Assembly: GCA_951406725.2 (NCBI GenBank)
Contig: OX597817.1
Coordinates: 19,158,001 to 19,222,000 of the forward strand
Reading direction: 5' to 3'
Length of the DNA: 64,000 nt
Source: Octopus vulgaris
Lineage: Eukaryota
Below the pieces are notes generated by a model. It was not told where the DNA came from. It searched no databases and was given only the letters and a program-made list of their open reading frames with translations. Shown here in pieces: positions 1-64,000 of the stretch. The number at the start of each line of letters is the position of its first letter. The stretch's first letter is position 1. Made by a program: the position numbers and the translations under genes.

Positions 1-141
1 ATATATATATATATATGCAAAATTTTGATTCAGATGAATATGGTACTTAAGTTAAAGGCACCAGAATTTGGTATGGTATTATCCATATAAATCAAATGGG
101 GGATTATAATCAAAATAAGCAACGAGTATATCCAAAGGTAG

Positions 142-229
142 TGTAGTACAATCGTTTCATGCTACTTCATTTAATTAAACAATGTAAGTATTACATCAGT
201 TTTAAAATGTAGAGCACTCTTCAGCCACA
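142..229 (-). ncRNA. Type I hammerhead ribozyme motif with canonical core and minimal stem III (Penelope-like element type)
   Basis: Minus strand reads TGTGG-CTGAAGA-GTGCT...AGCAT-GAAA-C-GATT-G-TA-CTACA. Stem I is TGTGG/CTACA, the core is CUGANGA, stem II is GTGCT/AGCAT with a long extension, stem III is near-palindromic ACGATTGT, and the cleavage triplet is GUA. It lies in a ~330-bp module between (TA)n tracts. Confidence 0.7.
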
Positions 230-1127
230 TATGGAATTTTTAAAATTAAATTGACACTGGTATATAGACAGAGAGGTGAATTTCATCAGTAAGAACGTGG
301 TAGTAGAAGATCTTTCCTCATGGGATCTTTCCTCATGGGAATTTTCTATATATATGTATACATAGTATACATTAATATACATTATTTATTATATAAATAT
401 ATAAACATTACCGTATGTTTTCATTGCTATCTAGGTATATAATTGTATTCTACTCTATTCAACTATCTAAATTGTAAGTTGTACGACGCTGTCCTGAACA
501 TTAACCGTACTCACCCAGCCTAGTGTAATATAAATAATATTAAGTCTACAAGCGGCTGGGAAACCATCTCGCAGTGCTACTCAACTTCAGATAAGAATTT
601 ATTGACATGTCTCCCTAAGTTACTTGCCATAAGGTATCTATATCATTTCATTATATATTTGTTACATTTATCATAGGTTGTTTTGTTTACTTATAACTAT
701 TCACAGATCTTTGCAAACTATTTGGTTATCCATAATCTCCATTATACAATCAATAAATGTCAGTGTTTTTCTATATAATTTCTCTACTCTTGTAAAAGGA
801 GAAAAACGAAGAAAATGTATCGATAACAAGAGTAATGGTAATACTAAAAATAATACTCTCTTTTGTTTTTATTGATTACTGGCGAGTGTTGTTTTGACGA
901 AATTGGAAGTTCAAAAGTTTATCTTCATTCTTCGTTTTGGAAATTTATAAGTCAAAGAAGTTCATCAAGTTTTCTCAAGGTTTAGCAATGGTCTCTAATC
1001 AGTTGTTCGATCCTACTGATTTCACTGTGTATTAGCTTAAAGTATTGGAAATATTTACATACTAAATCTACCATGTTTAAACTTTACAAAGGTGTTTGTG
1101 ACACTTCACTGACACTGACACAGACAC

Positions 1128-1202
1128 TACACACACACACACACGCACACACACATACACACACACACAAACACACACACAAACATACACGTCTATATAT
1201 AT

Positions 1203-1260
<58 letters not shown>

Positions 1261-1283
1261 CATACATGCATATACATACTGTA

Positions 1284-1315
<32 letters not shown>

Positions 1316-1392
1316 CATACATATATACATACATACTATATATATATATATATATATATAGTATGTATGTATATATGTATATATATATATAT

Positions 1393-1472
<80 letters not shown>

Positions 1473-1500
1473 CATGCATACAACCATATATATATATACA
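1128..1500. repeat. Compound (CA)n/(TA)n microsatellite
   Basis: Directly visible; source of the HTHT/YIYI ORFs. Confidence 0.95.
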
Positions 1501-1911
1501 CATATACGCTTACATGCATATGTCTGTGTACTGAACTATGTGTAAATAAATTCGCTGGTTCACGCTTGTGAATTGCAATGAACGAATCGTTTTAATTAAA
1601 TAAATGTGTGACAGACATTTGGTATAGAGTGGCAACTGGAAGAATTTAGAAAGAAACTGACTTTCCAATAATTTATTTCATGCTTGTGTAAAAAACACAC
1701 TACTTAAGTGTTATTCTAAGATGAAGACTTAGTAGCCATAATGATTTCCGTTCTATAATGCCCTGAGACCAAATACAGCTTAAGTTGTAATTGTATTTTA
1801 GAAGCAAGGACTCGGCGTATCATAAGAATGTGACATAAAACTGTCTTAGCGCTTAGATGAATTAGTCATATTTGACATATGTGAGTCAGTCATAAATTAT
1901 TTGTAGATAAC

Positions 1912-2008
1912 CTAAGCGTCACAGTTCTCCAGTATTTGTTTTGGCTTCCAGGAATCGTCTAGGATCTTCAGGTAATAGTTGACAGCCCTGGTGTCCCATA
2001 AAATGCGT
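1912..2008 (-). CDS. Putative terminal coding exon of an uncharacterised multi-exon gene
   Basis: Acceptor tattccag at 2009-2016. Splicing to exon 4651-4712 keeps two frames open: K-RILWDTRAVNYYLKILDDSWKPKQILENCDA* (stop 1912-1914) or N-AFYGTPGLSTIT* (stop 1968-1970). No family recognised. Confidence 0.45.
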
Positions 2009-3051
2009 CTGGAATACGTTTTAGTGGATAGTTTTCAGTTTGTTTTTATCATTTAAAAATGTTTGCTTTCTACATATATTCATCTTTTTACAAAGTAATA
2101 TTTCGATTTAACATTTATACAATATTTGTTAAATTATAAACATCCATCTCCCATATTTAAAAAATATTCACTACTAATCCTTGTTATGATACTTGTAGAA
2201 CACTGAGTTTGAAACTGGGTGGTATTAGATTCAGTTTTTGGCTAAAATCTGCCTCGATTGAAATAATTTTATCGTATTTCCGAATAACATAATGAATTCT
2301 GTACAGCATAATAAGAATTTACGTTTTTGCTTTTACTTGTAAGAAGATTGAAATAAATAATTTTAATTAATCAAACGCAATTTTGTCTCACAAATCTTGT
2401 TATTCTGCTGGTATTTCTAGCACCCAGCCATTGAAATGTCAAAATTGCATTTATCTCGTAACAACAGAATATATAAATTGCAAACAATGACTGAACGACG
2501 AGTTAAAAAAGAAGGAGCTATAATAAAAAACGAAAATGGTACAATGTATTGGCTGGTGTTTCACTAATCTTAATTCTAGCAAAGAAGGAGGGACCAAGGA
2601 TTTTAATTCCAATAATTATATACATATATAAATAAAATAGAAATCATTCTAAATTCCAGTCTAATACTTCCTCAGACATTTTTGTATTTAAAAAGTTCTT
2701 TAAAATATGATAAAGCAATGAATTCTAAGATATCATTTGATCAAATCATTACAGCGTTAACATTACTGACTGTTTATCAAGTTATTCATTGAAGACTTTC
2801 TGAACACATAACATAACACTTAACATAACTTGTTGAAAAAGATTTTTTGCACGAAAATAACTATTTCTTTCATGGAAGAAAAAAAAAATGTTTCACTTTT
2901 TGCAATCAATACATTTAAAAGTTACGTGTAGTCGACAAAAGGGAACGCTAACAATGTGCATGCACGGAAATTAAAATATAAAAGGGCGACATCGCACCCT
3001 CTATATAAACATGTAATGTATTTAAATATTATATATATATATAAGCATATA

Positions 3052-3417
3052 GTGTGGTAAGTAGCTTGCTAACCAACCACATGGCTCCGGGTTCAGTCCC
3101 ACTGCGTGGAATCTTGGGCAAGTGTCTTCTGCTATAGTCCCGGGCCGACCAATGCCTTGTGAGTGGATTTTGTAGACGGAAACTGAAAGAAGCCTGTCGT
3201 ATATATGTATATGTATATATATGTGTGTATGTGTTTATGTGTGTGCGTTTGTCCCACTAGCATTGCTTGACAACCGATGCTGGTGTGTTTACGTCCGATA
3301 CAATAAGTACTGGGCTTACAAAGAATAAGTCCCGGGGTCGATTTGCTCGACTAAAGGCAGTGCTCCAGCATGGCCACAGTCAAATGACTGAAACAAGTAA
3401 AAGAGTAAAAGAGAGAG
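3052..3417 (+). mobile_element. tRNA-derived SINE family A (CORE-like, octopus OR-type) with internal (TA)/(TG) microsatellite
   Basis: A-box-like GTGTGGTAAG, B-box-like GGGTTCAGTCCC, CORE-like CTTGGGCAAGT, (GTAAAAGA)n tail. Eight copies in the window; this one has a ~30-bp internal deletion. Confidence 0.9.
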
Positions 3418-3931
3418 TTATGTATATTTACGTATATACGTATATATATATATATATACATACTCAGATATGCACATACATACACGGGCGTGCGCAAGAT
3501 CGCACACACACACACACACATAACAAGTTGTCTTTTCTTTAACCTTTAGCCTTCCATATTTGCAATTCAAGAGGGTTTTAACTTAATATTTCCAGATTAT
3601 TAGTAGCTTTATCTACTTCGAATTATGCATATAAAAAAAGCAACTTACTATTTCACGTTCTCTTGAAGGTTCAAAATTCACAAAACAGCATTGGCTGAGA
3701 ATCTAGTTGAACCGATAATAAAATTATAGAATATATAAACTGCTAAATACGCACGCACTCACACACACGCGCACACACATAGATACACACATATAGTGTG
3801 AGCGTGCACACTGGGTTCTTTCTCTATCACGGCTGATTATTGAAAATACATGTTGACCAGATACTAGTTTCGTATTAGATGCTAAGAATGATGTTACTAA
3901 ATAAAAATCAGCATTGTAAAGAGGAACATAT

Positions 3932-4150
3932 ACTCTTTCTCTTTTACTCTTTTACTTGTTTCAGTCATTTGACTGCGGCCATGCTGGAGCACCGCCTTTA
4001 GTCGAGCAAATCGACCCCGGGACCTATTCTTTGTAAGCCCAGTACTTATTCTATCGGTCTCTTTTGCCGAACCGCTAAGTGACGGGGACGTAAACACATC
4101 AACATCGCTTGTCAAGCAATGCTAGGGGGACAAACACAGACATACAAACG

Positions 4151-4202
<52 letters not shown>

Positions 4203-4368
4203 TACGATGGGATTCTTTCAGTTTCCATCTACCAAATCCACTCACAAGGCTTTGGTCGGCCCGAGGCTATAGTAGAAGACACTTGCCCAAGGTGCCACGC
4301 AGCGGGACTGAACCCGGAACCATGTGGTTGGTAAACAAGCTACTTACCACACAGCCACTCCTGCGGCT
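3932..4368 (-). mobile_element. SINE family A copy
   Basis: Reverse complement of the family A sequence, near full length. Confidence 0.9.
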
Positions 4369-4650
4369 ATCTGTAAAATTTTAGATCGTTTCTAAGCTTT
4401 CTCTATCGAACCCAACTAATGAAATGACGAAAAGTATCTTTCTACTGCGAAGGATATTCGAGGAATTAGTGACAATAGTCCTGTCTATATAGACATTACG
4501 CTCTTTATAGGATGTGTGAATATTTTGACAGTGATATAACTTTTGAAGAATAAATTTAATTGATAACTTTCAAACTTTGAGTGATTAGTCAGTTAAATAA
4601 ATGAACAGTATAAAGTGATTAATGTTAAAAGTAAAGAAGGTTACTTTTAC

Positions 4651-4712
4651 TTATGCCATTTATGCACCTTCGACCAAACCATGCCGACTTCAAATTCCTG
4701 CCTGTTACTGGG
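4651..4712 (-). CDS. Putative internal exon (62 nt) of the minus-strand gene
   Basis: Acceptor tactttcag and weak donor gtaaaa (alternative gtaacc 6 nt further). Open as PSNRQEFEVGMVWSKVHKWH or PVTGRNLKSAWFGRRCINGI, and phase-compatible with exon 1912-2008. Confidence 0.45.
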
Positions 4713-5271
4713 CTGAAAGTATATTTTCAAAATACGCAAGCTGAAGGTTAATACTTTAGCGAGAACTGATTAGGTAAATTTTAAATCGATGCTGCATTTC
4801 CTAAAAGCTGATCGATTTGTAGAAAGCAAGATATCTTAAGAACAATAACAAGCTTAACCTGGTAATTCTTTGTAAAAACTTATTTAAAATTTTAAAAGTA
4901 AGATAAATCTTCCTCCCGGACACTGAGACAATAGTCTGTTGTTTGAAAACTGATTTGAATCCTGGAACATTGTAACGGTTGAACACACTTCACTAATGTT
5001 GAATCTAAAATGCGTTTATGATCATACCAATGAACAGTCGATAACAAGCTTTTTATTAAAACTGGCTGGATTAAACAGCAGTTTATTACAGGAATAAATC
5101 ACCGACAGAAATTATCCCAGGATGCCAGCTTCATTTAATCCTATTGTTAATTTAGTATGAACATAATCAATGTAGTGAGCAACATATAGTTGATTCAATG
5201 TAATTCGATGGTAAGGAAAAAGCGAAAGAGACAAAAGCAAACAAACTGCAGTAATTATTTTTTTATTTTTA

Positions 5272-6150
5272 ATATTTAGCCGTATGCCAGTATGTTCTGA
5301 GTAAAATTTCCTTCGAGATCGACCTTGTTTCTCGTCTTTTCGGTATCGATAAAATAAGTACCAGTTGAACACTAAGATTGATCAAATTAACTTAGTATTC
5401 CCTCGGAATTACTGGCCATGTGCCAAAATATGAAGCCAATATTTAGCCGCCTATGGTCAGTGTTGTAACTCCACCAATGTCAACATTTGTGTCGATAAAA
5501 TAAGTACCGGTTGAGTACTGGAATCCATGTATTTGACGAACCCTATCCCTTGAAATTGCTGGTCTTATTTCATAATTTGAAATCAGTATTTAGCCGTCTA
5601 AAGTAACAAGTTGGCAGAAATGTCAGCACTCCGGACAAAATGCTTAGCGGTATTTTGTCTGTCATTAGGTTCAAATTTCAAATTGTGCCGAGGTTAACTT
5701 TGGTTTTCGAATCAAGTTCTGGGATGGATAAAACAGATTTGTCCATCTCCTCAAAAACTGCTGACCCTATGCTAAAATTTGAAACCATTATTTAGCTGTA
5801 TATAAGGCTGTGAGACGACAGAATCGTTACTGTGCTAGGCAGAAATGCTGCAAAGCATTTCTACCTGAATCAAATCCTATCAATGTTAGCTGTTTCATCT
5901 CATCCTTACAGGGTCTATAAAATAAAGTACGTATCAAGAACTAGACACGTATTGAAATTTGAAGTTATTATTTAGCCATATAGAGTGGTGGTTTTGACAA
6001 GTTACTTAAATCTTCGGAAAAATGCCTTGCCGTGTTCTTTTTTGTTCATATCTTATCAAAATCAACTTTATCTTTCCTACTTTTGGAACCGATTAGTGAA
6101 GCGTTGGGATTGACAAAATCGACCGTTCTGGGTCCCTATAATTTGGCCAT
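5272..6150 (+). repeat. Decayed tandem array of about 5 SINE family B units
   Basis: Recurrent TCGATAAAA(A)TAAGTACC and CCAAAA(T)TTGAAACC-like motifs, with units separated by a TATTTAGC(C/T) linker near 5273, 5440, 5587, 5789 and 5968. Confidence 0.7.
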
Positions 6151-8255
6151 GTACAAGGGACAACTGAGTGCATGAGGTTGGGTCTTATAAGAGTAACATG
6201 ATTAAAATATGAGAAATGCATTTAATTTTTTTCGTTTTCCTAATGTGTAACTGTTTTTGATTAGCTATTTGATGATCAATGTACTCAATGAACTTTTTGT
6301 TTTCATAAATATATTTTATCTCTGGGTAAGCAGACTTTCTAAACCTTTAAAAATGTTACTTTTACACGCTTAATCCTGTGTGATTTTGTACGCCTACATA
6401 GTGGCCTTCTCATCACAACTTCAGCATGTAGAGGAGCATTTATGATTTGCCGTTTCAATTCAAATAAAAGTGAAGCAGTTTTGGATTTATTTCCCGTGCT
6501 TGCCATATTGTTAGAAATAACTTTAGCCTATGCTCTCTTTTTCTCACAGTATAATTACTCTTAACTGGTTTTTAAGCATACTGCACTAAGTATGTTAACA
6601 TTCACTTAACTGTGTCTTTTTATCAGCTTGTGACTTATGGAAGACAATAGTGACGATCTTCCTTTATGTCATACCACAGTGCACAGTGTAAATTATCTAT
6701 TATTGAATTAGCCATATCAACCCAAACTAGGAAATACAGCCAATTGACAAGAACACATAATGAACAATTAAATGCGCCGCATATAACAATCTAATTTATC
6801 GGTATCATACTAAAAATATTTAGATTTATCTTTTCAACAGTCTTTAATAGATTTTCTTTTAGGCCCTCAATTCTGTATAACATTGTCATCGGATGCTAGA
6901 AAGTTGAAATTATCTCGGAAACCTGCTATCAGAAATAGGAAACTATAAAAAAACTTCTAGAGTCTAAGAGAAAATCTCTATGTAATCACACGAGCTGCTA
7001 AACATAGCAACCTGATATTTACCTTCAATCAGAACCGAGTGTCTTAACAGGAAAGGAAATATTGTATAATACATTTTAGGCACACAATTCCCAAACAATG
7101 AATCCACTTGGTTGATTATGCCTGTGGATCATGAGAGATGTAGATGTGGAATTATAAAAGACAAGGACAACAATAACAATAAAATTCCTGTTACAACTTC
7201 TGCAATAAACAGAAATACTATATATATGTTTATAATATTATCAATTAGTCAACGCTATAGTTGCATTTGAATTAGGTTCGATTTTGAAATTGGGTATACT
7301 CGCTCGAATTCAAATTCCATTCAGATTTGTATTTCAACCAGCATTATTATTCTAGAGATAAAAATGTTAATTTCTTCATGGAAGAAAAAACTCAATTCCA
7401 TATAAGAAATACAAGTGATTAACTAGAAATCCCAACGATATTGTCGGAGCATTACAATCTTTTCAACAGAGAATGCATTCAAGAGGTGCAACTACTTCGC
7501 TAGTTTATTTCATCTCCCAAAGCCAAACATTTCTGAGTATCTTAAAAAGTATTTGTGAAGAATAGACAGCTACCAATGAGTGCAGGAAAAATTATAGATT
7601 CACCCAACAATATTTTTAACCGATCAGCATCCTTGTGAACCAACATCATCTAAGCTAACATCCGCGTCATTATAGGTCTAGGACTGCACATATTGAGAAG
7701 TGTATAATTGCTCTAAATGAAGTAGTGTATTCTGAAATCGAGAGTACTTCATGATTATATCCGGTAGAATAGAGTCTTCACACAAATGCCGTTGTACTCC
7801 ATGTATGTAATCAATAAATATGCAACCATACAAATAAAACATTACAGAGTATTCTTTTGTTAAATGTATTCGAGGTAAGTGCTAATTCGGGGCCACCTGC
7901 GAGTAATATATTTTCATTTAGGTCCATAAACCAAACAGCTATACATTTTGTCTACATATTAACTGTAACTAACAAATTGGCAAACATTTTTGGTTAACTG
8001 AAAATAACTCTTCGGGTTTGTGGTGTTCCAAAATCTTTGATATGTGCATATACTTGTACATAGGTGTTGTGTATATGTGTTTGCATGTAAGCACTTGTGA
8101 ACTCCTGTAGTAGGTGAACGTGCCATGTTAGGCATCATTAGTGAGCCAAATTATAGTAAAACCTAGCTTCGCTTACGATAAGTATATAATCAGAATAGAT
8201 TTTCTTTTCAACATGTGTTCCCTGTGAAGCTTTTCTGTTGTACATCGCAAATTAC

Positions 8256-8356
8256 CTGTAGTCGAAGCAGTTCATACTATACAACATAGAGTTCATATGA
8301 TTGTTTCCGAACCATCAGTAGCATGTTTTTTGCGAAATGATTGATTCCAGGCTTAT
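8256..8356 (-). CDS. Candidate exon of the minus-strand gene (101 nt with one in-frame stop, or a 21-nt microexon 8256-8276)
   Basis: Donor CAG|gtaatt; candidate acceptors ctcatag (8357) and ttgtatag (8277). Joins exon 4651-4712 as MNCFDYSPVTG or YELLRLQPSNR. Confidence 0.3.
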
Positions 8357-9712
8357 CTATGAGATTATGCAAAGTTTTGAAATGTATTTTGTTGTAAAGT
8401 GTTTCAGAGTCATTAGTGGTGTGAAATACACGATTTAAAAGCAGAAATGTGATCATACGAAGATGCACAAATACTAGGATACCTCTACAAAATTGAATGT
8501 TACTACTGTACCTACAAGGAATATTTATAAAAACTTCTTAAATACAATTCATCGAGCATCTCTTTCAGTTGACTTAACAAGTGGTGTACTAACTGAAACC
8601 GTCCATGTATACATTTACTTGCTTCTGACAACTAAATATAGGAAGTTGTAGAATTATTCTCCGTTTGTATGTGAGTGTATGAGAAATTAGATATCGACTT
8701 GAGTGGGTATCAAATAAGGATTTTACACATTAAATTCTAGTTTAATGCCATATTTCCATGGATGACACGATCTAGTCTAATCAGTCAACATCCAAACACG
8801 CTCCTTATTTCCATTTTGATTATTTCCAAGTATGTGGTTTATTTTCATGTTAGACCAAATCCCACAGTTGTAATTATTTTAATTTCCCATCTACCGGGCA
8901 CGGGGGATGGCAATATGCAACTGTCATTTGTAAGACGGTAAGTGCGACTTCATGAAGATTTAGACTTTAATTTTAATAGCTTAGCAATAACGCAGAAATT
9001 CAATTGTTTCCTGACAATCTACTGCATATAAGTAATATTATGCGTCTCAGAGAAAAGGATAAGGTAGCTATTGTCCTTATCTCCATAAATACCATTACAA
9101 AAAACATATCATACTCGTAGGACCAAATCAAGACTACAATTGATTTTCAACGTCCAGTGACTAAGTATAGAAAGCCAAATAAGCACTAAGAAACGAGCAC
9201 TTGTCCAGTTGTGCTTCACGGATTCAAGACAAACCAGTATAACATTACTAGATGGCGGTATAATGGTTTACGAAGGGAATTGATGGAAGCTACAACGTGA
9301 TACTTTTGTAAGATGAAATGAACCTTGATGGGCTGTCTCTACTTCTCTTAATGCGTGTACACACACGCACATACGCACGCACGTACACACACACATCTGT
9401 GTGGGCATGTGCGCATGTATATATATATATATATAGATGCGCTCATCACATCCTATATTCACAAACACGTTTGATATGTGTGTACCATTGTGGTGGTTCC
9501 TCCGCCTCTCTCTCTCTCTCCCTATATACATATATATAATGATTCTACTTCGATGTGTGAATGTGTTCTTTTGTTCTTTTGAGCATACATTAATACATAT
9601 CATTATAGGCCTAAGGGAAAGTATAAATAACTGTGAAATTTCGTATTGTCATGCATATTAGCATCTGCGCCCTCATAAACTCTACTCTTGTGTAATTGAA
9701 TATGGACATGTG

Positions 9713-9893
<181 letters not shown>

Positions 9894-11112
9894 ATAGAAA
9901 GCAGGAGAGAAAGGGAGAAATGGTGAGTAATATAGTGTTCTGTGTCTTTATGACAATACCAGAGAAGCAAAGGAAAGGTTATTAATGGAAAGTATATAAA
10001 CAATTTCCACAAACTTCATTCTATATTCTAAAATCATTTGGTAATTTATCATGTTTTCATAAACTCACTGAAGATTAAATAAATATTAGATATACCAATT
10101 GAGTATGCGCAGTATAATGTCTATCTGAATACATGCTAGAAATGTACATTGTATGCAATACTCTCTCTCTTTATACAACTATACAGAATTAAACACCCAC
10201 ACAGATGCACTCGTAAATATATGTATAAATGCATATATTCATACACATATACACATATGTACGTTTATGCATACATGTATAAATAAATCTTCACTACAAC
10301 TTGATTTCGATGAATGCATCATTTGAGTGTCGTCTGAAACATGGGTGGCACCAATACCCACATGTGGTACCGATGGACACATCTTGCAGCACATGTTCAG
10401 AGACCTAAATACCCAAGCTGATACATGCTGTTATCCCTTAATGCCATTTCCCTATTGTAAACCCTATGGGGCTAAACCTTTTTCTGCAGGTACTTGAGCT
10501 TCCAAGATGCCAAATTTTGTCCATTTTCAAGTTGCTACTAGTTACATTTAAAGTCTTGTTTGAACAGTCAGATTATCGATTTTTCTGGACACAGACAATT
10601 AATAAGTTATTAATAAGAAGTATTGAAATTAATCCATGCAAGTATATCAAAACTTTAGCAGCAAACCTTCAAAATCAACCTATGAAAATTTCAGCCCAAC
10701 GTCGTCAAATTTATATTTGCAAAAGAAAGATCTGTAAACATTTCAGTTATTGTAGGCCTGAATCATAGGATTCTTTTATTCAAACCTTTCTATCCTGGAT
10801 TGATGGAAGTACATTCATATACCTCTACATTAATTGCTTTTTAGATTGAATTTTACCATACAGGAACCGAGAGAACACAATAGGTATCAGGCATCACTGA
10901 CAAATTGTCATATTATGATCATCACTCTCCTGGACGAATATCCGAAGTCAAGTCATGTCTATACCCTCCGACATATTAATTCTTATTTCAAAAATATTTA
11001 CAGCGATACAGTATACCTTTGTTACAGGATTTTTCAAGGTGAAGAGTGGGAACAGGTATTAAAGAAGTCATGCACTTTCGAGATGTGCATAAACACACAG
11101 AAGACGGGAGAG

Positions 11113-11168
<56 letters not shown>

Positions 11169-11300
11169 ACTTGTAAGAAGAAGAAAAACGACGCAGCGTT
11201 CGATCTTATAATAACGATATAATAAATAAAACATATGCATACGTACATACATATATGTACATACCTACATCTATATGTATATATATATATACATGCATAT

Positions 11301-11411
11301 ATGGGTACAGGACACCACAAATAAACGTAGAACACAGCGAGAAACAAAAGCATGAAACCAAACAAGGAACATTCCCCTTCTTCAGCTGCCTCTGTTTCGA
11401 CTCAATGCGTG

Positions 11412-11417
<6 letters not shown>
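11301..11417. repeat. Short (TA)n-embedded interspersed repeat, related at its terminus to 50265-50438 and 44401-44828
   Basis: Shared terminus ATGGG(T/C)ACA(G/A)GAC; a similar CATTCCC..TTC(A/T)TCAG segment is shared with 50265-50438; flanked by TA repeats. Confidence 0.5.
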
Positions 11418-11446
<29 letters not shown>

Positions 11447-11449
<3 letters not shown>

Positions 11450-11830
11450 ATATATAAACGGCAGTTTGTCTGTGCGTGTTTCTGTGTGTCTGTTTTCTCG
11501 TACCCTCACCCTGACCACGGCTTTCAACCGATTCTGATGAAACTTGACACACACATAGCCCAATGTCATAATTCAAAACTAACGCAGCGAAAATTTTGAA
11601 AAGTTAACCCCAGTTCTGAAAAAAATCGATAAATTCGACATGGGGTCGAGAATAAAAAAAAACAAACCACAGACTGTCTAGGGGACGCAACTCAACCTTT
11701 TTTTACTCTCAAAAAAAAATTTACCATAATTTTTTTTCCATTTTTTTGCTATTTTTTGGCTATAACTCTCTAAAAATGCTTTATAGTTATTTCCCTTACA
11801 AACCTGAGCAACGCCGGGCGATACTGCTAG
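11447..11830 (+). mobile_element. Non-autonomous Helitron
   Basis: 5' TC, 3' CTAG, subterminal hairpin CCTGAGCAACGCCGGG, inserted between A and T within (TA)n with no TSD. Confidence 0.85.
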
Positions 11831-12736
11831 TATATATATATATATGTAGACACTCAAATATGTTTGTGTGCAAAATTAACTCATCATCGTTGCGGCACTG
11901 ACAAGAAAACATGGGTCATGTTCCCGTTTTACTTTGAATAGATTGTAGCTCCACCATATCGTTGATTTAACTCTCATAGTAAAGTGAACTGTAAAATGTG
12001 TTCATTGTCACAGTACATAGTCTAGACTGTGAAATCGCTAATGTTAATCCTAACCTACCCGTCGATAATTTCGTCTACTCAACGTCGGCATCGTTAATAT
12101 CATTAAAAACTTTTAATCAGCTGCATTACTCATATATTTAATTTAATTTCACTCAATTACATAAGGATAATATTTTTGCTGGCGTAATCATTTAGAGCAA
12201 ACCCCCAAGTTAACAATAAAACATAACAAAGGCCAGCACCTAATTATTCGTTCGACCTGTTACAATTAGTATGAAAACCGCTCTTAAATCTACCTCGAAA
12301 ATATCAGGAAGTGAATGGGTGCATTAGAAAGCACAGAGCTGGGTATAAAAAAAATACGTAATGATCACGACTGAAAAGTCATTCATCATGCGTCTACTCC
12401 ATCAGGAGTTGTCGCTAAAAAAAAATCTACAACACTATGTTTATGTTGATCTTTTTATAAAATATAAAACTGCTGATACATCTACCTACATCAGCACCAA
12501 TACCTTTTCCATAGTTATTTTCTATTTGTTTTTTAAAAATTTTTTCAAGTTAACATACCATGCCCAGCAGCTGAAACGAAAACAAAAAAAAAAACACAGA
12601 AAAAAAGGATATAAAACCAAAACAACCAAAAACCAAACATTCAGTTTTAATTCCAAATTCACATTTCTTTGTGTCCTCCAGCCTTATCAAATGTTTTCGT
12701 TTAGAATACATATATTTTAGAATACATATATTTAGA

Positions 12737-13070
<334 letters not shown>

Positions 13071-13408
13071 TATATGTATGTATTTGTGTGTTTGTGCGTG
13101 TGTGTATCTACTACAGGTACGCCTATACTTTTACATAAGCTTACAGTCGTCAGATGTTACATTCAAGCCGCACTGAAACCTATTCACATTTCAGATTGAA
13201 GTATTTTGGAGTCGGATGAATATAATTAACCATGCGAAAAATTAATCAATGATTCCTCACGTAATTACCGGTTTGTATGAGAAGCTTTTTTTCTGTTTTT
13301 CACCGATGATTTTTGGTCACTTGTGTCTTCATGTTATACCATTAATTTAATAGAACTTGTCGTCCTATCGCTGTGGTATTGTTTATACTTTATTTTACAC
13401 CTTTGATA

Positions 13409-14400
13409 ATGAGTGTTGAAAAAATTGTAATTAGAGCCATTTTTCAGGGCAGACGTAAAAGAATTTAATGATGTGGAAGGTCATGGAACTGTTAAAGAAC
13501 GTACGACACAAAACTGGTTCAAACGCTTCAATTAAGTTGACACCAGTTTCGAAGATAAACCAAAGTCAGGGAAGGCTTCTGTTGTGGGAGATGGGGCCTT
13601 GCTTGAAATGTTTGACCATCAAACAAGCACGAGCACTCGTACATTGTCGGCAGAACTTAGTCCTTCCCAAAGCACTATCAATCGACAATTCTATAAGCTC
13701 ACCCATTTGACCAGACGCTGTCGGAAAATTCCCATGAATTGACCAATGACAGGCTCAGTGGTGGGTGAATATTAACAAACAACTACTGCCTAATCCTGAT
13801 GCACATTTTTGGCGTCGATTTGTGACTGAGTATGAAAATCGAACCTATTTTCTTAACTGAGCATAAAAATGGATCTATTTCGTAATTCTAATAAAGATAA
13901 TCAGTGGCTTCGGTCCGGTCAGGCTTCAGAATAAGGGCAGTTTGAACTGAAGGTCATATTGTGCGTTTGTTGGAAATTCGAGGGGGCATTGCCCTCTGAA
14001 CTTGTCCCGGGGGGGGGGGGGCATGCTGGGAATGCTAACCTTTATGATTAACAACTGCAGCGAGTTTATGATACTTTAATAGCCCGTGCACGATGCGCAC
14101 TCCTACACCATGATAATGCTCCAGCAAAAAGTGTCAGTCTAACGAAGCGCAAATTTGAGGAATCTGAAAAGAAGGAATTGGTGCCTCATCCTGATTAGAG
14201 TCCAGACCTTGTGCCATCAAATTAGCAGCGTCACCGAGTCACGGGTCATTTTCTGCATGGACGGAGGTCCAATAATGTGGATGAAGTTGAAAATGTGTGC
14301 AGGGAGTTTTTGCTTCTAAATCAACCAAATGGTATAAGCTTCTGGCATAATGATGGCAACAGACAATAGAATACCGTGGAATATGATATATGTTGATGAA
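13409..14400 (+). pseudogene. Decayed mariner (DD34D-type) transposase
   Basis: Collinear motifs across frameshifts and stops: TTQNWFKRF, EDKPKSG, FWRRFVTEYE (cf. IVTGDEKW), LLHHDNAPA, VPHPD*SPDLVPSN (cf. HPPYSPDLAPSDY). Confidence 0.9.
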
Positions 14401-14677
14401 TATACGCTTTTCGTATGTGTTGTACTTGAACGATTAAGCTTGAAATACAAAACAACAACAACAAAAACACGTTTGACTCAATCTGGTATGTGCTCTTCAC
14501 ACTGGAGACTAAATTACTAGTCATTTGTGTCAGTTGTGAAAAACAAAAATGTTTTTGTGAAAAACAAAAAAAGTTTTTCACATGGAATTTTTACTCTTTA
14601 TTGCATGTTGTGTCTTGTAAATAAGTGTAAAATTATGCACCGCTGCGGTGTCAACTTACATGCACACACACACATAC

Positions 14678-14731
<54 letters not shown>

Positions 14732-15116
14732 ACACACATACAAAAATATATAATTTCAAATGAATATCTTTTTCTAGCAACCGAGGCAACCGATGTCTTC
14801 CCCGAAAGCTGTTTTCTTATTATGTTCGTGGTTAATTCATGCATATTAGCGTTTTATTTTCAACGTTTACCATTCTCATTAGTCCATTTTATTGTTTTGT
14901 TATTTTGAAGACAGGTAAAAACAATAAATACCGAAAGAAAACTACTCTCGTCTGATTCTTGTAGCGAGAAAATATTCAGTTTAGCTATAGAATAACCGCA
15001 ACTGCATTTATTTTAGTATTCTTATATCTCCTCATGTCTACACTCAACGCATGCATGCACACACAAACACACATACGTATATGTATGTCTGTATATATAT
15101 ATATATATATATATGA

Positions 15117-15804
15117 CAATTGATAATATAGGATATAAAATTTTATAAAGAATTTATCAAGTAGCGTGGAAAAAACCTCATAAGGGAAAAATCCATCAAT
15201 TTATTCGTCTTAAATATATTTACTTATATTAAGGGCATTGCTATACATGGGAAATTACTATACAAGGGAAATGAGGCATTTATGTATAGTAATCGCCTTA
15301 ATATAAGTAAATATATTTAAGAGGAATAAATTGATGGATGTTTCCCTTATGAGGTTTTTCACGCTAAATACTTTATAAATTCTTATAAAGATTTTATCCT
15401 ATTTTTCATTTGTAAATTTAACCGGAATATATTCAGTGGTGAATTTTATTCCTAATAAACACATGTACCGGGATGCAATTCAAAAAGCCTGTCTTTTACA
15501 TAGATATATAAGGTTGAACAATTCTATGTGCTATGCTGAATACATTTGGTATTCATGTGGTATGTTGATTTTTGTTCATTTTTATGTTTCTTGAATTATT
15601 CTTGCACTGAAAATTAAAAAAGTGCTCGTTGAAGACTAATTATGAAATCATATGATATGCATCTGAATTCTGTTTTTGAAATGCTCGCTTCGAGAGTTGC
15701 ATTCCCTCAAATTTGGTACAATGGGTTTATTTATTATGGTAGTTTTGACTTTATAAGTCCCTCAAATCGTGAGACATTTATGTATGGTAATGCCCTTAAT
15801 ATAA

Positions 15805-15806
<2 letters not shown>
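15117..15806 (+). mobile_element. (TA)n-embedded Penelope-like non-autonomous module: inverted copy plus a unit with a terminal direct repeat
   Basis: Inverted arms 15128-15248 and 15282-15402; 37-bp direct repeat 15272-15308 and 15770-15806; degenerate hammerhead at 15593-15670. Confidence 0.6.
15593..15670 (+). ncRNA. Degenerate minimal hammerhead ribozyme motif
   Basis: TGCA-CTGAAAA-(weak stem II)-GAAA-TCATATGA-TA-TGCA, with palindromic stem III ATCATATGAT and a stem I extension GAATT/AATTC. G8A change and poor stem II suggest it is inactive. Confidence 0.45.
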
Positions 15807-15873
<67 letters not shown>

Positions 15874-16202
15874 TATATACCTACATCTCTATTGATGTAT
15901 AAATGTATACATATGTATATATGGAAGTGTATTCAATAACAGTTTCACTTAGCTTCATTCGAAGTTTTGTGGCTTGGTTCGTAGAAACAGTTTAATTTGT
16001 CAGATAACTAGAGAAGTGTAATTGGGTTTGAAACAAATATAAGATAGCTTCTAGATTTGAGACCTCTATTTGTGAACTTAACATGATCTTGGTTCAGAAA
16101 GCGACATCGGGGATTTTCTTCATTCTTAGGTTCCCATGCTGAGACAGGCTGTTACAGACAGATGTCACCACTATACCTCTAAACTGTGACATGTATGTAG
16201 CG

Positions 16203-16680
16203 ACTATAATTTCGACATGATTGTCCTAGTAAGTTATGAATTCACAACCTGATACTGAATAATTTTACTCAACAATTACCAAGACCTATATAGCAATTTA
16301 TAATTTGGTAAAACCTGAGCCAGCATTTTATTGTATTTCTGTCGAAGTTACTAGTGAACTTTTAGTTGTTATTTACTTATACGTCGAGGCTTGTGTTTTG
16401 TACAATAGTTGGTTTATATACTTTAGAGGACTGTGTCACATCAACGTTAAAGGCTTGTGATATTCAGGAGAATGACTGCGAGAGTAATACCTGTCATCAC
16501 CACAGACGGTGGAAGCAGGTTAAGGAGGGGGTCGACCCTTTTGAGAAAGCACGTATTCTGCATGAAGAATTTAAGCGGCGTGCTGCCCCAGAGGGCATTG
16601 CTAGTGTAGTGAATGAGGAAAGCTTCGTTTGCAATGTTTGCAGTCGTGTATTCTTGTCAAGAGCAGGGTTCATTTGCTAT
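16203..16680. repeat. Local templated duplication: inverted copy of 20132-20354 fused to a direct copy of RTE segment 19358-19608
   Basis: 16203-16425 is the reverse complement of 20132-20354 with few mismatches; 16426-16680 matches the RTE 3' coding segment. Confidence 0.85.
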
Positions 16681-17966
16681 CATACATGGTAGAATGGGAG
16701 TTGTCGCGCGTAGTATTTCGGAGGACTTTGAGTAGGGAAATAACACATTAGTTGAAGCAGTCATTCTGTGCAGATAACTAGCTTTGGTGGTGCTAGGTTA
16801 AAAATTGCGGCTAAATGGTTAACAAGGGGTGCTGGTCTATGTAAGTGGCAAATTTTTTATTACCATGCTTACAAAGTTTTACAAAGTTTTTATTACCTAC
16901 TTGTGTGTAAGCCGCAAGTAGTTTGAATTTAATTAACAGTGCCTATTTCTAGTGACGACAATATGCTATTTCATTCTTCCTGTTGATGAATACTACGGAT
17001 TCGTGGAACATGTGTAGTCTTTTGCGGAGGCAACGTTCCAGGTGAATAAGTAGGTGTTTGTATGAATCTCAATTCGATGTTTGAAATCGTTCTGATGGTT
17101 GCGGATTCTCCAGATGAAACCCGTGAAGAAGATGGTTTTTACTAAATAATCTTTTTAAATACAATTAACTTACGTTTGACATAAAAACGGTAATTTATGC
17201 TTGTATAGATAGAGGTAAATCTTATACTAAATTATTAATTCACGTAATGTTAATATAGATTGGTTTTAGGAATTGATGTGTTTATAATATAGTCGTTGAG
17301 GGTTTCTTTAGGTTTAGCATTTTCTATATATATCGGTATTGTAATTTTATGTGTTTAATCTTTTTATTTTTTAAATTTGATTAATTTTTTTATATTTAAA
17401 AAAATATATTTGTAAATTATATATTTTTATAATATCTTCATTTTATTATATTTGTATTCATATTCTTATTTTTCTATTTAATATGACTTATAGTACGTAT
17501 TTTTAACTTTGATCCGTTAATAATTATAATAATAAGATAAATAGCCTGGGGATGCTCTCGTGGATTTATGTCTTCGCTATAACCTTTATAAACTCCCCTC
17601 CAGCGAAGAAACACATGTAGCGTTGATTAAAAATATCTTATTTCCTCACAGACTAATAACAGGTAAGTTATATAGATTTTTTCAAATATTTTTACAAATA
17701 ATTTGATTGTATTTTATAGTAGTTTTTTTAAATGCTTAAATTAGTTTATTGGATATAACTTTCCATGTGTATTCCATACAATAAATTTATCCTGAAATGG
17801 GAGTTGCGCTTCTATTGGTAAAATCCCAAATTTGTCATAATATTATACTTGAGACTGTTTACATTGCATTAGTAAAGTGTAAAATAGTAAATGTCCTGAT
17901 AACATGGAATACTTATTATTCCCTAAGATTTTAAAAATATATACATATGTATATATATATAAATAA

Positions 17967-18007
<41 letters not shown>

Positions 18008-18160
18008 TATATATATACATACATACATGTACATATATATATATATATATATAACAAAATAATAAATAAAATATATGTATATATACATAAATATATATAT
18101 ATATATGTATGTATGTATGTATGCATGTATTTGTGTTTGTGTACATATGCATGTATGTAT

Positions 18161-19778
18161 GTCAAGTCACTTATGAGGATCCTGCTAATGCTACTGGTAA
18201 CACGTAATCTAGTACAACCTCTTGCATACTCGGGTTGTCGGCGGCTAAACCGGCCCCTCCAACAGGCCATCCTGGTGAGGACGATTGATAGAAACCCAGT
18301 AGGATTAAAAACAAGACCTGTTGAAAGGTTGGATGAACATAGTGCAAGCTCAACGGCTATCTAGCCATAGCACGAGTACTCAGAACTTTCTGGATGGTGT
18401 CCGGAGTGCTAGAACACCACTGGCTGTGTGGCACCCCCCCAGGCTCTATTGAAGCTTGCCTCTAGGAGAAGATCACACTGATATAAAACCAGATATGCAG
18501 GGAATGGTATTGGGCATTTTGGGGATCTTTGTTTTGTACTAGAGATCATGGCTCTCCCACATCCCTGAGCCTGCTCATATTGGCACCAGACATCTCGATC
18601 TGGCTTGTCTCAGGATAATGTCAATAGAGTGGAAGGGTCTATGAGGTGTCGTGCAAGCCTTAATGGACCTAAAATTCTGCACAGGCATTGCTGACCTCTG
18701 CTCGATAAGTGCTGCTCTTGCCACTACGTATATATATTTATTTTATTTTTAGTATATATGCATTTTTATTTTTAGTATTTATTTATTTTTAGTATATATT
18801 TATTTTATTTTTATTCGGAAGCCCTGCGGTGAAGGTAATGTGGCGAAGCTTGCAAACCTGACGGGTTGGAAGCATGTTGTCTGCGACCTGCACGTGGGCG
18901 AACCATGCTGGATATAAAGCCGTCTCCTTGTCGCCCAAGACAGCGATAGGATTCGGTTTCTGCATGGATGTCTGAGCGGCTCTATTTGGAGAGAGCACTG
19001 CTCACCCGGAGGCCGGGAAGGCACTAGAAAAGGTGTGTGTACTGTGCATGTGTACTGGCATCGCTCCTTTACTCATGTGTGACATGGACCCTTTACATAC
19101 GTCATGTGAGGGTCCTTAAACGCTTTCATCAGATATGTTTGAGACACATTTGGAATGTTGGCTGGACCTGAAAAACGTCAGACACACAGGTCCTGAGGGA
19201 AGCTGATATCTTGAGAATTGAGGCGATTGTGCACAAGCACGTGTTGTGCTCGACTGGACACTATATTAGAAAGAAGGATAGAAGGACCCCTAAATTGATG
19301 CTATATAGGGAACTTATTAATAGAAAGAGACCCGGGTAGAGACCAAGGCTGCGATTAAAGGACTGTGTCACGTCAACGTTAAAGGCTTGTGATATACAGG
19401 AGAATGACTGGGAGAGTAATACCTGTCATCACCAAAGACGGTGGAAGCAGGTTAAGGAGGGGCTCGACCCTTTTCAGAAAGCACGTATTCTGCATGAAGA
19501 ATTTAAGCGTGCTGCTCGAAAGCGCATTGCTAGTGTAGTGAATGGGGAAAGCTTCGTTTGCAATGTTTGCAGTCGTGTATTCTTGTCAAGAGCAGGGCTC
19601 ATTCGCCACGACCGGATCCGCAAATGCAAAATATATTTTAGTCCTAGAGCGCACAATGTTCCTGAAGGCCAAGAATGGTCTCATTCGGTCACGAGTGGAC
19701 GGAAATGATGTATGTATGTATGTATGTATGTATGTATGTATGTATGTATGTATGTATGTATGTATGTATGTATGTATG
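18161..19778 (+). mobile_element. Internally deleted RTE-clade LINE: probable 5' UTR plus ORF C-terminus and (ATGT)n tail
   Basis: 19110-19630 encodes LKRFHQICLRHIWNV, RTPKLMLYREL, RPRLRLKDCVTSTLKACDI and the zinc finger CNVCSRVFLSRAGLIRH, typical of RTE C-termini. Assignment of 18161-19030 to the same element is inferred. Confidence 0.75.
18189..18255 (+). ncRNA. Remnant of an HDV-like ribozyme (3' half) at the RTE 5' end
   Basis: TGCTACT (P1') - GG (P1.1) - hairpin (P4) - GG-CTAA (J4/2) - ACCGG (P2'). The 5' strands of P1 and P2 were not found. A second partial copy lies at 32349-32389. Confidence 0.4.
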
Positions 19779-21639
19779 TATATATGTATGTCTTACATCT
19801 TTTCGTAAACAATTCAGTTTTCAAGTAAAGTTTTAACGTTTACGTATTTCTTCAGCATGTGAAAAGTTTGAATTACGGCGACAAATTTGACTTCCGAAAA
19901 TTTTCAAGACTAACCGAGGGCAACCGGAGAACTTATTCATATATCGCAACGTTTAATCTGGCATGTTATTAGTCAATATGTGAATATGTGAATATCGGTT
20001 ATTGTAGAGATTTGCTATTGTTAAGCTAAATTTTGTAACTGCATCGAGTGATACGAAAGTAAATCTTATGGCGCAACATTACTGGCTTTCATCTCTATAA
20101 AAGTCGTGTGGGACTACCTTCAAAGGGAGTTTAAAGTATATAAACCAACTATTGTACAAACCACAAGCCTCGACCTATAAGTAAATAACAACTAAAAGTT
20201 CACTAGTAACTTCGACAGAAATACAATAAAATGCTGGCTCAGGTTTTACCAAATTATAAATCGCTATATAGGTCTTGGTAATTGTTGAGTAAAATTATAC
20301 AGTATCAGGTTGTGAATTCATAACTTACCAGGACAATCATGTCGAAATTATAGTACAATTAGATTCCAGTTTGATGAATATAGCTGTAAGTTACTAAATT
20401 ATACACGAATTCCCTAACGACTATTTGGAGATACATGAACTGAGTACTTATATTAGATTCACAAAGATGTATTCCCTGTCAAAGTGAACAATTATTGTTT
20501 GAAAGGTTGTATTTTTGTTAGAACTCTGTGAAAGCTGTTCCTCTGAGAACTATATCTTATATTTTCTCATCATCTCAAATATCTTCCTCACAAATTCCTT
20601 CAGTAATTTGATGTGTGGTGGGAAATACCTTATCCTGTGTCATATCTTTGAACGCGAGAGGCATAAACTGTTAACTGAATGATTTCCAACGCATTCTCTC
20701 ACTTTCACATGAGTGTGTCTGTATTGTATGTATGCCTGTATGTACATATGCCTATGTGTGTGTGTGTGTGGGGGGTGTATGTGAATGTATGTATGTGCGC
20801 ACGTGTGTGTGTGTATATGTATATACACTTATATACATTTAGGCATGCATTTATTATGGTATTTTGTTAAAAATAGCATGTTTTGTAATCCTTTTTCAAC
20901 ACGCCAAATACTGATTCCATTTATTTCTGACAAGGAGACAAAGGGAATGTATATCTTCGCTTTGGATTCTTGTCAACATTTAAAATTTGTAGCCAGATAC
21001 ACCAGCGTATGTGATGTATACACACATATGTACAAATACACACATACGTACGCATACACACATAAACACACGCACGCATACACCTCATATTTATTTAAAG
21101 AACGAGAGGCAGATAGAGAGAAACAAATATAGATACACCTATACTAAGAAGAATGTACGAATATATGCGTGAATGCAAGCTTGTAAGCGTTCATACTTGT
21201 AATGAATCGTGTTATGTCAGCTATTCATAGTATTGCTTATCTGAACAATTTGTAACACACGATGTGACTTCTACCACTAGGATGGAAGAGAACCTCGTAG
21301 AATGCAACTGTACTTGCCGTATCTGAAATGAAGTAAAATATTTTGATATTGAGATGCACATCAATGCGTGGATAAACTAGAATAAATATGGGGTACCTAA
21401 GTTGGTAAATAGAATCGAAATACATTTTTGGAACCCATACCTTTTCCTTTCATTCTCTTATTGAGGTTTTTATTACACGCATAGGTTTTTTTTCACGCCT
21501 TCAGTGTACATTTAAAAGAAAAATTAACTTTCATTCTCATAACATACACAGTAACCACCGACCATTCTTTCTCAAGATTAGGGAATTTCTAGCTGCTATA
21601 TATGTGAGTACATACATACGTAAGTAGGTACATACATAC

Positions 21640-21696
<57 letters not shown>

Positions 21697-21730
21697 TACT
21701 TATACATATATGCATATATATTTGTATGTA

Positions 21731-21781
<51 letters not shown>

Positions 21782-22132
21782 ATCTATGTAGAAATGCTTG
21801 TGTGTATGCAGGTATGTATATTTGTAAGAATGTATGCACTAATCTACGAGTATATGAGTGTATGAAAGCAAGAATGTTTCTTTGTATCTAAACGTACATA
21901 TCTCTCTATCTCTCTATCTCTCTAAATACCATTCGTTTTCTCTCCTCTCTATCAACACACCTCTCTCTCTCTCTCTCTCTCTCTCTCATACACACATATG
22001 TGTGTGTGTGTAACAGATTAGCAATTTATGTAGATATATTTCATTAAACATATATATCTTTATATCATTCTTCCACTTTATAAATCGATAACCATATAAC
22101 TATTTCATTGATAATACATACGTACATATACA

Positions 22133-22184
<52 letters not shown>

Positions 22185-22238
22185 TATGCATGTATATGTA
22201 TGTGTATATATATGTATATATATATATGTATGGATATT

Positions 22239-22271
<33 letters not shown>

Positions 22272-22546
22272 GCAAACACTTATTTACATGTGTGATAGTA
22301 GTTATAAACTACATATGAATCTAAATACATAAGTACACTTCCAATTTTTTCTCTCTCCTCAACTCACACGTTCTCACTACTTAGCGATATTCTTCAAGTT
22401 TTCAGACAAAACATTCCTGAGATAAGAAATAAAAAAATATATAATTTAAAAACGTAGCTTTGAAAAGTGAGAAAAATGTTGGTACAGTGATGTATGATAC
22501 ACATACATACATACACACGTATATATAAATATACACATATATATAG

Positions 22547-22610
<64 letters not shown>

Positions 22611-23197
22611 CTATATTGAGATATTTTTGTCCATCAATCCGATTCATTTCGACCAGTATTCTTAAAGATAAGATTTCTTCTTTCAAAGAAAAATAAACCA
22701 CTGTTTATCTTTTTTTTTATTTACATTCCTCTCGATGTTTTTATGTACTTTTTTTGTCTCTGAAAAATCTCAAGTGTTTTGACAATTTTATTATGAATTC
22801 CCATTTAAATTATTAGGTGTGCACGCACACCTATGTACATTCATACATACACAAAATACACGCAAATTCAAACACCTTAATCACAAACATATGTTCATAT
22901 GTACACACACGTGTATCTATCTAAAATAAAGAAAAAATATGTTACTATAAAAATATTAATATGTGCACACACACAGATATAGTGTGTATATATATATATA
23001 TATAGACAGGTATATGTTTAGCTGCATGCCTACGTCTATCTAAGTATGCACAACTACAGCTTAGTAACTGTATAGTACCTGTATTTTGGTGAGCTGTGTG
23101 CGAAATTTTGAGATATGGATTAGTCGCAAATGTGTAGAATTGTCTGTGTTTGATTTATTTTGATCAAATGCATACCTATATAGTAATATATACATAC

Positions 23198-23286
<89 letters not shown>

Positions 23287-23343
23287 TGCGTGTGTGTGTG
23301 TATTCGCATAAATGGGTTTTCTAGGAATATGCATGTAGGAAGT

Positions 23344-23388
<45 letters not shown>

Positions 23389-23452
23389 GGTGGTTCTCTC
23401 CTAAGGCAGAGTCTGACAACTTCCTGTACCTACACCTTAGGTATCTCTCTTT

Positions 23453-23523
<71 letters not shown>

Positions 23524-23740
23524 ATAGATAGATATATAGACATATATGAATGTTTGTGTGTTGATGAAGTAAGATAAGTCTGTGCATTTTCTTTTTATAT
23601 CGGTGCACATATAAATATACCCATTTACTCATACTGCTCCATATTGAAAAGCATCTACTTGTCAAAGTGTATGGTTTATTAATACATACGTATGCACATA
23701 CATGCATACATACATACATACGTACATACACATAATCATG

Positions 23741-23777
<37 letters not shown>

Positions 23778-24168
23778 GTTTGTGCATTTGTGTGTTTGTG
23801 TGGGCGTATGCAAGATCTTTTCTTTGGGGAAATATAGCAAATCATATCCTTTTAAAGTCACCACATATAAAGATGCCCATAATCTTCCTCAAACGCAGAT
23901 AAGCAAAAATACATTCGTATACATACATATTTATATGCTTGTTTGTACGTATGATATTTGCCCACGCACTCACACACACAGACACAAACGCGCACACGCA
24001 CGCACACACATATACAAATACCGGTAATTCTATACATTATAGAATACAGCCGATACTCTGAGTTTTTTTACTAGCAATTTATGTTTCGACGGACACTTTC
24101 CACTTTCCACGCGAAAAATATTCATAGACACACAAAACCCTACACACAGATATAGATGCATATATATA

Positions 24169-24226
<58 letters not shown>

Positions 24227-25482
24227 AAAATAGATATTCAGATACATACAAACTTACATACATACATACATGTTACAGATATTTCTTGATATATATTGGA
24301 GTGTGTGTTGAGTGAACATGTTTGTGTTTGTGTCTATGAATATATGTATACAAAGCTACACGCTTATACACTTGTATGTGTATCTGTGAATATGCTTCAT
24401 ATCATAAGCGTTATTCTTTTGTCAGATTTTCAAATTTATTTTACTATTTTGGTTTAAGATAATGTCCAGAACGTGTACTAAGATACGATTTATTTGTAAA
24501 ATTTTAATAATTTCACTTAATACCATTATATAATGGCCATGTTTATCTTCTACGCTACTTTACGATATTTGTATTGTATTTTTTATCAAGTTTCTTTTCT
24601 TTTTCGTCGACACTCCCTTGACAAGAATAAAATCCCCGATATTTGAAATCAACATTTTTATTCAATTTATTAGATTTTCTGGAAGATATCACGAAAATTC
24701 TGCTTTGACATGTTTATATTCTGTAATATTCCCCACCCACGTAACTAACTATTTTTTTTCTGTCATTTAAAAGGAATCCCCGTTATTATTTTCTGTTAGC
24801 AACTTTGGATAGTTTTCAGGTCTTTATTTTCATTCTTATTGTTATAAAACCATTATAATAGTTTGAATTTTTGCCAAAAGTAAAAGAAAAACACCCAAAT
24901 AAACATACTTCTATGTTCCATTTATTTATCTCTCTTTTCTCAATATTATATATACATATAGTAGATTTTATGTTAGTAGATTCGTATGCATGGGTGTTTC
25001 GTTGGATATTGCTAGGCCTATCTAAACGTTCCTCTATTATTCTGCTTATATTTATATTTAGTTTGTTTTGTGTGTATTATACATACACACTCGTACATGT
25101 AAGAATATTTATAACTATATACACATCGGAGCAAATTCACATAAATACAAATTGACTTCAATAGACAAAGACAGAAGTAAGCACACACTCACACAACCAC
25201 ATATGTATATCCATATATACATGTGTGTGTACTGGTGAATGCATATATATATATGCATACATATATAAATATAAATATAAATATAAATATAAATATAAAT
25301 ATAAATATATATATATATATAGAGAGAGAGATAGATACATAGATAGATATATAAGTTTCTTTATTGGCCACACATATGGGACAAATTAAAAAGTTGAAGC
25401 TTTTCTTTTGGGGGATGAAACGAAAAGAAAAAAAGAAAAAAAAGGAAAATAAACAAAAGAAGAAAAAAGAGGAAAAAAGGGG

Positions 25483-25526
<44 letters not shown>

Positions 25527-25917
25527 AGATAAATAGATAGATATGTAAAGTAAAATGAACTTAGATATCAAATTGCAAGGAACATATTCTTAACCTAAAC
25601 TGCCTACATTGTTGGTTATTCCCCCTTATCATACTTGGCCTCACAGAGACATCCCTGCTGTATTCTTGGATACTATTTTGTTTGTAAAATTACTTCTCAT
25701 ATGATGATTACGGTCTTTTATATTGAATAAAAGGTTTTTATTCTTCTATCAAAATGTTACGTAAGAAACATGTATTACATAACAATTATCCAACATATGT
25801 TATTATTGATTTTGATTATATATATATATATATGTATAAGGGTGGAAAGGAACACACGAGTTGATATATATGAAAAAACAAGTCAAAAATAGAAAATGCT
25901 AAGATAATTTTATAGTG

Positions 25918-25970
25918 AATCTTTCAGTACCGGTTTCGGTCATTTTGAGACCTTTTCAACTGTAACGATT
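25918..25970 (-). ncRNA. Minimal hammerhead ribozyme motif, U3:A8 variant (left arm)
   Basis: Exact reverse complement of 26609-26661. Confidence 0.7.
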
Positions 25971-26608
25971 AAATAATTAAATTTAGAAAAATTAGAAGAA
26001 AAGTTTTTTTTAAAAGAATATTTCTATAGTAGTGTTCAGATGTAAGTGGCATTCTGCCTTTCTCTGACTCCCTTGTTTGCACTTGTGTGTTCGAGGTCGT
26101 TGTGAGTTCTTGGTAGGGTAGGTGAAGAAGAAGGCTGATGTGGAGAGGGGCTGGGGAAATCTGGGAATGCCTTGATGGTCGTATTTTGAATGGTCAGTGG
26201 CGGACAACTTCTTCTTCTTCTTCTTCTTCATCATCATCATCATCAACATCGTCATCTTCTTCTTCTTCTTCTTCTACTTCTCCACCTTCTACTCCTTAAC
26301 CTTGTCACTAATGTCTTTCAATATAACGCCTACGCAAATTCCATAAACAATTCCTGAATTGAACTGCGACTGTTGTCCGCCACTGACCATTCAAAATACG
26401 ACCATCAAGGCATTCCAAGATTTCCCCACCCCCTCTCCACATCAGCCTTCTTCTTCACCTACCCTACCAAGAACTCACAACGACCTCGAACACACAAGTG
26501 CAAACAAGGGAGTCAGAGAAAAGCAGAATGCCACTTACATCTGAACACTACTATAGAAATATTCTTTTAAAAAAACTTTTCTTCTAATTTTTCTAAATTT
26601 AATTATTT

Positions 26609-26661
26609 AATCGTTACAGTTGAAAAGGTCTCAAAATGACCGAAACCGGTACTGAAAGATT
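26609..26661 (+). ncRNA. Minimal hammerhead ribozyme motif, U3:A8 variant (right arm)
   Basis: AATC-GTTA-CAG-TTGAAAA-GGTC-tcaaaat-GACC-GAAA-CCGG-TA-CTG-AAA-GATT. Stem I CAG/CTG extended by AATC/GATT, stem II GGTC/GACC, palindromic stem III ACCGGT, cleavage triplet GUA. Confidence 0.7.
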
Positions 26662-26703
26662 CACTATAAAATTATCTTAGCATTTTCTATTTTTGACTTG
26701 TTT

Positions 26704-26751
<48 letters not shown>

Positions 26752-27073
26752 GTGTGTGTGTGTTTTTGTGTGTATGTATTTGTGAGTGTTTATGGGTGTA
26801 TGATCATGCATTTGTTTGCAAGAGTGTGTACGCTCGGACGTAGCTATTGTCTTTTGCTAAAAAGCTTAAGTTACGAATTGAAATGAGTTACGACTTTCTA
26901 CTACAAAATTTAATATTGTAATACTTACAGACCATTATCTACTTGCTATATATATGTAAATATACATGTGCTTTAGCCCGATAAGAAAATCGTCTGTTTT
27001 TATAAAACACGCATGTGTATGTGACGATAAGAATTACTTATGCTTATCTCTCTCTCTATCTCTCTCTCTCTTT

Positions 27074-27230
27074 AGTGGCTGTGTGGTAAGTAGCTTGCTA
27101 ACCAACCACATGGTTCCGGGTTCAGTCCCACTGCGTGGCGTCTTGGGCAAGTGTCTTCTGCTATAGCCCCGGGCCGACCAATGCCTTGTGAGTGGATTTG
27201 GTACACGGTAACTGAAAGAAGCGTGTCGTA

Positions 27231-27286
<56 letters not shown>

Positions 27287-27519
27287 TGTGTGTGTATATG
27301 TTTGTGTGTCTGTGTTTGTTCCCCTAGCATTGCTTGACAACCGATGCTGGTGTGTTTACGTCCCCGTCACTTAGCGGTTCGGCGAAAGAGACCGATAGAA
27401 TAAGTACTGGGCTTACTTACAAAGAATAAGTCCCGGGGTCGATTTGCTCGACTAATGGCGGTGCTCCAGCATGGCCGCAGTCAAATGACTGAAACAAGTA
27501 AAAGAGTAAAAAGAGAGAG

Positions 27520-27520
<1 letters not shown>
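27074..27520 (+). mobile_element. SINE family A copy
   Basis: Near full-length match to family A with an expanded internal (TA)n. Confidence 0.9.
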
Positions 27521-27567
<47 letters not shown>

Positions 27568-27914
27568 TGTGTATGTGTGTGTGTGCGTGCGTGTCTGTGT
27601 GTATAATATATATATAAATTAGTGAAAAAGCTACTATTAATCAATTCAAACTATAAGTCAACAATAATGACGGTAATGTTTTGATGAATAATCAAATAGA
27701 AAAATATTTCTTGTGAAAAATGTTTCTTGGGGAAGTGGAATCGTGATTGTTGTTATGGAGGAGGCTCCGTTGGCTGAGTTTGAGACTTAGAAAGTAGTTT
27801 GAATTGCATAATAGTGGATTTTCTCTAATTCATATATATTATATACTTATATTGTGAAATTTGATTTAATACTAATTTGAATTTTTCTCTGTAAGCTTGG
27901 AGTTATACTCCCTA

Positions 27915-27953
27915 TCATTATTATTATTATTTTTACTATTATTATTATTATTA

Positions 27954-28008
<55 letters not shown>

Positions 28009-28049
28009 CACCAGCATCATCATTATTATTGTTATCATTATTATTATTA

Positions 28050-28086
<37 letters not shown>

Positions 28087-28133
28087 CATCATCATCATTA
28101 TCCTCATCATCATCATTATTATTATTATTATTA

Positions 28134-28152
<19 letters not shown>
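27915..28152. repeat. (ATT)n/(ATC)n microsatellite
   Basis: Directly visible; explains the poly-I/N/L ORFs. Confidence 0.95.
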
Positions 28153-28164
<12 letters not shown>

Positions 28165-28939
28165 GCATGTGTAAAAACGAAAATATAAGCTATGTATATT
28201 GTTAAGTATATACGTATAAACACACGCCTATGCATACACGCGCACAACACACACACACGCACACATGTATGCATATGTGAGGAAAATTATTCATAACATG
28301 TTGAAGAACAGACATACCTGATAATGAGAATTGAGAATAATTAAATATAAAAGAAACATATATAGAAATACTGGAAACTGATATCCTTAAATATAATAAA
28401 TATTGCGACTTTGAAAGAAGGACGGCTTTAATACTTAACGCGGGGAAATACTATGCTCATAATCGACTTCAGGTTAATGTCACTAATAAGCTAACGAATA
28501 AGAATTATTGAATGCTGGAAAGATAAGTTGAATGATATCAAGAGGGATACGAGAGGGCTGCTCACAATGGACTGAACCATACATCCGCCAATCAGGTGTG
28601 CACCGGTTATATAGAAAAATAGCAGAAGAAATTGGGATAATGACTGTTAACTGAATAAACTAAATTTGTGGCTCGAAGAAAATAAAAACAAGTTGTTCTT
28701 AGATGCAAACCATTGAGTGAAGGATAGCTTGTGGAATTTGTAGGTTTCCGAAATATAAAAGAGTAAAATATTGATTGTATAAAGGAGCTCCAATTACGAA
28801 GGCATATTAGTATTTGCCAGTAAAGACAGTACGTTGATCGAAAACACCAAAGGTAGGAAGAGTCCCTGAATCCCTTCCCTGACCTTGTGCTCATATCATG
28901 AGATGTTTTAAACATTCAGGAGTAGCCCCATGTACATAC

Positions 28940-29016
28940 TATCAAGACGATCTTGATACTTCTTTTCCATTATCCTGATTTCGTTTCCAAAGCGAATAAT
29001 ACTCCCAACCAGTACC
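28940..29016 (-). CDS. Weak candidate internal exon (77 nt)
   Basis: Acceptor gctttctttag, donor gtatgt, one open frame VLVGSIIRFGNEIRIMEKKYQDRLD. No homology recognised. Confidence 0.2.
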
Positions 29017-29362
29017 CTAAAGAAAGCCAACCTTATTGACTTTGAAATATTTGATTATCATTTCTTTCAGAGTTTGTTACAGGCACACAGCTTTTTGTAA
29101 AAAAATGTTAGGTTAATATTAGAGAGCATTTCTTAATTTTGAAGATGTTTATAACCTTAATAAACATGAATTATTTCGATTAACATTAACCATTTCCGTT
29201 AATATGGAAAATCTTTGGTAAAATTGAACATTCACATGCATTGTTTGCAAGATGCATCCAACTCATTTTTAGGATGCAAATCTCCTGATGAATTTTCTAA
29301 TGTTGACAGTTGTTTTATTTCATTGTTTACTGAGATTATTTATGGCTGGTTCACATCTACTA

Positions 29363-29433
<71 letters not shown>

Positions 29434-30711
29434 TCATTGTCTTGTTATCACCTCCCATGTAATCAGTCAGTCATTTATGCAAATTTCTTCGAACAGATTA
29501 AGTTTGATTTACTAATGGAAGTGTTAGAGAACAAAGTGGAAAATGTGATTGAACAACAATTTTTGGTTTAATTTTATAAGCTCAATCGTCTTTTTTTTTT
29601 ATTATTAATATTAGTAAACAATGAGCTTACATTTCCTTTTCTTCAATCCGTATCTTTTCGTATCTGATTATAACTGTACATCGAATAATAAGGTTATATA
29701 ATTTGAACGTGTCATTAGTAGTTGATTAAATTCTCTATGCTTAAACTCTATGTTTAAAAATTTTATTGAAATTCTGATTTACTTTATATACCAAGGCTAA
29801 CAAGGTACTTTAATCGGAAACGTCCACCCAACACAAAGATTTCTGTAAGGTTACTATATTTCTCCTCTTCAGAATGTAGATTCACTCATTCGTTTAGCAC
29901 AATTAAGTATAGTTTAAAGTTCGTAAAATTCCTGCTTGTCAATCAGCCAGTGTGATTAATGCAGTTCTTAGTATTGGTACTTAACAGCTTAAGTGCTCTG
30001 TTGCCTTGTTCAGTGATACGGCAGGGAGATAATGAAAACATCTTGCGAATCGACTGATCGATAACTTAGCAACTCAGCAATTGTGATTTCCAACCTAACA
30101 TCCATTTAGAACAATTCCTTAATCAAATTTAATCAAATTTGCCATAATGTCATGGCTGACATTTTATTTCTCCAATAATGAATCATGAACACAGACCTAT
30201 GCCTAAAATTAACACGTACCGCACATCAATGGTTTAATGACACAAAGGAATTAAAGTGCTTATAATCAAATACAACGTAGATGTGCTATGCGATATATGA
30301 ACATAATTGTTGCAATAGTTTTCATCCAACATAGTCTCTATAGCTTAATTACAATTCATCCATAAGTGCTTACACTTAATTATGATCACTTGTGAAATAT
30401 AAGCTAACAAAAGCCTATTGAACGAGATATTAAATATGCAGTAGACGTTAGTATTGCATAGGTAGCAAGAAAAATATACCGAAAATAAAAGCCAAAAAGC
30501 GACTACTTTTGGCATAAACACCATAAATAATATAAGCACTCCGTTATAAACCTCCGCTATTGTCTTACAAAAATAATATGCCCACAGCAATATACGTTCT
30601 TAGTTAATCTTCACTGCTAAATATTTATAGACAAAATAATACTGGCATTAATAAACAAAAGAGGTGTGCATCAGTTGCAGTTGTATAGTAAACCAAACGA
30701 ATGCATTTTTC

Positions 30712-30761
<50 letters not shown>

Positions 30762-30762
30762 G

Positions 30763-30844
<82 letters not shown>

Positions 30845-30894
30845 AATATACATACATATGTGTGTGGATGTGTGTGTGTGTGTTTGTGTGTCTG

Positions 30895-31110
30895 AAGGCG
30901 GCGAGCTGGCAGAAACGTTAGCACGCCGGGCGAAATGCTTAGCGGCATCTTGTCTAGCTTTACGTTCTGATTCCAAAAGGACGTCGGGATCGACTTCAAC
31001 TTCCATCATTTTGGGGTCGATAAAATAAGCACCATTTGAGTACTGGCTTCAATGTAATCGACTTGCCCGCTCCTCCCAAGTTGCTGGTCTTGTGCCAAAA
31101 TTTGAAACCA
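30895..31110 (+). mobile_element. tRNA-derived SINE family B (Meta-domain-like centre)
   Basis: Head GGCGGCGAGCTGGCAGAAACGTTAGCACG, central GGGGTCGATAAAATAAG motif, end TGTGCCAAAATTTGAAACC; many copies in the window. Confidence 0.8.
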
Positions 31111-31618
31111 ACATTAAAACTTATAACGCAGTGTTATATATATCATTTGTAAGATGTCGTGCATATTGAATCCATATTTATCCTCGTTATAATTAACTAG
31201 ATAAACACAATTTTCTGACAACTCTGGCCTTGATGATTCCTAGTAAGATATTAAGGAAGATTCTTCGGTTTGATAAACTGTATTCCATTCTTTATTTCCG
31301 TCGTAGGAATAAATATTATTATCATAATATTGATTAAGATTCAAATCAAGGCTTTTCATAGGTTTAATGTTCCCTAATATGTGAGTCACACAATACTTAA
31401 AAGCAAATATGACAAACACAACGACGATGGTGATGATGAGAAGATGAGAATAAAAATGATTACGATGCTGATAATTCTGGCGAGGATGGAGAGGACGATG
31501 TTCATACAAATAGATATTGTGATCGGAAGATTAGTGGAGTATATGTAGAGTGAGATTATGAAACTGTTATGAGTACGATGAAGAAATATGATTAATGACG
31601 ATAAGGAGTTATCATAAT

Positions 31619-31825
31619 TAGCTGGCAGAATCGTTAGCACACCGGACAAAATGCTTAGCAGCATTTCGTCCGTCTTTACGTTTTGAGTCCAAATTCCGCC
31701 TAGGTTTACCTTGCGTTACCTCCTTTCGGGGTCGATAAAATAAGTACCAATTGGGTACTGGTGTTGATATAATTGAATCACCTCCTCCTCACAACATTGC
31801 TGGCCTTGTGCCAAAATTTGGAGTC
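31619..31825 (+). mobile_element. SINE family B copy
   Basis: Matches 30895-31110. Confidence 0.8.
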
Positions 31826-31829
31826 ATCA

Positions 31830-32152
31830 TATTATTATTATCATTATATAGTGAGAGAGTAGTGCATGCCATCAAAGCATCAAAGTAAAACTGGTGTAAA
31901 ATATACGAAGCCAAGTATATCCATCATGGCTACCCGTCTGTTAAAGGTACACCAGGCACGTGCATCACAACCACATGTGAGCAACATGGTGATCTTATAT
32001 AAAGATAAACAGTGCGGAACCTTGCAGGTGGGACTCCGAATATTCTTCAGGTCAAGTAGCCCATACAGCTGAAATGTTCTCTGAATAAGGCTTACTTTAG
32101 GATGTTGAACGAAACATCCATGTTTCCAGAGGTGAATTATCCAAGCCCCTAA
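31830..32152 (-). mobile_element. Retroposon 3' segment with (AAT)n tail, shared with 45305-45515 and 54541-54712
   Basis: 31850-31970 is the reverse complement of 54541-54652; 32045-32150 aligns with 45305-45405. Confidence 0.7.
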
Positions 32153-32560
32153 CAGGCAGCGACCGAAGAATGCTAGGGGATTATAAATTTAAAGAGCGAC
32201 GCGTATAAAATTGAAAAAAGAGATTGCTCTCAGATACATGCGTGTCGTTCTGAGGAGGTTAAGGAAAACAATATCGAATGTCAAAGCCATATCCATGCTA
32301 TGTTTGCGGAGGTTTACATTTTAAAAGTAAGGTCAGGCTGCTCTTGGGTGCTACTGGTAATATGTAACCCAGTACAACCTGTTGCATGCACGGAGACATC
32401 GAGAAATTGGTGAAAGCGGCAGCCTAACTGCCACCAGTAAAGTACCTATTATGTCCCGTAAATAGACGGCAAGTCGGCAGAGGTCTTTGAAGAGTTTTGT
32501 TAGAGGCCGGTAAGAATCGGTGTGTTATTTCTGCGTTGAACTTGCTCCGAAAACGTAAGT

Positions 32561-32917
32561 TGTCGTAATATTAGTTGTTCTAATTAATGTATGTTGTGTG
32601 TTGGTCCCGTCACTAGAATGCGGTAACGGCTCGATTTATCTTTAGGGCTTTGTGCCTAGAGTAGAAAAAGGGTTCGATTTCCCTGCTCACACTATATCGA
32701 ATACAGCTGTGCAGTGTTAAACAGCTAGAGATGTCTTTTGAGGGATAAAAAATCGCACTAAAATCCATTCTAGCGGAAAACAAGAGTGCTTAGTAGAGGG
32801 AAAAATAAGATTGCTAACAAGAGTGCTTAATACAAAGAAAAAGAGAGCTGTGTGCATAAAACGAACAATACTACCTAAGATTCAGGTAACAATCACGTTA
32901 CAACATCTGGCAGCGAG
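32561..32917 (+). mobile_element. Probable LTR (32561-32905) followed by a primer-binding site
   Basis: Imperfect inverted termini TGTCGTAAT...GTTACAACA, then 2 nt and TGGCAGCGAG, a Gypsy-type PBS pattern. Confidence 0.45.
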
Positions 32918-33140
32918 TCGTCAAAAAAATAAAAGTGACGAGGTACAAAAGAATTAAAAATTCCAAATTTCAAACACCAGGCCGATACTATGTGAAAAGG
33001 TCGACATTGTTGAAAAATTCAAATTCTTAATTTCAAATTCCTGGTCGATACTGTGCGAAAGGCCGATATTGTGTAAAAGATACTAGAAAAATAAATAAAT
33101 AAAAATGATAACTTTAACTTCAAATGGAACTCAGTCTCAT

Positions 33141-33276
33141 AGAGGGAGATGTTGTAGCGAGTGTCATTGACACTCCTAGGGAATTTGAAGAATGTATGGT
33201 CGGTAGTAGTCTGTGTGAGCGTTTGGTAGTTTCGCGAAGCATGTCGTGTGAACACATTCATTAAACCTCCGCTACA
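33141..33276 (+). mobile_element. Polypurine tract plus short LTR-like segment
   Basis: AGAGGGAGA followed by TGTTGTAGCG...ATTAAA...CGCTACA, with inverted termini TGTAGCG/CGCTACA. Confidence 0.45.
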
Positions 33277-34189
33277 TAATTTATATATACCAACCTGTGG
33301 CAGGATATAAAATATGTCTAAACCATTTCAATTTAATGGGGAATTTAATGAAGATGATTTTAAAAATTATAGAAAGAAAATATTACAGGCTCCGAGGCAT
33401 CACATCTTATCAAATATCAGTAAAAATTTATAAACATTTGAATTAAAAACAGTTTATCTTCTGTCTGGGGGTCAAGACATGTTCTTGTGCTATTTCATTA
33501 GGCAGTATAAATTGTGTGCATTGAAGTACCGTATTGATTGCAATTTATATAAGGTGTTGCGTCCATTCATTGCAGTACTTTCTATACTAGTTCTTAATAG
33601 GAATTTTGAGGAGAAAAATGTGTTTTACAAATTCGCTTGTAGAGTGTTGAAAATCAATACCCACCAAAAATTTCAGATGTCTATTTTTTATTGTTGAGGT
33701 GCAATGTCTCAGAGAAGAGACAGAGAGGAATCAATTTATCTGAATATACAATAGGTGCAAGTGTTTTGTTAACTTTTCTGTATGAGAAAATATTTTAAGG
33801 TCTATTTATGAAAATATGTAATTATACATTTATTTTAATTGGAAATGTACAAAAAATAATTTTAATATTTAACTCCAAACTTTTGAGTAGATTGTTCTAA
33901 TTATATAGCTTATATTTCTATTCTGCTAAGTATGTGTTCAGGGAGAAAAGCAATATCATGCTCCTGTATGTATTAATAATCACATTGTATATAATATGCT
34001 GCAATCAACAGCTTTCAGAATATGACTATTTCTCTGGAAATCTACTGAAAACAAGTAACTGAAAAACCTTGAAATGACACGCGCAGGATTGCGAATATAG
34101 ATGGCAGATAATTGGGATTCTTAATGTTTTGGAAAAGAAAGAAAATTCTGAAGCATTTCACATAGTTTCGAAAGGCTGAAAACAAGATG

Positions 34190-34720
34190 AATTTTAGAAC
34201 AGTTATTAGGAGAATGCTCAAAGAAGCTGGTATTGTATCTACAAGATGTAGGACGAAGTCTTAGGTAATCAAGAAAATATTGCACAAGTATGGTAATTAT
34301 ATTTCAGATGTGTCTCAGATAGTTGTCTAGAGTGATGAATCAATATTTGAAGTTTGTTTCAATGTCTCGAGTGAACTGGTGAAAGATTCCCACTTGGACG
34401 AATTTGAATAGCTGTAAAGCAGGCGATTAATGGTATATCATGTGGTTCAGTTTGTCTACAGGTGTTGTTAAGCTTATACGTCGTGAACAGTCAATTATTT
34501 ACTTTGAATAACTAAAAATGTCAGGGTGAGTGAGTGAATGAAAGAGAGAGAGATTTATGACGAAGCCAGTATAAATATTCCCTGAAGGGAAAGACAAAGT
34601 ATCCTTCCAAAAGACAATACTCTGATCATTACTAAGAAATAAGAAAAAAGAAAAGAAAAATGGTTTCAAGAAAATTTCATATTGCATATAGGTTCTTCCT
34701 GTGTCAAGTCATTTCAGAAA
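34190..34720 (+). pseudogene. Highly decayed Tc1-like transposase
   Basis: RTVIRRMLKEAGI, IVV*SDESIFEV (cf. WSDESKF) and a KDN motif (cf. QDNAP) in the expected order. Confidence 0.55.
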
Positions 34721-35222
34721 CTAGAAATCAAGGAATTTTATAAGGACATTCATTGTCTATTATTGATAGATTTGCTCATGAGGATGATGCTGGGGATGAT
34801 TTTGCTGCTGCTACTAATGATGTCATAAAGACAACGACTTTCGATATAATAAGTTAAAGATGTGATAACTATACTTTGATAAAATAAGGACCAAAACTGA
34901 TATGCTCAGGTGGAGATGATCCTTTACAAACAAGAGAAATCATATAATGATAATAATAAAATCAGGAGAAATCATACAAATGAATATGAAATCGTCATTA
35001 ACTATACTTTGATTAAGAAGACAACATACACTAACTTTTGGGAATATCAACTACATATTTATCTACAGACTGCCTGCTGAAATCTATATGATGGTAAATG
35101 AGTTTAGAAGTATATTATTTACCCAGATAGACCGAATACATTGTGAATGCTTCCACTTTCAGCGTTAATAAAAACTACAGGCATACTCGAACAGATTGTA
35201 CATTTGCAAAAATGCAACTTAC

Positions 35223-35436
35223 CCGTCGAACTCTTATGATGCACCACTGCATCAAATTGATGGCGGTAAGATAAAACTTTTTACCACGCTTAACCGCCAT
35301 AATGAACACAACTATACTGAATAACAATCTAAGCGCCGTTCTTATTCTTGATAGAAAGCTCAATACTTTTACCAACATCTCTACAGACTTTATACATGTA
35401 CATTCACATTGTCACGAATATCATGGCATAACTCTT
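35223..35436 (-). CDS. Candidate start-codon exon of a minus-strand gene (ORF from 35378)
   Basis: Strong acceptor cattttccttgtttccag and consensus donor CGG|gtaagt. An in-frame stop lies upstream of the ATG; encodes MLVKVLSFLSRIRTALRLLFSIVVFIMAVKRGKKFYLTAINLMQWCIIRVRR. Linkage to the 3' exons is unproven. Confidence 0.4.
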
Positions 35437-37656
35437 CTGGAAACAAGGAAAATGAGTACCAACAACATCCTGCAACATCACAACTAATTTCTAAACTTTA
35501 ATAATACCATACTGAATGTTATTTACAATGTTTTTGATTAGAAACTCGTGCTTTATATATGTCGGCTTTATTCTATTTCGCATATGCTGGTGTATCTGCT
35601 TTGATTTGGCTTGATATGTTTGGTGTAGTGTTGTTTCTAGGAAAATATAAATCTACATTCATTGTAAGAAGGAATTATTTCCATTGCAATATCACACAAC
35701 AATCGCAAATCGTATGTAAAGAATCGTGTGAATACTTTTAGGTGATTGGGATAGAAGCGCACGTTTTTTCTACATGTGTCTAATTGTATGGAAATGAAGT
35801 GGGATGGAGCTGGAATAACTTTAAGAATGTCTGCCAAATATAATAATAGAAAGAAAGAAATATACAGAAACAAATCACTCAATGTTAATGTAAGTAGTAT
35901 ATAAAGAGAAACAAATAAAATCATAAGGAAATCTATCTTTTTCTATTTTTTTCTTGACATCCATCATTTGACAATATGACAATTTCTTTGAAAAGGTATT
36001 CTGATTTTGTTTTGTAACAACTAGATTCTTTAAGGAACATCACACGTTATATGAGTTCCCTTATATCTCCACATTAACTGAGGTTTCTGATGTAAAGAAA
36101 TGCTTTTTTTCCTAATAGAGTATATTGCATAAGAAACAAAATACACTCATTTGTTTGTCATTTCCAACAACTCCCATTCACACATAGATGTACCATCCTT
36201 CATTCCTTCTGAATCTTCTCCATCAAACGTCATCCACATTTATTCTACACCTCAAGCCAAAATATAAACTGATTTCATGAAGAGAGACCTCACAAATAAC
36301 TTCGAGTGAGGTCATATAAATGTCACTTTATGGCAATATAACAAACCATAATCACTACACATACACAAAGAAAAACAAAAATGTAAAATCATTAGCATGA
36401 ATCTCTTAAGCATCAGCAACGCATAACTAGAACTTTCTCGGTGAGATCTCAAATGTTGAGCCTCATTGCCACATGCGAACTCTCCTAACGAGTAAACATA
36501 ATTTACAGAGTAAAATACTGTATCTTTAAGTCTGACATATCTTTTAAGAACCAGTAAACTACTTCGACACAATCTTATTTAAGTGGAATGCAGAGGGTTT
36601 GCAGGCCGGTTCCTCTGTAGAGAATATATTTGGCATCACGCGGTCTTGTGGGCAGAATATCACCAGGCTGGCTGTGAAGGCAGCAGGAGTTGCCTCAAAG
36701 TTGTTGTGGAGATAGAGCCATGGAAGAAAAGTGCTACCATGAACAGTGCTAACTGAACACAAGCTGGGGCTTGAACAGTCCAGTTTGGGGCGCCTGGGAT
36801 GTTGAAATATCTGAATCGCATAATAATTTCAGGGAACATAACTGCTGAAGCATCAACGCGCACTACAGGGTGATGTATGAAAAAACCCTAAGAATCCCAA
36901 GTAAAACGTACAATTGAGTACTATTGCCATGAATGAGATTCTGCTGCTACATATACACAATCATCCTCCTTGCTAGCATCTAGAGGAAGGCCGCTTGAAT
37001 GATAGGTACGTAGTAACTAAGAATATAAACGCCACATGAGTATATTCAATATTCTTATGAACGGGAAGCCTGTAATAATCCTGGAATTATATGGGGAAAA
37101 GAAAAAGAAAGTCTACAGATTCGTTGGTGAAATTCTAATTCTTTATTTTCTGCACACCAGAGTATTTTAGAATGCATGTTTTCTGTTTTCTTGTTCACAA
37201 GAATATTCTACATTCATGTATTGTTAATGTTCACCTTAGCATAAAGTTTTGGCTAAGAAGTCAATAGAAAGGTTTCTGTTATACACTATTCCAATGAAAC
37301 AAAACATGGCTAATACACAATCCCTATTGTACCCATGTATGTTGTCAATGAATCGTCAGATATTCATGTTCGACTATCCAGTTTGCATAAGCCTTCAGTA
37401 ACAATATAATCTTTGAAAATAAAAGTGCCGAGTTGTTGAAGAAATCTCACTGAAAGACTAAAATAGGCATGACCATATGACTTTCTTTAACGGGAATGGT
37501 GTATATGACGTATATAGAGACAAAAAAATATACACATATACATATATATACCCACGTACGTAAGAGTAGTCAGGGGGAGTTCGACGAGTGTCGAGGAACC
37601 ACATTAGAAGCTTTTGGTCCGACTTTATCCTAACGATATGCAATTTCTATATATAT

Positions 37657-38059
37657 ACTCTTACTCTTTTACTCTTTTACTTGTTTCAGTCATTTGACTG
37701 CGGCCATACTGGAGCACCGCCTTTAATCGAGCAACTCAACCGCGGGACTTATTCGTTGTAAGCCCAGTACTTATTCTATCGGACTCTTTTGCCGAATCGC
37801 TAAGTGACGGGGACATAAACACACCAGCATCGGTTGTCAAGTAATGTTGGGGGGACAAACATATACACACAAACACATACATGCATATATATATACATAT
37901 ATACGACGGGCTTCTTTCAGTTTCCATCTACCAAATCAACTCACAAGGCTTTGGTCGGCCCGAGGCTATAGTAGAAGACACTTGCCCAAGGTGCCACGCA
38001 GTGGGACTGAACCCGGAACCATGTGGTTGGTAAACAAGCTACTTACCACACAGCCACTC
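37657..38059 (-). mobile_element. SINE family A copy
   Basis: Matches family A. Confidence 0.9.
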
Positions 38060-38206
38060 AAACTTGTTCTTATCAGTAGAGCCCCATAAATAACGCTCAC
38101 AGTCCAACTCACGCTTATTTATTGTCATTATTTTATTTTCAGTTACTACCAGCATCAGTACTAACATTACGTTCCACCCTTCCGATTGATGGTTATGATT
38201 ATTATC

Positions 38207-38472
38207 GGGTCTTTTCAATCTGTCACAGATTTTTAAAATTATTTTGTTTTTAATTCAGCAGTTTGTAACTTCGGATACTGGTTGTACGTGACATGTAGAA
38301 CACGGTTTACTCTTGACGTTTTTGATAAAATTTTGTATTTTAGACGTCATTTCGTGTTATAGTTATCATATTTGGGTAATCGTAAGCAATTAATGACGTG
38401 TATTCAGCTGAAGAATGTTACTGCTGTTTGCGAAATTTACGGAAGAGCAACACTTCTGGCTCATCGTGTCAT

Positions 38473-38540
<68 letters not shown>

Positions 38541-39401
38541 GATGTGGGAGATAATTGTATAAAAGATAAAACAGGTGGGTGAGAAAAACAGAAAGTTCGT
38601 ATATAGAGAATACGTGTGTGTGTGTGTGCATGTGTATTTTTTTCCATCGTATCCAATGTGTTCTCTCATTTATGTAACGTTTGCGTGTGACTTTGGGAAA
38701 GATTTGGGGTTATTTCCAGCAGATCGTAGAGAGAAAGAGAGAGAGAGAGAGAACGGAGAGAGTGGTGGTGTGTTGACGATCTGAATGACAACTGATATAA
38801 ACTTATCAGCCCCTACCACTACTTATTGACTTATTAAACCCTCTTCTTTTCTTGCTTTCATCTGGGGTTTTATCAGCTTTACATATGAATGTATGTGTGT
38901 GTGTGTGTGTGTGTGATGGACAGCAGAAACGCTGTATGGACAACTGTCGTCAACTTCAAAACCCCCTCCCTCCTTAAAGCCATGTATTCCTCACACCCAC
39001 CTTCCTTTCCTTTCCTCAGTGCTGTAAAAATTGCTTGTATGTGTATGCATTGGTGTGTGTGTGTATGTGTGTGTGTGTGTATACGTACACATCTGTTTAT
39101 GTATTTACGTACATATATGTATGCAGCGTCCAAAACAAATGACCCGATGACACGGATGTTGTTGCACTTCCATTACTTTCGCAAAAAGTAGTAACTTCAG
39201 CTGAATACACGTCATTGATTGGTTAAGATTACCTAAATACGACAACTTTAACGCGAAATAACTTCCAACATACAAAATTTTGTCAAAAACGTTAAGAGTA
39301 AACCGTGTTTTACGCGATACATCAACCAGTATCCGAAGTTTCAAACTGTTTAGTTAGAAAAAAAATAATTAAAAAATCTATATCTGAGATTGAAAAGATA
39401 C
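38207..39401. mobile_element. MITE with ~265-bp imperfect TIRs and 8-bp TSD (MULE/Merlin-like)
   Basis: Arms 38207-38472 and 39139-39401; termini GGGTCTTTTCAAT / ATTGAAAAGATAC; TSD TTATTATC at 38199-38206 and 39402-39409. Confidence 0.8.
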
Positions 39402-39973
39402 TTATTATCAAAAACATAATTACAAGCGTTTTTTTTTTTTATCAACAGTGTGTGTGTGTGTGTGTGTAAAAGAGACCTTGTATATATTCACATTTGTATG
39501 CCTGTACTCATCAGTGAATATTCTTTACGGAATATACTGACAAATCTAGACTTGGAGTTCTATTTTTCTTTAAGAACTCCATATTAACATTTCTGATGTT
39601 GACCATACTGAACACCAGCTACAACTTTTCTCTTAGTCGGAATTTGCTCCGTTCCCCCACCTTCCGCATCACGTCAATCACCCTCACAATTGACTACACT
39701 CCCTTAATTTGCCATTAATTTCTATTATTTAGTATTAATATTAATGTATTCTAACCTATACATGGCTATTAATTCATATGCGCATTCTTAATTTATCTGA
39801 TCATCAAGATATCATCATCACCGATATCAATGCTATCCTTAATGCCTCCCACTATACTAATAGCTGTTGAAGCATACTTTCAATCTTAGTATCAATTTAT
39901 TCTCTTCCTCTTCGTCGTTGCCGTCATCATCATTATCATCATTATCATCATCGGCATCGTCTACTGCAGTATT

Positions 39974-40396
39974 ACTCTCTTTTTCTCTCTTTACTCTTTT
40001 ACTTGTTTCAGTCATTTGACTGCGCCCATGCTGGAGCACCGCCTTTAATCGAGCAACTCGACCCCGGGACTTATTCTTTGTAAGCCCAGTACTTATTCTA
40101 TCGGTCTCTTTTGCCGAACCGTTAAGTGACGGGGACATAAACACACCAGCATCGGTTGTCAAGCAATGCTAGGGGGACAAACACAGACACACAAACACAC
40201 GCACACATATGCATATATTTACATATATACGACAGGCTTCTTTCAGTTTCCGTCTACCATATCCATCCATTCACAAGCTTTTGGTCGGCCCGAGGCTATA
40301 GTAGAAGGCACTTGCCCAAGGTGCCACGCAGTGGGACTGAACCCGAAACCATGTGGTTGGTAAACAAGCTACTACCACACAGCCACTCCTGCGCCT
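39974..40396 (-). mobile_element. SINE family A copy
   Basis: Matches family A, with full head GGCGCAGGAGTGGCTGTG. Confidence 0.9.
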
Positions 40397-41082
40397 ATAC
40401 ATTATACTTCCTTATTTATATTTTTGTCGTAGTAATTTTGCTTTCATTTAGTTTTCATGGAGAGTATGAGGGTATTTTGTGTATGCGGGCATTTTGAAAA
40501 TACTATAGAGAGTGAAGACCATGCTCTGCATTGTTATGAGCTGCCCTTTGATAAGGCATAGCACTCGTTGAGCCATCCTGCAAGGGATGCGGTGAAGTCA
40601 TGGGACTACAACATGGCGAGTTGTGAAGAGGTATCGGGAGAACTTAAATGAGCCAACGGTGATTCTTACATTGAGGTGAACATAGGAAACCCAGAAGATC
40701 ACCAAGCTCTATCAAGAGGGTAACTGCAACACATCCAGAGGGGTGGGTTCGATGTTTGTGTAACCACCCAGTGAAAGATTCACTATGACTCAAGCTCTCA
40801 GTTCAAATTCATAATAATGGAATTGGATATTGACAAAGACTCAAGGGATCCGCAAAAGCACCGAAGAAAAAAGTATGTGTATTAATATATTCTACACAGC
40901 ATATAGTTTTAAACTGCATGCTTTTAACATAGCTGACCAGTCCCCAAGGTAATTACAGAATCTTGCAAAAACGGTTATCCTTTAACAGCTTTGTCATGGC
41001 ATGCATCAGGTGGCTCCTAAGATACCAATGTTTGGCACGCCGTATCTTTTTTTTTAGATATCTTAGCAGCATGTTAAACAGG

Positions 41083-41118
<36 letters not shown>

Positions 41119-41300
41119 AAAATGATTACTTTTGAAAGGAATAGAACCGTTTAAAGAGACACGCGTAAACCAAGCGAATTGATAACGAGAGGCAAGGGAA
41201 TTAACCCCAGATGTTAATAGTTTCTTCTAATATCCATTCATATATGTAAATATACAAGCATTATGTAAGTACGTATATGTGTCTGTGTGTGCATATACAT

Positions 41301-41352
<52 letters not shown>

Positions 41353-41401
41353 TATATATACATATGTGTGTGTGTAATACATACATCTTCCGTCTTTCGT
41401 T

Positions 41402-41437
<36 letters not shown>

Positions 41438-41750
41438 CATACATATGTATATATATACACACATATAAATATACACACACGTACATACATACACACTCAC
41501 ACATATATAAATATGTATATATACTACAAATATAGGATAAAATGTTTTCATATATATATATGTGTGTGTGTGTGTGTGTTTGTTATGAAATTATTCAACA
41601 TACTCTACCTCCCAGTTTCACACTCTCATTGCAGCGGTCCTTCAGTTTTTCCAACACTTGGAAAAGATCTCGGAAGATTGCCCCCCCCCCCCCACCAAAA
41701 CTTTTGCAATACACTTAAAACCAGAAAATTCTCAGTACCCTCTCGTGTAT

Positions 41751-41782
<32 letters not shown>

Positions 41783-41817
41783 GTGTGTATGTGTGCATGC
41801 GTGTACGTGTGTGTACG

Positions 41818-41854
<37 letters not shown>

Positions 41855-42023
41855 TTGTGTGTGTGTGTGTATGTGTGTGTGCGTGCGTGTGTGTATGTGT
41901 TTGTACACCCGTTATGAGATCAAATATCCTTGGGGCATGTTTGAATCCGTACGAAAACCATTCACTGCCATGGAATATATTACTCGCTTTAGACAAATAG
42001 GTCTAAACACACTGAATCAGGAC

Positions 42024-42235
42024 TGCGAACTGGCAGACTCTTAAGCACGCCGGGCAAAATGCTTAGTGGCATTTCGTCAGTCTTTACGCTCCAAGTTCAA
42101 GTTCCGCCGAGGACGACTTTTCCTTTCATTTTTCTGGCTCGATTAAATAAATATCAGGTGAAATCTTGGGATGAAGCAACGACTTAACCCCGCCCCACCT
42201 CGAAATTGATGGCCTTGTGCCAAAGATGGAAATCA
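42024..42235 (+). mobile_element. SINE family B copy
   Basis: Diverged match to 30895-31110. Confidence 0.75.
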
Positions 42236-43400
42236 GTATGACACAGGACGTAAAGCAGTAACAACACAGTTTCAAAACTTGAAAAAAAAAAAAAAATTAG
42301 CAATTGCAGTGTAGCTGATTCTCTTGACATATAGAATGTTCTATAGAATGTTCTATAAAATGGACAACTATATTCCAAAGATCTTTTGAGTTAAGATACT
42401 TCACAACATAATAGTACGATACACAGGAGTTTATAACTAACTAATGAAAACGATAATATGACAACTGTGGAATCCTTGAAAATCGAGTTAAAATTCTTGC
42501 AGATTGAGAGAAAAAAAAACGGTAAAACATGAGGAAGATTTTTCAGAAGCAAACATTTCTTTATGAAAAGACATTTATATTGTGATATTTTGCATAAACA
42601 TAAAAATAAAACCATAACATTAATAAATCGTTTGAATGTTGGTAAAATATACAAAACGATTATTAAATTCAGTTTAAATCTATAAAGCGACGTATAAAAT
42701 TATGGACAATCACAAGCGTTGAGCATACTATTAATATTGTCTTGAAACATTTATGTACACGATTGTTCTGTAAACAGATATTTTATACACGAAAGATGCA
42801 CACATACATATCTATACGTACGCACACTCACACACACACACATATACACACACACACATACGCACACATATACATACATATATGGAGACATATATAAAAT
42901 TTTGTTCGCCAAATTTTATACAAAGAAGGCTGATATACATACACATACACACATTTTTTTTTTGTGTGTATCAGATTGTACTGTGTGTCCGTTGTTATCA
43001 TTATATTTAAGTATATTTCTAAAACTAAGTTAACTGCAAATTGTACTGTGTTCCTAGAGTTATTAGTTTATTACCACAATAATCTTGTTTTGATATCGTC
43101 GTTATAAAATCTATATATGTACTTACGTTTGATTTTAATTTCATTTCTAAATTTTAAGAATGTGAATTCTCTGTAGAGAAGGACATTTAGCCAGTATCAT
43201 TATTTGACAAAGATAAAATCAATGCATAAATAAACACACATTCACACACACACAAACACAAACACGCGAGCGCATGCGCATGCACAAACACGAACATACG
43301 TACATATATATATATATATATATATATGCATAACTATTCTTATGACCATATATATATCCACACATATGTGTGTGTCTGTCTGTGGGTGCCTCTGTCTTTC

Positions 43401-43437
<37 letters not shown>

Positions 43438-43446
43438 ATATATATA

Positions 43447-43954
43447 CTAGCAGTATCGCCCGGCGTTGCTCGGGTTTGTAAGGGAAATAACTATATAAGC
43501 ATTTTTAGTGAGTTATAGCAAAAAAATGCATTAAAAAATGCATTAAAAATGGAATAAAAATGATGGTAATTTTGGTGTCTTCAAGCCATGAAGTCGTTGT
43601 TCTGAAAGAACCCTGGTCTCCTTGACAACGCATTACGACGTTGATTTCGTTACACTCCCTTCCCCACAGCTTCACGAGGGAGGGAAGAAGGGGGAGAAGC
43701 AAACAGGTGCAGGTGTGACCATGGAGGCCAACTCCGCCGCCATCAACACACGAAAAATTATGCATTAAAATGGAATAAAAAATGATGTTAAATCATTTTT
43801 AAAATCGTAGACTCATCGTAGACGCGCGCTAATACTTAGACGGGCTTGATATGAATCCCGACTATAAGGTACCCGAATTTGGTTAAACTGCACCGCAAAA
43901 TGTGGGAGTAGTTAGGAATCTAAATCGAAGGGGACAGACACTCACACAACTACA

Positions 43955-43965
<11 letters not shown>
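43447..43965 (-). mobile_element. Non-autonomous Helitron
   Basis: 3' end CCCGAGCAACGCCGGG-CGATACTG-CTAG is nearly identical to that of 11447-11830; the 5' end merges into (TA)n. Confidence 0.85.
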
Positions 43966-43991
<26 letters not shown>

Positions 43992-44400
43992 GCTGCTTGC
44001 CCTAAATGGTTGAAAGGTCCGCTTCTGGAACATGAAATAGCCAGTTCGATTCCATAGCGAGCTGCTTGAGCAAATGTTACCTTTTATAGCTTTGTGAAAC
44101 TCACAATGGTATATTTGATTGAAACTGTGAAGAATCACATCGTTTAGATTGCATCTTTTATACATTGGATGCAGCTCCGTTATCATTATTTGGTACCTAG
44201 GAGTACTTGCCTGTGGAATGCTCAGCCATTGGCTTTTTAATTCGGGAGAAGACGATTTAATTTGAAAGTACTTCTGAATGCTCATTGTCGAAAGACGGAA
44301 ATACATCATATGTATAGATGTGTTTGCGAGTTTTTATATATAAATACACACCCACACACACACACGCGCATAATATATTTAAAAATATATATATATATAT

Positions 44401-44827
44401 GTGTTTGTGAAACTCTTGTATCTCTGCCGTAAGGCTTCATTTCCACAGACGCCAGCCGAATTCAGTTCATCCATAGTCGAAAGACACCTGTTGCTATGTC
44501 CTGTTACTATTATTTTCATTACATTTATATTGTATTTATATTTGTGTAACATTCCCTGTTTTTCCGTCCTTGTTTTTGTATGCATTCGATGCTTTCTTCC
44601 AAGGAATCTAATGTTGTTAGCTTAGTTTTTCCTTGGGGCTGGCCAGATTGGAGCAATCTCAAGATTAATCAACCGGAATTGTGAGGATGATGAGGTTCTT
44701 TACTGAAGATAGAAAACTTCGAATGGCTCGTCCTTGTTTTTTTGCATCGTCTATCTGAATGTTTTGTTGTCCATTTTTGTATCACCTAGTTGTCCGGATG
44801 TTTTGCGTTCTTGTCCCATTATGTATG

Positions 44828-44828
<1 letters not shown>
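44401..44828. repeat. (TA)n-embedded interspersed repeat module
   Basis: Bounded by TA tracts; its minus-strand terminus ATGGGACAAGAAC resembles the modules at 11301 and 50265. Confidence 0.45.
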
Positions 44829-44869
<41 letters not shown>

Positions 44870-45044
44870 TTTTGGGATTTGGTTTGTAAGATTCTTTCTG
44901 TAAGTTCGTGTGTTGAAGCATATTCTTTGTTTGGACGGAACGAAAATTTTAGGAAAATATAAATAAGAAATAAGTGGAAATTTTACCAGTGAATGCGTTA
45001 AATTATAAGGCACAAAAAGAAAATGACTCTCCCCAGACAAAACA

Positions 45045-45086
<42 letters not shown>

Positions 45087-46179
45087 GTAAACGTCGAACG
45101 ATGAAATGAGTGCGCAAAACCGCATTGCTGGATTTCTAATTTCTTTATTTGTTAAGAAATGTAGGAAAATATCCTACTGTCTTAACAAGTTTTTAAGCGG
45201 ATCACATGGAGAAAGGTGTTCGCCTCCACGTTGGAAAACAATCTCGCTTCATTCACGGGATTTCTTGTAAATTCGTGCGGGTAAAATAAAGAATGAGTCA
45301 AAGAGTTCGAGTAGCCCATCCCGCTCAAAAGAGCCATAAATAAGGTTGTTTAAGATTACTGAACAAAACAGCCATGTTTCCATTGCTTAATTATCCAAAC
45401 CCCTAAAATTCCTCCCAACATATGGCTATGTTGCGCGTCACTACTTCTGCTGCTCGTGATCAGAGACGCACATGTAGTCAGTCACTAAGGGACATACCTA
45501 ACTGGTTATAGTCAAGCGCCCATCTTTTATTCCTCATAAGATGGTTCGTTTGTCTACTCGTATAAGTTCAAATGTTGCTAATTGTTGAAATTTTCTCATA
45601 TAACATTTGTCTAAGCGGGCTAGTTGGCTTTCGTGTTTCATTCTTTTCGAAGTTGGAATTTGTAAGAAAAATTTTCAAATTTTCTTATTTATACAATTGA
45701 GTTAGAGACCTCAGCCAGTAAACTGAATGGAGGAGTAGGGGATGATTCCCTAAAGACAGGTGCAACTTGTGTAAGAGTCCCTCTTATTCATCTTACCCAG
45801 AGAAGGGGAAGATAACGTTTCGCTAGCGTTTAAATATACAAGTCCAAATAATAGCGCCGCTGCTATTGCAGCCAACGAACAGCAGTAGCAAAAACAACAA
45901 CATTAAAAAAGAGCAACAACTACAGCAGTAATAGCGTTGAAGGCAGAATTTTGCTCGTGGAATTTGAGGAAGTGTATTCAGCGTTCAGAGATTTAAGTTA
46001 AATCAATATATCGTAGCATGTGTTTAACAGAAATTGTGTGTACTCAAGTAGATGTACGACTGATGCTTTTACGTTTAGAAATCCTTGTAGATTTTCACAA
46101 GTCCCTCTGCCTTTTGCATAGTTATTAAAAACAAGACAGCAAACGCAAAATATAGTATAGCTATATATATATATATATA

Positions 46180-46455
46180 TAATCCACAAAGACGTGTAGT
46201 AAGTAAACAAACGAACATTTAGTAAATACACAGGCGGTCTCGTCTTGAGCCCGTTTCGTTTTGTTATGTTTTCCTTCCATTCGCGGCAAGATTGTTGCCG
46301 GTGCCTCTAGAGAGGAAGCGATCTAATCGATAATGGCAGCAATTGCGTTTGACCCTCCGGTCAATAACTGATGAGAAGTTGGTGACCTTCTGTGTTTTCC
46401 GTTCGCTTGTGTATTTACTATACGTTCGTTCGTTTATTTACCAAACATTTCTGTG

Positions 46456-46460
<5 letters not shown>
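46180..46460. repeat. TA-flanked module with ~57-bp imperfect terminal inverted repeats
   Basis: Arms 46180-46236 and 46404-46460 are diverged reverse complements. Confidence 0.75.
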
Positions 46461-46503
<43 letters not shown>

Positions 46504-46555
46504 CTATGTCACTTTTTCCGTTTCTCGACTTCTTTTTATTTAATCCTGAAAAACA

Positions 46556-46786
<231 letters not shown>

Positions 46787-46831
46787 ATAATAAATCTTAG
46801 AGCGAGTTATAAACAGTAGCTACAACACATC

Positions 46832-47035
46832 GTGACGTATATTTAGCCATTTAAATATGGCTAACCCTTAAGTGTGGATGCTACTGTAGTTTGTAGCCCC
46901 AGGAGGACACCTCCTCCAGTAGGGCACAGAAAGTGTGTCTATAGCCAGCTGGAGGAGGTGTCCTCCTGGGGCTACAAACTACAGTAGCATCCACACTTAG
47001 GGGTTAGCCATATTTAAATGGCAAATATACGTCAC
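46832..47035. repeat. ~88-bp near-perfect inverted repeat with a 29-bp spacer
   Basis: Arms 46832-46919 and 46949-47035. Confidence 0.9.
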
Positions 47036-47051
47036 TATATATACGTATGTG

Positions 47052-47355
47052 TGGAGGCGCAATAGCCTAGTGGTTAGGGCAGCGGACTCGCGGTTGCAGG
47101 ATCGCGGTTTCGATTCCCAGACCGGGCGTTGTGAGTGTTTATTGAGCGAAAACACCTAAAAACTCCACGAGGCTCCGGCAGGGGGTGGTGATCCCTGCTG
47201 TAGTCTTTCAGCACTCTTTCTCCCACTCTTTCTTCTGTTGGCCTGCTCGCTCAGCCAGCGGGGTGGCGTCATTCGAAGGCGAAAACAATCGAACGCATTG
47301 TTACCAGCGATGTGTAACAACATCTGATGGTCTGGTCGGTCACGTGATCACGTGA
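47052..47355 (+). mobile_element. tRNA-derived SINE family C, tail type 1 ending in (CACGTGAT)n
   Basis: A-box TAGCCTAGTGG and B-box GGTTTCGATTCCC; head shared with 47953-48463 and 60935-61323. Confidence 0.85.
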
Positions 47356-47377
47356 TATATATGTATGTATGTATGTA

Positions 47378-47475
<98 letters not shown>

Positions 47476-47535
47476 ACTATGTTTATCGTCAGCATGGAGA
47501 ATTCGTTCGACTCTATTCTTTCATTTATTCATATA

Positions 47536-47569
<34 letters not shown>

Positions 47570-47952
47570 CATGTATGTATGTATGCGTATTAGGTTAACG
47601 CTCAGTTTAAGATGGAAAGAAAGATGGAGTGTGACGTTTCGAGCATGGCTTTCCGTAAAAAAAGAGACAAGTAGAATGGTCCAGAGAAAAGGAGAAGAAT
47701 AGTCCGAGAAAAGTGCTTATGTGTTTACATGGAAATGAAGTGAGAAAGTGAATTCTTAAGGCAAGAGAGGGTGAATGATTTTCTGTGCGTGCGCATGAGT
47801 GTGTATATGAGTGTTTGTGTGTGTGTGGTAGCATCTGTTTGCGCGTATTGTGCTCATGTGAGTTGTGTACATGTGAGGGGTTGGTGTTGACAGGTTTATA
47901 GCAGAAGTTAGATTTGGTGGTGAGAGGCGACATATGTGTGATTCAGTTGTCG

Positions 47953-48463
47953 TCTTTTTCTTCTTCTTCTTCTTCTTCTTCTTCTTCCAATCAGGACTCA
48001 CGCCATTAGCCACAAACAATAATCTCTAATTCGAGCCTACTCTAAGCTGCCAAGAAAGCGTGTGGCAACTTGAAGATCCACCCAACACACCCGATTGACT
48101 GGCCGTAGCACGGGCGCGGAAGCAACGTTGTTATCCTCATTCCGTAAACGGTGGGTTTTAACGGGTGGAGAGCTGAACCATCCTGGGGTACAAAGGATTC
48201 GCAATCTAGGCTAGGGTCTGAAAGTGTACCACACCATAGTGGGTTACACCATGATTCCTCTGCTTTGGCAGAAGCAGGAAGAAAGAGTGAGAGAATGTTG
48301 TGGTGAAAGAGTACAGCGGGGTTCACCACCATCCCCCGCCGGAGCGTCGTGAAGCTTAGGTGTCTTTGTTCAATAAACACTCACAATGCGCGGTCTGGGA
48401 ATCGAAGCCGCGTTCTTACGACTGCGAGTCCTCTGCCCTAACCACTGGGCCATTGCGCCTCCA
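47953..48463 (-). mobile_element. SINE family C, tail type 2 ending in (GAA)n
   Basis: Same ~185-bp head, a different ~290-bp 3' part, and a (GAA)n tail. Confidence 0.8.
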
Positions 48464-48554
48464 CTTCCGTTGGTGTTGCAGTGTGTGTTAGTATGTTTTT
48501 TGTGTGTGAGTGTGTGTGGGTTGGCATGGGTGGAAGGTCTTTTGTTCATCCCAG

Positions 48555-48620
<66 letters not shown>

Positions 48621-48630
48621 TGTCTATATA

Positions 48631-49533
48631 TAAATAAAACTTAGGTTTGTTTCGACTAAAGATTGGTCCAGGCCATGTGTAACTTAATAGCACCACCTGA
48701 TAGAATTATGTAAATCCTCTTTAAGTCAAGTTTTGTTTATGGTCTATTCAAGTAGTGAGTGCTTGTTGAGTGTGAGTTGTATCCAGATATGGGTGACTTA
48801 TCCGGTATTCCTTGAAGAAACCTGTCCAGACTCCGTTTAAAGGTGATGGGATCCTTTTTCTCTTTGATAAGTTTTGGGACAATATTAAACAGGGCAGGAC
48901 CTTTTGAGGAAAAGAAATTATGTCGCAGTGTACCTATATGTTGTGATCCGTAATTGGGCAGGGGGAGTACGGCCCGTGGTCCCAGCCTTGTATGAACCTT
49001 GAGACTAATGTTCAGGTCGTTTGGGCAATGCTGGCGGTATATTTTCCACATCGTACAAATGATGTACCGATCGCAGCGGCGCTGGAGCGAGTAGAGGTTC
49101 AAGGCTTTAAGGCTGTCCCAGTAATAGAGCTCACTCATGAGTCGTTTAGTATGTGCCCTCTGGGGTGATTCAATTCTCGAGATGTTTTGTTTTGTATGGG
49201 GAGACCACGCGGGGCAGCAGTATGTGCGGAGTGGCCGTACAAAGGAGGAGAAAAGTGGAATGATGACATCTTGTTATCTGGACCGGAAGGTTCTTAAGAA
49301 CCGAGAGCTCATCCTACGAGCTATATCGACCTTATTTTTGATGTGGGAACTCCAACTGAGATTGTTATCAACAATTACACCCAGGTCTCTGATATTATTA
49401 GAAGCTGTGAGCGGGTCCCCAGAAGGAAGAGAGTATGGCTGTTTTAGTATAGACCTTCTTCTAAAATGCAACAGTTCAAATTTCCTTTGTTCAGTTGCAT
49501 TTTGTTTTTGTCTGCCCATTGACTCACAGCATA
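48631..49533 (-). mobile_element. CR1-group LINE 3' fragment (RT C-terminus and 3' UTR), frameshifted
   Basis: QWADKNKMQLN, KFELL, DLGVIVDNNLSWSSHI, YCCPAWSP, LNLYSLQRR, LDRFLQGIPD. Confidence 0.9.
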
Positions 49534-49535
49534 TA

Positions 49536-49722
49536 TTGGGTTGTCCGGAAAGTTCGTGCCGAATTTTAAAGGAAAGAAAAAGATCAATAAATACTTGCCA
49601 TTACATCAACCAAATATAAACCATTTTGTTGCACAATGCGTCTCCCTCTTTTCTTTAACTTGAAAATACGCTCTTCCCAGAATTGAGGTGGCTTCATGGC
49701 AAAGAATTCATCAAGGTATCTC
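49536..49722 (-). mobile_element. Mariner 3' end (TIR plus transposase C-terminus) inserted at a TA in the LINE
   Basis: TA followed by the TIR-like TTGGGTTGTCCGGAAAGTTCGTGCCG; minus strand encodes YLDEFFAMKPPQFWEERIFKL...IVQQNGLYL. Confidence 0.8.
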
Positions 49723-50436
49723 TTTACTGGCAGGGCCGTTGGTCAGTGGTCCTGCTGTAGTAGCAGTGGAAGACTGTTGCTTTGGTTGCTATAGCGGCAG
49801 TGAAACTTGACTTACAACAGAGGGGCTGGGTGGAATTAGGTCAGATAGTGGTGCCAAGCAAGGTGCTTCCAATGTAATATCAGTAGCAGGCTGTTTTTGT
49901 GGCAGTGAGACCTGGCTTGCCACGGTAGTGTTGGGTGAAATTAGGTCAGATAGTTGTTGGCTAGCGGGTCGTTGAAGTGACCCTTTTGACCTGTTGGTGT
50001 TGGGTCAGTTGGTGCACTACATCCATTGACTAGTATGTATATAAATTTGTGTAATTTTATCCTCCGATGATAGTAAGTAGAATTCAAGTGTTCTGGGACT
50101 AAAAACAAGGAACGTTACTGCTGGTTTGAGTTGAAATCTGTTTCTTTGGTTATTGACTAGCCGTAGCTATGAAAAATACATCTTGTCAAGACAATATATA
50201 AATATATGCATAGACACATACAAATATGTACATTCCTACATATATATGTATATATACATGCATATATGGGCACAAGACTTCAAAAATAAACGTGAACAAA
50301 ATGTGAAACGGGAACATAAAAAACAAAAACATAGAAAACGAACTTTATTTTTAACAACGAAAGAAACAAATAGACAAACGAGACAGGCAACATAAAAAAC
50401 ATTCCCTTCATCAGTTGCTCCCTGTTTTATCTACTC

Positions 50437-50469
<33 letters not shown>

Positions 50470-50562
50470 AGGACATCCGACTCACTAGAAAGAGCAGCTA
50501 AACTCTAAACCACTATAAGTGGTTTAGAGTTTAGCTGCTCTTTCTAGTGAGTCGGATGTCCT
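50470..50562. repeat. Perfect 45-bp-arm palindrome with a 3-nt loop, adjacent to (TA)n
   Basis: 50470-50514 is the reverse complement of 50518-50562. Confidence 0.95.
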
Positions 50563-50688
50563 ATTATAGCCATCCCTTATATGTTTGAATGTATATTATA
50601 TAGTCTATTGACTACTTTTTTCTTTCTCACTTGACCGCTGGTAGCGGAGAATTTTCCTACAATTTTTTGCTACCCTAAAATTTATTAA

Positions 50689-50750
<62 letters not shown>

Positions 50751-50788
50751 CTACCCTAAAATTTATTAATTAATATATATATATATAT

Positions 50789-50980
50789 TCAAGGAATACC
50801 AGATAAGCCACCAATACCTGGATACAACTAACTCAACAAGAACTCACTATTTGAATGGACCATAAACAAAACTTGACTCTAAAAAGATTTAGATAATCCT
50901 ATAAGGTAGTGCTATTAACTTAGACATGTCCTGGACAAGCCTTTAGTCGAAACTTTACTAAGTTTTATCTAAGTTTTAAG
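50789..50980 (+). mobile_element. 5'-truncated 3' end of the same CR1-group LINE family
   Basis: Reverse-complement match to 48635-48815 (QGIPDKPPIPGY and UTR); ends in repeated CTAAGTTTT. Confidence 0.8.
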
Positions 50981-50992
50981 TTATATATATAA

Positions 50993-51056
<64 letters not shown>

Positions 51057-53357
51057 GATATAATATATACATACATACATGCAAAACATACTTGTACTAA
51101 CATACCCAAATTTGCAGACGTCAAAAACACATAGGTGCATATATATATATAAATATATATATATAATGAATTCTATATTTCTATGTATTTGCGTGTTTGT
51201 GTGTTCGCATATATATGCATATTTTTTTCTATGTGCCTATGTCATTTTGTATATGTGTTGCAGATAACTTAAATGTACACACATTTTAGTCAATAAATAG
51301 ATATTCTAATTTTACAATTATTTCCTACGCAAATTTATCTGGGGAATTCTTTTACTTTTTTTTTTGTTTGCGAAGACTACTGAAGATGGGAGAGAACAAA
51401 TATAATATTGATTTCTATCGTCTACGTAGAAGACTTCATTTTGGTAGAATGGTTTTATATGAGAATAATATAGCTGTAGTACATATTGTTACTTTATCTG
51501 CTCACAGAATGGGAATTCACAGGGTACACTCTGCGTGGCCACTCGAACTGCTAGAAATAAGAATCAAATGATACTAGAATCTCTATTGATATAAATATTG
51601 TCACAATGATTAATATATGTCATGGAAGAGAAAACTTAATTATCATAGGCAGGGGTTACGTTTTGAGACACCATTGATTCCTAGCATACGGATGACTTGG
51701 TACAAAACTTCAATCTACAGAAGGAACAAAGCCGAAAATATGTTTCTTGATTCCTGAAATTGTTCCTTTGAATATGTATATAACGTATAACTAATTAATA
51801 TGGCGTGATTCAATCCTGGTGTCAAATTAATCTATCGGTGTATCTTCCGACACCTGTTTGTGTGCATGCGTGTACGCGCTTGTTTGTTTGATAACTTTCC
51901 GTCGTTATAATTTCCATTTCATCAAGTTTAACCCCAATACATACTAGTAATAGACAGAAACCAATCTAAACGTATATACCTCGCAACCACATTGTGGTAA
52001 CAGAAATTTTACCCTAGAAAGTTATTGCCTCATACCTTTTCAAACGGTTTCCTGTCGGGAAATTAGTTCCTCCAGTGGGATGTGTTTACATTTCTTTCGA
52101 GTTCCACATCAAAATATTCTATAATCTATATTGTACGTTTTATTTTAAATTGAACTTTACGTACTAATCGTACTGTTTGCATCATGATTTGTATATTGGC
52201 TTTCCAAAATATAGCAGAAATGGTTTCAAGTATTAAAAAAAATATGTATAATTAACATATCATTTTATAAACACACTACTGATGAAAATTGCACATTGAA
52301 ACTTCTTTATTGTCAATAATAAATTAACTTGGTTAATGATATCATCTATAAATAAAAGGGTTGAGAAGAAAAAAATTTAGGTGAGAACGTTATACTTCTT
52401 TCCTTCACAATGTTCGCAAAGTTGATTGGCTAGATTACAGATCACTGCTGAAAATCGATAATCAATTAGGTACATTGCTATGTGGGATAACATCTTCGAA
52501 AAATTCACGTCGTAGAAAATGTTTATATCAGACATAAAACCGATGGAATATTTGATGAAGAAAGATAATGACAAGAACAGTGTGTCCGATTTCTAGAAAA
52601 TCCAATTTCGTGTTATCGGTGAACCGATAGTCATGAATAGGCGCTCAGCAGCAGAGTGCAAGTTCTCGCAGAAAACACGCTGATAGGTAAGAATCTACTA
52701 CCGTAAAATCAAATCCGTTTATCCAAACACTCTGTGTTCTTTCAAGTAAAAAATCCTTGAAAAGAAAGTATGAGTGTAGGAGTAATCTTCTATCTGCAAC
52801 ACAATCTACAAGAGTTATATTTATTATAATAGTTGTAGTCGTTGTTGTCATTACGATCATTAATCTTGCTACGATGTTGCGATAGCATCAATAAAGTGAC
52901 ATTAGATGTTTTGCACAGCAACATATTGTGCTAGATGCTATTTCCAGTACTACCCGATAGTGTTGATTGATGTTAGTTTTATTCCGCTGTTATAATCATC
53001 ATTGGAGAATATCACTTTCGACAGCTACACCGCCTTATTCATAAAACAAATAAGAAATATATATGATAGCCAAGATATAAATAGGCATGATTTCTTACAG
53101 TAGCTCAGCAATTCTTAGTTAACTTTAATAAATTCTTGCAAAGGGCGGTTATTGTAGTAGAGCAGTATTTATATAATCGACCCAAAACAAATGACAGTCG
53201 ATCACGTCGGTAGGATTTTAATTGTGAAAATATTCTTATATGGACAAAAAAAAAAATATTCCATACAGTATGGGTTCGCTGGGTTTGATGGCTAAGTGAG
53301 AACGAAACAACGAAAGTAGCGGAAATGTAACTACTACTACTACTAAGATTACTATTG

Positions 53358-53358
53358 C

Positions 53359-53419
<61 letters not shown>

Positions 53420-53588
53420 CTTTTCTACTATAGACGCAAGCCCTGAAATTTTCGGGGACGGGGATAGTCGATTTAACCCATGTCAGGTAAAGGTGACCTC
53501 GACGGAATTTGACATCGAAACATAAAGACGGACGAAATACTGCAAAGCATTTTGTCTGACGTGCTAACTATTCTGCTAGGTCGTTACC

Positions 53589-53637
<49 letters not shown>

Positions 53638-54450
53638 TGATGATGATGATGATGATGATGGTGATGATAATAATCCTTTCTACGTTGGGCACAAGGCCTG
53701 AAATTCTGGGGGAGAGATAAGTCGATTACATCAACCTGTTGTTTGACTGGTAATTATTTTATCCACATCCAAAGGGAGGAAAGGCATACTCAACCTCGGT
53801 GGAATTTCAGCTCAGAATGTCAAGACCGACGAAATAATACTAAGCATTTTGCTTGGCGTGCTAAAGATTTCGCCAGTTTGCCACCTTAATAACAACAACA
53901 ATAATAAGGAAGGCGAAAAAATAGATAAACACAACCCTCTTAAGTGCGAAAAACCCCGGCTATGGAAAATAAAGAAAGTGAAGATAGTGCCATTCATTGT
54001 TGGGTCCTTGGGGACAGTATCGAAAGGCATCAAGAGGTGTATAAAGGAAATTGAAATAGAGTGCCCAATAGAACTGTTACAAAAGATTTGCCTCCTTGCA
54101 ACGGCCAGAATTAGTTAGCTGAAAAGAACAGATAGCACGGTACCGTACGCTGTAGGTAGCAAGCCCTCTACGCATGCAAGATTTCAGGAGTTTCAATTAA
54201 ACTTGTGATGAAAACAAAATAGCAACAATAGTAATAACAGTTTCAAATTTTTCCACAATGGCAGCAATTTTGGGGGAGAGGTTAAGTCGATAACATCGAC
54301 CCTAGTATTCAACTGGTACTTATTTTTATCGACCCAGAAAGGATGAAAGGCACAGTCAACCTCGGCGGAATTTGAAATCAGAACGTAGCGACGGGTGAAA
54401 TACCGCTAAACATTTAGCCCAACGTGCTAACGAGTCTGCAAGATTGTCGT

Positions 54451-54538
<88 letters not shown>

Positions 54539-54652
54539 TTATGATGCATGTGCCTAGTGTACCCTTATCAGACGGGTCGTCATGATGGGTATACTGGGCT
54601 TCGTATATTTTACCCCAGGGTCGCTTTGATGACATGCACTGTCCTCTCACTC

Positions 54653-54715
<63 letters not shown>

Positions 54716-54830
54716 CCTTTCGACTATAGGCCTAAACTTTGGAGGATGGGATAGTCGATTTCAACTGGTACTTATTTTATCGATCCCGAAAGGATGAAAG
54801 GTAAAGTCGGCCTCCGCGGAATTTGCATAT
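53358..54830 (-). repeat. Cluster of about 4 SINE family B copies alternating with (AAT)n tracts
   Basis: Minus-strand family B motifs near 53420-53590, 53675-53885, 54240-54450 and 54715-54825. Confidence 0.75.
53905..54235 (+). mobile_element. R4/Dong-like RLE LINE C-terminal fragment
   Basis: RLWKIKKVKIVPFIVGSLGTVSKG...IELLQKICLLATARI is characteristic of R4/Dong ORF ends. Confidence 0.75.
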
Positions 54831-55089
54831 ATTAAGCTACGGTTGTTTCTTCCGCAACCAACACTCTAATAGCTGGGTACTTTGGTGTAATGTTTGGATC
54901 ATTGTATCTGCTTTCATTATTTCTTGAAGATATTGCCGTTATTGGTGTGGTTGTAATAATTACACTTTTTCACATCATTGCTGCCTTCATTCTCATCGTT
55001 GTTGCCGTTATTATGCTTGTTTTTTTAAAAATATTTTTGCTGCTGCTTATGTAGTTTCTGAGCTTCTTATTACGTCGATTCTGAAGTTA

Positions 55090-55220
55090 GGAAGCTGACG
55101 GAATCGATAACACGCCGGACAAAAATTCATAGCGACATTTCTCCTATCTTTTCTTTCTGAGTTCAAATTCCGTCGAGGTCGACTTAACCTTTCACGGTCG
55201 ATAAAATAAATACTAGCTGT
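55090..55220 (+). mobile_element. SINE family B partial copy
   Basis: Head plus GAGTTCAAATTCCGTCGAGGTCGAC and GTCGATAAAATAAATAC. Confidence 0.7.
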
Positions 55221-55277
55221 GCCGGTATTTGAAAGAATTATTACTTAGTTTCTATCTAAAGTGAAGAACTTTAAGTG

Positions 55278-55692
55278 AGGCGCAGGAGTGGCTGTGTGGT
55301 AAGTAGCTTGCTTACCAACCACATGGTTTCGGGTTTAGTCCCATTTCGTGGTATCTTGGGCAAGTGTCTTCTACTATAGCTTCGGGCCCACCAACGCCTT
55401 GTGAGTGGATTTGATAGACGGAAACTGAAAGAAGCCCGTCGTATATATGTATATGTATATATGTATGTGTGTTTGTGTGTCTGTGTTTGTCCTCCGAACA
55501 TCGCTTGACAACCGACGCTGGTGTGTTTACGTCCTCGTAACTTAGCAGTTCGGAAAAACAGACCGATAGAATGAGTACTGGGCTTATAAAGAATAAGTCC
55601 TGAGGTCGATTTGCTCGACTAAAGGCGGTGTTCCAGCATGGCCGCAGTCAAATGACTGAAGCAAATAAAAGAGTAAAGAGAGAGAGAGAGTA
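55278..55692 (+). mobile_element. SINE family A copy
   Basis: Full-length match to family A. Confidence 0.9.
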
Positions 55693-56375
55693 CTTTTTTT
55701 CAGTTTCATACAGACAATATTATTGACTTTTTATATTTGAAAATCTTCGGTAGTAATTAAAGAACTTATTTTCAGAAGCCAGATATAGCGGACCCTATGG
55801 TCTAGAGGGGTAATGTTCTCTGTGCAATTGAACGAGGATATTTTTGTGCATATGTCTATGTATGACAACATATTGATACATAGAAGCATACGTAATAATA
55901 CGCTTCAATAAAATTTCCATACAATCCTAAGACCCAGTACAGAGATAGCAACACGCATAAATTAATTCATGCGTTTAACCAAGATTGAAATGCTTTAAAA
56001 CATGTTAATTCCAACATTAGCGGTTTCAGCAGTTGCAACATAAATTCCATGTACTTGTAGCCAAAATGCGGCAACAACAAACTACTATGATCATTCCATA
56101 GAGAAGATGCGACAGGGACCTTGAATCTACATTGGAATAAGAGTGTAAATAAACATAAACGATAACTAAAGGCTAATAAAGAAAAACGAGGAGTGTAATA
56201 ATGTAGATAGAAACCTAATGCAGTTTGTGTTCATTACAATATAAATTATATATGCGCTTGGTGTGTTCTTGATGGATAGGTGAGTGTTTGTGTGCGCGAG
56301 TGTGTGCTTGAACATGTCTGTAGGATTTTATCGTCAGGTAATACATGAAGAATGTAGACCTAGGGCGACATCATA

Positions 56376-57412
56376 TCTATAAAAGAGAGGATGTGCGTGC
56401 GTGTGTGTGTGTGTATATGTGTACGTGATTGTAATTTATACATGTCCACAAATTAGCACGCATGTCGCTCCAATTTTAGGAGGGCATTTGTCAACATCCT
56501 ATTTGGGTTTTGTCAAAGTATTTTTTTCCCAGAGGCACCCGTGGATAGCGCAAATATCTATTTTCAGGCATAGCTTTTAGCCACAAAAAAATATCAGCCA
56601 TTGCTTTTTTGACAGCGTCTAACAAAAATAAGATAAAGAATAGTAGAAGGAGGCAGAGTTTCATGGGAAAGACAAAGTGAGAGAGACAGAGACAGAGAGT
56701 AAATGACGACGTTCATAAACAGCCTTAGCTTTTTTGATGTCGTCTAACAAAAAAAATAAGATAAAGAAAAGTGAAGAAGGGGGCAGAGAGTTTCACGGGA
56801 AAGACAGAGTGAGAGAAGGAGAGAGAGAGAGTGAGTGACGACGTTCATAAAAATAAAATGTAAAATGTTTTGTTTTATTTTGTTTTTGAATGACACTATA
56901 TTTTATAATCATAATAAATATATTTCTCACACAACAATTACAATATATTTATTTTAAATCATTTATTTATTTTAAATCGTTCATCTTCTCCCCCACTATC
57001 TTTCTCACAAACATTACTTTGGGTGCGAAAGGATCTTGTTTTTAATTTACGCCGAGTAAAAAGTGTTTTGTTGACAATCCATCTATTTAACAACGAAGAA
57101 ACAAAGAGGTGAGTATCAATTTGTCAGTGAATTACACAATATAAATGGATACAACTTGCGAGGCTTCCACCACACCCCACTCCGTTTCACGGACCACAAA
57201 AAGGGTTTTGAGGACAGAGTAGTTGATTCCACGCCAAAAAAAAAAAAAGATTTGTTTTCTTAGTGAAAATCGTGCGCGTACGTATCTACAAATTTAACAA
57301 CATTTTTTCCATTCATTTCTCGAACATGTATGCGTGCACAAAACATGCAATAGGTGTATGTACGTACGTGTGTGTATGTGTGTTCGTGTCTGTTGTCCAT
57401 ATATATTTATAT

Positions 57413-57462
<50 letters not shown>

Positions 57463-57585
57463 ACTAATTTCAACAGATTTCGCCCAAATTTGACATGTAT
57501 ATTACTTAGTTTGGTTTGAAATAAAGAACTCGATTAGCTTAATAATCGTAACTTAATCCCGGGAAAGACCGGGTTATACTGCTAC
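56376..57585 (+). mobile_element. Probable non-autonomous Helitron with an internal ~125-bp tandem duplication
   Basis: A|TCTATAAAAGAG start; end CCCGGGAAAGACCGGG-TTATACTG-CTAC|T (CTAG mutated); duplication 56596-56719 / 56721-56850. Confidence 0.65.
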
Positions 57586-57688
57586 TAATTTATATAATTC
57601 ATAAATGTAATCACTATTGCTGCAGCTGAGAGTTAACAGAAGTAATGAGGTGGTACGTGGAATATTTCTTACATCGCTTATTTGCAGT

Positions 57689-57845
<157 letters not shown>

Positions 57846-57892
57846 TCCTTTAAGTCCATATACTAGAGAGCTTTAATTTTGTGTGTCATCTA

Positions 57893-58117
57893 TACTCTTT
57901 TACTCTCTCTCTTTTATTTGTTTCAGTCATTTGACTGCGGCCATGCTGGAGCACCGCCTTTAATCGAGCAACTCGACCCCGGGACTTATTCTTTTTGTAA
58001 GCCCAGTACTTATTCTATCGGTCTCTTTTGCTGAACCGCTAGGTAACGGAGGCATAAACACACCAGTGTTGTCAAGCAATGCTAGGGGGACAAACACAGA
58101 CACACAAACATATACAT

Positions 58118-58194
<77 letters not shown>

Positions 58195-58360
58195 TACGAC
58201 ATGGTTCTTTCAGTTTCCGTCTACAAAATCTACTCACAAGGCATTGGTCGGCCCGGGGCAATAGCAGAAGACACTTGGCCAAGATGCCACGCAGCGGGAC
58301 TGAACCCGGAATCATGTGGTTGGTTAGCAAGCTACTTACCACACAGCCACTCCTGCGCCT
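57893..58360 (-). mobile_element. SINE family A copy
   Basis: Full-length match with a long internal (TA)n. Confidence 0.9.
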
Positions 58361-60070
58361 ATGAGGGAGAATAAACATTGTACTGGGATCGAGCTGATAG
58401 CCTGTAAGTTTTCCGATATTTTTGAGTACTGCCGATGATTCGGAGGCTAACGATGTTACTATAGCTTTGTGCAGCATGATATATGTTTCTTGCATTTTGT
58501 TTTATTGCTAAGTTTCTTTTTATAATTTCTGTTATTTTATTAGCCTTTCATTTCTTTCAGGAGAATTCATTAGGTGAGAGCTGAGTCATTGATTGGCTGG
58601 TGATTGTTTAGGAGATTTTCTGTGTTAATTACGTAACTGTAACTCTTAGCATTTGTCTATGATATGTGCTGTGAAAATTGTATTATTTCAGTGTGTGGTG
58701 CCTACATTATGTGTTGTGCGGACTGTGTTAGAGTTCGTTTTGAGTGCTGTAGATTTTATTAGTAAATAATTCTGTAAAATGCTTTCTTTGAGCTCTGTCG
58801 TTTTATTGGTTAGAGTTACTGCTGTTTATATGCTTAGCTCCAGGTCATCAATAATTGATCAGACATACAGTAAAGGCATTCCAACTAGCACTCACATATC
58901 TCTGAAACTGCAGTAATTTGTTCTGTTTCCTAGTCCAAATTATTTCCAGCTTTGCAGAGTCTCTCTAAATATGATACCGCCTCCAAGGTGCCGTTGTAAT
59001 TAGTGAATTTTTCTCTCAAGTTTCCAGAATTCCCAAGACTTTCGTTCTAAAGTCCAACATTGCCTTCTAATGTATGCATCTAGTATCAGTATTCTTCTGG
59101 TCATTTCAAACCATCTAGGCTGCCTATCTTGACAATAATCCCTCGTCACACTCAAATGATATGTTCCAGAGTTATACTCTATTTCTTCCCAAACCGTTCT
59201 ATCTCTCCCAGGTTCTCATCCAGGTTTTGAAAATATGCTACAATGTGCTGTATCTGAAAAAATATCAGCTATCACTCTGTCGTTGTCACGTTCACAAACT
59301 CAAACGTCATAAAAAGAGAAGTTAAATATAATCTTCTGCAACATATTGAACTTTAGTTCTTGTTCTACTCCAGACCCTTCGATATCATTCTGCCATGATG
59401 CATCACCTGTGTGAAAGTCATGGTTACATTTTACATCAAATTTAGTGCCTGACATAAGTTCATAAATTATATCTCAAGGGTGAGCGATTTTCGTCAAAAC
59501 ACTATCAAACACCCCTTATTTATGGTATATTTCTTGTTTCAAATTGATCACCTAGGCAGTTGCACTTGTAAATTAAGGATCTTTCAGATATAATCATAAG
59601 CAAAACCCTACTATAAAGACAATAACAATCTTCCTTGTAAATGAACTACTAAGTCAACTTAAACATAATAAATTGGCCGTCTATCAATATCAGCCAAATT
59701 TCCATCATTTTCAACCATAAGGTTTTTTACAAGTGTGCCATTGAATAAAGTAGAATTTCGACTAAGCCGTCCTGATATTCGGAGCTGCAAATTCATTGTT
59801 CAAAGAATCGATCAGTCAGGCTTGGCTTGGAGCTAAACAATATAATATAAACTAGACTCAAGTTAAACCTGAACTTCTTCGATTAATGGAAACTTTCTAA
59901 ATTCTCTAAAAGAGAGCCATACCAATCTGGCCTCGTTCAACAAAATTTACTATTGTCACTGACCTTAGGAAGGGTACAAATGTATCTCACATTTACTATT
60001 GCTACACTAGTCTCGATTAATTCATGTGTGCCACTATAAATGCTAGTTCACTATAAATGTTAGTATATTG

Positions 60071-60484
60071 TACTCTTTTACCCTTTTACTCTTTTACTCT
60101 TTTACTTGTTTCAGTCATTTGACCGTGGCCATGCTGGAGCACCGCCTTTGGTCCAGCTAGTCGACCCCAGGACTTATTATTTGTAAGCCTAGAATTATTC
60201 TATCGGTCTCTTTGCCGAACCGCTAAGTTACGGGGACGTAAACACACCAGCATCGGTTGCCAAGCGATGTTGGGCGGACAAACACAGACATACAAACATA
60301 CACATATATATAAATATATACAACGGGTTTCTTGCAGTTTCCGTCTACCAAATCCACTCGCAAGGCCTTGGTCGGCCCGAGGCTATAGTAGAAGACACTT
60401 GCCCATAGTGCCACGCAATGGGACTGAACCCGGAACCATGTGGTTGGTAAGCAAGCTACTTACAACACAGCCACTCATACGCCT
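60071..60484 (-). mobile_element. SINE family A copy
   Basis: Full-length match to family A. Confidence 0.9.
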
Positions 60485-60934
60485 GTACTGATGACATAAT
60501 ATACGTAATTAACTGAAATAGTGTACCAAAAAGGATTATCTTTCTACTTTGGAGCTAGACTATGTTTCAGACCGAAATAGCTGTTGAGTTACTAGATCTC
60601 AAAAGTGTAATAGGTCTTCCACGTTTTAAATACTGCAAAGAAGAGGGGGGAAAAAGGAACATGAAATTGATAATCGGAGACTCTCCTATCAACACACGTC
60701 AATCTCTAGCTCTGAGATATGAAGTCCATACTGGTTGCTTATTCTACCTCTATTGCAACATCTGCTCTATTGGAGGTGGTTAGGAAAATAGCAGCTCTTA
60801 TCGATCCAACTTATACGCTAGTCTCTTATCCGTCACTCAAACAATAAGTTCAAAGTAACTTCATTATCCAAGTCTGTCTTCTCAGAAAGCCATGAAGAAG
60901 TATTTACTTCCTACCTTCAGTATACTTATCCGTT

Positions 60935-61323
60935 GTGGAGGCGCAATGGCCCAGTGGTTAGGGCAGCGGACTCGCAGCCATAGGATCGCGGTTTCGATTC
61001 CCAGACCGGGCGTTGTGAGTGTTTATTGAGCGAAAACACCTAAAAAGCTCCGCGAGGCTCCGGCAGGGGATGGTGGTGATCCCTGCTGTACTCTTTCACC
61101 ACAACTTTCTCTCACTCTTACTTCCTGTTTCTGTTGTGCCTGTACTTCAAGGGGCCGGCCTTGACACTCTCTGTGTCACGCTGAATATCCTCGAGAACTA
61201 CGTTAAGGGTGCACGTGTCTGTGGAGTGCTCAGCCACTTACACGTTAATTTCACGAGCAGGCTGTTCCGTTGATTCGGATCAACCGGAACCCTCATCGTC
61301 GTAACCGACTGAGTGCTTCCAAA
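60935..61323 (+). mobile_element. SINE family C, tail type 3, with 13-bp TSD
   Basis: Same head; TSD ATACTTATCCGTT (60922-60934) / ATACTTAGCCGTT (61324-61336) with one mismatch. Confidence 0.85.
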
Positions 61324-62747
61324 ATACTTAGCCGTTCAAATTGATCGTCAACCGCATTTTAGGAAGACCTTCGAATTGCATTGCCCCGGCCTATTTAAGG
61401 TGACGACACAAAAACAGAGAGGAAATATTTTGTTTCTTTTGTTTTCTTATCAAGTATTTATATGCCAACATCTAAGTATTCCTTATATCTCCAGCTAATT
61501 ACTAAGTAAAAGCTGTCTATTCTCTCTCTTTCTCTCTTGCCCTGCTCTCTCTTTCTCGCTCTACTCTCTCTTCTTCCCTTTCTCTTCTTCCATCTCTTTC
61601 TTGTTCCCCCCTCTCTCTCTCCGTGTATAGTATAGATGTACCGTATCAATATTAGCTTTACCGTTGTGTGTTTGCAAAACAGTGGATGGCTTTCTAGTTT
61701 TTCCATCTAAGTTTTTCAGTTCACCTAGCATCCAGTTCATTATGTTAAAGCTGTCGTTTATGGATGGAATAATTTGCGCTAAAATTTGTCACCTTATTTC
61801 GGACACTGAATTTCAGTTTTAATATTATCTCTCTCACACAGTTGAAAAAGTTCGTCAAATTTTCTTAAACTCTATTTGCTGTATCTAACTAGTTTCACCT
61901 ATTTCTATATAATTCGTATTAGTGTGTGCTTCCTTCTAATTTCCTGATTTCCATTTCTGAACTTGATTATATGTTCAAAATTTTAATTAACTTGTTTCTT
62001 CTCATAATAACTTGGTATGTTTCTTCAACTTCATAGTCATTTTGATATCTTAAATGCAATTGAAAGATTTTAATATGCCTCCCTTTTGAATAATTTGCCA
62101 TGCTCCACATGACTATAAGATGTTCAAACTGCAACCAAAATGCTGATGAGAGAGCCCCGATTCATATTTCACATTTGTCAACTGTTAGCTTCTCAAGGTA
62201 AGCAGCTTTAATTGAGCAAGTTGAAACTTTACGTTTGAATCGCAGCATGAAAGTTTAGTCATTGGACGTCGTAACATCTGTGACAAATCGACGTAAGCAG
62301 AACCGCGTTAAAAACGAAAACTCACTGAGTTCTGGCTGGATTAAAGAACTGAACATGATTGTGTTTACTTCCATTTCGTTTTTAAACTTGAAGACATTAA
62401 TTTGCTAAAATATAGTGTTTCTAAATAAAATGAGGTTGCCATACGTCTACATAATAAGGCTGATAGACCAAAACAGCATAATATATATTCTTAAGATTTA
62501 CATGTTTCTACTCAACATATTTCTATTTAAGCTTCATTTCCTATAATCCTTAATGTTTTAATTTTAAGATCAATTGTATCATTTACGAGGCTATATATAA
62601 TTGTGCTACTAGCTCCAACATTCTGATGGCGAAATATTGGAAAAATGACACTCAGACTAACGTTTGTGATGTTTATAAATTTCTATATTACGTAGATTTT
62701 TTTTTATTGGCACATCTTTCATATATTGTTGTGTGTGTGTATGTATA

Positions 62748-62904
62748 GAAGGCCATATGTGTTTCAGTAAGACTCTGCACTATCACACATGACTCTAGTA
62801 ACACAGGAATTTTCATGATCACATAACCCCAAACATTTGGCCTCCTAATTCCCCAGATCTCACCTCATTGGACTATTATGCGTGGAGCGTTGTTGAGAGA
62901 GAGA

Positions 62905-62950
<46 letters not shown>

Positions 62951-63234
62951 GAGAGAGGTCAATGAGTATGCCCCTAGAAACCAAAGATTCTTTGAAAGCC
63001 AAGATAGTCAGAGTCATGTCTCAAATGAACCAGGGCCAATTGATTCGAGCATGTAGATTTAGATCTCATATAGAAGCTGTTAATGTAACTGAAGGTGGCT
63101 TTATTGAATAAGAGTATAGAAAAGAAGTTTTATTTTTATCCTAATGGCATCTTTTGATAAATAAAGTTATCTATTAGTATATATGTTTTTCTAATAAGCA
63201 TAAATCTGTCCTCAAATATCTCACGCACTCTGTA
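62748..63234 (+). mobile_element. Tc1/mariner (DD37D/maT-like) 3' remnant with right TIR, interrupted by (GA)n
   Basis: RPYVFQ*DSALSH, WPPNSPDLTSLDYYAWSVVE, RFRSHIEAVNVTEGGFIE*; terminal ...CTCACGCACTCTG|TA. Confidence 0.85.
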
Positions 63235-64000
63235 TATACACTAGCACACAAACACACACACAGGCACACACATATATACGCAGATGTGTGTGAATAATTG
63301 TTTGCGCATACATCATGTATATATATATATATAAGTATGTATGTATGTATGTATGTATGTATGTATGTATGTATGTATGTATGAATGTCTGCATATATCT
63401 ATGTATATGTGGTGTGTGTGATTGTATGTGACATAATGCGTGTGTAATATACTGCTATTCTTTTAGTCTTACAGATGAACAGTTTTCCGGTATTTGAAAT
63501 CATATTGTTAAATGTTCCATCAATATTAACCTCTCCGCCAGTGACTTCAAAGATTTCTTTCTCTATTTTTATGTTTATACTGTCCAGAATATATATTATG
63601 TGCCTGTCATATAATTATTAATTACCACTGGACAAAGACATGAGTGAGTTATAATCACAGAAATTACTAACATTTGCGACTACCTTATAATTTCCTTTGC
63701 AAGTCAGCCATCGTGGTAGCAGTAATATTTTACGTGCTCATTAATCATTGATCTAAGAGTTTTACTTGTGTCAATGGGGAAGATTAAACGTTAACCTTTT
63801 CCTTCACTTCTTCTTTGAAAAGTTTCCCTCATCGTTATTTCGCAAATTCTAATATTTGACGTAATTTATCCACAGCATTATTTAGGCTCGTCATTTATTA
63901 AAACCTTTAGTGACACGAATTGCAATATTCCGTAATCTTGCCAACGTGTTACAGTGGGCATTTCAACAATACTTAGATTAATATCTTGTCACTATGGCAA

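Follow-up and report, generated by a model that had tools for sequence, protein, structure and literature searches.

Structure of the locus

The window, by which we mean the whole 64,000-nt stretch of Octopus vulgaris DNA that was analysed, contains two inverted arms at 25864-26208 (reverse strand) and 26372-26715 (forward strand), which are three substitutions and one 1-nt indel apart. The 163 nt separating the arms are further sense-orientation sequence of the same Penelope-like element, and the left arm continues into a short AT tract and then a 30-nt element-encoded tail (25834-25863), which is found in many other copies (1,156 exact matches of the tail junction genome-wide). In the window copy, a sense 3' end of about 508 nt follows an inverted stretch made up of 345 nt and the tail. 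The start of the right arm shows one difference in 133 nt from the copy L002, and the sequence of the sense copy also sits 3' of the ORF in the copy L031. No coding sequence, either for the reverse transcriptase (RT) or for GIY-YIG, was found in the window copy, which is 5'-truncated. The features, with the evidence for each in parentheses, are as follows.

25817..25833, no strand: (TA)n target microsatellite, left flank (sequence)
25834..25863, reverse strand: 30-nt Penelope 'tail', on the left arm only; leads into ORF1 in the tandem copy L055 (genome-wide junction matches)
25864..26208, reverse strand: inverted, 5'-truncated second copy, 345 nt of the element 3' end (arm comparison)
25925..25962, reverse strand: left-arm putative minimal type I hammerhead with U3:A8, expected to be cut between 25928 and 25927 (Rfam and descriptor)
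26208..26715, forward strand: 5'-truncated copy in sense orientation, about 508 nt long, made up of the 3' UTR microsatellite and the pLTR; tail-less (matches to L002 and L031)
26208: 1-nt overlap of the left arm and the sense copy
26617..26654, forward strand: right-arm putative minimal type I hammerhead, U3:A8; predicted cut after A26651 (descriptor, Rfam, chimeric joins in other copies)
26617-19 with 26652-54, forward strand: stem I of the right-arm hammerhead
26620-26, forward strand: core of the right-arm hammerhead
26627-30 with 26638-41, forward strand: stem II of the right-arm hammerhead, 4 bp
26645-50, forward strand: palindromic stem III of the right-arm hammerhead
26708..26748, forward strand: AT tract, of which the first ~8 nt are element-encoded (putative proximal RT start) and the remainder is (TA)n target

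An earlier note on this DNA had described two nearly identical arms, each ending in TA repeats. The arms are as described, with their four differences, whereas the TA ending does not hold for the left arm, where the 30-nt tail intervenes. The recent age that it proposed for the insertion was borne out. To the right of the element lie two SINE-like repeats flanked by microsatellites (27074-27228 and 27300-27510), which we take to be common octopus SINEs. A 14-codon upstream ORF (26632-26682) begins in loop II of the right-arm hammerhead; in the anole element, according to the available text, the main ORF begins at stem II.

The Penelope-like family

The window arm represents the 3' end of a family that is abundant in the 2.8-Gb genome. 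A first look gave 2,394 candidates, of which the best 40 have 97-100% identity; the 42-nt hammerhead is present in 1,720 exact copies, and the 30 nt directly after the predicted cut have 2,608 matches. Upstream of the same 3' end, the Pfam domains RVT_1 and GIY-YIG score above cut-off in the fragments L031 and L032, and the proposed Penelope origin and its linkage to a Penelope RT/GIY-YIG ORF were thus confirmed. In P0001, RVT_1 passes and GIY-YIG reaches 21.1 against a cut-off of 22.6; its nuclease is a C-terminal GIY-YIG preceded by a CX2-5CxxC linker, together with a CCHH motif. The pattern formed by the linker and two internal cysteines matches 79 of the best 120 homologues. The element is about 4.3 kb long, and in the partial tandem copy L055 the pLTR passes through the tail into ORF1.

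By the motif definitions of PMC8557442 (here and below, published systems are compared as described in the available text of the papers), the family would be classed as Neptune-type, an assignment made by motifs and not by tree. It has in common with the Neptune-type elements of that paper the C-terminal GIY-YIG, the CX2-5CxxC linker, CCHH and the (TA)n bias. The Hydra clade, which lacks CCHH and has elements below 3 kb, was ruled out by the CCHH motif and the element length, and the Penelope/Poseidon and Naiad clades by the linker Zn-finger and the C-terminal position of the endonuclease (EN). A non-LTR retrozyme or a MITE-like fixed non-coding unit was also ruled out, because the arms vary freely in length and junction and extend into the ORF. 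A search of the supplement of PMC8557442 with terms and two short motifs did not find the family. Most hallmarks of EN+ Penelope-like elements were found, namely RT with a C-terminal GIY-YIG, a hammerhead in the pLTR, 5' truncation, a partial tandem, an inverted copy and an optional tail. The window locus is almost certainly an insertion of a young protein-coding Penelope-like family, so that the supposed non-coding element in its own right is instead a truncated copy of a coding family.

The full-length copies have two overlapping ORFs in all ten distinct loci covering the site (L055, L053, L031, L032, L037, L047, L048, L070, L087 and L109), as in the following examples.

L055:3657-4886, reverse strand: overlapping ORFs
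L053:5112-7463, forward strand: overlapping ORFs

ORF1, which has 410 aa in L055 and no Pfam match, stops 10 codons past the heptamer T TTT TTA; the RT-EN frame, in -1, has no Met close to where it opens. The heptamer is presumably a slippery heptamer of the HIV-1 type; a stimulatory hairpin was not found after it. The best 120 homologues have at most 803 aa, and the top ones start at the ORF2 start. The overlap reflects either a -1 ribosomal frameshift or a retained intron. Adineta Pen2a, an EN+ Penelope-like element, has one ORF in contrast to the two seen here, and the departure from a single ORF makes the family less canonical without making it less a Penelope-like element. According to the legend of Fig. 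1 in PMC8557442, some types of Penelope-like elements may have a frameshift-separated ORF1.

Paired arms and the one-tail rule

Surroundings were retrieved for the first 100 listed of the 1,720 exact hammerheads, and 46 of these 100 lie in divergent pairs within about 5 kb. The palindrome is accordingly a routine insertion product; an inverted pLTR with a 5'-truncated copy is a known Penelope layout (PMC3846280, PMC8557442), and one-sided tails are also in print (PMC3846280). Exactly one arm was tailed in all 38 divergent pairs, 32 of which had been selected by their hammerhead alone, whether tailed or not (L042, whose left end was missed by the end query and does carry a tail, stands outside the 38). 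When pairs were anchored on the tail, the partner was tail-less in 23 of 24, the exception, L137, having a third, outer, tail-less end, and all 28 of an additional set of records, which contribute about 21 more insertions, follow the rule. The tail is bounded on both sides by AU tracts, which match the (TA)n target. In L053 (3093-3154), two palindromic insertions adjoin, one of which seems to have entered the TA tract that ends the other.

The two arms of a pair diverge by 1.0% (n = 32) versus 4.0% between loci, and 20 diagnostic sites gave 10 discordant calls between paired arms against about 184 expected. Private variants common to both arms of one pair numbered seven in 67 pairs and had no A-to-G bias, so that RNA editing is not a mark of single templates. 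The 67 pairs vary among themselves in arm length and junction; among the 58 simple ones, 30 have the shorter arm tailed, 12 the longer, and in 16 the two arms are of equal length (within 10%). One-off chimeric junctions are present in both arms of two palindromes, L192/L193 and L199/L200. In the window copy, a rare allele at 26417 is common to the right arm and L002 and missing from the left arm.

Taken as a whole, the observations are very probably best explained by a Penelope-like insertion with two back-to-back 3' ends, in which both strands were primed and the hammerhead cuts. The GIY-YIG nuclease would nick both strands of (TA)n; one nicked 3' end would prime at the proximal AU tract and give the tail-less arm (the right arm here), and the other would prime at the distal AU tract and give the tailed arm (the left arm here). 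The start sites are likely AU-rich, about 40 nt apart and on the same RNA. Each cDNA would terminate independently, and both would then be joined head to head. Among the ends examined along with the 38 pairs, 45 are unpaired (12 tailed and 33 tail-less), so that double priming is not obligatory.

The one-tail rule and the shared subfamily alleles point to one template primed twice, and the one-off chimeric junctions in both arms of two palindromes argue that the two strands, priming at two sites, most likely did so on one RNA. We rather favour this origin of both arms from one RNA. The rare allele, common to the right arm and L002 and absent from the left arm, stands against it and fits two sister RNAs better. 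Such an origin, from two RNA molecules of one source locus handled by a protein dimer whose subunits use different start sites, would also be in keeping with the independent truncation of the arms and with the dimer predicted for the anole protein (PMC11167929). However, two free RNAs offer no simple reason for exactly one tail, in 16 of the 58 pairs the arm lengths agree to within 10%, and ligation chimeras that occur only once would have to enter both arms of two palindromes; the two-RNA origin thus appears unlikely, though worth keeping in mind. Gene conversion between the arms could be equalising them.

A model proposed in PMC3846280, in which a single cDNA or antisense template primes itself or is copied by fold-back, possibly with gene conversion afterwards, would explain why paired arms have common alleles and why some junctions are perfect palindromes or have hairpin inserts (L119, L122 and L046). 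Simple fold-back of one cDNA, however, cannot produce pairs in which the tail arm is so often shorter, longer or equal, and in 30 of 58 pairs, as at the window locus, the tail is on the shorter arm and the longer arm is tail-less. We regard fold-back copying as improbable and retain priming of both strands at two sites, preferably on one RNA.

Two published systems come close to this layout. Adineta Pen2a has in common with the octopus family a 5'-truncated copy with an inverted 5'-truncated copy in front, a 30-40 nt tail at one end, a pLTR hammerhead and a (TA)n target (PMC3846280; PMC8557442), whereas the one-sided tail is described as optional or frequent there and near-obligate within the pairs here. 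Poseidon_Ac of the green anole likewise has two RT start sites bounding the tail and an AT-rich target cut on both strands (PMC11167929), and in vitro both target strands are cut and extended. Its RT starts at RNA non-homologous to the target, whereas the putative starts here are AU tracts matching (TA)n.

The hammerhead and its conservation

A descriptor permitting C3:G8, U3:A8 or U3:G8 gave two matches in the window, with U3 at 26620 (forward strand) and 25959 (reverse strand), one in each arm, in agreement with the minimal U3:A8 hammerheads reported there earlier. In each, the core is UUGAAAA, stem I has 3 bp, stem II has 4 bp and stem III is palindromic. Rfam HH9 matches both arms weakly (22.9 bits, E = 0.026), below its gathering score of 52. 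The 3:8 pair, G5, A6, A9, G12, A13, A14, the three stems and the palindromic stem III are all present, as expected for a minimal type I hammerhead, and two copies are computed to co-fold via stem III.

In 62 tail-anchored arms, U3:A8 is kept in 60, G5 in 62, G12 in 60 and A17 in 62. U3:A8 is thus fixed in the family, so that the covariation of positions 3 and 8 is relative to other families and not inside this one. Among tail-chosen arms (n = 58), shared variants occupy 2 of 38 hammerhead columns versus 27 of 116 flank columns (P = 0.015), and private changes are about equally frequent inside and outside the hammerhead; this pattern is as expected if source elements are under selection and decay follows insertion. 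Both variable hammerhead columns are the closing pair of stem II (G-C in 41, G-U in 10 and A-U in 8 of the 62 arms), although CpG decay could lie behind the G-U pairs. The suggested check of stem and core conservation, made here on the tail-anchored arms, favours the ribozyme, in that stem II covaries and the hammerhead columns are less variable than the flanks.

The U3-A8 core, and pairs of hammerheads on opposite strands 100-700 bp apart, have been described before (PMC4209133). Since that core was already searched for in the same paper, the earlier statement that searches with CUGANGA would overlook it was too strong. Cercyon of Schistosoma (PMC4209133) has in common with the octopus family the U3-A8 core, a short stem I, a palindromic stem III and the opposite-strand pairs, with a stem II of 7-8 bp in place of the 4 bp seen here; Poseidon_Ac has a C3:G8 core, unlike the octopus family.

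Chimeric copies at the predicted cut

We inspected all 51 records with a base other than A before C26652, together with 30 of 42 and 30 of 36 records for the neighbouring bases as controls. L189, with a mutated hammerhead, and L191, an edited copy, were reclassed by eye from truncated to intact, as was L248 in the control set. A start exactly at C26652 was found in 25 of 51 records, versus 7 of 30 (P = 0.03) and 10 of 30 (P = 0.25) at the neighbouring bases; taken by itself, this enrichment of 5' ends is modest. By contrast, a U6 or foreign-hammerhead partner adjoins C26652 in 7 of 51 records (six insertions) versus 0 of 60 controls (P = 0.003). Two insertions have U6 (67.1 and 55.5 bits in Rfam) with its 3' terminus at the base adjoining C26652, and four have the 5' half of some other hammerhead joined there, which stops at the GUC of that hammerhead. 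The hammerhead donors are multi-copy repeats whose native continuations differ and re-form their own stem I; the donor of L184 was matched at only about 81%, and one donor join has 1 nt of microhomology. Three further partners at C26652 are SINE-like by sequence features and presumably represent SINE RNAs. Small indels at the cut occur in 7 of 16 records versus 0 of 12 one base further (P = 0.01).

Both U6 RNA and hammerhead 5' products end in a 2',3'-cyclic phosphate (PMC6789731, PMC7229834), and RtcB ligates U6>p to 5'-OH RNA (PMC6789731). As the U6 and hammerhead partners end at their own cyclic-phosphate ends and are absent from the 60 controls, the simplest reading is cleavage, ligation and retrotransposition. 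From these genomic chimeras we consider it highly probable that the hammerhead cleaves after A26651 in vivo in the germ line, and the joins exactly at C26652 support the cut site predicted in the earlier note. The hammerhead likely cuts a small share of the element RNAs, probably as a stem III dimer or with the help of protein, and the 5'-OH product is likely ligated by an RtcB-type ligase to RNAs bearing 2',3'-cyclic phosphate ends and occasionally retrotransposed.

The fusions could also have arisen by template switches of the RT at a structural pause, since the adjoining stem could stall it, and some joins at C26652 are to target DNA, to the opposite arm or, in L202, to a SINE RNA with microhomology. 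Template switching is nevertheless a poor candidate, because six partners end exactly at their own cyclic-phosphate ends (the U6 3' terminus or the donor GUC) and such partners were seen in none of 60 records one base to either side. The preferred reading of cleavage and ligation concerns rare events, with six insertions among about 2,600 matches. The reciprocal fusion, of the 5' half of this hammerhead with a foreign 3' RNA, was found in 0 of 16 records; one foreign join occurred in the reciprocal control set (L359), which begins with C and may be a chance match. The family was found after the U6 3' end in none of the first 30 of 233 U6 3' ends genome-wide; most of these 30 are U6 retrocopies directly followed by SINE-like sequence, or U6 genes. 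A tandem array of U6 genes, about 1.1 kb apart, was seen in L295-L301 (within L285-L314).

Two other abundant hammerhead repeat families (L316-L324 and L326-L334) mostly have C for U at core position 4. Cut ends of these families are joined to the Penelope family in L283 and L192, which suggests that variant cores with C at position 4 may also cut. A tandem repeat of about 357 bp with a hammerhead, retrozyme-like, adjoins a family copy in L007 (328-372 and 685-729), and it matches the donor fused in L275 at 93-96%.

These copies resemble the U6/LINE-1 chimeras made by RtcB (PMC6789731) and retrozyme ligation (PMC7229834) in that an RNA with a cyclic phosphate and a 5'-OH retroelement RNA are joined and retrotransposed. 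Here, in distinction, the 5'-OH lies at a fixed ribozyme cut and the partners include the cut ends of other hammerhead families. PMC4209133 states that in vivo evidence is absent, and the octopus chimeras give such evidence indirectly. In the anole system, insertion in vitro did not depend on cleavage, and RNA ends did not map to the cut (PMC11167929).

Double-stranded RNA, editing and transcription

A single hairpin predicted from both arms has an energy of -610 kcal/mol (z = -63 against 20 shuffles). One family copy, L191 (G000:C6, near 110.675 Mb), differs from its nearest natural copy by 13 substitutions over 130 nt, all of them A-to-G, and it is likely an ADAR-edited element RNA written back into DNA. 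It was the only hyper-edited copy among 166 arms screened, so that the suggested action of ADAR on element dsRNA holds for the family in this one copy. The statement that a transcript from either strand carries the antisense copy would, by the layout, hold for read-through from outside and not for outward transcripts starting inside an arm. Arm starts lie 200-259 nt from the end in 58 of 167 arms, a count that subfamily boundaries could inflate, and they may mark a start site in the pLTR; transcripts starting there read outward and would therefore be without the antisense arm. Contigs of presumed-RNA runs, which cannot show ends, strand or editing, had no canonical splice joint, piled ends or indel at the ORF overlap when compared with L055. 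The segment 26575-26619 of the window, ending at stem I, resembles a 3' splice site with a branch-like motif, a pyrimidine tract and CAG; in D. virilis an intron ends at helix I (PMC4209133).

One might argue for a dedicated palindromic element without coding capacity, or for a host-selected dsRNA gene, from the lack of coding sequence in the window copy, from the 345-bp duplex that a read-through transcript would give and from the hyper-edited family copy, yet the variation of arm lengths and junctions over 67 pairs means that the palindrome is not propagated as a unit. An assembly fold-back artefact, in turn, was rejected on the four arm differences, the one-sided tail and the family-wide rule, none of which it would lead one to expect. 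We hold all of these explanations to be very improbable, and return to the insertion of a truncated Penelope-like copy.

Implications

Taken alone, the window locus is an ordinary insertion of known layout. The family, however, bears on two open questions, namely the origin of tandem and inverted Penelope insertions and the in vivo cutting by weak minimal hammerheads (PMC8557442, PMC4209133, PMC11167929). In the literature searched, which left out most subscription papers, we found no Penelope-like twin priming with inverted copies, no hammerhead-Penelope-U6 snRNA chimeras and no Penelope-like ribosomal frameshift with ORF1. We give about an even chance to the joint picture of twin-site priming of one RNA, germ-line cutting by the U3:A8 hammerhead that feeds a shared RtcB pool, and RT made by a possible -1 frameshift.

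The twin-site reaction, if true, would account at a single stroke for the inverted pLTR and for the tail on one side, and the near-absolute one-tail rule with the shared alleles translates into a sharp prediction in the available in vitro system. Chimeric copies joined at the cut provide a genome-only read-out of ribozyme activity, non-canonical cores included, and the hammerhead-hammerhead fusions show a possible origin of retrozyme- and SINE-like composites. If a shared RtcB pool exists, the ends of hammerhead families, U6 and SINE RNAs would be swapped and rewritten into DNA, giving new composite retroelements.
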